The notes under the pieces were generated by a model that was not told where the DNA came from, did no database searches, and worked only from the letters and a program-made list of their open reading frames with translations. From positions 28,334,001-28,398,000 of the forward strand of contig OX597828.1 of NCBI GenBank assembly GCA_951406725.2: a stretch of 64,000 nt of DNA. Direction: 5' to 3'. The position numbers and the translations under genes are program-made. This document shows positions 1-64,000 of the stretch, in pieces; position 1 is the first letter of the stretch; each line of letters opens with the position of its first letter. Origin of the DNA: Octopus vulgaris. Taxonomy: Eukaryota.

Positions 1-48
1 GAGGGAAAAGAAAATAATGATATTCGGGTGACCCCTTCAGTTCTTTTA

Positions 49-212
49 GGCTCGGGCATGGCTGTATGGGAAGAGGCTCGCTTCCCAACCACATGTTTCA
101 GGTTTAGCTCCACTGTGTGACACCTTGGGCAAGTGTCTTCCATTGTGGGTGGCCCCTGCTCAACCAAAGTTTTATGAGTGGATTAAGTAGGCAGAGACTG
201 AAAGAAGCCCAT

Positions 213-245
<33 letters not shown>

Positions 246-870
246 GTGTGTGTGTATATATATATATATGTGTGTATATACATGTGTATGTATGTATATA
301 TATATATATGCCAGCGCCGCCCCAACTGGCTTCCGTGCCGGTGGCACATAAAAAGCACCATCCGAACGTGACCGATGCCAGTGCCACCCTGACTGGCTTC
401 CGTGCCGGTGGCACGTCAAAAGCACCAACCGATAGTGGCCAATGCCAGACTCCCCTACACCTGTGTCGGTGGAATGTAAAAAGCACCCACTACACTCGCG
501 GAGTGGTTGGCGTTAGGAAGGGCATCCAGCTGTAGAAACACTGCCAGATCAGACTGGAGCCTGGTGCAGCCCCTGGCTTCCCAGACCCCGGTCGAACCGT
601 CCAACCCGTGCTAGCACGTTAAACGATGATGATGATATATATATATATACATATATCTGTGTGTGCCTTTGTGTTTGTATTTGTCCACCATTTCACAACT
701 GTTGTTAGTTTGTTTACATCTCTGTAACTTAGTAATTCAGCCATGTGAGACTGATAGAATAAGTACCAGGCTTAAAAATAAGAAATGGGTCAACATGTTT
801 AAGTAAACCCTTCAATGTGATGCCCCAGCATGGCCACGTCCAATGTCTGTGACAAGTAAATGAAAAGATA
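49..870 (+). mobile_element. tRNA-derived SINE family A, split at its internal microsatellite by an RTE 3' fragment
   Basis: 5' half at 49-212 (tRNA-like head and CORE-like CACCTTGGGCAAGTGTCTT) and 3' half at ~655-870 both match the full copy at 6022-6427. Confidence 0.8.
310..636 (+). mobile_element. RTE-type LINE 3' UTR fragment (family B) with (GAT)n tail
   Basis: GGAGTGGTTGGCGTTAGGAAGGGCATCCAGCTGTAGAAAC...GTTAAACGATGATGAT; the same sequence recurs more than 20 times in the window. Confidence 0.8.
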
Positions 871-2614
871 AAAAATACTGGAATGTTAATTTAATTTTAT
901 TTGAAGTTTAACTTTTTAACTAATTACAAATTTTATAGAAGCACATACATTTCATCATCATCATTGTTGTTGTTGTTGGGTTAACATCTGGTTCTTCCAT
1001 GCTTGCATGAGTTAGATAAGAATACTTTGGAGCAGTGTTTTCTACGGCTGGGTGCCCTTACTGTCACCAACCTCCATTTGTTTCCAAGTAACATAACAAT
1101 CTCCCACTCTATCAAACAACAAAGAACCCAGACATGTTTATGCAGTGAACGACACCATATGAATGAGACTTTTGTTTACAAAGATTGTGAAACACATCAA
1201 GATATATCAGGAGGCCCAAACATGCTTTCATGGTGGACTGCAGGCAAATGACATTCTTAACAAAGCTATTGTTTACATGGTGGTGGCTGCCCCCTCGTTA
1301 TCAAGTATGACCATTGCACGAAGCTTAATCAATGTTGTTATCGTGCAATGCCTGTGCAAGAAGATTTTTTTTGAAAGTGAGGAAAGGCTGTGCACTGAGT
1401 CAATCCCACTCACTAAGCAACAGCAGCCATAATCTGAAAAGAAGAACAAGTCAACATCATCGGTAACCACTGAGCCGCAGGTTTTATGTCGGAGTTATCC
1501 CAGTTACCTGAGTTACCTTCTCCTAGAAGGATGCCCTAACAAAGGCTAGGAGTCCTTCACTCCCAATGGTTTAACCGTGCGATCAGGTATTCAGTCCGAT
1601 TATTTCTATGTCCCTGTGCATGATACAGCCTTAAGACATTGTTTACAACTCACATTGTAAACACACATGAAAATGGGGGTGAAACAAACTCACTCACAAA
1701 CACACACAGTGAATGCTCATGGTCTAGTGGTTAGGATGTGTTATCCAAAATCACAAAATTGTAGTTTCAATTCCCAGACCAGCAGTTCTATGTGTTCTTG
1801 TGCAAAACAATTCATTTTACATTACTCCAGGCCACTCACATCTGTTGGTATACGACAGATTTCTTTCATAGCTTCCATCTGTCCAATCCAATCACAAATC
1901 TTTCTTTGTCTAAATTTATAATTACTTGCTTCCTACTCGCAAAATTTCTGACCTTGTGTCAAAATTAGAAAGAATTCATTTTAATTATTTCTTAACTCTT
2001 AGACAATGAAGTTGGTCAAAGCAATGTATTAATGGATTAACTGCAATAATATAAACTAGTTTGGTTGCATACTTAGTATTCTATGTTTAAACTGTACTCT
2101 TGTCAAATATCATCACCGAAGCATCGATAAAATGAAAACTAGTAAAATATTCAATTTAACATATGCTATCATATTGTTTGAAGCATCTATGAAAATAATC
2201 GCATTTATTTATTACACCAGTGGCATTAACAAACTCTCCAGACTTACATTTAATCTAATTGTTTTCATATAACCACATTTTTAGTTTCTTTATTTATGTT
2301 TGCAACCATTTGATTAAGTTTATGTTTAGAATATATAACATAAACGTTACGTTTAATAACGTTAGTAAGTATTCTTTAGTTTGTTCCAAATGTTTTAATG
2401 TATTTGTGACTAGAGCAGTAAATTCAACTTATTTTACTACACTCAGGAGGTGGTCTGTCTTCTGTCTTCGATATTTATTCATATATTTACTGATTTATAT
2501 ATTTAGTTTTATGTATGTCTTTAGGTTTATTGTCAAATGTTTAGTTAAATAATATACATAAAATTTTCGGGAATGTGTTGTAGATGATGTTATTAAATGA
2601 ATGTTTATTTAATT

Positions 2615-2956
2615 GTTGGCTGTGCAGATAAATGGTTTACTTCCCAACAACATGTCTCCAGGTTCAGTTCCACAGCATGGCACATTTGGGAAAGATTCTT
2701 CTACTCCCAGTGTGACCAAAGCCTTGCAAGCAAATTTGGTAGACAGAAACTGAAAGAAGCCTCTTAAGTGGTTGGCATTAAGAAGGGCATCCAGCTGTAG
2801 AGACTGTGCCGAAGCAGACATAGAACTTGCACAGCCATCTGGCTTTTCTGTTCTTGTCAAATTGTCCAACCCATGCCAACATAGAAAAGAAAATGTTAAA
2901 TGATGATGATGATATATATATATATATAAGTATATATGTATGTATATATATATATA

Positions 2957-2993
<37 letters not shown>

Positions 2994-3266
2994 GCCATTT
3001 CATGATGCTGAACCATTAATCCCTACACATTTTTCTCTCTCCGTTTTTTTTTTGTTTTTTTTTCGTTCTCTCTCCGTTCCTTCCTCTTTCAACCCTTTCT
3101 GTCGAAGAGCAGAGGCTTGAAACATCAAAGACTTTTCTTTTCTTCCTGAGCATTAAACCAATACACCTGTTTATTGTTCCTTCACCTGTCTTCATCTTTC
3201 TTTAAATTTGAGCTAAATATTGACTCCAACTCATGGAAGGTGGATGTTAAACGATGATGTTGATGA

Positions 3267-3314
<48 letters not shown>

Positions 3315-3550
3315 GTTGAGAGGAAGATGTATTTGTATTTGATCCCTTGCTATTGCTTGACAACTGGTGTTTGTTTGTTTATGTTCCATTAGCTTAGTAG
3401 TTCACTAAAAGCGACCCATAGAAGAAGTACCAGGCTTTAAAAAAAAATAAGCAGTGAGGTCAATTTGTCCAACTAAAACCCTTTAAGGCTGTGCCCCAGC
3501 ATGGCCACAGTCCAATGATGGAAACAAATAAAAGATGATAAAAAGATAAA
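2615..3550 (+). mobile_element. SINE family A copy with nested RTE 3' fragment (2766-2911) and PLE-like fragment (~3050-3200)
   Basis: 5' half at 2615-2762 and 3' half at ~3330-3550 flank the nested inserts. Confidence 0.65.
3095..3130 (+). ncRNA. Minimal type I hammerhead-like motif, CUGUnGA core variant, decayed
   Basis: CTTT-CTGTCGA-A-GAGC(AGAG)GCTT-GAAA-CA-TC-AAAG; paralogous to 53459-53494. Confidence 0.45.
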
Positions 3551-3959
3551 CATCCCAGTTGGTTGATTCTTTGTTTATCTGCAAATTTATAGCTTCAGCC
3601 TGGGTTTGATCTTAGTACCTTTATCTTTATTTCTAATGCAGGCACAGGCATGGCTAAGTGGTAAAGAAGTTCTCTTTAGAACCATGTGGTTAGCGGTTTG
3701 ATCCCATTGTGGAGACATTGTTGGACACAGTTCTATATTTTAGTTGTGAGCCAACCAACAACTTCTGAGTGGAATTAGTCGACAGAAACTAAAGAAGCCT
3801 ATCCCGTGTGTGTGTGTGCATGTGGGCGCATGTGCACTACTTTGCTTGTTGCAAGATTAGTGACTGATGGTCGCTTAGTTTTCTATATATTACAAGCTGG
3901 AGTGAATCCCTGCTATTTCTAGCGGCCTCCATTTCCAGTTTTAAATCCCTTTTAGTCAT

Positions 3960-4160
3960 CCACAGCCATCTGTCAGTGTTGACTGGAAAATCCCAGAGGA
4001 TAGTGACGTTTTTACCTTCAACGACTGGCTCAGGATGATGTTCATACCTCTAAGCAAAGTGCTCATTTTGTAGTGTTTACATATTTTCCTCCCCTATCGT
4101 GGTAATTTTTTGTATTCGTTTGGTGTCAGCACAGGACATCCCGAGACAAGATGATCTATT
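3960..4160 (-). mobile_element. R4/Dong-type non-LTR retrotransposon fragment (zinc knuckle to start of RLE domain), frameshifted
   Basis: Minus strand reads IDHLVSGCPVLTPNEYK...KICKHYK...YEHHPEPVVEGKNVTILWDFPVNTDR. Confidence 0.8.
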
Positions 4161-4187
4161 GTTATTATTATTGTTATTATTATTATA

Positions 4188-4415
4188 AAATGGTTATTTG
4201 GCAGAATTGTTTGCATGCTGGGCAAAACGCTGAGCAGCATTTCATCCGTCTTTACATTCTCAGTTCAAATTCCGCCAAGGTCACCTTTACCTTTCATCCT
4301 TTCAGGGTTGATGACATAAGTACCAGTTGCTCTCTTGGGTCCATGTAATCAACTGGCCCCCCTTGCCCCAAATTTTCAGACCTTGTGCCTAAAGTAGAAA
4401 AGATTATTATTATTA
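4188..4415 (+). mobile_element. SINE family C with (TAT)n tail
   Basis: AGTTCAAATTCCGCCAAGGTC...CCTTTCATCCTTTCAGGGTTGAT...AAGTACCAGTTG...CCTTGTGCCT; paralogs at 15905, 60245, 60675 and 63268-63950. Confidence 0.75.
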
Positions 4416-4470
4416 CATTTATATATTTGTTGTGCAAAATTTTTTATGTGAAGTCGTGTGTTGAAACAGA

Positions 4471-4660
4471 TATATTTCGGAATGGTCATTTTGCCAGTTT
4501 AGCCAATAAAAACACACGCACTATATATTTGGTGGTATTTTGGCCAAAATAAGATTAAGATTAATGTAAAAAATAAATAACACTGAAACAAAATAACACC
4601 AAATATATAGTGTGTGTGTTTTTATTGGCTAAACTGGCAAAATGACCATTCCGAAATATA
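4471..4660. repeat. Fold-back inverted repeat, ~70 bp arms, ~48 bp spacer
   Basis: 4471-4541 is the reverse complement of 4590-4660 with only a few mismatches. Confidence 0.9.
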
Positions 4661-5220
4661 ACAATATTATTATTATTATTATTATAACATTTTGGATAAA
4701 TGATGCATCTTAGAGGATACATGGATCCGATCACATTCAGGTTTATGAATTGTAAGTAAACAGTGTCTCCTTCTCTCATGTGTGTGTGTGTGTGTGTGTG
4801 CGTATACACCAGGACCCTGTGGATTTTTTATGATATGAACTAATTAACTAGTAAGTAAAGTAGTTTGTTTTGTTTTTTCCATATAATTCACATAATTTCC
4901 ATAATGAGTTCTTAAGTTAGAATTTTACAATTAACTGTTTGTATATTTAAATATTTAAATACATATTCCATCTAAAGTTAATCCATATATATGTGTGGAT
5001 ATTGTGTGTGTGTCTGTGTGTGTAAATATATGTGTGTATATATATATATATACTGGCCTGGTGCAGCCTTCGGGCTCCCCAGACCCCAGTTGAACCGTCC
5101 AACCCATGCTAGCATGGAAAACGGACGCTAAATGAATGATGATGATGATGATGATATATATATATATATATGCATGTATATTCTGTATATGTGTGTGTGT
5201 TTGTGTGTGTGTATATATAT

Positions 5221-5478
5221 CATCATCATCATCGTTTAACGTCCACTTTCCATGATAGCATGGGTTGGACGGTTTGACTGAGGGCTGGCGAACCAGATGG
5301 CTGCACCAGGCTCCAGTCTTGATCTGGCAGAGTTTCTACAGCTGGATGCCCTTCCTAATGCCAACCACTCCAAGAGTGTAGTGAGTGCTTTTATGTGCCA
5401 CCGGCACAAGGGCCAGTCAGGTGATACTGGCAATGACCTCGCTTAACTCTTTTTACACATGCCACCGGCACAGGTGCC

Positions 5479-5480
<2 letters not shown>
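5221..5480 (-). mobile_element. RTE 3' UTR fragment (family B)
   Basis: CATCATCATCGTTTAACGTCC...GGATGCCCTTCCTAATGCCAACCACTCC on the plus strand. Confidence 0.8.
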
Positions 5481-5515
<35 letters not shown>

Positions 5516-5573
5516 ATAGTGGTATAACAATGCACCAATATTTACTGGAAATGACACTATAGTAAAATTTCAC

Positions 5574-5605
<32 letters not shown>

Positions 5606-6021
5606 CCGGCAAAAATGTTTACGGACGGCGAACATAAAAAATTTCATCTTACTTGTAGGAAGAACATTAAATAAACATACAACCCACATGTGGACAATCT
5701 AGGACCTAGGTTTTGAACTTTCCAATTTACGTTTCTTAACATAAATTTGATCAGTTCTCATCAGCTACATTCACCTAGACAAAATCTCAAATGTCGCTAC
5801 ATCAATGCCAGTAAATACTCGTCTGAACCCCTGGCTGTTAACAGACTGAGAACAGTGAAAGAGTTTTCAAAGAAAAAATTATTAAATAATGCAATACAGT
5901 GGTATTGCTTCCCAGTAAAACAAAACACCATCAGGTTAAAGTATAAATATAGAATAGTGGCACGCGTGCGCACACACACATATATATATATGCATGTGTA
6001 TGTATATATATTATATAGATA

Positions 6022-6427
6022 GGCGCAGGAGTGGCTGTGTGGTAAGTAGCTTGCTTACAAACCACATGGTTTCTGGTTCAGTCCTACTGTGTGGCACTTT
6101 GGGTAAGTGTCTTCTACCATAGCCTTGGGCCGACCAAAGCCTTGAGAGTGGATTTGGAAGACGGAAACTGAAAGAAGCCCGTCGTATATATGTATATATA
6201 TATATATATATATATGTTTGTGTGTCTGTGTTTGTCCCCCAACATCGCTTGACAACTGATGCTGGTGTGTTTATTACATCCCCGTAACTTAGCGGTTCGG
6301 CATAAGAGACCGATAGAATAACTACTAGGCTTACAAAGAATAAGTCCCGGGGTCAATTTTCTCGACTACAGGCGGTGCTCCAGCATGGCCGCTGTCAAAT
6401 GACTGAGACAAGTAAAAGAGTAAAAGA
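6022..6427 (+). mobile_element. Full-length tRNA-derived SINE family A
   Basis: Head GGCGCAGGAGTGGCTGTGTGGTAAG (A-box-like) and GGTTCAGTCC (B-box-like), CORE-like box, internal (TA)n, tail AGTAAAAGAGTAAAAG. Confidence 0.9.
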
Positions 6428-6641
6428 TAGATAGATAGATAGATAAATAGACAGACAGACAGACACTAAAAAAGCAGCTAACAGTGAGTTTGTTGTGGAG
6501 CACTTTTTTGTTCATTTTACTACACAATATAAGTTTTACCAATGCAGACCTACAGCAGTCTCTTTGCTTTCTGTTCTGTCTTGTGCGTGTGTATATGGAG
6601 GTATGTGTGTGTGTATATATTCACATATGTGTAAGTACAAT

Positions 6642-6675
<34 letters not shown>

Positions 6676-6857
6676 TATCTTCCACACTCTAAATCACATT
6701 TACACACAGATATACACATTTCTTTCTTCTCGTTTTTTTTTTTTTTTCTTTTATATGAACACTCAAGAATCAGGCTAAATAGTTTTGTGTCAATTTTCCA
6801 AACTTGCACGGCCTTTGTTCATGCTCATATACCCACCTCTGATTGTGTTTGTGTGCG

Positions 6858-6902
<45 letters not shown>

Positions 6903-7058
6903 TTGCATATGCACATTTGAGCATACATATAATTATGTATATGTGAGAATGTTTAAATATTGATTATTTGATTATCAGAAAATATGTATTCGTGTGCATT
7001 TTCTCAAATGAATAAACACGTTTGTGCATGTGTGTGTATATATACATACACACATATA

Positions 7059-7107
<49 letters not shown>

Positions 7108-7519
7108 GCATGTATGTATATACATGTAGGAATGAATAGATAGATTCATTTATCTATATATCCTTTTATACATTCATTTATTTGTTATCTCCGTTTCTTC
7201 CACAGCATTCCATTTCTGTAAAAAAATGAATTTGTTTTCATAAAATTTTCATTCATAAGCTTTATGCCTGTCTGCCTCAGTAGAAGGCAAGCATAGCTGG
7301 GCCAAACCGGCAAAAACATTCATTCTGTGCTTTAGAACTCTTTAATTTTCTGTTGTCTCTCACACTAAATCAGCTGTATTATCAGGTTGCACAATAACAA
7401 CAACAACAATAACCAAGAACCAAAAAAAAAACAACAAACCTTTCCCCAAACAGCATTTTTTTTTCTCTCTCCATAATTTACGCCTTTTTCAAATGCTATA
7501 TTTCTTCTCTTCTGTGTCC

Positions 7520-7960
7520 ATTTAATACACACGCACACACAACACACACACACACACAAATATTAATGTACATGTATGTATATATATGTAGGTATATACA
7601 CGTATGTAAATGTATACATGTGTGTACATATATATGTATAAATAGCTACGTATGTGAATGTGTTTGTGTGTGTATTTATGTATGCATGCATGAATATATA
7701 TGTATCTATATATATTGTGTGTGTGTATATATATATATATATGTGTGTGTGTGCATATGTATCCACATATGTGTATATGCATCTGTATATTATATATCTA
7801 TATACATATCCACATACATATATGTGTATGTGTACATAAATATAGCTAGTAGGTATCTATATATATATTATATATACATAACACTCTACACACACGTGTG
7901 TGTGTACGCTAGTATGTGTATGTGTGTGTACATATGTATTTATCTCTCTCTCTTTCTCTC

Positions 7961-8000
<40 letters not shown>

Positions 8001-8344
8001 TATACATACATATATATATATATACATATATATGTATGTCTATGTGTGTGTGTGTGTGGCATTTCATTTTCTGCATTTTCCTGGAAAAGCATGTCCCCTC
8101 AGTTTTTGTTTCTTTATATTTTATTTTTATTTTTTTTTGTTTGTCTTTATTTTTGTTTATATACTTTTTTTATTTACCCATTCTTTGGTTGAATTTTTGT
8201 ACGCATTTCTAGTTCTGTCTGTTCAGTCTTGTGTTCTAAAAAGGTGTTCCATATATTTGTATTTTTAGTTTGATATTCTATAGAACTTTTCAGAATCTTA
8301 CGCACACACACACACACACACACACTCTCTCTCTCTCTCTTGCC

Positions 8345-8393
<49 letters not shown>

Positions 8394-8491
8394 GTCTTGT
8401 CTTTCTATTCCTTTTATTCCTCATTTCACATACAAATTGCAAAAGATATTACATGTGTGTGTGTGTGTGCATATATATACACATATCCATA

Positions 8492-8539
<48 letters not shown>

Positions 8540-8572
8540 TATGGATATGTGTATATATACAGCTGAGTATGG

Positions 8573-8618
<46 letters not shown>

Positions 8619-8915
8619 GGATATGTGTATATATACAGCTGAGTATGGATATGTGTATATATATGGCTGAGTGTGTATATAAGAATGTGTTTATGTGTGT
8701 GTGTATATATATATATATTTGTGTATATATATATGTATACATATGCCTATATATATTGATATATATGTATTTATATATATATGTATATATATATGGATAT
8801 ATATATATATATATATATATATCTATATACATATATGTATATACTTACATACATAAGTTTATGTGTGTATGCATATAGATGTTTGTATATATATATATAT
8901 ACATATGTATATGGA
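7520..8915. repeat. Compound (TA)n/(TG)n/(CA)n microsatellite field
   Basis: Seen directly; includes a duplicated unit containing ACAGCTGAGTATGGATATGT (~8559 and ~8635). Confidence 0.95.
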
Positions 8916-8927
8916 AAAGGTCAAGTT

Positions 8928-9170
8928 ACCTTTTCGAGTCACACCGACTCACAAGGGCCAGTTTCCTGATTTCAGTGGCATATATATTCCCCACCTGGGC
9001 TGGACACTGGTCTGTCACAGGATTACTCACTTTTGCCAGCTGAGTGGACTGGAGCAACACAAAATGAAATGTTTTGATCAAAAACACAACCCGTTGCCTG
9101 GTCCAGGAATTGAAACTACAATTTTACAATCATGAGTCCAACACCCTAACCACTAACCCATATGCCTCCA
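8928..9170 (-). mobile_element. tRNA-derived SINE, family D-related, diverged
   Basis: Minus strand begins GGAGGCATATGGGTTAGTGGTTAGGGTGTTGGACTCATGAT...GTTTCAATTCC and continues into a V-domain-like CCTGTGACAGACCAGTGTCCAGCCCAG. Confidence 0.7.
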
Positions 9171-9213
9171 TTGTGTATATGTATATATATGCATATATAT
9201 CAAAGCATGTGTG

Positions 9214-9278
<65 letters not shown>

Positions 9279-9431
9279 ATATATGTACATATATATTTTA
9301 TACATATCTATATATGCATACATACATATAAATATATATATATATATATACTTATATATGTAAGTATATACATATATTTATACATATATATATATGGATA
9401 TATGTATGTATACATCATCATCATGCACACA

Positions 9432-9471
<40 letters not shown>

Positions 9472-9980
9472 AATTATATACTTACAGGTTCAGCATTGAT
9501 TTTCTGCAACCTTCGCTACCAAATCTTTTCCAATTTACTGATTTTTTTCCCAACTGGTGGTGGTCATATTAATGAACACACTCCAAATTAAGCAAAAAAA
9601 TAGATTTACTTAAATAATTAAATGAAATAGATGTGCCTCTACATTAGTATAAATGGTACAAGTGTCTTAGTACTGTACTGCAGAAGGAACTAGTCTGTGC
9701 ACAGTACCAGTAATGCAGTCTTGTGTCTGCAAGAATTTGAAGTTCCTGCTTCTAAATAAGTGCATATTATAAAAGGTTTTGGAACTTCAGTGTTTGGAAT
9801 CTCAGTTGCATATATACACATGTATATATATTAAACTACATGCTACATCTACATGGTTTTAAAGAATACATGTCTGTCACACTTTTCAATAGCACATGTG
9901 TATTAATGTTGAGAAATATCTGAAACTGGACCCACTCTCAGAGAACAGTTTCTGTGCAGAGGCATCATCTTCTGCTGCAG

Positions 9981-10149
9981 TCATTTGCAATTATTTTTCA
10001 TTGCATTTTGTGCACAGTGCCGTAACGTGCGTTCCAGTTTCTGTTCCGTTTCCTTAGCTTTTATATTCTCAACCTTTTCCATCGTATTTCGTGCATCCTT
10101 TGTCAGAGTATTTTCTTCCTCTGAGAAATAGCTATTCATTGTTTGAACC
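9981..10149 (-). CDS. Candidate terminal coding exon, product unknown
   Basis: CAG acceptor at 10152-10150; only one frame is open: VQTMNSYFSEEENTLTKDARNTMEKVENIKAKETEQKLERTLRHCAQNAMKNNCK*; lies in repeat-free sequence. Confidence 0.3.
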
Positions 10150-10695
10150 CTGTTACAAAAGCTTTGTTCTGTTAATTGGCATTCATTATAAAAATATTAC
10201 CCTAAATGTACATGTTATGTAAGAAGTAAAAACAACAACAAAAAATTAAAAAACGAAATCACATATTAAAAATTTTTTATTTCGTTTTGATAAAAAAAAT
10301 TTAAGTTACAAATAAGGAAAAATAAGAGGTTTTCTCAAAAGGCACTAAATCTATTACTATATGTCTAAGACATCATTAATCTGTGACTCTTTAATGCAAT
10401 AATGGTATTTTGTTGCTATTTCTGACAGCTTCAGTGGCCATAGAGATAAACTCAATGTTCCAGTCAGTAATTTCTGTCAAAGTTTCCAGTGAATTAGTCT
10501 TTTTTTTTAATGAAACAATATTTGGTTATGTTTCTTTGAAACATTTTCTCTGTCGCTCAGAACTTGGGACTTATTCCATACACATATTTCATTGAAATGT
10601 ATATATTTTGACATTCACTAAAAGAACCGTTTCACATTTTGTAATTTGATACTTTCACTTTCATTTTCCTATTGTTATGCGTGGGGAAAACATAC

Positions 10696-10791
10696 AAGCA
10701 CAGATCAGATACATTTTGCCGTGAAATCTGTGAGAAACGCCAGCCAAATAACACTCTAGGGCTCACAGATATATATAATCCTACATTTATC
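10696..10791 (-). CDS. Candidate 96-nt internal exon, phase-compatible with 9981-10149
   Basis: CTGAC branch-like motif, TTTTTAG acceptor and GTATGT donor; reads INVGLYISVSPRVLFGWRFSQISRQNVSDLC(L). Confidence 0.3.
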
Positions 10792-11339
10792 CTAAAAACG
10801 CATTTTGTTGTCAGCTAAAATTTATGTATTTTTATATTTATTAAAAGCATTTTTTTCTCAATTTATGAAATTTTTAAATGTCATTCTGAGTTTACATTTC
10901 TTAATACAAAATATAAGCCCAAATAGAAATGTATTATTATTATAAGCTTGAAATGAATAGAAAATGTATTTCAGTCGAATGAATTCCTTAATAAAACATT
11001 TAAGAAATTCTTTTCTCAGATAGTGGACAGTAGTTTCAATAATTCTTCTTAATGAAAACATGTAAAAGAAATTCAACAGAAAACCTGCAGCTAAAATCTT
11101 CAGGAATGCAAAAGATCAGAATAAACAAATTCAGTCCAACAACATTCATAACCTTGTAGGAGATGAGTCTGTAATATACACAGGCATAAACATCTAAACG
11201 TATACATATGCATCATCATTTAGCATCCACCTTCCATGCTGGCATGGGTGGGATGGTTTGACAAGAGACGGCCAGGCAGAAGGCAGATTTTAAACGATGA
11301 TGATGATGATCTGTATGTATATGTTTAGATGCTTATATA

Positions 11340-11454
<115 letters not shown>

Positions 11455-11703
11455 GTATAAAATGGCATTATATGCCTTATAGCTTTATATAGTATATATA
11501 CATACATATTACATAGTTTATATAAGGGTTATAATCTAAAGCTGTCTCCCCACTCTTGTATACATTATGCAATTGTATTATATGCTATGCTTATACATAT
11601 GTAAATACATTATATGTAATATATTACTCATATGATATATATATAAATACTGATAATAAAACAAGAGAATAAATATATGTATGTGAGTATATATGTATGT
11701 ATA

Positions 11704-11749
<46 letters not shown>

Positions 11750-11751
<2 letters not shown>

Positions 11752-11848
11752 GGGTGGCCCAAAAGTAGGTTTGCAGTTATTCAACTATCTCTTTCACATT
11801 CATGTGTGAACAGTTTAGATCTTAATTATGATAAAAATATGAAACCAT
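11750..11848 (+). mobile_element. Left end of a Tc1/mariner-type MITE, same family as 56548-56778, truncated
   Basis: CAGGGTGGCCCAAAAGTAGGTTTGCAGTTATTCAACTATCTCTTT matches the sequence from 56548 onward. Confidence 0.7.
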
Positions 11849-11854
11849 TCGCAA

Positions 11855-12138
11855 CACCCTTCAGTCATGAATGACCATGGGATTGCATCTACAAAGTTAC
11901 CCTCTGAGGTACAAGTCCAGGCAAGGTTGTTTATGGAAGACCAGCAGTTGCCCATGCATGCCAGCCTCCCCTCTCCATGTCACTGATGTTATCCAAGGGA
12001 AAGGCAAAGGGGCCGATACAGCTTGGCACCAGTGACATCGCAACTGATTTCTACAGCTGAGTGAACTGGAGCAACGTGAAATAAAGTGTCTTGCTCAAGA
12101 ACACAACATGCAGCCCAGTCTGGGAATCGAAATCACAT
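11855..12138 (-). mobile_element. tRNA-headed SINE family E with RTE-like tail
   Basis: Minus strand has B-box-like GATTTCGATTCCCAGAC, then GTGTTCTTGAGCAAGACACTTTATTTCACGTTGCTCCAG, and tail CCCATGGTCATTCATGACTGAAGGG. Confidence 0.65.
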
Positions 12139-12360
12139 TGCATTGCACAATACCCAAAATTCTGCATTGGACACATGGCATTGGACACAACACCCAAAAT
12201 TCTGCATAAAAGACTGAAAGCAATTGGAACTGAAACTCACAAAGCCAACCCAGTACCATTTTATATTCTGCAAGAATCCAAAGGAAGATTCTTGAGATTT
12301 GAGGAGACTTGTTGCCACCAAACATCAAAATGAAATATCTATTAACTAAATTAGCATGCA

Positions 12361-12831
12361 CTGGCATCGCAAAAAAGCACCCACTACACTCACGGAGTGG
12401 TTGGCATTAGGAAGGGCATCCAGCTGTAGAAACACTGCCAGATCAGACTGGGCCTGGTGCAGCCTTCTGGCTTCCCAGACCCCAGTTGAACCGTCCAACC
12501 CATGCTAGCATGGAAAGCGGACGTTAAACGATGATGATAGTCATGGCCGATGCCAGTGTCATGTAAAAATTTGAGTGATATGTGCTTGAGAAGACCTGTC
12601 AACCCAACAACCCAAGTGGTGTCACATAAGTGGCACCTGTGTCAGTGGCACATAAGAAGCACCCATGCACTCTTGGAGTGGTTGGTGTTAGGAAGGGCAT
12701 CCAGCCATAGAAACCTTGCCAAATCAGATTGGTACCTGATGCAGCTCTCTGGCTTACCAGTTTTCAGTCAAACCATCCAACCCATGCCAGTATGGAAAGC
12801 AGACATTAAATGATGATGATGATGATGATGA
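12361..12831 (+). mobile_element. Two tandem RTE 3' fragments (family B)
   Basis: Two family B bodies, each ending in (GAT)n; the second starts with GTGCTTGAGAAGACC, similar to the ORF end at 27480-27520. Confidence 0.75.
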
Positions 12832-13844
12832 TATAAATGATAATTATAATAGCAGGGATAGGAAGTCTTAAGGAAAAAGAGATTAATAATGCACCTGCTG
12901 CTGATGATGACAATGATGGTAATGATGATGATGATGCAGCAGCAAAAATGCAATTTTGAGAGCATTGGGTTGAAGAGAATTACTTACTGGAAAAATAATC
13001 AAATTATTACTTTGCTACTTGACACACCATTTTTGCAATTTTTACCATTTTGACCTCTCTGGAATAAAAATACCGAATACTAAGTAGAAAATACATAATT
13101 TCTGAACTCCTTTATATATATATATTTGTGTATCTCTTTATGTCTGTGCTTAATTTAGCAGTTTGGCAAAAGAGACCAATAGAACAAGTACCAGGTTTAA
13201 GATCCAAGATTGATTTGTTTGACTGAAAACCTTTCAAGGAAGTGCTCAAGCATGGCCATAATTCAATGACTGAAACAAATAAAAAAAAAGATAAAACAAT
13301 AGGGATGTGTAATTTACGGTAGATTTGGCTGCTATTTCTTCTCAATTGAACACCTTCATAGAGGCTTCCTCATTGATTCCTAATATCCATTGAGTATTTT
13401 CAATTAGATAAGAGAGATTATATAAGAAATTCTATTCTATTGTATTTCATGGAGGTAGGGATTATTTACACAAACATTACATGAATTTTATAATAATCCT
13501 ATTATATATATTCTATGTTACTCTAAGATAAAATAAGATTCATTAACTGCTAAGGAATAAAAATAACATGTTTAACTGATAACAGTATTCTTATATATAT
13601 ATGCATGCTAATGTGATGAAACAATGCATTAAGCAGCTGAATTATTAGATAAATATATAAATGTACAGAAATAGTTGCTCTTGGCAAGGATTGAACTCAG
13701 AGTACATATTTTCCCTCAAACATTCTATTCAACTTTTTGATGACTCCGTCATTTCATTGTCCACCTAGATCTACAGAATTAGTTCGAGAATTAAGCGATA
13801 TCGCATAATGTGTAAATACATTTTTCTATGTATGGAGGAATACA

Positions 13845-14160
13845 GGAGGCGCAATGGCCCAGTGGTTAGGGCAGCGGACTCGCAGTCAAAGGATTGCAGT
13901 TTCGATTCCCAGACCGGGCATTGAGTGTGTTTATTGAGCGAAAACACCTAAAAGCTCCACGAGGCTCTGGCAGGGGGTGGGGGTGGCGACCCTTGTTGTA
14001 CTCTTTCACTACAACTTTCTCTCACTCTCTCTTCCTGTTTCTTGAGTAACGCTGCGATGGACTGGTGTCCCGTCCAGCTGGGGGGAACACATACACCACA
14101 AAAACTGGGAAAGGGGACCTATGAGCCTGGCTAGGCTTGAAAGGGCGACGTTTATCGTTT
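13845..14160 (+). mobile_element. Full-length tRNA-derived SINE family D with V-domain-like core and 14 bp TSD
   Basis: Head GGAGGCGCAATGGCCCAGTGGTTAGGGCAGCGGACTCGCAGTC...GTTTCGATTCC; core GCGATGGACTGGTGTCCCGTCCAG; TATGGAGGAATACA at 13831-13844 and 14161-14174. Confidence 0.9.
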
Positions 14161-14295
14161 TATGGAGGAATACAACATCTAAGGAAAAACACATATTTCC
14201 CAGGTTTTCTAATACAAGTTTCTTCAAACCCATCTCAATGGAAGTATAATGAATAAAATATCTGTTTTACTGATTTGAACTAACATAATATGAAC

Positions 14296-14679
14296 GAGTA
14301 GCTGTGTGGTAAGTAGCTTGCTAACCAGCCACATGGTTCCGGGTTCAGTCCCACTGTGTGGCATCTTGGGAAAGTGTCTTCTGCTATAGTCCCAGGCCGA
14401 CCAATGCCTTGTGACTGGATTTGGTAGACGGAAACTGAGAGAAGCCTGTCGTATATATGTATATATATGTATGTGTGTGTGTGTTTGTGTGTCTGTGTTT
14501 GTTCCCCTAGCATTGCTTGACAACCGATGTTGGTGTGTTTACGTCCCCGTCACTTAGCGGTTCGGCAAAAGAGACCGATAGAATAAGCACTGGGCTTACA
14601 AAGATTTGCTCTCGACTAAAGGCGGTGCTCCAGCATGGCCGCAGTCAAATGACTGAAACAAGTAAAAGAGTAAAAGAGT
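14296..14679 (+). mobile_element. SINE family A, near full length
   Basis: Matches 6022-6427 along its length. Confidence 0.9.
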
Positions 14680-15257
14680 ATGCAATCTACTAACTTGTTC
14701 ACTCAAACATTTCATTTCCATTTCACTTCCTGAGAAGTGGATCATAATATATCTTAAATATGATAATTTGTGTCATAATTTTTGATTTCTAAAAAGGTTT
14801 CCATTAATATTGTTTGAAAATCTATACAAAATAATAACAGAATTGTTTCATAATTACATATTGAATTTCTTTTTTAGTTTTGTTATTGGGAAAATAATTT
14901 AAATTTTCCATTTTGTTAACCTTTTCTGTCATGCTTTTAATTCTTTTGTACACCACACTTCTTCGATCAAACCAATCTTTAGTCATTTATTTTCATGAGC
15001 ATTATTCTTATACACATAAACACACACACACACACATAGATACTCATACGCACACAGCTACACATATATATATATATACATCTATAGATGTTTATTTATT
15101 TGTAATTATACCAAAAGCCGTGGGCTTTGCTTAAACTCTGAGCTAATTATAACATAGTAACTAATATAAATGTTTTTTTAAAATACACCTGATTATATAT
15201 ACACCTGATTATATATACACTTTAGATGAGTTGTAGTGCACCTGAGCACTGTACACA

Positions 15258-15302
<45 letters not shown>

Positions 15303-15434
15303 GAATGTGACAAGTGTGAATCTGTTTGTCTCCCATAAAAGCTTATCAAGCATAAAAAATACTTAACCAACACACACAAGAAAGAACCAGAGATGTATAG
15401 TCATGGCATTAAATCTGTTTTTTCAAAAAAAACC

Positions 15435-15435
15435 A

Positions 15436-15472
<37 letters not shown>

Positions 15473-15790
15473 GTTATTATTATTATTATATGAAACCTCA
15501 CAGTTTATTTTGCTGAGTATGATGGAAAGTGTCAGCTGTCCACAGCCAGCAGACTAAGGTGACACTTATTTAATGGTCATGTTTCAAGAACCCTGCAAAG
15601 AATTCTTTGCAGTTCTAAGCAATGCTGATTTTTGTAGGTGTTCTACCTTTACACTTGCACTGATCTTTTTTCAGCCATGTTAGTAGTGGAGTGGCAATAC
15701 TTCCAAGTGCACCAATTACTATTGGTATCACGTCTACTCTCTTCATTGACCACAACCTTCGTAATTCTCTCTTCAAATCATCGTAGTTGT
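15435..15790 (-). mobile_element. R4/Dong-type LINE 3' end with (TAA)n tail
   Basis: Minus strand reads KRELRRLWSMKRVDVIPIVIGALGSIA...VKVEHLQKSALL, with frameshifts, followed by (TAA)n. Confidence 0.8.
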
Positions 15791-15793
<3 letters not shown>

Positions 15794-15823
<30 letters not shown>

Positions 15824-15900
15824 CTTCTTCTTCTTCTTCTTCTTCTTCTTCTTCTTCTCCTCCTCCACCTCATCATCATCATCATCATCATCGTCATCAT
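15794..15900. repeat. (CTT)n followed by (CAT)n microsatellite
   Basis: Seen directly. Confidence 0.95.
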
Positions 15901-15904
15901 CGTT

Positions 15905-16230
15905 GTCGGCAGCAAGTTGGCAGAACTGTTAGCACCTGAGCTTAGTGGTATTTCATGTGTATTTATGTGCTGAGTTCAAATCCCAGCTGAGGTCAACTTT
16001 CCCTTTTCATCCTTTTTGAGGATCAATAAAATAAGTACCTGTTCAGTATTGGGATTGAGATTATCAACTTTCCCTCCCCTCCCCTCAAAAACTGCTGGCT
16101 CTGTGCCATTATTATTTATTATTTATTATTTTTATTATTATTATTATTTTTATTATTACCATTATTGTTGTTGTTGTTGTTGTTGTTATTATTATTGTTA
16201 TTATTATTATCATTATTATTATTATTATGG
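15905..16230 (+). mobile_element. SINE family C with long (TAT)n/(TGT)n tail
   Basis: Similarity to 63268-63485. Confidence 0.7.
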
Positions 16231-17077
16231 CCGATTTAAATGCTAATGGTTTAAAGTGTCTATTTGAAACTTTATTACACCACACCTGCATAAAGCAGTG
16301 GTTGAAATAGTACTTAATTTCTTCACCTGTCAACTGAATCATATTAACATCCTACTGCTCCACCCCCACCCCACCCCACATCCATCTGCCCTCTTCTGCA
16401 TTCCTCATCATTCCCCAACTTATACGACATTGGTCATTCCTCACCCCTTATCCATTATTCCCTACATCCACCCTCCAACCCTGCCCAATCTTTACCCTTG
16501 TTGCCCACTTCACTTATCCTCTCCCATTTCCTCATTTCTTGCTCTCCCTTTCACTCTTGCTACTTCTCCCCCACCACCTCATACACTTTTGCAAACCCCC
16601 ACCTATGCTCCTCTCTCCCCACTCACTTCTTATCACCCTGTACCTTGATGTTCCTTACAGACACCTCATCACCAGTATTTATCTCTTTACAGCTCTACTA
16701 ATTAATTTCCGTTCTCTCCTCTCAATGTGAGTAGCCATGTGGCTCCTCAACAACAAGATCCTGCTCTTCCCAACCGGCACATCTCCTAGCATGAGAGCCC
16801 CCTAATCTCTTTCGTTTTGTAGTCTTGTGAACTGCATGGCACCTTCACTAGTACTGGTGGCAAGGAAAAAAAGCAATCTTCTTAATGCTGAGTACTTTAC
16901 AGTGGTTGGTATCAGGGAGAACATCCAGCTTTGAAACCATGCCAAAACAGACACTGGATCATGATACAGTCCTTGGATCCACTGGATCCAGACAAACCAG
17001 CCACTCCATGCCAACATGGAACATGGACTTCAAATAAGAAAGATCTTTGAGTTGTGCCAAATTCAAAGTGAGTAATA

Positions 17078-17760
17078 ATCATCATCATCGTTTAACGTCC
17101 GTTTTCCATGCAGGCATGGGTTGGATAGTTTGACTGGGGACTGGCAAGCCAGGAGGCTGCATCAGGCTCAAATCTGATCTGGCAATGTTTCTACAGCTGG
17201 TTGCCCTTCCTAATGCCAACCACTTCAAGTGTGTAGTGGGTGATTTTTACGCACCACTAACATGGGATCCAGTCAAGCAGCACTGGCATCGGCCACATTT
17301 GGATGGTGCTTTTTACGTGCCACTGGCACAGGGAGCCAAACAGGCAGCGCTGGCATCGGCCACGTTTGGATGGTGCTTTTTACGTGCCACCGGCACAGGG
17401 AGCCAAACAGGCAGCACTGGCATCGGCCACATTTGGATGGTGCTTTTTACGTGCCACTGGCACAGGGAGCCAAACAGGCAGCACTGGCATCAGCCACATT
17501 TGGATGGTGCTTTTTACGTGCCACTGGCACAGGGAGTCAAACAGGCAGCGCTGGCATCGGCCACATTTGGATGGTGCTTTTTACATGCCACCGGCACAGG
17601 GAGCCAAACAGGGAGCCAAACAGGTAGCACTGGCATCGGCCACATTTGGATGGTGCTTTTTACATGCCACTGGCACAGGGAGCCAAACAGGCAGCGCTGG
17701 CATTGGCCACATTTGGATGATGCTTTTTACATGCCACCAGCATGGGGAGTGGGTCAGGCG
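17078..17760 (-). mobile_element. RTE 3' UTR fragment (family B) containing a 67-bp tandem array of about 7 units
   Basis: Units start at 17341, 17408, 17475, 17542, 17621 and 17688, with a 12-nt extra duplication at 17609. Confidence 0.85.
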
Positions 17761-18780
17761 ATAATTTTAATTATTCTGTTTGAGTTCGATGTGACTGAAA
17801 ACCAATGGCTTATCTATGATTAACTCTGATGACAGCAACTTTTTTGTTGTTTTTTCTGTTCTGTGTGTTTATTTTTTATTATTTTTATTTTTTTGTATTT
17901 TGTATTTCTGAAGCAACTTCTTTAAGAAGCTTGTTTTTAAAAACACACTAACTACCTCTGATTTTGCAAATCCCTTCACTAAATTGTTTGTTTATAATTA
18001 TCCCCGATTCGCTTTGAAGAAAGGAACATCAGTGAAAAGAAGTAAATATCGTAGAAATTCTGAAAGATAGCTTTTGTACAAACCTGTCGATAAGTTTAAT
18101 TTGAATGATTTTTCTTTTTCTTTTTTTTTTTTTTTTAAGGGAAAGAAGTTTATCAATTGAATATTTCAGTACTTTCAATTACTTTTGCTGAAACTCATGG
18201 CAACTTTATGTCATTGTTGTAAAGTGTGTTCCAATAAATTGGCAGCCATCTTGCAGAGCATGTATGCCGAATGAATATGTGTATGTATTCTCAGGAACAA
18301 ATGAAAAACAAACAAGATGTCGAAACTGCTATTGATCTATTCAATATTGACAATCTGTAGAAACTTCGGGTTGGAGTTGGCATGAAATCAATAGCTAACA
18401 TAAACTATATTGTTTCTTCATAAACCCATATTTGAGAGGAATGGTTATATGTCATCTTCAAGTATCTGTGTTTTTATAATTACTATAAACAAACGAGCAA
18501 ACCTTTTCCCCACTCCTCACAATGTTTTTCAGAATGATTAAGTTGTCTTAGTAAATTAAGTTCAGTATAAGAGAGCTTGTGACTTGCACTAAACCTTCAT
18601 ATATTAGCTAAACCAAGATGATGCAGAGTTTCAGAAAGTTTTACTTGTATAAAATTGATGAATATGAAGAACAAGTGGAGAGAAATTTTTCCTTGTTTTA
18701 TTCCAGCAAGAAGTAGAGAAATGTGGTATGGGTGGTGGGTGAACGTATATACTTTGTTTTCTTTCATTTTAAATGAAAAT

Positions 18781-18815
<35 letters not shown>

Positions 18816-19544
18816 TTTGCCCACCATCATTTCAGAAATGGGTATTTCTGCAAAATGACAAAAGTTATTAAAAATGATTCTCAAAATAATTTTTGAAAAA
18901 ATTTGTTAAAATTCAATTCTTATTTTGAATATATCGCTCAAGTTCTTCAAAATATTTTAGTTATTTCACTTCAGAAATCATGTTTGCGTGGTACTACTTA
19001 AAAGACAGTTATAAAGTTTACAACAAAACTGTGGGCAAGCTCTAAATACACTATTCTGTGTATATGTGTGTGCATGTGTGTGTGTGTGTGTCTCTCTCTA
19101 TGTGTGAATCCATGTGTTTGTGCACATATATATGTATGCGTGGGAATTTTATAGAAGCAGGCAAATCATCTTAACAGAAGTTACTGCTGCTAAAGTTTGA
19201 CAAGATTGGCAACATAAATCTTTTATCAATGAGAATATAAAAGATGTCTCTATACTTATTATTTTTGTAGTTTTATGGTCTTTGTTCGTCTTGTCTTTTA
19301 TTGTTGTGTTTTTTTATTTGTTCTTGTTTCAAACCCTCTCTCGTCACATTTGATGAATGTAAAACTGCTTGTGTATAAGTACTTTACAAAAAAAAAACTT
19401 TGTCTTTCTTTTTTTTTTTTGTATGTTGTGTGAACGAAAAAAACTTAGAGAGCCATTGCTGTAGAGAAGAAATTGATTATTTTTTTTGAAAAGTTAAAAC
19501 TTAGATCAAAATTTGCAATATTTTTCAACATATCACAAACTCTT

Positions 19545-19586
<42 letters not shown>

Positions 19587-19717
19587 ACACACACACATAT
19601 ACACGCACCTGTACACATAGATATACACATTTGCAAGTGTAGGAGTTTGTAACTTTTGATCTGTAAATGAATGTGTCTGTGTCTGTGTGTGTGTGTGTGT
19701 GTGTGCATATATGCATG

Positions 19718-19758
<41 letters not shown>

Positions 19759-19915
19759 GCATGTATACAGGTATGTATGTCTCTCTCTCTATATATATGT
19801 GTGTGTGTGTATGTATGTATATTGTGTATGCATGGGCATATATGTATATGTGTGTGTATACTGAATATGTATCTTTTGATATGAATAAATTTATGTATAT
19901 TGATGTGTGTGTGAG

Positions 19916-19964
<49 letters not shown>

Positions 19965-20124
19965 CTCTCTCTCTCTCCATATATATATACATATATATAC
20001 ACATACATGTACATGCATATGTGCAAACACACACACACACACATACATGTATTTCTATTTTTATATATATATATATTTATATATATATTATAATGGAATA
20101 ATTACTGTGAAGCATTGTGTAAAT

Positions 20125-20703
20125 TATATTGTATAAAAGATCGTGGGTAAGGCCAAAACAATGTGAAGTAAATGCAAGGTAATTCACAAGAAAACAAATA
20201 CATGAATTAATGTAGACTTACCTTCTATTCAATATTTCGGGGTTATGACCCCCATTTTCAAGAAATTGACGGATGTTGCCAATGTGTGTGAACATGTGTG
20301 GAGTGGATACGCACAGAAGTTTGTTGCTATAGCAACCAGATAGCTTCCTGTAACTCCCTTCTATTGTTGATCTTAGGTTTCTTTTGGTGTATGAGGATGG
20401 CCTCAGAGATTCTAAGGTTGCCCCTGTTTTGCTGTGTTGCCTTGATGTGCACTGTGAATTTCCGGGTCTGGCATTTCCATGGAGGTTTCTTCATGGAAGT
20501 TTCTGCCTGCATGTGTTTCTTAATGCGTACTTGCAGTTTTCTTGTCGTGTTTCCAATGTGAGATGCACCACATTTGCCACAGATGATCTCATATACAACA
20601 TAGGTTCTCTGGCATAGAGGACCCATATGTGATTTACCGTGCAATTTACCTTTCATTTACTTCGCATTGTTTTGGCCTTACCCACAATCTTTTATACAAT
20701 ATA
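20125..20703 (-). mobile_element. 5'-truncated Penelope-like element: GIY-YIG endonuclease fragment, 3' pLTR, and inverted terminal copy
   Basis: ORF 20327-20656 contains VVYEIICGKCGASHIGNTTRKLQVRIKKH...LRISEAILIHQKKPKIN; 20125-20187 is the reverse complement of 20639-20703. Confidence 0.85.
20222..20265 (-). ncRNA. Minimal hammerhead-like motif with U3-A8 core variant
   Basis: TTTC-TTGAAAA-T-GGGGGTCATAACCCC-GAAA-TATTGAA-TA-GAAG, located downstream of the GIY-YIG ORF. Confidence 0.55.
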
Positions 20704-21524
20704 TATACATATATATATGTATTTAGATAGATAGATTTATATGGGAGCAACTATCTTTGAACACTCATATTGTCGTTGGATGCCCGAAATGAGGAGTAGA
20801 TAGAAAGCTGACAGCTGATGAAGGGTCGTTCTTAGTGTTACTCGCCATGGTTTCCATTTTTTCTGTTGTTGTTTGCCTATTTGACTCATTTGTTTTCATA
20901 CTTCATATTGTTTACAGTTGGTGACACCCTGTACACATATATGCATATATATATACTCACATGAATAAATGGCCAAAATGTGGTGCACACTGGGGAACAA
21001 TCTTGGAATCAAACCCATAAATTCATAACATAAAAGACCACCTATTTTTCTGGATATTCTCATGTTTCTTATCTCTTTACCTTATTTGATAAAATTCTTC
21101 TCTGGAAAAGGTTTCACTTGTGTTTTCCATTTTTACTGTTTAATCAGAAAGCCATGCTGCCCTGTTTATGAGGAGCTCCAGGATCAGTGGGAGAAAGGGA
21201 AAGAGTTGTCTGCAAAATGCCGGTCTGGCTGGAATGTTTGCAAGTGGATTCAATTAAAAAAGATCACTAAATCCCAAGGGGTCGTTTTAAACCATGTAAC
21301 CAGTTAAGTCTACTAGCCAACAAATCCAAATGAGCAAGAGGACAGATGGATGATAGATGAAAGGGAAGAAAGCATTAATTGATAACTCTACTCTCCAATA
21401 TAGAATTGTACAAAGAAAACTAGAAGATCATTTATGGAAGCTTTATTATTTTCAAAATTCAGCACAGACAGACAATATATGAGAAATAAACAAGGAGGGT
21501 AACTTAAAATTAAGTTGAATATAT

Positions 21525-21762
21525 TTTAAACCCTTTTGATCTCAAGTTGCCTGAATCGCCTTTTGGTTCCATGATACAAACTTCATTGTCTAAAGTGATC
21601 TAAACTGAAAACTTCCATCACAGTTTACTGATAATCTATGTTCCAGATGTCAGCTCAGTTATGACAAAGTTACTCATATTTTAAGAAATTCTTCATTATT
21701 TTCAGAATTAATTGAAATAAAAGGAGTGTATTGCAATAGAAACATGGTAAGAAAAAGCTTAA
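21525..21762. mobile_element. Diverged TTAA-type (piggyBac-like) MITE related to 28780-29312
   Basis: Starts TTAAACCCTTTTGAT, ends GGTAAGAAAAAGCTTAA, with internal similarity to the 28780 copy. Confidence 0.5.
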
Positions 21763-22243
21763 ATCAGTGGATGTTAGTTTTAAGATTTACAAACTCTTAA
21801 ATTAAAGCACTGCTATAGTCTACACTTTATCCAGAAGATGAGACTGAGAAGATCTAGGAATATTAATGAAAGTCATTAACATAAAAGATTAAAGCTAAAT
21901 TGCCATGTTTTCAGGACATCATACTTGAAAGAAAAAGCCATATACTGTATACGTAAATATAAGGGAAATGTACAAATAAGGTGTATATGTTGCATGTTGT
22001 ACACATTTTTTAGCCTTAACAGTGATAAATAAAAATAAAATTATGACTAACATAGGGTGTGCTTTATACATTTCCCTGTGAATTCTGTATTTCAGAATAA
22101 CTACATGTATCCCTGCATGTCATAAAAAATAACTCAATGAATTGACATTGGGAATGGTTTCAAGCCTGAGAAGGCCCATCCAATTCTTTCTTACTAGCAT
22201 GGAAAAGTGAGTGTAAAAAATGGTGATAATACACACACACGCA

Positions 22244-23468
22244 CAGAGGATGCGTAAGGTATTTGAGGACATACATTTTTGTGGTCATTGCTGCATTTTT
22301 TGCTAACTCTTTATAATCTTTGTTTCAGAAAACAATAATGGCATACCCTCAGCTTACTCAAGAAAAAAAGAGGCATGCTGTTATTGCAGTTATAAAGGCT
22401 GAGCATAGCGATTTAGAAATGTCTCAATTTTTAAAAGTTGCCAGATCTTTTATCTACAAAGTTTGTAAGGAGCTAGAGACTGAAGATGGAAATGTATCAC
22501 TAGTATTTATATGTAAAAAGCATTCTAACAGACCATTGATTACAATCCCAGAAAGTCCATCAGGTCAAATGCAAAGGATCTCCATGTATCAGAAGGAACA
22601 GTCAGAAATGTTGTCCACAAAGACACCAGATGTAAGTTTTATATGATGAGGAAAGGTCAATTTGTCAGAAAAAGCAAAAGAAAATCACTACATAAGATTT
22701 TAAAGGCTCTTAAACAAACTGAAAAATCCAGCAGAAGAAAATTTGATTTTGTTTTATTTTTTCAGATGAGAAAAACTTTAGCCAAGATCAAAAAGTTTAC
22801 AGAAGAAATGACAGATGGTTAGGTGCAGACCCTTCTGCAGTTCCAAGAGTTATGTATACAAAACATCCTGCAACTGTCATGGTTTTAGGGGTTGTCAGCA
22901 ATGAAGGACATATGATGCCTCCTTACTTCTTTCCACAAAGTCTTAACGTTAACTCTGCTGCCTACATTGAGGTCCTGGGAATAATTGTTAAGCCCTGGGA
23001 AGAGAGTGTATGCAATAGAAGGCCATTTGTGTTTCAGTAAGACTCTGCACTATCACACATGGCTCTAGTAACACAGGAATGGATGGCTGAAAATTTTCAT
23101 GATCACATAACCCCTAACATTTGGCCTCCTAATTCCCCAGATCTCAATCCATTGGACTATTACATGTGGAGCATTGTTGAGAGAGAGGTCAATAAATATA
23201 TACATAACACCAAAGATTCTTTGAAAGCTGCCATAGTCAGAGTAATGTCCAAAATGAACCAAGACCACTTTATGCGAGCATGTAGATGATTCGGATCTCA
23301 AATAGAATCAGTTGTTGAAGCTGAAGGTGGCTTTCTGGAATAACATTATGGAGAAGAAGGTTCATTTTTATCCTCATAACATTTTTTGAGAAATAAAGTT
23401 ATTATCTGTTATTATAAATCTGTTTTTTTATAAACATAAATCTGTCCTCAAATATCTTACACACCCTG
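22244..23468 (+). mobile_element. Full-length decayed Tc1/mariner transposon, DD37D (maT) group; transposase is a pseudogene
   Basis: Imperfect ~30 bp TIRs (CAGAGGATGCGTAAGGTATTTGAGGACA / TGTCCTCAAATATCTTACACACCCTG, then TA). Motifs FSDEKNF, KHPATVMVLGVVS, FVFQ*DSA and WPPNSPDLNPLDY, with 37 residues between the second and third D. Contains stops and frameshifts. Confidence 0.92.
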
Positions 23469-23472
23469 TATA

Positions 23473-23519
<47 letters not shown>

Positions 23520-24748
23520 CTCGCACATGTATATGAAGTAGACATACAATATAATGATGATGACAACAATGTATATAGTTCCTTCTTCCATTTTTTTGGC
23601 ATTGTTTTGTGACTAAAAACTCTCCCGATTGTCAACAACTTTACACCATTTTCTGGGTACAATATACCGTGATATTTGTATGCATACTCACACACACACA
23701 CACGAACACAATGTTTGATTTGAGCATACAGTTTTCTAAGCATGCAAGGGGCCCCATTCTCTTTCTCTGTACCAATTTTTCTAATCTGGGTACACAATAT
23801 TAAATTCTTGCCTTCTTCCCCACTTTTCTTAGTTAGCAAAACAAATTTCCAAGAATCTGAATAATTTTATGTGTTCTGGTACTAACACAAAACTTTAGTT
23901 CTTGGCATGTTTGCCTTTGGATTCTAGACATTTTGTCCAGTTTGGAGTATTTTCTGCAGCTTTGTGATAGTTGCAGACAAACATTTGTCTTGAACTATGA
24001 AATTATTTCTTCAGGAAACTGACATGAATAGTGGAGTGCTAAGGATGCAGTATAATTGAAAAAAATTTCTACATTAAATTTTTTGTTGACCATGTTGAAA
24101 ATTTCCACATTACTAACATGTAGTGCCATCCATGATTTCCATGGTTATCACAAATGATTGCTTTACATCTTGTATCTCTTCAGCCAAAAAGAACGAGAAT
24201 AACCATACTGAAAATCTTTTTCCTCTGTTCCTCTTTCTTTCATTCTATTTCTACTTTCCAAACTTTTATTCCAACTCTTTGACAATGGAACTTTTATGTT
24301 TAATAGAGCAATCACTCTTCGCAATGATATACCAATTAAGGTTCCCATAGAATTATATTAAACAATGTCGGTAGTTGTGATTATTGTATGCTACAATTTT
24401 TATAGCAAATACTAGAATTTTGTTGCCAACAACTATCCTATGAAGGAATTAAGAACTATACATTATGTTACAGACTCTTTGAGGTGTTGCAAGCTTAGAC
24501 TATGTAAAGAAAATGTTTTCTACTGTCTTACTTTGATAATTTAGCTTCAATCAATTTCTTCAAATTAATTTCAAAATCCTAAACCCATTTCAAAAGCTAG
24601 ACGGAAAATTTGCCGATAGGGTGAGGTGAAAAGAGGAAGAGAGAGGTAGAGAACTAGAGAGAAAGAGAGAGAGAGAGAGAAAGAAAGGCATACATATAGG
24701 CAGAGGGGGAAACAGTGAAAGAAAGATGGAGAGACATACAAATACAAG

Positions 24749-24801
<53 letters not shown>

Positions 24802-25287
24802 ATCCATTCCAAAACAAATAAAATCCTCCCAATAACAATACTTATATAATCTATATTGTTTTATGGAAGAGGTTTTTCCCCTTGAAGTTTCATTATCTAT
24901 AAATGTCAGAAAGGAAATTCAATCTTCAGTTCTTTATTTTATGTTTGTGTGAGATTCAGACTCAATTTAAGAAAATTAAGAGATAAGATTTCATCATCTA
25001 CTAATCATTGTGCAGGCAATCAAATCCTAGAAATATCTCCTTAGAATAAAATATAGGATTTTTATTAAATACACATATTTATATTTTATAATTCTGAATA
25101 TATGAGTGTGAGAGAGAAAGAGAGAACGTGTGTGTGTGTGTATACAGTATGTATATATATACAGACACTTACACACACATATATATATACACACTCATAC
25201 ACATATACACACACACATATACATATATAGGTATATATATATACACACTCATACACATACACACACACATATATATATATAAAGGTG

Positions 25288-25319
<32 letters not shown>

Positions 25320-25327
25320 TATATACA

Positions 25328-25367
<40 letters not shown>

Positions 25368-25803
25368 TACATGTGTATACATATATTTGTATTTGTGTAA
25401 CTATAGTATATGTGTTCATCAGTATACTTTGCATGTGTGTGTGTGTGTGACTATATGTGTCTGTGTGCATGCATTGTCCATATGTATGTGTGAAAGAGAA
25501 ATAGAAATATCACTAAGAAATAATATAGGTGTACATATGTGTGGTTTAGTGATGAGACTATCTTACTATATGGTTGTGTGGTAAGAAGTTCACTTCCCAA
25601 CCACATAGGCCCAGGTTCTTGCCCACTCTGTGGCACCTTGGGCAAGTATCTTCTATACAGCCCTGGTCAAACAAACCTTTGTCAGTAGGTTCACTAGATG
25701 GAAACTGAAACAAGCTCATTGTATGTTTCCATACACATGCTAGCACACACACACACACATGGATAACAACAAAGTGTTAGCACAAAGCAGTGTTTAGATA
25801 TGA

Positions 25804-26162
25804 GCAGAATTTAGGTCAGTTGAAATAGGTTTGTCACATATTTCAACTGCTAAAAGTCAAATACACTGCATGGAAAAATAAACTCTCTTATGGTAAAAAA
25901 GGTGTTGACTAAATTATATACAAACCTACAGCTTCATTAAGTTCGTTCAGAGTTGCCTCTCTTGGGTACATCTCATTGACAAGACTCAAAAAACTCAAAA
26001 CATTGATGTCAGAGATCCTAATAGATGATGACACTAAACGAAGCAGGTGTTTTCACACCTTTTTACCATAAGAGAGATTTTTTCTCCATGGTAACCGCAG
26101 TGCATTTGCCTTTTAGCAGTTGAAACATGTGACAAACATATTTCAATGAGCCTAAATTCTGC
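25804..26162. repeat. Fold-back inverted repeat, ~105 bp arms, ~140 bp spacer
   Basis: 25804-25908 (GCAGAATTTAGG...CTCTCTTATGGTAAAAAAGGTGT) is the reverse complement of 26052-26162. Confidence 0.85.
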
Positions 26163-26199
26163 ATATATATATATATAAGAGACCAAAGTGTACGTATGC

Positions 26200-26960
26200 C
26201 ACTATATGTTTTTATATATAAAAAATACAGAAATGGGACAAGAATGCAAAGCATCAAGACAGTTAGGTGATACAAAAAGGGACAACAAAACATCTAGATA
26301 GACGATACAAAGAAAACAAGGACAGGTCATTCGGAGTTTTCTATCCTCAGTTGAGTTCCAGATTATCTTTGCAATTTCAGCTGGTTATACTTGAGATTGC
26401 TCCAATCTGGCCAGCCCCAAGGAAAAACTAAGCTAAGAGCATTAGATTCCTTGGAAGAAAGCAGCAAATGTATATGAAAACAATGACGGAAAAAAACGGA
26501 GAAATGTTACACAAATACAAACGCAAATAACAGGACATAAGAACAAGTGTCTTTTGACTAAGGACGAATTAAAATAAGCTGGGGTGTGTGGAAGTAAAGC
26601 CTTATGGCAAGGACATAAGATTTGACAGGCTCAGGAAGGAATATAGATGTTGCAAGGATGGTAGTGGAACCAAGAAAGAAAGGTCAGGCCTGGCTGAACA
26701 CCGGTCACATGGTGGGGAGAAGAGAGAGAGGTGGAAGCAGAGGGATAGAAGTATTAAGGAGGGGCAAAAAAAAAACAATGAAAGAGACACAGTGAAGTGA
26801 AAGAGGAGGGAAAGTGAGCATGAAGAGAAGGCCAGGAAATGGGAGAGAGGGGGAACTGAAAGAACGAAGAGTGGAATGAATGAAGTGTGAAAGGGCTGAT
26901 TGAAAGAAGGAAAGAATGAAAGAATAGAAAGATAGAGTTGTACAAAATTTAGATATATAT
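26200..26960 (-). mobile_element. Unclassified repeat, possibly PLE-derived, flanked by 29-bp direct repeats
   Basis: ATATATAAGAGACCAAAGTGTACGTATGC at 26171-26199 and 26971-26999; a diverged inverted paralog of 26232-26378 lies at 27074-27177. Confidence 0.5.
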
Positions 26961-27177
26961 ATATATACTTATATATAAGAGACCAAAGTGTACGTATGCT
27001 GCTATATATATATATATATATACTTGGAAATGGATGTGTTACATTCAGTTAAACAATAAATAATATATAACAGGAAATTGCGAGGATGATCCAGTTCTTG
27101 ACTGAAGATTAGAGGCTTCGAATGACCCGTCCGTTTTTTGTATCATCTATTTGAATGTTTTGCTTTCTTGTCCCATT

Positions 27178-27542
27178 GGCGAGGCTGGCAACGGACACGA
27201 ACGGATGGTGCTTTTACGTGCCACCAGCACGGAGGCCAGTCGGGGCGGTGCTGGCAACGGCCACGATCAGATGGTTTGCTTACTTGTCACCGGCACTGGT
27301 ACCACAGCTGCAATTTCCATTGATGTTGATCGACTTCGATTCTGGTTCTGCTTTCTGATATCGGATTTGATTTGGTTTGATTTTGATTTTGATTTTCACT
27401 TGCCTCAACGGGTCTTCACAAGTGGAGTTTTGTGTCCCAAGAGGGTAAGGTATGTAGGCCACAGGTTATGTTCTCACTAGTCTTGCCGGGTCTTCTCACG
27501 CACAGCATACTTCCATAGGTCTCGGTCTCTAGTCATTTCCTT

Positions 27543-27545
<3 letters not shown>
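27178..27545 (-). mobile_element. RTE LINE ORF C-terminus plus proximal 3' UTR
   Basis: Minus strand reads KEMTRDRDLWKYAVREKTRQD*, followed by family B repeat units. Confidence 0.75.
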
Positions 27546-27580
<35 letters not shown>

Positions 27581-27582
<2 letters not shown>

Positions 27583-27790
27583 GATACATGACATCACCAA
27601 CAGTGCAAATAACATGAAATACATAAACAAACGAGTTAAATACATAAACAAGAATAAAATGGAAAAGAGGAGAAGGGTCCTTTTTCTGTGTTTACTTGTC
27701 CTGTTTTCCCTTTTTTTCATTGTTTACATATTTGACTTGTTTCTTTATGTATTTCATGTTATTTGCTCCATTGGTGATGTCCTGTACCCA
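27581..27790. repeat. Fold-back inverted repeat, ~90 bp arms, ~27 bp spacer, set in (TA)n
   Basis: 27581-27671 matches the reverse complement of 27699-27790; a single-orientation paralog lies at ~20820-20945. Confidence 0.85.
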
Positions 27791-27847
27791 TATATGCATT
27801 TATCTACATACATATATTATTTACTATTTATTATATATATATATATA

Positions 27848-28410
27848 GGTGCAGGAGTGCCTGTGTGGTAAGTAGCTTGCTTACCAACCACATGGTTCCG
27901 GGTTCAGTCCCACTGCGTGGCATCTTGGGCAAGTGTCTTCTACTATAGCCTCGGGCCGACCAAAGCCCTGTGAGTGGATTTGTTAGACGGAAACTAACAT
28001 ATATGTGTATGTGTACGTTTGTGTGTCTATGTTTGTCCCCCTAGCATTGCTTGACAACCGATGCTGGTGTGTTTACGTCGCCGTCACTTAGCAGTTCGGC
28101 AAAAGAGACCGATAGAAAAAGTACTGGGCTTACAAAGAATAAGTCCCGGGGTCGATTTGCTCGACTAAAGGCGGTGCTCCAGCATGGCCACAGTCAAATG
28201 ACTGAAACAAGTAAGCATTTCTCCTCTTTACTACTTGTCAACTGGTGTTGGTTTCTTTCAGTTCTTGTAACTTAGCAGTTCAGCTAAGAGGCTGATTGAA
28301 TAAAAAAAAAAAACAAGCTTAAAAATAGGTACTGGCTTTGATTTGTTTGTCCAAACCCTTCAAGGCGGTGCTCCAGCATGGCTGCAATCCAATGACTGAA
28401 CCAAGAAAAA
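27848..28410 (+). mobile_element. SINE family A plus an older 3' half
   Basis: Matches 6022-6427. Confidence 0.85.
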
Positions 28411-28779
28411 AACAGAACTTAGTTTCTACAGATAACTTGAACACACAAGCCTACATCTTTTCCCATTAAGATTCTGCAAATTAACAACTCCGCTTGTATG
28501 CTGGGGATGCTCATTTACAACCATCACAGAATGCTTGTATGTATACATATGTGTATATATGACAGACTTATGTCACTTTCTTAATACATGCACACACACA
28601 CACATACACACACATAGTGTGTTGCGTAGAAGCAATGCCAATCACCAGAATTTCTGACTCAAGTCAAATATAATAATGAATTATTCCAAACCGTCGTTAG
28701 AGTATCTGCATAATTGGAGTCTGGACCAGATAGAGTCAAATAAGTTATAATAATGAAGTCTAACGAAATTCACATTTAA

Positions 28780-29312
28780 CCCTTTCGATACTGACCCGGC
28801 TGAAACCAGCTCTGGCTCTGTAGTACCAATGTCTTGTTTTCATAAGTTCTGAATTAAAATCTTCCACCAAACCTTAGTCACAATTTATGTTCCTAACACT
28901 AACTTAATAATCATCATCATCATCGTTTAGTGTCCGCTTTCCATGCTGTCATGGGTTGGACGGTTCAATTGGGGTCTGGGAAACCAGAAGGCTGCACCAG
29001 GCCCAGTCTGATCTGGCAATGTTTCTACGGCTGGATGCCCTTCCTATCGCCAACCACTCCATGAGTGTAGTGGGTGCTTTTTACGTGCCACCGGCACAGG
29101 TGCCAGACGAGGCTGGCAACGGCCACGATCAGATGGTGCTTTTTACGTGCCACCGGCACAGGTGCCAGACGAGGCTGGCAACGGCCACGATCGGATGGTG
29201 CTTTTTACGTGCCACCGGCACAGGTGCCAGTTATTTTACTAAATTCTTTGTTATATTTTAAACAATTGTAAGAAACACAGAGCATCTCCAAATGAATATG
29301 GTAACAAAAGGG
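28780..29312. mobile_element. piggyBac-like MITE with TTAA TSD, interrupted by an RTE 3' fragment (28910-29230, minus strand)
   Basis: TTAA-CCCTTTCGATAC ... GTAACAAAAGGG-TTAA; the insert carries 62-bp tandem units at 29081, 29143 and 29205. Confidence 0.8.
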
Positions 29313-29439
29313 TTAAACTTAACCGGATGTGTATAATGTTTGTAACACCAAATAACTACACTCCCCTTGGGTGAATGAACATTAAGCATATACAGTAAAG
29401 TTTAGACATACATTTGACTTGACTTCAATGTATCAGTTC

Positions 29440-29619
29440 TGCATAAAAGCACACTGTACACCCTGTAAAACGATTGGTGTTAGGAAGAGAATCCAACCTT
29501 AGAAGCCATGTCAAAGCAGACATGAAGCCTGGGCAGGTCTTCAGCCTTGCCAGCTCCTGTCAAACTGGCCGACCCATACCTGCATAGAAAACGGACATTA
29601 AATGATAATCATGTTGATG

Positions 29620-29658
<39 letters not shown>

Positions 29659-29821
29659 GGCATGTAAAAAGCACCCACTACACTCACGGAGTGGTTGGCG
29701 TTAGGAAGGGCATCCAGCCGTAGAAACACTGCCAGATCAGACTGGGCCTGATGCAGCCTTCTGGCTTCACAGACCCCAGTTGAACCGTCCAACCAATGCT
29801 AGCATGGAAAGCGGACGCTAA

Positions 29822-29856
<35 letters not shown>

Positions 29857-30208
29857 AGGAGTGGCTGTGTGGTAAATAGCCTGCTTACCAACCACATGGT
29901 TCTGGGTTCAGTCCCACTGCATGGCACCTTGGGCAAGTGTCTTCTACTATAGCCTCGTCCCGACCAAAGCCTTCTGAATCAATTTAGAAGACGGAAACTG
30001 AAAGAAGTTCAAATGTGTGTGTTTGTCCCCACACCATTGCTTGACAATCAATGCTGGTGTGTTTACATCACTGTAACTTAGCAGTTCGGCAGAAGAGACT
30101 AATAGACTAAGTACTTGGCTTACAAAGAATAGACCATGGGGTTGATTTGTTTGACTAAAAGCAGTGCTCCAGCATGGACACAGTCAAATGACTGCAACAA
30201 ATAAAAGA
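29440..30208 (+). mobile_element. Cluster of two RTE 3' fragments followed by SINE family A (29857-30208)
   Basis: Similarity to other copies in the window. Confidence 0.8.
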
Positions 30209-30442
30209 ATATATATATATATTTATACATGCACACACACACACATATATAGAGAGAGAGAGAGAGAGAGTGAGGTGTTGCAAAAGCTACAGTGATATTC
30301 CAAAATATCATACAGAAGTTTAGCAGCTGATAAAATGTAAATATCCTGATCCATTTAATATTTGGCTAATTAATATATATAAAAATACATTATTGATTAA
30401 TTTGAATAAACTAAGCAAACCTTCAGATTTCAAAAATCTCCT

Positions 30443-30560
30443 CTGATGAAACAGTTTATTTTTTATCACTCAAATAAATTATTATATAATTTTTATATAT
30501 TAATTATGTAATAAGAATATGGATGGCAATAATTGCATTCTAACAGTTGAAACAGCTGTA
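30443..30560 (+). ncRNA. Decayed hammerhead-like motif with very long AT-rich stem II
   Basis: CTGATGA-AACAGTT...TAACAGTT-GAAA-CAGCTG-TA; stem I pairs poorly. Confidence 0.4.
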
Positions 30561-30797
30561 GAATTGAAGAATGACATTTTGAAACTTTTTGTTCAGAATG
30601 TTTATTTTATTTGTTTGTCTGTGAATCCATTCTTAGAATAAAATGCATTGCAGCTTGAAAGTCATTTTAAAATTTGATATTCTGAACTTGAATAGTTATA
30701 TCTTTAAACTACATAAGCACTAATTCATATTTGTGTGTGTGTGTGTGTTTATGTGTATGCATATTTACATATCTGTATATGTGTATGTGTGTGCGTA

Positions 30798-30846
<49 letters not shown>

Positions 30847-31019
30847 AGGTTTGGAGATGATGTACAGGCATTTTATATTAGAAGAAATGAGGTACTCAGA
30901 AAATCGGATGGTTTATATTTACAGATATTTATTTGTATATTACAATTTTTATACATCATATAACTTAGATCATGTATTAGCGCTTTCTCCCATTCTAGTG
31001 GGGGTATATATATATATAT

Positions 31020-31493
31020 GGCATTAGGAAGGGTATCCAACCATAGAAACCATGCTAAAACAGACAATTGGAACCTGGTGCAGCTCTTCAGCCTTGCCAG
31101 CTCCTGTCAATCTGTCCAACCCATGCCAGCATGGAAAATGGACATTAAAATGATGATGATGATGATGATGATATATAAAAAAATATAAATATATAATCTA
31201 TATATAACCTATATATAGTCCATATATAATCAATATATAATCTAAAATCAACCCTGTATTGATATTTTAGATCGGAAATCCACCTGCATTAGGAAGGGTT
31301 GTAGAAACCATTGAGGACATGAAACAATTGTAGTGGCGGTTTTTACTTTGAAATTCTTCCATCCTCTAGATCTGATAAAATGTTTGAAAAATTAAAATTA
31401 GAAATCCATATTTCTTGCAACTGAAGATAGCACTGTATTCAAACTGATGTAATGCTTGCATTACTCAATCAAATAGTGAATTTTTGTCTCTAA

Positions 31494-31538
<45 letters not shown>

Positions 31539-31930
31539 TAGGGAAGGGTATCCAAACCATAGAAACCATGCTGAAATAGACAATTGGAACCTAGTGCAGC
31601 TCTCCAGCCTTGCCAGCTCCTGTCAATCTGTCCAACCCATGCCAGCATGGAAAATGGATATTAAACGATGATGATGTTGATATATATATATATATATACA
31701 CACATATATATCTTGCTGCAATAGTGGTAACATGAAATTCTTCCATCCTCTAGATCTGATAAAATGTTTGAGAAAAATTCTGTTAATATATCTTGTCTGT
31801 TAGAAATCCATATTTAGTGCAACTGAAGATAGCACTGTATTTAAACTGATGTAATGCTTGCATTGCCTCAGTCAAATGGAGCCACCTGAAACGGTCGTAT
31901 TGCATTAATACTTGACATCCTGTTACTTAT
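31020..31930 (+). repeat. Local duplication of an RTE 3' fragment plus PLE-like 3' end
   Basis: 31020-31172 resembles 31533-31682, and 31349-31474 resembles 31734-31878. Confidence 0.85.
31814..31908 (+). ncRNA. Type I hammerhead ribozyme candidate with canonical core
   Basis: Stem I TTAGTGCAA/TTGCATTAA (9 bp); CTGAAGA at 31823-31829; 58-nt imperfect stem II hairpin; GAAA at 31888-31891; stem III CGGTCG; GUA site ending at 31899. Confidence 0.65.
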
Positions 31931-32565
31931 TTTTATATTTATAAAGAGAGAGAGGAGGAGTGTGTGTGTGTGTGTCTAATGTTGCTGCCTCCTTGTTTTG
32001 ACATCATGTAATAGATGTAAATGGGTGTCACCATTATTCAGGCGGTGTCTTTCATTTCGGATCTTCCATGGATTGCCTGCAATTAGGTGAGGATTGGCAA
32101 CAGGAAAGGCATCCAGCTGTAGAAAAATCTGCCTCACCAAAATTCCATGGAAACAGATAACTACATGTTAAACTGATGACGATGATGATGATGATGGTAT
32201 GTATTGATGAAGCTGCAAAGATCAATGAAAGGTCTTTTACAATAAACAGTTCATTGATTGTTTAACAAAAATATTGAACTAAGGATTGATTGATTAGTTG
32301 GTTAGATATTTAATGATTGCCTAACAATACAGAAAGGATATTGAACCAGTGCATGTGTTTAATATTATAAATATATATACATTTATTTATATATGTATAT
32401 ATGTATGTCATCATCATCATGTGTGTGTGTGTGTCTAGATATATATACACACACACACACACACACATATATATACTATATTGTATCTGGAGAGAGTCAT
32501 TCTCTTTTAGCGCTTTATTACTTAACACACTCACTGGTGTCAATTTTCACTCATTTACTTATGTG

Positions 32566-32606
<41 letters not shown>

Positions 32607-32634
32607 TATATAAATTATGTCCATGCTGATCGTT

Positions 32635-32956
32635 TAAATTGGATGGGACTTGTGGAAGAGGAAGACCTGGGAAGACATGGGTCAAAGTATTGAAGGCTGA
32701 TCTCAAGACCCTGAGCCTCATAAAAGTAATGACTAAAGATTAAGATATTTGGTGCCTTGCTGCAGTCAAGAATTCTCTTCTGCCACAGCAGAATTGACGT
32801 CAGTGCTGGTGCTACATAAAAATCACTGGTGATGATAACACTTCAAAAGCACCCAGCAAACTCTGTGGAGTGACTGGTGTTAGGAAGGGCATCCAGCTGT
32901 AGAAACCATGCCAGTGCAAGCATGGAAAATGGACATTAAATGATTATGATTATGAT
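32635..32956 (+). mobile_element. RTE LINE 3' end: ORF C-terminus continuous with the family B UTR
   Basis: Reads DGTCGRGRPGKTWVKVLKADLKTLSLIKVMTKD*DIW, then GTTAGGAAGGGCATCCAGCTGTAGAAAC...CATTAAATGATTATGAT. Confidence 0.8.
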
Positions 32957-33179
32957 ATGTCTATATCATTTTTTAAAACATTTTGGTGGAGTTACATTTA
33001 GTAACTCCTACTAAATGTGTTGTTGAGTGCCTCTTTTTTTATCTGTTCACTCAGCCATATATACATATATATATATATATTCAAATATGTGTGTGTGCGT
33101 GGTTATATATTTATCAGTATGTATGTATGCATGTATGAATATGTATATGTGTCTAAATGTATATATATTATATTCATAC

Positions 33180-33340
33180 TTCAACATCCTCGACCTGCAC
33201 TGACCATCCCATGCAAGTTCTGCCCATGTCTCTTTCACCATTGGCTGGGACTCCAAAGTCACTTTCAGCACAAACATCAGCCAAGGAGCCTAGATGGAAA
33301 CTGACAAACCCAATGCTCGGATACAAGCTGGAGCCAACAA
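33180..33340 (+). mobile_element. Probable RTE/BovB-like LINE 3' end with C-terminal C2H2 finger
   Basis: Reads IPCKFCPCLFHHWLGLQSHFQHKH just before a stop, isolated between microsatellites. Confidence 0.45.
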
Positions 33341-33574
33341 TACATGCATATATATATTTCTATACATCATGTGTAAATAATATATACATAATATATGTGT
33401 GTGTGTGTGTGTGTGTGAATATAAGTGTAAGCAATTTTACATTAAAAGACAAGACAAAATCTGCATTTATGTTTGACTGTAAGACTGTTTTACACAGCTT
33501 TCTATGTTGTAGGTCCACATAAATTGAAGTGAACTTAACCAAATTTATACTCACATGGATGTATATCTTTTATT

Positions 33575-33955
33575 GTATTTGTTTCAGTCATTAGGCTGTA
33601 GCCAGGTTGAGGTACCACACTGGACGATCGGCAGCCAAATTAATCAACCACAGTACCCTTTTTTGTTTCCTTGTTAAGCCTACTGGTCTTTCTATTGGCC
33701 TCTTTTGCCAAACCATTAAGTCATGATATGTAATCAGACCAACACCAGTTCTCAAGCAGTAAGGAGGACACATGCACACACATGCCTGTACAACAGGCTT
33801 CTTTCAGTTTCCCTTGACCAAATCCACTTACAAGTTTATGGTCAGCCCAAGACAATAGTAGAAGGACACTTGCCCAGAATGATACACAGTAGAACTGAAC
33901 TCAACTCCATGTGGTTAGGAAGCAGACTTCTTAGTACACAGCCATACCTACACCT
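33575..33955 (-). mobile_element. SINE family A, diverged
   Basis: Reverse-complement match to family A. Confidence 0.75.
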
Positions 33956-34093
33956 ATATCTGTATGTATGTATGTGTGCATATATATGTGTGTATATATA
34001 TGTGTGTGTGTGTGTATATGTGTGCATGTTTATATGTATACATACATATGCATACATACACACATATATGTATAAATATACATGCACACACAT

Positions 34094-34133
<40 letters not shown>

Positions 34134-35229
34134 TACACACACATATATATATACATACACACACACATATACACACACACACACATTTGCTTTCCACCAA
34201 CACTGCTAAAACGTTTTATTGATAGATACATATTTATATTTCTTGCCGATAGAAAAAGAAATCTATCCATTGTGGAAATAGATATTTTTCACTCGATTTT
34301 CTGTTCATTTGAATTTGTTCAATATTTTCAATGGTGAGGAGATATTTAATCTGTAGCTTAACAGGTTCATATAGTAGCATCTCCTTCTTAAGACACGCTC
34401 ATGTTTTTAAACTTCCCATGCAGTAGTGCAGAGTCCCCCATTGCTGAAAAAAAAAATCTATATGTTTTAATCAGGGAATATTTGATTTTTACATATCATT
34501 ATTAGGTGAGTATTATAAAATTTGCAGTTAAAATTGGCTGCAATAATAATATTATATTCCTTTGTCTGTGAGTTTTATGATTACTCTTGTGAATTTCAAG
34601 TCACTGGTTATTTTGGTATGAAAGTTATATTTATATATATGTGTGTTTGTGTGAATGTATAAGATTTTCAAAAGTATTCTCAAAGTGTTTGTGTGTGTGT
34701 GTCTATTGTAAGGGTGTGTGTCTCTATGAGTGTGTCCATGTATACTTGCATCTAGACACAATGCAGCAACATGACTGCAGATGTATAATGTGTGTGAGTG
34801 TGTGAGTAACAGAGAGTGTTGGGGTTTGAAAGATAGAGGCAGTGTGTGTTTATTGTGCAACGTATAGCCTTAAAAAACAAACGACTCAGTGTGTGTGTGT
34901 GTGTGTCCACTTAAATATGTGCATGTATGTAGAGACATATGTTACAGTAGACATCTATGAAGTTATATCTGCTTATGGATGTATGTAGAGATACACAAAC
35001 AAACATACACAGATGTGTGCATATATTTGATGCATAAGTTTCTTGTATATACAAACTCACATATATATATATATATATATGTGCAGACAGAGAGGCACGT
35101 CTTAGTTTGTAAGTTATTCTAGACTTATAACATGTATGCATTCACACAGACACGTGTGAATGTGTACATCATCATCATCTCACCTTTACACATTTGGAGA
35201 GTTTAAGATTTTGTTTACACACGTGTACA

Positions 35230-35271
<42 letters not shown>

Positions 35272-35505
35272 ACACGCACGCATGCATATATATATATATA
35301 AATATATATATTAAGTATACCTATAAACATACATATATGCTAATATATACATATATATTTAAGTTTATATACATATAACATAGATGTATGTATACATTTA
35401 CATATATTTGTATATATATACACACACACGCATAGACACAATTATGTGTGTATGTGTATATATGTGTGTGTATGGACATGTGTATATATTATAATGTGTG
35501 TGTGA

Positions 35506-35538
<33 letters not shown>

Positions 35539-35600
35539 TATAAATATATATGAATATGTATATATACATATTTATAAATCTCTCTCTCTTTCTCTTTATG

Positions 35601-35639
<39 letters not shown>

Positions 35640-36109
35640 GCATAGCTATAGAGAGAGATTGACAGACAGACAGATACATGTATGCTCTCATCAGAGACAC
35701 AGTTTCTAATCTCAGTCGAAGAATTTCCTTAACATATTTGCCACAGTGTTGCTCTGAAAAGGAAATGATGAACCCAAGTTTTTATTTTTGGCATTTCCTT
35801 ACACCTGGGAATCCTTCATTACATGGGGAGGATTAACAGCAGGTACTTTCATCCAGTAAACAAACACATTGTAATCCATTAAGAGATATTAATCTTAAAA
35901 ACATTGTATGCTTAGACATATATATGTACAGACATATGTATAAGTGCATGAAAACACACACATATATATACGTGTGTGTGTATATAAAGACAGGCATATA
36001 CATGTTTATATATATAATGTGTATGTATATGTACACACATGCATATATGTATATGCACATGCAAACAATAATATATAAACACAAATGAATATAAATATAT
36101 TTATATAAG

Positions 36110-36141
<32 letters not shown>

Positions 36142-36543
36142 TATGCAGATATACATACTTATGTTTATGAGTGTGTGTTTATAGCTCTGTCACATGAATA
36201 TACATATATATCTGCTTGTTTATGAATACATGCATATACATACATGTATGGAAGGGCAGGAATGTATATATTGGCTTTGATTTATCTAGTTATGTAACTA
36301 GTGTATGTATATATATATATATATACATACAGATAAATGAATATGCTATATACATGTGTTTTTATATAGATATAAATATATATGTCATATACATGTGTTT
36401 ATATATATATATATATACACACATATATACAGACACATACATACATACATATACCCATATATGTGTGTGTGTATATATATATATATATATTTATATACAT
36501 ATGCATATACATATATATGCATATATACATATCTTATTGAATG

Positions 36544-36585
<42 letters not shown>

Positions 36586-36716
36586 TGTGTGTGTGTTTGT
36601 GTGTATGTTTATATCTGTGTATCTAATTGTTTATAAATATATATTTGCATTACAAATGCCTTTGTGTGTGTGTTTGTGTGTGCATTCATGTATACATATA
36701 TACATACAAACATGTG

Positions 36717-36753
<37 letters not shown>

Positions 36754-37299
36754 AGATACATATGCACGTACACACACATATATCCATATACAAGATATTA
36801 GATAATTTCTTGTAAATATCCATATATGTATATATATATATACATCTGATCATTAACATTATCATCATATATGTTTGTGTATATATATATATATATATGT
36901 GTGTAGCTGTGTGTGCCTGTGTGTATATATATGTGTATACACATACACACTTATATTTGTGTGTGGTTTTCATGCTTAATTGTTGGCATGTCAAATAGAA
37001 TTCCTTGTGATATGTTTATTCTCGTCTTTGCAATATTCATAATTCAATCTCAATCAAGTTCAACTTGATCACTCAAATCTTTGGGTTTTGATAAATTAAT
37101 TATTCTCTCCATCCGTAGCTTAACTTTTTCCTGCCTCTCAATTTGACCATCTCTCTTTCTCTTTATGTCTCTCTCTTTCTCACAATTCTCTAAATTTGTT
37201 AGGTTATGCTGGGTAAATAGTCCAGGGGTACCACTCGCCGCATCATCTTCTCCTGGAAATATGAAGTTTGGTTGACTGATAGAACCATATTCTGGTGGG

Positions 37300-37330
<31 letters not shown>

Positions 37331-37549
37331 TTATGTGTGCATTTCATTCCGATATAACAATCATGTTCCATGCAGGCATGGGATGAATACATGTGTGTGT
37401 GTGTGTGTTTGTGTGTAAATAAAAGTTGTCAAAAGTGTAGCTGTGTTTGGCCGATGTCTCATGAGAGACTGGGTGAGTTTTTTTCTTGTTTGCCCATCGT
37501 CTTTTATCTGCCCACTTTGCCTGATTTTTGTCGTTGTAAATATACATAC

Positions 37550-37591
<42 letters not shown>

Positions 37592-37867
37592 GTATATATG
37601 CAATATACACACAGACATGCATATATATATATATATGTGTGTGTGTTTGTATGTATACTTACTTCTTTACACACACACCATAGTATTATGCATTTGGTAG
37701 ACAAAACAGGGTATGTACAACTCAATACAAGAGTAGATGTAAATAATAATTTTAATCATTGTTTGATAAGTGTCATGCATGAAACTCTTGGCTTTTGAGT
37801 CACATTTCATTTCCTATTGTTTAAATCTAATGAAACAATAATAATTATTATTATTATAATTATAATG

Positions 37868-38152
37868 TGAAAGCCTAGTGGTTAAGGTGTTGCACTCATG
37901 ATTGCTAGCTTGTTGGTTCAATTCCTGAACCAGGCAGTGCATTGTGTTCTTGAGCAAAACACTTCATTTCATGTTGCACCATTCCACTCCACTGCAAATG
38001 TGTATCCCTGTAGCAGAAAAGTTTTCTGATTGGGGGGAAATATTGGCTTGTTTACCTAGTCAGCAGGGTGGCATCATTCAAAGGATGAAACAATGCAAAG
38101 AGCATTGTGACCAGTGATGTATAACAATGTCTGATAATCTGGTCAACACCAT
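37868..38152 (+). mobile_element. Diverged tRNA-derived SINE (D/E-type head)
   Basis: GCCTAGTGGTTAAGGTGTTGCACTCATGA...GGTTCAATTCC...GTGTTCTTGAGCAAAACACTTCATTTCA. Confidence 0.65.
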
Positions 38153-38154
38153 GA

Positions 38155-38435
38155 TAATTATGATAATATATATAATAATAATAATAGTGATTATTATTAT
38201 TATTATTATTATTATGTATTGTCAAAAAATGCACAGCTTCTAATGCTGGAGATGTACCACGGTGCCAGCTGTTCACTACCAGAGAACTAAGATAACACCC
38301 TTTATTTTTTGAGCACCATTCGGAGTATTTGAGCAGTTCCAAGCATTGCTGTTTTCTGCAAGTGCTCCACCCTTATTGCAGCCCCTCTTTGTTCCATGTA
38401 CTTCTCAAGATTTTTACTCACTGTTCCCAGGGCTC
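38155..38435 (-). mobile_element. R4/Dong-type LINE extreme 3' end with (TAA)n tail
   Basis: Minus strand reads ALGTVSKNLEKYMEQ..AAIRVEHLQKTAMLGTAQILRMVL. Confidence 0.75.
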
Positions 38436-38489
38436 TGACAATTATTGCTACTACTACTGCCTTTTTCATCGACCACAACTACCTAACCT

Positions 38490-38830
38490 CCCATTATTAT
38501 TATTATTATTATTACCATTGTCATTATTCTTTTTAACTCAGAGTTTGCTGGAACTCCTGGGTTCTTGGATGTGTAGCGGGCTTGCTGTCTGCAGCCTACA
38601 GTACCATGTTATCAGTTCCTTTCCAATTGTCTAGCATTCTCTTGATTATTCTGGCCATGCTAAGGAGGCAGACCTTTTGTAAAAGTTCTACTGAGGACTC
38701 TATTCTGATTCCCTTTAAATTCCTCTTGATGCTTTCTGATACTGTCCCCAAGGAACCAACAATAATTGGTACTATCTTCACCTTCTTCATTTTCCATAGC
38801 CAGGCTATTTCACACTGAAGAGGATTGTAA
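38490..38830 (-). mobile_element. Second R4/Dong-type LINE 3' end
   Basis: ORF 38596-38859 contains CEIAWLWKMKKVKIVPIIVGSLGTVS...VELLQKVCLLSMARIIKRML. Confidence 0.8.
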
Positions 38831-39524
38831 ATATCTATTTTTATCATCATCATGTTCACCTATATATTTTTTATATATATATATATATACATGTATGTGC
38901 ATCTATCTATACATCGACACATACTTGGATATAGATATATATATTCATATTAATGCTTATATATGTATATATATATATATATATATGTAAATAAATCTAC
39001 ACACACACTTCTATGTATAAATACTCATAGTTAACTGAATTGCCCTATATAATCTGTTGCACTTGAGATCATTACTCAACAACAGTATATATACATATGT
39101 ATATACTGTGAGCATGTGCATGTACACTTTCCGATCCTTTTAATCTCTCTCTTGCCCTCTCCCTCCCTTACTACCTTTCTAGGTTGCCTAAGCAATTGTA
39201 CATACCTAACGTTATTGAGTACACCCTACATTTACTCTTTAAAACTTCCACTTTGATGTCCCTCCCTTTCGCCTTCCCCTCTGCAAAATTGCATGCCATA
39301 GGTTAGTAAAGGGCTCTCTATATTTACTGAATGCAAAGCACTATGGCCTATGTGTCAGTGCCACCAAAGAATCCAGTCTGGTCCTCTGCAGATGAATGGT
39401 AGAGGGGTCTGCCTCACTGGTGCAGGTACAATAAAGCTCCAGTCTGTTCCCATTGTAAAATGATCGAAAAATGAACCAAGAAAGTGTAGGGTTATGTGGT
39501 CCCTTCAATCGCGTATTGCTGTGA

Positions 39525-39810
39525 AGGTGCATGGCTTCATGGTTAGAGTATTCGGCTCATGATCATTTAGTCATGAGTTCAATTCCCAGCTGCATCTTGT
39601 GTCCTTAAGCAAAGTGCTTCATTTCACGTTGGTCCAGTCGACTCAGGTGGTAAAGATGAGTTGTACATGTATCTCCGTGAGAACTACATTAAGGATACAT
39701 GTATCTGTGGAATACCCAACCACTTTGCACATTAATTTCATAAGAAGGCTATTCTGTTGGTCAGACCAACTGGAATACTTTCTGTCATAACCAACAGAAA
39801 GCCAGTTATG
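39525..39810 (+). mobile_element. Diverged tRNA-derived SINE
   Basis: GGTGCATGGCTTCATGGTTAGAGTATTCGGCTCATGAT...GAGTTCAATTCCC. Confidence 0.6.
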
Positions 39811-40215
39811 GCTGAGCTCTTTTCAAATTCTCCTCTATTCCTGCCACAAGAAAATATATTTGGTAGAGAAGTTGGAATTAGAAAGGGCATTTAGACATTA
39901 AAACCAAGCTGACATGAGTAAGCTACAGGTTCTTACATTACATTGGAATGGCATCCATCCAATGCCAAAACTTTTATTGGAGCCTGACGTAGTCTTACAG
40001 ATTCTCTAATTCTATCAAACCATCCAATCCATGCCAACATGGTGGTAGAAGGTCATTATTTTACAAATATACGTGAAATATATGTAAAATATATATACAT
40101 ATATGTTTGTGTGTATTAAATTAATAATTATATATAGACCCCGGTCGAAACCGTCCAAAACGTGCTAGCGCGGAAAACGGACGTTAAACGATGATGATGA
40201 TGATGATGATATATA

Positions 40216-40257
<42 letters not shown>

Positions 40258-40416
40258 CAATTATTAATTTAATATATAAATTGCTATAAATTGAATTTTT
40301 CCATGCTGACTACCTGACAATTATCATTAATGTGATTTTTATCCTTATTTTATGAATATTTATATATGTATAAATATGCATATATAAATATATATATGTG
40401 TGTATATATACATTTA

Positions 40417-40655
40417 CAGTAATACCTCGTTTTTTTCGAACAACAATGATCACGAATAACTCCTGCTTTATATATAGATATACATATATAGAAAGATAGA
40501 TAGACAGACCGACAGATAGATAAAGCACGATTTATTCATGATCAGAGGTATTCATAAACTAAGGTAATACTGTATTAAATGAATATGAGAAAAACAGGAG
40601 ATAAAGTATGATTTATTTGTGATCAGAGATGTTCGAAAACTGTGGTTCTACTGTG
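40417..40655. mobile_element. pogo/Tigger-like MITE remnant with two right-end copies
   Basis: Left end TA-CAGTAATACCTCG; right ends AAGGTAATACTG-TA (~40572) and GTGGTTCTACTG (~40653). Confidence 0.5.
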
Positions 40656-41153
40656 TATACATACACACATATATATATATAATAAACATAATGAGTGTTT
40701 GTGCCTTCTTTGAACATTGCTTCATGGTTGTAAACGAGCACCATTGTCATACCAGCGATGGTATTTACTTTTGATATCTGGTCATAGGGAAATATTGCCT
40801 CGTTTCGGAGTCAGTGAAATCTGGCAATACAGTAATCATTGGCTCTTCAGATCAATGAATTCTTTTTGACCCATGCAAAACAGTGGTCATTAAACCTATG
40901 GCAGTGTGTGTGTGTGCATGGATGAATGTATGTATATGCATGTGTATATGTGAGCATTCATATTTAAATGATGTGAACAATAAAACTGAAATAGACAATG
41001 CAAGAGGGATGATATTTAACACATATATTACGTTAATATGTGTGTGTGTATATATATATGTATATATATATATGTATACACGTGTATATACGTAAATATG
41101 TATCTATTTATCTATCTTTGTCTCTCTCTTCCCCTATCTCTCTCTCTCTCTCT

Positions 41154-41186
<33 letters not shown>

Positions 41187-41202
41187 TGCATGAATATATA
41201 CA

Positions 41203-41304
<102 letters not shown>

Positions 41305-41394
41305 TCCTAACTATGGTAGCATGGAAGGCAGACATTAAATGATGATGATGATGATATAAATATTTAAATGTACACTTATGTATAGATATATGTG

Positions 41395-41438
<44 letters not shown>

Positions 41439-41830
41439 CACACACACAAATACACACTTATGTGTATGTGCATTTAGGCATATCAGTGTAGTTAAGTAGC
41501 TTGCTTTATAACCATGTCGTTTCATGTTCAATTCGATTTTGTGGCACCTTCCACTAGGGTTGGGTCTACGAATGCCTTATGAGTGAGTTTAGTTGACACA
41601 AACTGTGTATATGTGCGTGGGTGAGTGCATGCTTGTATCAGTATTTGTCCCACTCCACTCCACTGATTGAAAACAAGTTTTTGTTACTTTATGTAACCTA
41701 GCAGGTATCACTCTAAATCACATCAGGGCAGTGCCCCAGCATGGCCACATTTCAATGACTGAAACAAGTAAAAGAGGAGCAGTGAAAAACATAAATATAA
41801 ATATATTGATACTTTCATATGCATGTATAC

Positions 41831-41865
<35 letters not shown>

Positions 41866-41999
41866 TAAATGCATTTATTTTGTAACGCTTTGCTTTATTA
41901 GATACCCCCAAGTCTTCAGGAAAGAATGTGAACTCGTATAATCTCATGCTTAGATCTTTGTATTTGCATGCATGTGTATGTATGTTAGAGTAGAAATAC

Positions 42000-42230
42000 G
42001 TTGACACTCACACACATACATTTATATGGATATATGTATATGTATCGATATATGTGTGCATGTGTATGTTTGTGTGTGTGTATATATATGCATGTAAATA
42101 TATGTTTATATATAAATATGTATGTGTATATATATATGTATATATACATGTGTATGTATATATATATATATATATATGTATGTATACATATATATATATG
42201 TATGTATACATACATATATATATATGTATG

Positions 42231-42283
<53 letters not shown>

Positions 42284-43032
42284 GTATGTATACATATATA
42301 TATATATATATGTATGTATATACATACAAATATATATATATAAATATATGTCTATATATATATATATGTATACATATATATACATGTTATGTATGATGCA
42401 TCTAAATATATGTTTCCGTATATATGTATATGTTTATATCAATGTATATATAGAGATATATGGATATATATGTGTGTATATATACATGTATATATGTATA
42501 CATATGCATATATATATATATATATATATATATGTTTGCTTGTATATATATCTATAAATATATGCTTGTATATATATCTATAAATATATGTGTATGCATT
42601 TATAATGTATATGTACGGGTATATACATGTTTATATATGTGTATACATTTATGTAATAAGATATGCCACTCTTTATGTATGCTTGTTTGTGTGTGTGTTT
42701 GAGCAGTTTATATGACAGTTCAAACCATGCTGCTGACTATTTGCTTTCCCCTAAGGCAATACACATTATATATATATTAATATCCTCATGGTTATGAAAT
42801 GTAATACAACTGGAAACTCACTTGCTATTATGTATAGCGAAATATTAAAGTTGTCTAAAATTTAAGCTGCTTCATATCCTTAATACAGAATTCTGATTAT
42901 ACAATATGAAAAAAACTTTTTGCTTCAATATTATCAGCACTTCTGTTCCTATACCAGCACGAGTGGTTCATGCTGTATGTAGAATATTAATGTAGTTGTA
43001 TATAAATGCTATAATGTACATATAGACATATA

Positions 43033-43086
<54 letters not shown>

Positions 43087-43095
43087 TATATCATG

Positions 43096-43143
<48 letters not shown>

Positions 43144-43203
43144 TATGTATATATATATATATATGTATATATATGTATATACATATATATATTATGTATT
43201 ATG

Positions 43204-43262
<59 letters not shown>
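42000..43262. repeat. Long degenerate (TA)n/(TG)n field
   Basis: Seen directly; interrupted by unique sequence at ~42700-43010. Confidence 0.9.
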
Positions 43263-43264
<2 letters not shown>

Positions 43265-43795
43265 AAGTGTTTTGATTCGGCTCCATGCTACTCCATGTTT
43301 TACAGGTCCCTAATGGGATCCCGACTCCCTCGGGCGGTCTGTGATCATGTGGTAAGAAATTTGCTTTCCCACCATATGACTCTCACTTCAGTCCCATTGC
43401 ATGGCACCTTCGGCAAGTGTCTTCTACTACAGCCTCAGGCTGGAGGAATCCATGTGAGTGGATTTGGTAGACAGAACTGAAAGAAGTCCATCGTGTGTGT
43501 GTGTGTGTGTGCATACATGGAGATACATTTTCATATCTGTCTTTGTGTTCCACCACTGCTTGACAACCAGTGTTAGAGTGTTTGCATTCCTGTAACTTTG
43601 CAGTTCAGCAAAAGGGATTGATATATCAGGTAGCAGACTTTAAGCAAAATAAAAATATATATTCATCTGCATATATGTGCATATATTATACATATATATA
43701 TACATTTTATATATATATATATATTTTATATTTTATATATATATATATACTCTTTTACTTGTTTCAGCCATCCGGCTGATATATATATATATATA

Positions 43796-43874
<79 letters not shown>

Positions 43875-44397
43875 GTCAAGAGAAACAGAGAAAATGAGAT
43901 AAATAGATAGGTGCACACATACACACACACATATATATTTACACATAAATATCAGAACAAAATGGTCAAAGGTCCTCCCAAACCATAGGTTGAAAGGTCC
44001 ATTTCCTGGATGAGACGCTGATCCATCTCAGGGTTACACATTTCTGCCATCTGAGTGAAGCAATGGCCCAGGAACTGAAACTGCAATCTTACAAACATGA
44101 GTGCAACACACTAACCACTACGCCGTGCACCTCCACACACCCACACACACATATATATATATATGTACACATCTATACACACTCATGCAATATAGATATG
44201 TGCATATTATACACACAAACATGTACATGGCATGGTTGGTAGTTAGAATTATGCTTCTGAATCACAAGGTTCTGTGTTCAATCCCAGCATGTGGTACCAC
44301 AGGCAATAGTTTTCTATTGGCGCCTGGGACTAACTAGAAACTTCTGAGTAGATTTGGTAGAGAGAAACAAAAGAAGCCCATTATATTTATGTATGTT

Positions 44398-44466
<69 letters not shown>

Positions 44467-44543
44467 AATAATCTGAAAATGGAGAAAACCTCAGATTAAC
44501 ATTATATATATACATATGTTTGTGCATATGTATGCATGTGTAC

Positions 44544-44580
<37 letters not shown>

Positions 44581-44867
44581 ATATATGTGTGAGCATATAT
44601 ATATGATTATATAAGTTTAATTTATATATACTGGCACATAAACATATTAACACACACACACACACATATATATATATAAAAATATACATTTATATATGTA
44701 TATATGTGTGTACCCTTCTATGTATCTGTTTACATCATGCACAAATATACATATAGTTATATTTGTACATATGTATAGGTACTTGCAAGGGTATAAAAGG
44801 AGGAAAGTACATGTGTGTATATATGCATATTAATACATAAACACACACATATTTATGTATGTGTGTA

Positions 44868-44913
<46 letters not shown>

Positions 44914-45416
44914 TATATATATACATATATATATATGCATGTGTAAATATATATATATACATATATGAATAAAATATATGTATATATATATATATATATA
45001 CACATACAAACAAATCCATGTATAAAGTTATGCAATTGTATAAATTCTTTGTTCTTTTTTCTGTCTCACTGATTTCAAGTTTAGTGCATCTTGTGTTAGT
45101 CACCTGTGCCAAACCACCAATTTATTGAATGTAAACAAACAGACACCGCTTACCAAGCAATGAGAGTCTAACACCTGGATCTGTACATAGCCTCTCTCAC
45201 ACACAAACACATTTTCTGCCTACTGCATTCCTTCCATTAGCATTGATTTTCCCAAGTTTATTACTAATTGCTCTGTGTCATGTACAGTAGGACTGAACCT
45301 GCAAGCAAGTATTTACAGAGCAAAGTTCTGATCCACATAGCATATATATATATATACACACACATATATATTTTGTTTTGGGATTTGGTTTGCAAATGTA
45401 ATGGCTCTCCCCAGAC

Positions 45417-45539
<123 letters not shown>

Positions 45540-45634
45540 CCTAACACACCCACACATGAATACAGATATATACACATATATATGATTATATATATATATA
45601 TATACTTTTCTGTATCTATATATCTGTGTGTGCA

Positions 45635-45677
<43 letters not shown>

Positions 45678-46139
45678 CCTATATTGTTGCCATTCTTCAC
45701 CAACTAAATAAATTTTATATATAAAACTTTCGTAGTTGCTGAGGAATGAGAATAATGTAGGCTGGAGGTTTTAGAATGACTTTTTTTTAACATGTGTCAA
45801 GGTACCTCCCAATACAGAGTATATACAGAGAGGTTCTATATTCCCTCTTTATATATTGATTACATTTAGTAAAATTTTGGGGCCTCAGAAAAGCAGCTTC
45901 CCATCTATATACTGATCCGAACTTAGAAACATCAACCCGGTTATGAGGCAATAACTACACATATGATTTGATTCCACCCATCGTACCCTGCACACTTTAT
46001 GCTCATAGCCTGAGTGGATGTAGAACTATTATGATTATACATATATATTAATATATATACACACACACACACACATATATATATATGTCAGTGTGTGTAT
46101 GCATATATGCATGTATTTTTGTATGATATAAATATGTAC

Positions 46140-46172
<33 letters not shown>

Positions 46173-46536
46173 TATATAAATAGGTGAATGAATTATCCTA
46201 TGTTTATCGTCAGCATGGAAAATTCGTTTAACCGAAACCTGGGTAGCAAATTCACGTCAGAAACACGGTTTAAGCGACCTGTCCAAGGGTAGAAATTCCG
46301 GGTTCATGTGCAGAAATTTGTGTATTGTATATGATTTAATGAATAAATATATATATATATAGCATATGCATATATATGTATATATGCATATGTATACATA
46401 TATATATATATTCATATATATATACACATACATACATATATAATGGGCTTCTTTCAGTTTTCATCTACTAAATCCACTCACAAGGCTTAGGTCGGCATGA
46501 GGGTATAGTAGAATAGTAGAAGACATTAGTATATGT

Positions 46537-46593
<57 letters not shown>

Positions 46594-46619
46594 CATACAT
46601 ACATACATACATACATACA

Positions 46620-46682
<63 letters not shown>

Positions 46683-46735
46683 TTATGTGCTATTAAGTTG
46701 GCCTTGCCCAATACTGGCCAAAACCTATCAAAGTA

Positions 46736-46766
<31 letters not shown>

Positions 46767-47588
46767 TTGTTTTATGATTTGTTTATGTATAAATAGATAT
46801 ATATATATACACACACATACACACATATATGTATGTATAGATATATATGTTTATGCATAAATACATATATGTGTATATATATTTATATATATGTATACTC
46901 CTCATCATAATTATAGTATCGTTATCTCCATATATATATGTATATATACATATATATATATATTTATGCAGGGAGATAGATATAAATATATTAAGATATA
47001 TATATAAGAATGTATATACAAATATATGGACATGGAAATAAAGATATGTTTATTTATACAGAGATAGATGCAAGCCTGACCATGTTGTATGAAGATTGCT
47101 TCCCAACTACAGTGTTTTGAGTTCAGTCTCACTGCTAGACAGTTTCGGCAAGTGTCTGCTACTTATAGCATAACGCCAACCAAAACCATGTGAATGGCTT
47201 TGTTAGATGGAAATTGTTGTGTATAAAATATACATATGTATATGTGGATAGCATCATCATCGTTAATTGACATCCGCTTAAACAATGCTGAAGATGATAT
47301 ATATACACACACACACACACATATATATATATGTATGTGTGTAAATGTGTTTGTGTTAGACACCCCACTAATTGCTTGACACCCGGTGTCGGTTTGTTTA
47401 CATTGCCACAACGTGGCAGTTTAACAAGGTAAACAGCGTAAATACCTGATTTAAAACAAAAATAAGACTAGGGTTGATTTGTTCTTTGAAGCTGTGACAC
47501 AGCATGGCCTCACCCATTTGACTAACAAAAGCAGATATGTGTAAAGATATATATATATAACGATATATATTTATATATCTATATATAT

Positions 47589-47967
47589 ACTCTTTTACTC
47601 TTTTACTTATTTCAGTCTTTTATTACCGCCTTTAATCGAGCAACTCGACCCCGGGACTTATTCTTTGTATGCCCAGTACTTATTCTATCGGTCTCTTTTG
47701 CTGAACCGCTAAGTAACGGGACATAAACACACCAGCATTGGTTTTCAAGCAATGCTAGGGGGACAAGCACAGACACACAAACACACATATATATACATAT
47801 ATACGACGAGCTTCTTTCAGTTTCCGTCTACCAAATCCACTCACAAGGCTTTGGTCGGCCCGAGGCTATAGTAGAAGACACTTGCCCAAGGTGCCACGCA
47901 GTGGGACTGAACCCGGAACCATGTGGTTGGTAAGCAAGCTACATACCACACAGCCACTCCTGCGCCT
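47589..47967 (-). mobile_element. Full-length, low-divergence SINE family A
   Basis: Reverse complement of family A from GGCGCAGGAGTGG to AAAAGAGTAAAAGAG, with a small internal deletion. Confidence 0.9.
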
Positions 47968-48173
47968 ACAGAAACTCTTACTCAGAGTTTCACATTCCCG
48001 TTTGTCAAACAGTTTTGTTTAGAATGAAACAAAAATAGGGTTATAAGCAAACACATATACATTTAGAATTGTATATATAGATATTTTTGCTTCTTTTAAA
48101 TAAAGCATATTACTCTGCCTCTAGTATTCAACTACTATTTTTTCCACCTTGTTTTACATTTTTGTGCTTACTT

Positions 48174-48238
<65 letters not shown>

Positions 48239-48838
48239 AAGATATATATACATATATATGTGTGTGTGTGTGTGTCTGTGTGGATAGATAGGGAGATGTA
48301 TGTATACATATATATATATATAAGTATCTATATTTACATGTATGTATGCACATTTATGTGTGTGTGTGTGTGTGTGCATGCATGCTCATATATGCATACA
48401 TATGCATGTCTGCATATTTTGTTTCTGCTTTGATTAACATTCAAATACCTAAGTGTATCTGTGTTTGTGTTTGTATCAAGGTGTATGTGTGTGTGTGTGC
48501 AGGTTTATCAGGTATAATTAAACTCTTAACTGTCATTTACCCCTCTGTGAGGCTTGTGCTTATCTTCTGTGTGATGCCCATAAACTGATGAGAAATATAT
48601 TTCTCCCCTCCTGGGACCCCTATTTAATGATATATTACTTGCTAGAGGGTTACATCGCTTACTTCCATAGTTATTTCAGTTTGTTGTGATGGAATGTTGT
48701 AGCTCACCCAAACCCAAAATAATGATCGTATCACCTGTATTGGTACCTGTTTATATAAATATTTAGATACGGAGATAATTGACTACAATTTCAGAGACAT
48801 GTGTCTACATCGAATATTTATATTTGTTTATTTCTACA

Positions 48839-48886
<48 letters not shown>

Positions 48887-50081
48887 TTTGGATATATTTT
48901 GAGACATATGTTTGTGTTTATTTTTACATGTTCATGCAGGTATGTGTGCATGCATGTGTGTGTATGAACACACACACACACATGTACATATATGAGCATA
49001 CATGTGTGAGTGTGTGTGTATGTGTTTGTATATTTATCTATGTTTGTTAAAGCTATATACATACATGCATGTATATATAAATAGGTGTGTGTGTATATAT
49101 ATATGTGTATGTGTGTGTTTGTATTCATGTGTTGCTTCTATGTTTATGTTTTCATGTACATGGACGTTTATATATATATATGTGTGTGTGTGTCTGCATG
49201 TGTGTACATTTGTATATGTTTATATTAATGTGTGTGTATATGCATATATATATATATATATGCAAATATATATATGTACACATATATGTACACATATATG
49301 TACACATATATGTACACATATATATTTATATATATATTTATATATATATATGCAAATATAAATGTGTACATATATATATATATGCAAATTTATAGGTGTA
49401 CATATATATACACATATGTAGACATATACATATATATATATATATATATACATGTATATATATACATGTATATATATATACATGTATATATATACATGTA
49501 TATATATATATATACATAAAAGGACTTATACATATACATATATATATATATGTATATGCATATAGGTATGCTTATGCAAATATATATATATTAGTATAGT
49601 CGTATATTTATGTGTACGTGTGTATTTTTCTATGCCTTTTTCATAGATGTATTTTTTGTCAAATAATAGTATATATATATATATGTGTGTGTATGTGTGT
49701 GTGTGTGATATAAGTATACCTGAATAATTCTCAAATTCACAGCTTTATCAATGGTTTTTGTCTCTAGGAATTCTTCCATTCTTCAATAGCTTTGCCGGTT
49801 CAATAAGTAGAAAGGCTTATTGGTTAATTGGTTAATTGTCGATTAATTGAAGAAGAGATAAACGAATTGCACCACAATTCTGTGATTATCACAGTGTGAA
49901 TTTTTTGGCAGAAAATACCATTTGCTTCATGGTTCTTATGAAGTTTCTTACAAAGCTATAAGTCACTAGAATTATCTCTTAATTTTTAATGTGATATGTG
50001 ATGCCATAGCATAATCAAGAGTAATTTGTGACTTATAGAAATATACCTATGTGCTGCACTGAACATACATATATAACAATA

Positions 50082-50115
<34 letters not shown>

Positions 50116-50120
<5 letters not shown>

Positions 50121-50484
50121 CAGGAGTGGCTGTGTGATGAGTAGCTTGCTTACCAACCACATGGTTCCGGGTTCAGTTCCACTGTGTGGCACCTTGGGCT
50201 AGTGTCTTCTACTATAGCCTCGGGCCGACCAAAGCCTTGTGAGTAGATTTGGTAGATGGAAACTGAAAGAAGCCCGTCGTATATATGTATATATATATAT
50301 ATGTATGTGCGTGTATGTTTGTGTGTCTGTGTTTGTCCGCCTAGCATTGCTTGACAACTGATGCTGGTGTGTTTATGTCCCCGTCACTTAGCGGTTCGGC
50401 AAAAGAGACCGATAGAATAAGTACTGGGCTTATAAAGAATAAGTCCCGGGGTCAAGTTGCTCGATTAAAGGCGGTGCTCCAGCA
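50116..50484 (+). mobile_element. SINE family A, 3' truncated
   Basis: Matches family A and stops at GGTGCTCCAGCAT. Confidence 0.9.
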
Positions 50485-50639
50485 TATATAGGAACAAAGA
50501 GATGACGGCGAAAAGAAAACAAAGGTTATGCGTCTAATATTGTGTTCTGGACCATATTTACATATATTGAGTTCTACACCTGCTAAGTAGTCTCGCTATG
50601 CTGAAGCAAAATATTAAAATATATATATATGCATGTATG

Positions 50640-50674
<35 letters not shown>

Positions 50675-50690
50675 ATATATAAATACATAT

Positions 50691-50776
<86 letters not shown>

Positions 50777-51118
50777 GGTGTCCCCACAAATATATCCACA
50801 AATTTTCAAGCAATACTTTAAATATGGACTGCTTTGTACCTAAACCTGGGAATATTATTTTAAAATAATTTTGGCAAAATTTTGGTTTACTAGTGGAATA
50901 TCTTAAATTGATAAATGAAATTCATGTGGCACTTAACACTGTAACTGTTAAAATCATTAAACTTTTTATCAAGCTTATGCATAATCTAAATGCCTAAGCT
51001 TGAGGTTATAATTATTTATTGATAAAAATGCTAACAATTATTTCTCTCTGTTTCTGCTGACATTGTTAGGTGTATAAATGTTTGTAGAAACAAATGGATA
51101 TATAAAAACACTGATGCC

Positions 51119-51365
51119 AGTGTGTATATGTGTACAAGTATGCGAATGTGTGTGAATGTTCTATGTATTTATACATGTTTGTGTGTGTGTGTGTATTTAT
51201 ATACACACTTGCATGCAATCATACACACATATGTACAAACAGTATGTATATGTGTACAAGTATGCGAATATTATGTGTATGTTCTATGTATTTATATATG
51301 TTTGTGTGTGTGTGTGTGTATTTATATACACACTTGCATGCAATCATACACACATATGTACAAAC
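51119..51365. repeat. Tandem duplication, ~122 bp x2
   Basis: GTATATGTGTACAAGTATGCGAAT...CATATGTACAAAC occurs twice. Confidence 0.85.
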
Positions 51366-53458
51366 ATACACGTGTGTAACATCATCATCATCATCATCAT
51401 CCTCATCATCATTTAATGTCTGTTTTTAAGCTGGTATGGGTTGTGTGGTTTGACAGGAGTTGTCTAGGGAGAAAACTCTGCCAAGCTCCACCGTTTTGAC
51501 AGGGTTTTTATGGTTAGATGCCCTTCCTAACACCAACAACTTTACAGAATGGACTGAGTGCTTTTTTGTGATATTCCAGAATGTTTTATTTTGTTTTTTG
51601 GAGGGGGAGCAAATAACCACACACACACACTACACTTGGTTTTCACTTCAGCTTTATTATTATTCATATTTTAATGTCTTTTATCTGAAATCTTTCATCA
51701 CACATCCTGTGACTTCTTCAGTGACACTCCATCCCTTGTGTTCCCCCCCACCTGCCCTGTTTACTCCATTCTGTTTTTCTGTGGTGTATATCCTTATTTA
51801 TGCATGCCTTTCCATCTGTATCTGTGTATGTGTGTACGTGCATGTGTGTCTATGTGTTTAGTATGTGTGTTTTGAGTGTGTGTGTGTATGTATGGGTTTG
51901 CTTACTAAGCTGTTTGTACCTGTGTTTTTTATTTAATTTTTTTTATTAATTCATTTATTTATTTCTCTATTTTTATCTTATTCCATCTTAAGTATATGTC
52001 TCTTGTGTGCATGTATATGGGTTTCTGTGAGTGTATATGAGTATGTTTATAAGGAATAGAAATAAACAAATGAAAATTGTGTAATAGTCTGATCTTGACA
52101 GCTGTTTCAGGTGAACCATGATTTATGCAATACCTATGTCTGTTATGTAATAATGACCCATAATATCATAAGTGTGTGAAAGAACAAAAATTTTTTTGAG
52201 ATCCATTAGGCAAAATCATTTTATCCTTGTCTAAAGATTCTGGCAAAATTCATATTTCATTACAGTCGTTAATGAAAGGTATGTTGATGAGGTAGAGTGG
52301 GGAAAAGAAAGAAACAGAGTAAAAGATGGGAATGGAGAGGGATGGAGTAACTGGTGTAGAACTCAATATACGTATGTACGGTCCACAACACAACATTAGA
52401 GGATGGAGTGCTTTGAAGACAAGGAGGCTTGTCAAATTGCAGACAATAGTAGGAGATGCTTGTTGAGAGGTGATAAATAATTGTCTGTAGCAAAAGAAGA
52501 TATGTGATGTGAACAATGGGGCAGTTGCACCAGGGATACAGGGCAGAAGATTGGGTGGGGATTTATGACATACTGTTAAGAAGGTGGGGAGAGAGAGAGG
52601 GGGGATAAGGATGAGAAAGTGATGAGACAGTTGTACAGTTGATAAATAATTACTGTAGGAGACTGGTTCTAACGGTTGAATTATAATGATTAAGGTAATG
52701 AGAAAAAGGTTTGTAGAACTTATACACATGGAAATTATGGGAGAAAAGTGATTATGTAGGGAGATGTCATCCTGGCACAATATAGTGAGTGATTCCTGAT
52801 AGCACAGTTAACAGGTTTATCAATTTCCCATATTTGGATTTTCATCACAAACTGTGGACCAGGACGGGTTATAAGATAAGCCCTGTTAATGAAGTTCAAG
52901 CCACTGTCAACTGACAACTGAGATATAACACCTTGGGCCTAGTTGTCTCACACACAAGGGCAGGGTATCGACTACAGCCAACCCATATTATCCATGCAAT
53001 CTACGACTAGTACATTGACACTTCACTGAATGATGACTAAGTCACTGACTTGAGTTAACATCCCACTTTATATATGGTACCCAGTACAATAAACTGATGT
53101 TGCTGAATGCATTATGCTGCAAACCTGCCACCAAAGTGGCACCAGTTTTCTGCCAAAATCCTATCTGAAAATGTGAGCATAAAAATAAGGAAAATAGTAT
53201 TGCTTTGATATTGTGTCACCTGAGCTGACTAATAGAGGCATAGACACCTTAAAAGTCATCTTGAATTTCTCTTCAAACTACCACTCAGCTTGTAACATCT
53301 AACGAGATGGATGTGTTTTATACATCCATGAAACTCGTAAGTCATGAAAAGCTCAGTCATACAGAGTTGGCACTTGCAAATTCCAGGTGGGTAAGGAAGA
53401 GCCCTGTCAATGGTGCAACCTTTTGTGTGTATATATATATATATACATATATATGTCC

Positions 53459-53494
53459 CTTTCTGTAGAAGAGCGTAGGCTCGAAACGTAAAAG
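53459..53494 (+). ncRNA. Minimal type I hammerhead-like motif with CUGUAGA core
   Basis: CTTT-CTGTAGA-A-GAGC(GTAG)GCTC-GAAA-CG-TA-AAAG, at the 5' end of a ~130 bp repeat set in (TA)n. Confidence 0.55.
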
Positions 53495-53816
53495 ACTTTT
53501 TCTATTCCTGAGTGTTATACTAATACATCTGTTTGCTTTGTACACCACCTGTCTTCGTCTTTTGTTTTTTTCGTAAACTCTCCCTATATATATATGTATA
53601 TATAGGCCTGTTTTCAAAAAATTTCTTTGCAGTGATATGTTATCCGAGCGGGCACCAGTTTTGTGCTATTATCAATTGGTAATTCTGGTTATCGTTCGTG
53701 TGCTTATGTACTAATGTTTTTATCTGGTTAGTTTGACCATCCTTGGTACTTTTCACATCCAAAAGTCCAGTTGTCCCTATAGAGACTTCATTCTTTTCGA
53801 TATAGGAGAAATAATT

Positions 53817-54056
53817 AATAGTTTAAAGAAAACAGACAATACACATAGAATATTCACTTTTAATCATTGTGCAGTGATAATGAGTTCTTCCTTTTTACTT
53901 ATGTGATGTTTCAGTCATTTTGTTGTTGTCCATACTTGCACTTGAACAATAAAAAACAGCTGAAACATCACGTAGGCAAAAAAGAACTCAATATGGCTGT
54001 ATAGTGATTAAAGAATGATTATCTATGTGTATTGTCTGTTTTCTTTAAACTACTAA
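53817..54056. repeat. Fold-back inverted repeat, ~98 bp arms, ~45 bp spacer
   Basis: 53817-53914 matches the reverse complement of 53960-54056. Confidence 0.9.
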
Positions 54057-54159
54057 TATATATATTAGGCTGGAGCCTGGTGCAGCCTACTGGCTTGCTA
54101 GTCCTCAGTCAAACCGTCCAATCCATGCCAGCATGGAAAACGGACATTAAATGATGATG

Positions 54160-54182
54160 ATGATAGATAGATAAGATGGATG

Positions 54183-54238
<56 letters not shown>

Positions 54239-54247
54239 TAGACAGAC

Positions 54248-54296
<49 letters not shown>

Positions 54297-54392
54297 TAGA
54301 CAGATAGATAGATAGATACAATGATAGATAGATATAGACTGACAGATAGATAGATAGATAGATAGATAGATAGGTATAGACAGACAGACGAG
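54160..54392. repeat. (GATA)n/(GACA)n microsatellite grown from a (GAT)n RTE tail
   Basis: Seen directly; follows the family B fragment at 54068-54163. Confidence 0.9.
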
Positions 54393-54945
54393 ACATGTTT
54401 GAACTGTGTTCCTTGCAAATTTTAAACATCTCTCAGAACTTAAAAACCACTTTTGAGCTCATCTAACAAGAAGAGGTCAAAGTTTGAATGAGATCAAACT
54501 ACTTCTCTCTCTGTATATATGTGTGTGTGTTTATATATATATATATAATCAGACTGTAAGGTGTTTAGCTTTTAGAAGGGCATCCAGCTGAAAAAAACCA
54601 TGCCACAACTAACCTCACTTATGCTTGTGCTACATAAAAAGCACTAAGTCCACTCTGCCGGGTGGTTGGCATTAGGAACGGCATCCAGCCATAAAAAAAC
54701 CTTGCCAAAACAGACGCAGGAGTCTGGTGCAGTCTTCTGTCTGGCCAGCTCCTGTCACATCGTCCAACCCATACCAGTATGGAAAGCAGATTTTAAACGA
54801 TGATGATGATGATGATGGTGGTGATGTAACCCTTTACTTTTCCTTCAAACTAGAATTCCTTATTTTATTACGCCTGTTTATTTATTTATTTTTCTTTTAA
54901 ACTTTGTTTGTGTGGGCTCCAAATGCAGAATATCTCAATCTAAAG

Positions 54946-55000
<55 letters not shown>

Positions 55001-55240
55001 CTCTCTCTCTCTCTCAACCATATGGCTCCTCCCTTATTATCTTTCAACCTTCCTCATACATATCATTTACCACTAGCATTTATATTTACACATTATGGAT
55101 TAATTGATTTCCTTCTTTCTTTCTTTCTTTCTTCCTTCTGCCCCTTATGCACACCTCAACCACTCCACTGCCACATTCTCACATTTTCCAAGCATATCTA
55201 AACCTTATCTTTCTGCCTTTGCCACCTTCCTACATATGAA

Positions 55241-55272
<32 letters not shown>

Positions 55273-55569
55273 TTCACACATGCACACGTATATTTGACTT
55301 GGTGTTATATAAATATGTGAACACGTTTAAATCTATATTTATGATTTTAATTGAGAAATATTTAATTAACTCACATTAATGAGTCTGCCGAGATATGGTT
55401 AGCAACAAAACTTTGTCTCATAATGTATGAAATAAAATATTTTCCTTAATATAATAATAGTTTGTTGGTTGGGAGATAAGAAATATAGATAAACACAACA
55501 ATATATGTGTGTCTCTTTTTGTATGCTCACATTCACAAACACACACAGGGTCACATGGGTGTATGTATC

Positions 55570-55647
<78 letters not shown>

Positions 55648-55681
55648 CATACACATGTGTGTGTGTGAGAGTGTGTGTGTG

Positions 55682-55797
<116 letters not shown>

Positions 55798-55957
55798 TCC
55801 AGGCATGACTGTGTGGAAAGAAGCTTGCTTCCCAACAAATGGCCCTGGGTTCAGTCCTACTGCGTGGCACCTTGTGCTGGTGTCTTCTACTATAACCTCA
55901 GGCTGACCAAAGCTTTGTGAGTGGAGTTGGTAGACAGAAACTGAAAGAAGCCTGTTT

Positions 55958-55989
<32 letters not shown>

Positions 55990-56360
55990 AACACACACAC
56001 ATGCATGAACATAAATTCATATCTATAAAGTGTGCACATTATCATATTGAGACCCAGAACAAACCCACACAGTCTCATATATGTTAATAAGTTTACATTA
56101 TACATAAATTCCGCAGTTATAAATATTTACTCTTGTTTCTGTGTGGTAAGAAAAATCAGATTTTACTCATTTATCAAAAATTATTAAAAATTCAGTTGAT
56201 TACATGCCAATAATAATGCATGTGAATATGTTTGTATGTGTGTATGTGTAAATATAGATATATATAGATATATATCATCGTTTATAATCATTCGAAAGAA
56301 AGTAAGAAAATGGAGATATAACATTTAATAAAAATTTATCATCTGCAAAAATCAAGCATG

Positions 56361-56446
56361 GGCCCTTACAGCTGTTTCAGTTAGGCCTAACAGATGAAAT
56401 AGTAATTAACAAAATCATTATATTAGGCAAAATCTCTTCAGTGGAG
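56361..56446 (-). ncRNA. Decayed hammerhead-like motif with long stem II
   Basis: Minus strand reads CTCCA-CTGAAGA-...GCCTAA...TTAGGC...-GAAA-CAGCTG-TA-AGGG. Confidence 0.45.
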
Positions 56447-56513
56447 TAGAAAAAAGATATACTGTTAGGTTTTTAAGTGTTGTATTTTAGAATCACCACA
56501 GCAGAGTATATAT

Positions 56514-56547
<34 letters not shown>

Positions 56548-56552
<5 letters not shown>

Positions 56553-56778
56553 GGCCCCAAAGTAGGTTTACAGTAATTCAACTATCTCTTTTGCATTCAT
56601 ATATTAACAGTTTAGGTCTTAATAATAAAAACTATGAAACCATTATTCTGAGCTAATTTAGTTAATTTTGTCAAGCTTCCTTTTCAGTTTGTAAGGTAGA
56701 AATTTAAATGTAATAAAACGTTTTAAAAGAAATTTAAAGTGCCTACGTGATAACTATAAACCTACATTTGGGCCACAA
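56548..56778. mobile_element. Tc1/mariner-type MITE (~230 bp) in (TA)n
   Basis: TIRs AGGGTGGCCCCAAAGTAGGTTTACAGT / ACTATAAACCTACATTTGGGCCAC. Confidence 0.75.
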
Positions 56779-56816
56779 TATATATATATATGTGTAGGTA
56801 CATGTGTATGTATGTA

Positions 56817-56848
<32 letters not shown>

Positions 56849-56967
56849 AGGTACATGTGTATGTATATAATATATATATATATTACATACATATACATGT
56901 ACCTACACACATCACATATGTATCTAGTATCATCATCATCATGAGATATTTTACAGATACCCTGATA

Positions 56968-57222
56968 TCATCATCATCATCATCATCATCATCATCGTTT
57001 AACGTCCGTTTTCCGCGCTAGCACGGGTTGGACGGTTTCGACCGGGGTCTGGGGAGCTCGGGACTGCCCCAGGCTCCAGTCTAGTCTGGCAGTGTTTCTA
57101 CAGCTGGATGCCCTTCCTAACGCCAACCACTCCGCGAGTGTAGTGGGTGTTTTTTATGTGCCACATGCACAGGTGCCAGAGGGGTCTGGCATCGGCCACG
57201 TTCGGATGGTGCTTTTTATGTA
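56968..57222 (-). mobile_element. RTE 3' UTR fragment (family B), CpG-rich and probably young
   Basis: (CAT)n-CGTTTAACGTCCGTTTTCCGCGCTAGCACGGG... Confidence 0.85.
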
Positions 57223-58937
57223 TAGATATATATATATATCAATATACTTTATAAATGCATGTGTGCATTATATATATAAAACTAGCATTCAACTTTCTCT
57301 CTCTCTCACACACACACACACAAGCACATATATGTATGTATGTGTCTATATATATATATATATATATTATCTGATACTGGATCACCTCCTCTAATGCCCC
57401 CTCTGTTGTGGCGAGATGCCTGCTTCTATCTCTCAGTGTCTCTGTCACACTCTAACTTTTCATCCTCTGACACACAAGTTCCCCTCCTGAAATGCCCCTA
57501 CCCCTCTCATAATTCCTCTTCTTATGAGTTACTTGGTTACCTGGCCAGTGCTGCTGCCACATTAAAACCATCCAGTCCAGACCATGCTGTAATGTGGTTG
57601 CTATTTGGAAGGGCATCCAGCTGTAAAAATCATGCCAAAACTAACCTCACCTGTGCTGGTGTCATGTAAAAAGCACTGAGTCCACTCTGTGGAGTGGTTG
57701 GTTTTAGGAAGGGCATCTAGCCGTAAAATCCCTGCCAAAACAGACCAAGTAGCCTAGGGTAGTTTTTCTACCTGGCCAGCTCCTGCAAAGCATCCTATCC
57801 ATGCAAGCATGGAAGATAGATGCTAAACGATGATGATGGTGGTGGTGGTGGTGGTGGTGGTGGTGGTGGTGGTGGTGGTGTTGGTAGTGGTGGTGTGTGT
57901 GTATGTGTTTGTGTGTCTTCTTCTTTGTTCCCCATTTACAGTTGGCAACCAGTGTTGATTTTGTTTTACATCCCCATGACTTAGCAGTTCAGCAAAAAGG
58001 AAACGAATAAAATAAGTACCAGGCTTAAAATAAAAAAAAAAAAAACATCAATCCATTTGACTAAACCCTTTAAGGTGGTGCTCCAGCATGACTGCGGTCT
58101 AATAACTGAAATGTGTAAAATATGGAAGATAAAAAAAAGAGACATGCACACACGCATACACACATACATATATCTATCTTCATATAAACACACACACACA
58201 GTGCTAAACAGACAAACACATTACTACATATATGTATGTATATATATATATATATATATGTATTCAATATATATAATATGTATGTATGTATGTATATTTC
58301 TATGTTGTCCCATTTATGTCTGAATATATTTTCATGTCATTATTACGACATTATCTATTAATCATTGAGTGATCAATAAATATATATTTCCTGTAATAGA
58401 TTTCCCTGTTAACAACAAAATCCATCACAACCCCCATTGCTGTACATGTAAAAAGTTGTATTAGGAATTTTCTGCATGTAAACACATTATGAATGCATGT
58501 AAATACATGCTTGCATGCAATCATAAATGTGTGTGCATGTGTGTGTGTGTGAGATCATGATGATGATCATCATCATTATCATCACATATGAATAAATGCA
58601 CTCAACTGTGTGTGTGTGTGTGTGAATACTCCTTCATATATGCATGTGTATATCATAGATATTCACTTAGTACATGCATACATGCAAACACCTAGATAGT
58701 TTGACATCATTTTTTCCATATGTATATATATAGATCATTTTTGCCATATATATATATATAGCTCATTTTTTTCCATATATGGATCCATATATATATATAT
58801 AGATCGTTTTTGCCATATATATATATATATATATATATAGTATGTATGTATGCATATATAATAATAATAATCATAATAATAATACTATATAGCTCATTTT
58901 TTTCCATATATGGATCCATATATATATAGATCGTTTT

Positions 58938-58989
<52 letters not shown>

Positions 58990-59024
58990 TGTATGTATAT
59001 ATAATAACAATAATACTAATAGTA

Positions 59025-59061
<37 letters not shown>

Positions 59062-59341
59062 TAGTTGATGGAGTAAATAGAAGATAGATTTGGCGCTAGT
59101 CTTTATTCGGTACGGTGATCATTTCGACCCATCTTGCAACTGTGTGATATGAGTAGGATTTTCTGCATCTAATTGTGTTGCATCAGTCTGTGCAGTTTGT
59201 GTTCATTCAGGTACATGCATAATGAAGGGGGTGCCCTGCTAGATATACTGAGATATCCTAGGCATGGTGTTCATGCCTGCTGTATCTTATGTTATATATC
59301 TATTCGTAATATATATATATTAAATACATGTATATTAAATA

Positions 59342-59377
<36 letters not shown>

Positions 59378-59379
<2 letters not shown>

Positions 59380-59675
59380 TGCATGAGTGGCTATGTGGTA
59401 AGTAGCTTGCTTACCAACCACATGGTTCCGGGTTCAGTCCCACTGCATGGCACCTTGGGCAAGTGTCTTCTACTATAGCCTCAGGCCGACCAAAGCCTTG
59501 TGAGTGGTTCCGGGTTCAGTCCCACTGTGTGGTACCTTGGGCAAGTGTCTTCTACTATAGCCTCGGGTCGACCAAAGCCTTGTGAGTGGATTTGGTAGAC
59601 AGAAAATGAAAGAAGCATGTTGTATATATGTAAAAGAAACAGCGGTGCATCAGCATGGCCACAGCTCTGAGCTGA

Positions 59676-59680
<5 letters not shown>
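59378..59680 (+). mobile_element. SINE family A with internal 83-bp tandem duplication
   Basis: 59422-59504 is repeated at 59505-59587. Confidence 0.85.
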
Positions 59681-59706
<26 letters not shown>

Positions 59707-59837
59707 CCTGATTACTGATTTAAAAATCAGTGTTGGAAGGGTGGAAAATAAAAATTAAAATAGGGTCAGAGTGTAATAGTAGATGGGTGAAGAGTGGTTG
59801 AAGGAAAGATTGGTTAAAATAAAATTATCAACATTGA

Positions 59838-60003
59838 TACACTCACAGAGTGGTTGGCGTTAGGAAAGGCATCCAGCTGTAGAAACACTGCCAGATCTGA
59901 CTGGGCCTGATGCAGCCTTCCGGCTTCACAGACCCCAGTTGAACCGTCCAACCCATGCTAGCATGGAAAACGGACGCTAAATGATGATGATGATGATGAT
60001 GAT
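59838..60003 (+). mobile_element. RTE 3' UTR fragment (family B)
   Basis: Near-identical to 29680-29856. Confidence 0.85.
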
Positions 60004-60244
60004 AGGACTTTCCAAAAACTCATCCAAATTGATTGTGTAACATATCAATGAATAATGTAAATGCTGACTATATATAAAAAAAAAACCAAAAACCAAAATA
60101 GGGATTTTGTTGGGGAGAAGAGGTTTTTTGGTTGACTGGATGTAAGCAAACACATTAAGTGCTCTAGCAGCATTGTTGTGTCAGAAAGTGTGAATTATTG
60201 AAGACTAAGGACTATAAAACTGCTAATATTATTCACAGAAAATA

Positions 60245-60550
60245 GGGCAACAAGCTGGCAGATCCATTCAAGCGTCAAACAGCATGCTTTGCAACATTTC
60301 TTCCAATTCTTTATGTTCTGAGTTCAGTTTCTGCTAGAATCAACTTTGCCTATCATTCTTTGTGAATGGGCTGATAAATCACATACCAGTTTACTGCTGG
60401 GGGTCAATGTAATCGACTAATACCCTCCTCCAAAATTTCAGGTTTTGTGCCTATAGTGGAAACTATCTTCATTATTATGAGTTCTGGGGTCAATCTAAAT
60501 TGACTTAACCTCTTCCCAAAATTTCAGGCTTTGTGCCTATAATAGAAAGG

Positions 60551-60600
<50 letters not shown>

Positions 60601-60617
60601 CATCATTATTATTATTA

Positions 60618-60660
<43 letters not shown>

Positions 60661-60880
60661 TATTATTATTTAAAATGGTGAGCTAACAGAGCTGTTAGCA
60701 CATTAGACAAAAGGCTTAGCACCATTTCATTCCGAGTTCAAATTCCTCTAAGATCAACTTAGCTTTTCATCCTTTAAGGGTCAGTGAAATAAGTACCAGT
60801 TGTGTACTGGGGTTGATGTGATCAACTAGTCTGTTATTCCAAAATTTCAGGCTGTGTGGAAACTATTGTGGAAACCATTA
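60245..60880 (+). mobile_element. Two SINE family C copies separated by a (TAT)n tail (60550-60670)
   Basis: Similarity to family C. Confidence 0.7.
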
Positions 60881-61627
60881 TTCACTGAAAACGATAGACC
60901 GATTCGGTTACCAGTTGTTGTAATTCTTGTGGCTGTTTAGTTGTTTGGCGCCATATCAATTCTGATCAAGAAATTCTATGCTCCAAGACACTTCATCTTT
61001 AAACTTCCTACTTCTTAATAAAATACTATTTATGCAGGACTTCATTATCCAATCATTTGTAGTTTTTTAAAAGAACTATACAAGTTGTAATTCAAAGAAA
61101 ATTAGACTATTATTTCTGGCAGGTTGAGCTGTAATATAGGGAATAATTTATTAGCTTATTTTGCTACCAGTTGATAAACAATTGAAGAAAAATATTTTAA
61201 AATAGTCACAAGATATTTAGTAACCTTCTGCCTGCACAGCTTACAGTTATGGCACTTCATGGTTTCACTTAGTTAAGTTATTATAGGTCATACATGTTGT
61301 CTTTTTCTGATTTTAGGAATGTCAAGTTGTATATAATAGGTGGAACCTAGTATATTCAATTCTCTCTCTCTATATATATATATATATGTGTGTGTATGCC
61401 TCCTAGCATGAGGCATTTATGTATAGTAATGCCCTTAATATAAATAAATATATTTAAAGGGAATAATTAATAAATTTTTCCCTTATGAGGTTTTTCACGC
61501 TAACTGCTTGATAATTTCTTATAAAGATTTTATCCTATTTTTAAATTGTAAAAAAAATATATATATATTCATGTGTGTGTATGTGTATCTATATAGATGT
61601 GTGTGTGTATATATGTATATATACATG

Positions 61628-61670
<43 letters not shown>

Positions 61671-62142
61671 ATATATATATAGGAATGTTTGTGTATATGT
61701 ATGTATATATATATATGTGTGTGTGCACATATGTATATATGCTTATATATATATATTAAAGAACCTACTAAGTTATGGGGATATCAACAACTCTGGTTGT
61801 CAGTTGATAGTGAGGAAATCAAAGACAAACACACACACACACAGATATATTAATCTTCATTTTTATATCAGTTTATAATTAAAACAATTTAACATTAAAC
61901 TGAAAAATTGCTCAATACATTTTATAGAGTACAAAATTACTATTCTTTAACGAGAATGATATTAACAGTGATTTTATAGGCTTCTACACAGTTTCCATTG
62001 GCCAAATTCACTCACTGGCAAGGCATTTATCAGCCAAGAGCTATAATAAAAATCACTTGCCCGAGTGCCCTGCATTGGGGCTGAACCCAAAACCATGTGG
62101 ATGCAAAACAAGGTTGTGAACCACACGGCCGTGTTTGCACTT

Positions 62143-62175
<33 letters not shown>

Positions 62176-62315
62176 GTTTAGCGTCCTTTTTCCATGCTAG
62201 CATGGGTTGGACGGGCTAGCATAAGGAGTTTTGTGGTGTAATGCTGCTGTGTGGAAACAAATACACCTGATATACATAATGAATGAACTGACTAAGCAGT
62301 TGTCATCCAGAATAG

Positions 62316-62348
<33 letters not shown>

Positions 62349-62599
62349 TGTGGGATAGAACTGCAGACCTATTGCAACAGACTGGATGTGGCTGAGGTGT
62401 CAATAGTTAATTTATAATTAATCAAGAAGTGTTGTTGGTAGGTGAGACAGTGGGAAGGTTTGTAGTAAAGCTTGTTTGCCTCTATGGCTGCTAAATTCAT
62501 CCACCTGTAAGAGCAACTGAAGAAAGACTGGTAACCAAGAGTTTCTCCTCTGTGCCTAGCTGCTTCTTACGTGGATGAGGATTAGATAAAATTCATGGG

Positions 62600-63005
62600 T
62601 AGACATGGCAATGTGGTTAAGAAGTTCGCTTTGCAACCATGTGGTTTTAGGTTCAGTCCCCCTGTACAGCACCTTGAGTATCTTTGGCTATAGTCCCAGG
62701 TTGAACAATGCCTTGTGAGTGAATTCCATAGATGAAAACTGAAATTAACCCATCATATAAATATATACGTATCTGTTTATTTATCTCTTTTGTGTTTGTG
62801 TTCCTCACAACTTCTTGGCAATTGGTGTAGGGTTTTTTTTTTCTTTTATGTCTCCATAACTTAGCAATTCAACAAAAAAGACTAATAGAATAAGTACAAG
62901 ACTTTAAAAATAAAAGAACAGGGATTGATTTGTTCAACTAGACCCTTCAGTGTTGTGCCCCAGCAGGGCCACAGTCCAATGATTGAAAGAAATAAAAGAT
63001 AAAAG
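62600..63005 (+). mobile_element. SINE family A, diverged full length
   Basis: Similarity to family A. Confidence 0.75.
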
Positions 63006-63267
63006 ACATATCCAATGGAAACCCCTAATGTGACAAATAAGGGATTAGGGTGTATCTGTGAATGCCAATTGTCTGTTAAAGGTAACCTCAGGGGCACTTT
63101 TAATTATTTTTAAGGTAAAACAAAGCACTTCACTTCAATATATGCCACAATTCATTATAAAAACAATATGAAATTTTTATTTGTCTTCATCACAGTGTTG
63201 TGGAAGAATGTTTTATCCTAACTGTTGTGGTAATACAACATCTGTTGATTAATATTATCATTAGGAT

Positions 63268-64000
63268 AAGGCAGTGAGCTGGCAGAAACGTTAGCGTGCC
63301 AGGCAAAATGCTTAGCGGTATTTCATCTGTCTTTTCATTCTGAGTTTAAATTCTGCCAAGGTTGACTTTGCCTTTCAGCTTTTCAGGGTCAATAAATTAA
63401 GTGCCAGTTGTGTACTGGGGTCAATATAATCAACTGGCTCCCTCCCCACAAAATTTCAGGCCTTGTGCCTAGAGTAGAAAAGAACATTTAAGGCAGCGAG
63501 TGGGCAGAAGCATTAGCACACCAGGCAAAATGCCTAGCGGTATTTCATCTGTCTTTATGTTCTGAGTTCAAATTCTGCCATGGTTGAGTTTGCCTTTCAT
63601 CTTTTCAGGGTTGGTAAATTAAGTTCCAGTTGCATACTGGGATCAATCTAATCGACTGGCCCCTTCCCCAAAAATATCAGGCCTTGTGCCTTGAGTAGAA
63701 AAGAATATTATCATTGGGAAGTCAGCAGACTCATAACATTGTTAGCATGTTGCACAAAATGCTTAGCAACATCTCTTCCAGCTCTCTCTGATTCTGAGTT
63801 CAAATGCAGCCAAGGCCAGATTTACCTCTCATACTTTTGGGATTAACAAAATAAGTACCAGTTGTGCACTGGGGTCGATATAATTAAGGAGCCCCTTACC
63901 CCAATAGTTACGGCCTTGTGCCTATTATACAAAGAATTTGTTACCATTATTGGGAAGGTAATGAGCTGCTAGGGTTGTTGCCAAACCAGATGAAGTGCTC
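63268..64000 (+). mobile_element. Head-to-tail array of SINE family C (three copies plus the start of a fourth)
   Basis: Units start at ~63268, ~63490, ~63716 and ~63953. Confidence 0.8.

What the first reader, a model, noticed from the sequence alone, without database searches (positions are those of the whole stretch)
20125..20703. Compact Penelope remnant: GIY-YIG fragment, U3-A8 hammerhead variant, splice donor and inverted terminus
Seen on the minus strand: a GIY-YIG C-terminal ORF; a hammerhead-like motif whose core reads UUGAAAA, swapping the C3-G8 pair for U3-A8; AAG|GTAAGT (GTAAGT at 20221-20216) four nt after the predicted cut; and a ~63 bp inverted copy of the 3' end attached at the 5' truncation point. 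Established: PLEs often have inverted pLTRs and can retain spliceosomal introns. This copy ties the fold-backs and hammerheads to PLEs.
Basis: partly seen in the sequence, partly recalled or inferred. Interest (0 to 1): 0.7.

Follow-up and report, generated by a model that had tools for sequence, protein, structure and literature searches.

The report
Ordinary truncated Penelope retrotransposon copy
This is a dead, shortened copy of a common Penelope-type jumping gene: its unusual-looking ribozyme core is a variant already in print, and its supposed splice site lies in a predicted RNA hairpin and was not seen to be used in the RNA reads examined.

Summary
The stretch is a 5'-truncated, decayed copy of a high-copy Penelope-like element (PLE). 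Longer copies in the same genome carry reverse transcriptase upstream of this GIY-YIG domain, and one has the full inverted + tandem + body layout. The GIY-YIG fragment, UUGAAAA core, AAG|GTAAGT and inverted end are all present. U3-A8 is the family norm and is likely derived from C3-G8, which two sister families carry; the variant is published for Schistosoma PLEs (PMC4209133). The cut '4 nt before the donor' rests on a base nearly private to this copy; covariation across three families places the predicted cut 9 nt before it. Use of the donor is not shown: no spliced RNA read and no spliced genomic copy was found, and the donor is the 5' arm of a hairpin predicted in two families. The scan had noted other Penelope/hammerhead families in this genome, but not this one. 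Verdict: new member of a known kind, low interest.

The parts
20089..20703 (-). Whole two-armed PLE insertion in TA-rich flanks (main arm on -, short inverted arm on +)
   Evidence: family homology; no target-site duplication discernible in the (TA)n flanks
20630..20703 (+). Inverted arm: copy of the element's 3' end stopping at the 'short' endpoint; 20646-20703 gapless at 95%, with an 11-nt internal duplication further in
20599..20629 (.). Small imperfect fold-back palindrome at the 5' truncation junction
   Evidence: sequence; predicted DNA hairpin is weak, -3.7 kcal/mol
20327..20614 (-). C-terminal GIY-YIG endonuclease fragment, decayed (YIG reads HIG, KEH reads KKH compared with family copies)
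20227..20266 (-). Minimal type I hammerhead motif: helix I 20266-20262 with 20230-20227 (one bulge), core U3...A8 20261-20255, unpaired U 20254, helix II 20253-20239, GAAA-UA-U-U; predicted cut between 20231 and 20230
20216..20224 (-). Donor-like AAG|GTAAGT, 9 nt after the predicted cut; use not shown
   Evidence: GTAAGT intact in 35 of 49 body-selected copies; searches found no splicing
20176..20224 (-). Predicted hairpin directly 3' of helix I; its 5' arm is the donor-like sequence
   Evidence: (z -2.13)
20089..20124 (-). PLE 'tail' (about 31-35 nt) between the short and long endpoints; holds an ATG (20115-20113) in frame with the ORF of the full-length copy, and the first AG after the donor (20106-20105, candidate acceptor of a 117-nt intron)

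Best explanation
[quoted passage not shown] Shown: the family, an RT upstream of the endonuclease in longer copies, the ORF starting right after the tail in a full-length copy, the hammerhead covariation and the one-long/one-short rule for the ends. Inferred: the endonuclease nicked both target strands; one cDNA started at the downstream RT start site (long end) and ran about 530 nt, the other started at the upstream site (short end) and ran about 75 nt; the two were joined head to head after a short fold-back. The hammerhead would work, if at all, as a dimer or with protein help; its U3-A8 pair is a compensatory change from C3-G8, likely via U3.G8. The AAG|GTAAGT is likely kept mainly as one arm of an RNA hairpin. 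A retained 5'-UTR intron remains possible (about 40%).
For: Family: 1208 candidates, 40 scored, 84-89% identity. RT motifs in longer copies (Pfam RVT_1 E 1.6e-10); nearest homologs are RT+GIY-YIG proteins. Full layout in L074, whose N-terminus matches 11 long homologs. Hammerhead on 31 copies of three families: 87% of cells paired, 7 of 10 pairs with two-sided changes; pair 3-8 is CG 18, UA 8, UG 4, other 1. U3-A8 in 40 of 47 body-selected and 82 of 96 donor-selected copies; the UUGAGGA copies (14 against 152) share further diagnostic bases, so they look like a subfamily. Ends: 56 of 91 arms have an inverted partner; of 52 distinct two-armed insertions, the 35 with both ends defined are all long+short. 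Hairpin: 95% of cells paired in 23 copies of two families, also found unprompted by RNAalifold. Literature: tail = stretch between two RT start sites, both strands cut and extended, hammerhead protein-assisted (PMC11167929, parts 1-2 of 4).
Against: No cleavage, priming or splicing was tested at the bench. Helix I is short (4 bp with a bulge) and the cut triplet is AUU, so activity may be low or nil. Only 1 of 91 arms begins at the predicted cut. The rows for searches were picked for matching a hammerhead pattern, which inflates pairing. The hairpin has only 2 pairs with two-sided changes (6 cells), related copies are not independent, and 7 of 200 shuffles fold as well as the window copy. The two-primer model is inferred from end statistics; Arkhipova et al. 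2013 instead propose self-priming on an antisense template. The clade was not fixed by a tree with named references.
Confidence: 0.88

Rival explanations
1. The donor is the real 5' splice site of a 117-nt 5'-UTR intron (GT at 20221 to AG at 20105) that is retained in retrotransposed copies, like the intron of D. virilis Penelope. The hairpin and an RT start site inside the intron would favour unspliced templates. This is compatible with the PLE assignment.
For: Consensus donor; no AG between the donor and 20106 in a T-rich stretch; AG kept in 92 of 96 copies; an ATG follows 16 nt after the AG in L074; sister family B also has AG|GTAAAA and a pyrimidine tract ending in TAG; 5'-UTR introns are known in Penelope and Chlamys-3 (passages).
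Against: No GT..AG joint among 707 reads. Reads leaving the template at the donor (5 and 9 of 245 laid) continue with intron sequence lacking 5 nt, not with acceptor-side sequence. 0 spliced genomic copies, though retention predicts that too. Family B's AG is the hairpin's 3' arm, gives only a 41-nt intron and is absent in family A; family B lacks family A's AG; family C has no donor at this place. The candidate AG lies in codons of an in-frame upstream ATG. The RNA test is weak: about 6% of each run was read, reads came from other, decayed copies (none 99% alike), and some loose-end rows were not shown.
Confidence: 0.4
2. One reading: the hammerhead cuts after AUA, 4 nt before the donor, and cleavage is coupled to splicing.
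For: In this one copy UUUC can pair with GAAG after the UA.
Against: The pairing G is found in 6 of 212 copies, and all RNA reads covering 20225 in three runs carry the family base. Sister families fix the register GAAA-UA-UH.
Confidence: 0.04
3. The motif is a catalytically dead relic, and U3-A8 is drift in a master copy rather than a compensated pair.
For: Weak helix I, U at position 17, no genomic 5' ends at the cut (1 of 91); PAc transposition in vitro does not need cleavage.
Against: Both changes keep the 3-8 pair, the U3.G8 wobble state is a sizeable subfamily while C3.A8 is rare (4 of 100 listed), and the same swap occurs in Schistosoma PLEs.
Confidence: 0.25

Closest known systems
Minimal hammerheads of metazoan PLEs, including the U3-A8 variant of Schistosoma mansoni Cercyon (PMC4209133; parts 1-2 of 4 of the main text read, supplements not seen)
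   Same: Type I minimal motif in the pseudo-LTR, unpaired base between 9 and 10.1, G10.1-C11.1, palindromic 15.2-16.2, short helix I, U3-A8 core
   Different: [quoted passage not shown]
Canonical EN+ PLEs of Adineta vaga, e.g. Pen2a_Av (PMC3846280; passages read)
   Same: Inverted arm at the 5' end, 31-bp tail on one arm only, pseudo-LTR/tail reaching into the first codons, palindromes at the inverted junction
   Different: High copy number here, TA-rich targets, no target-site duplication discernible
PAc Poseidon of Anolis (PMC11167929; parts 1-2 of 4 read)
   Same: Two 3' endpoints that define a tail; AT-rich targets
   Different: Here the hammerhead lies wholly upstream of the start codon and the short endpoint is in the UTR; this lineage has a Cys linker that Penelope/Poseidon lack
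Nematis and Hydra clades of C-terminal EN+ PLEs (Craig et al. 2021, PMC8557442; passages and supplement parts 54-55 of 59 read)
   Same: C-terminal GIY-YIG, short Cys linker before it, hammerhead present, (TA)n-biased insertion; DKG and CxxC within GIY-YIG as in Nematis
   Different: The linker has three Cys (C-x4-C-x6/7-C), neither the CX2-5CxxC of Nematis/Neptune nor the CxC of Hydra as drawn in their Fig. S2; clade not fixed here

Membership tests
EN+ Penelope-like elements | RT and C-terminal GIY-YIG in one ORF | tested here: met
   (in longer family copies, all with frameshifts or stops)
EN+ Penelope-like elements | Two Cys between GIY and YIG plus downstream His (CCHH) | tested here: met
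   C-G-K-C, KEH and KHL in family copies; partly decayed in the window copy
EN+ Penelope-like elements | Partial-tandem pseudo-LTR and inverted 5' copy | tested here: met
   L074; 56 of 91 arms have an inverted partner
EN+ Penelope-like elements | 30-40 bp tail on one end only | tested here: met
   35 of 35 insertions with both ends defined; the window copy fits
EN+ Penelope-like elements | Spliceosomal intron in the 5' UTR (some members) | tested here: inconclusive
   Signals present, no spliced read or copy
PLE minimal hammerhead | Core with 3-8 pair, extra base after A9, G10.1-C11.1, GAAA, palindromic 15.2-16.2, UH | tested here: met
PLE minimal hammerhead | Self-cleavage (dimer or protein-assisted) | not testable with these tools
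   No genomic sign: 1 of 91 5' ends at the cut
Penelope/Poseidon clade | No Cys linker between RT and EN | tested here: not met
   Three-Cys linker in the family and in 129 of 150 top homologs
Nematis clade | CX2-5CxxC linker | tested here: not met
   Third Cys absent; compared by eye with Fig. S2 rows
Nematis clade | RT phylogeny groups with Nematis | not tested
Hydra clade | CCHH absent, DKT motif | tested here: not met
   CxxC present; SDKG in L032/L033/L074
Naiad/Chlamys | N-terminal endonuclease | tested here: not met
   The endonuclease is C-terminal

The most novel reading that the evidence does not exclude
In this PLE lineage a conserved hairpin right after the hammerhead hides a real 5' splice site, and one of the two RT start sites lies inside that intron. 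Only unspliced RNA can then supply the short-end primer of a two-primer insertion, which would give a mechanical reason why Penelope elements keep introns. The lineage, marked by a three-Cys linker, may also be an unnamed subclade.
Probability: 0.15. Interest if true: 0.55.

Novelty: new member of a known kind. Interest (0 to 1): 0.17.

Why it matters
As a single copy it matters little: the main parts are in print. The family is of some use as a statistical sample. It shows a C3-G8 / U3.G8 / U3-A8 series in a hammerhead core within one genome, and a strict one-long/one-short rule for the two ends that any PLE integration model must explain. If the donor proved real and masked by the hairpin, it would make the open question of intron retention in PLEs testable with a simple minigene.

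Tried and rejected
Rfam scan of the window: the 150 listed of 506 matches were microsatellite-driven hits, nearly all to miRNA families and all below gathering score; no hammerhead was among them, and 356 rows were not shown. Homolog search with the short window fragment: 0 of 9 candidates. Sequencing-run search: no RNA holder listed; raw reads added by species label were laid instead. The search for related loci with alignment A1 found no usable stretch, so pseudo-LTR DNA from distant relatives was not examined. Genomic 5' ends at the ribozyme cut: rejected (1 of 91); 61 of 91 begin 20-80 nt upstream of the donor anchor. Host-gene use of the donor: 0 of 49 filtered long frames in the window hit Pfam; short exons were not excluded. 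(TA)n next to 59 of 91 ends against a 14% background is inflated, because the short end itself finishes in ATATA. Paper searches: U3-A8 terms gave PMC4209133 and one unrelated listing; a guessed host name with Penelope and hammerhead gave nothing on this family (listing only); Penelope-like with twin priming gave 3 listings not about PLE integration; hairpin/splice-site terms gave nothing relevant among 15 listed of 31. The library lacks most subscription journals, and Repbase/Dfam were not available. The supplements of PMC4209133 were not seen; they may list mollusc motifs like this one.

Full report
Observation. Pfam gives GIY-YIG at E 0.0036, below the curated cut-off. Rfam listed no hammerhead among the 150 of 506 rows shown.

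Family. The window lies in a 2.8-Gb animal genome. The element has 1208 candidate copies, of which the 40 scored are 84-89% identical, and homology starts at 20614. Walking upstream reaches RT motifs (Pfam RVT_1) and a full-layout but decayed copy, L074: inverted truncated copy, partial-tandem pseudo-LTR, then body. Its N-terminus, directly after the tail, matches 11 long homologs. The nearest database proteins carry RT and GIY-YIG, and the window fragment aligns to P0004 at 35%. The linker before the endonuclease has three Cys in 129 of the 150 best homologs. That excludes Penelope/Poseidon and differs from the Nematis and Hydra rows of Craig et al. Fig. S2. I call the lineage Nematis-like only tentatively, as no tree with named references was built. 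The window copy is dead: it lacks the RT and has changes at YIG and KEH.

Hammerhead. The family pattern has 125 exact matches and 0 in the control. Of 100 listed, 86 are U3-A8, 8 U3.G8, 4 C3.A8, 1 C3-G8 and 1 G3.A8. In copies chosen without regard to the core, U3-A8 is found in 40 of 47 and 82 of 96. Two sister families found by protein search carry CUGAAGA with the same frame: an extra base after A9, G10.1-C11.1, GAAA-UA-UH, and helix I AUGUC/GAMAU or GAUAU/AUAUC. On 31 pattern-matching copies, 7 of 10 pairs change on both sides. This fixes the predicted cut after AUU (20231/20230), 9 nt before the GT. U3-A8 in PLE minimal hammerheads is published (PMC4209133). Nothing here shows cleavage: 1 of 91 arms starts at the cut.

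Donor. GTAAGT is intact in 35 of 49 body-selected copies, and the first AG downstream would close a 117-nt intron 16 nt before an ATG. Several results speak against use. There was no GT..AG joint in 707 RNA reads. Loose ends at the donor continue with intron sequence lacking 5 nt. There is no spliced genomic copy. Acceptor positions are not shared between families A and B, and family C has no donor there. These RNA tests are weak: about 6% of each run was read, the reads come from other decayed copies, and some rows were not shown. The donor is the 5' arm of a hairpin that RNAalifold finds in families A and B (95% of cells paired, 2 pairs with two-sided change). An unrelated sequence folds into a hairpin at the same place in 4 of 9 family C copies. 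I therefore read the site as likely structural, with a retained intron at about 40%.

Ends and mechanism. Copies end at two points about 31 nt apart. Of 91 donor-anchored arms, 56 have an inverted partner. Among 52 distinct two-armed insertions, all 35 with both ends defined are long+short; the other 17 have at least one undefined end. The window copy fits: long main arm to about 20089, short inverted arm at 20703, and a small fold-back at 20599-20629. Tails on one end, inverted arms and junction palindromes are described for PLEs, and Frangieh et al. equate the tail with the stretch between two RT start sites and show both strands cut and extended. My inference is two priming events, one per strand and one per start site, joined at their truncation points. 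I found no paper stating this for PLEs, but the library is partial. Most short copies (61 of 91) begin 20-80 nt upstream of the donor anchor, which may mark the transcription start or an RT stall at helix II.

Verdict. A decayed member of a known class. Interest 0.17.

Noticed in passing
P0021-P0168, A1; L017:1725-2441:-: A broad lineage of C-terminal EN+ PLE proteins (129 of 150 top hits) shares a three-Cys linker, C-x4-C-x6/7-C, that matches none of the linker rows in Craig et al. Fig. S2; possibly an unnamed subclade.
   Followed up: partly
L217-L246 (family B); L197-L209 (family C): Two sister PLE families in the same genome with canonical C3-G8 minimal hammerheads; family C has a longer 3' UTR with an A-rich tract.
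   Followed up: partly
window 20118-20112 and 20165-20158; families B and C: GCATTGT...ACAATGC, which could pair around the short endpoint, and the ATGCTTCA start are shared by all three families despite about 45% protein identity between A and C; candidate RT-initiation element.
   Followed up: no
G000:C1:185126982-185127090, C7:89038534-89038630, C16:25671091-25671176, C17:17503344-17503449 and others: Many short head-to-head palindromic insertions made of two pseudo-LTR arms, with hammerheads 26-86 nt apart on opposite strands.
   Followed up: partly
L033, L045, L074 N-terminal third: The ORF holds long low-complexity Ser/Thr or Asn-rich trinucleotide tracts, reminiscent of the N-rich inserts of Adineta Penelope elements.
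   Followed up: no
window 20323-20336: A perfect 14-nt palindrome spans the stop codon of the endonuclease frame and is conserved in the family.
   Followed up: no
window 20717-20930: The left flank holds a different dispersed repeat (matches L019 upstream in inverted orientation).
   Followed up: no
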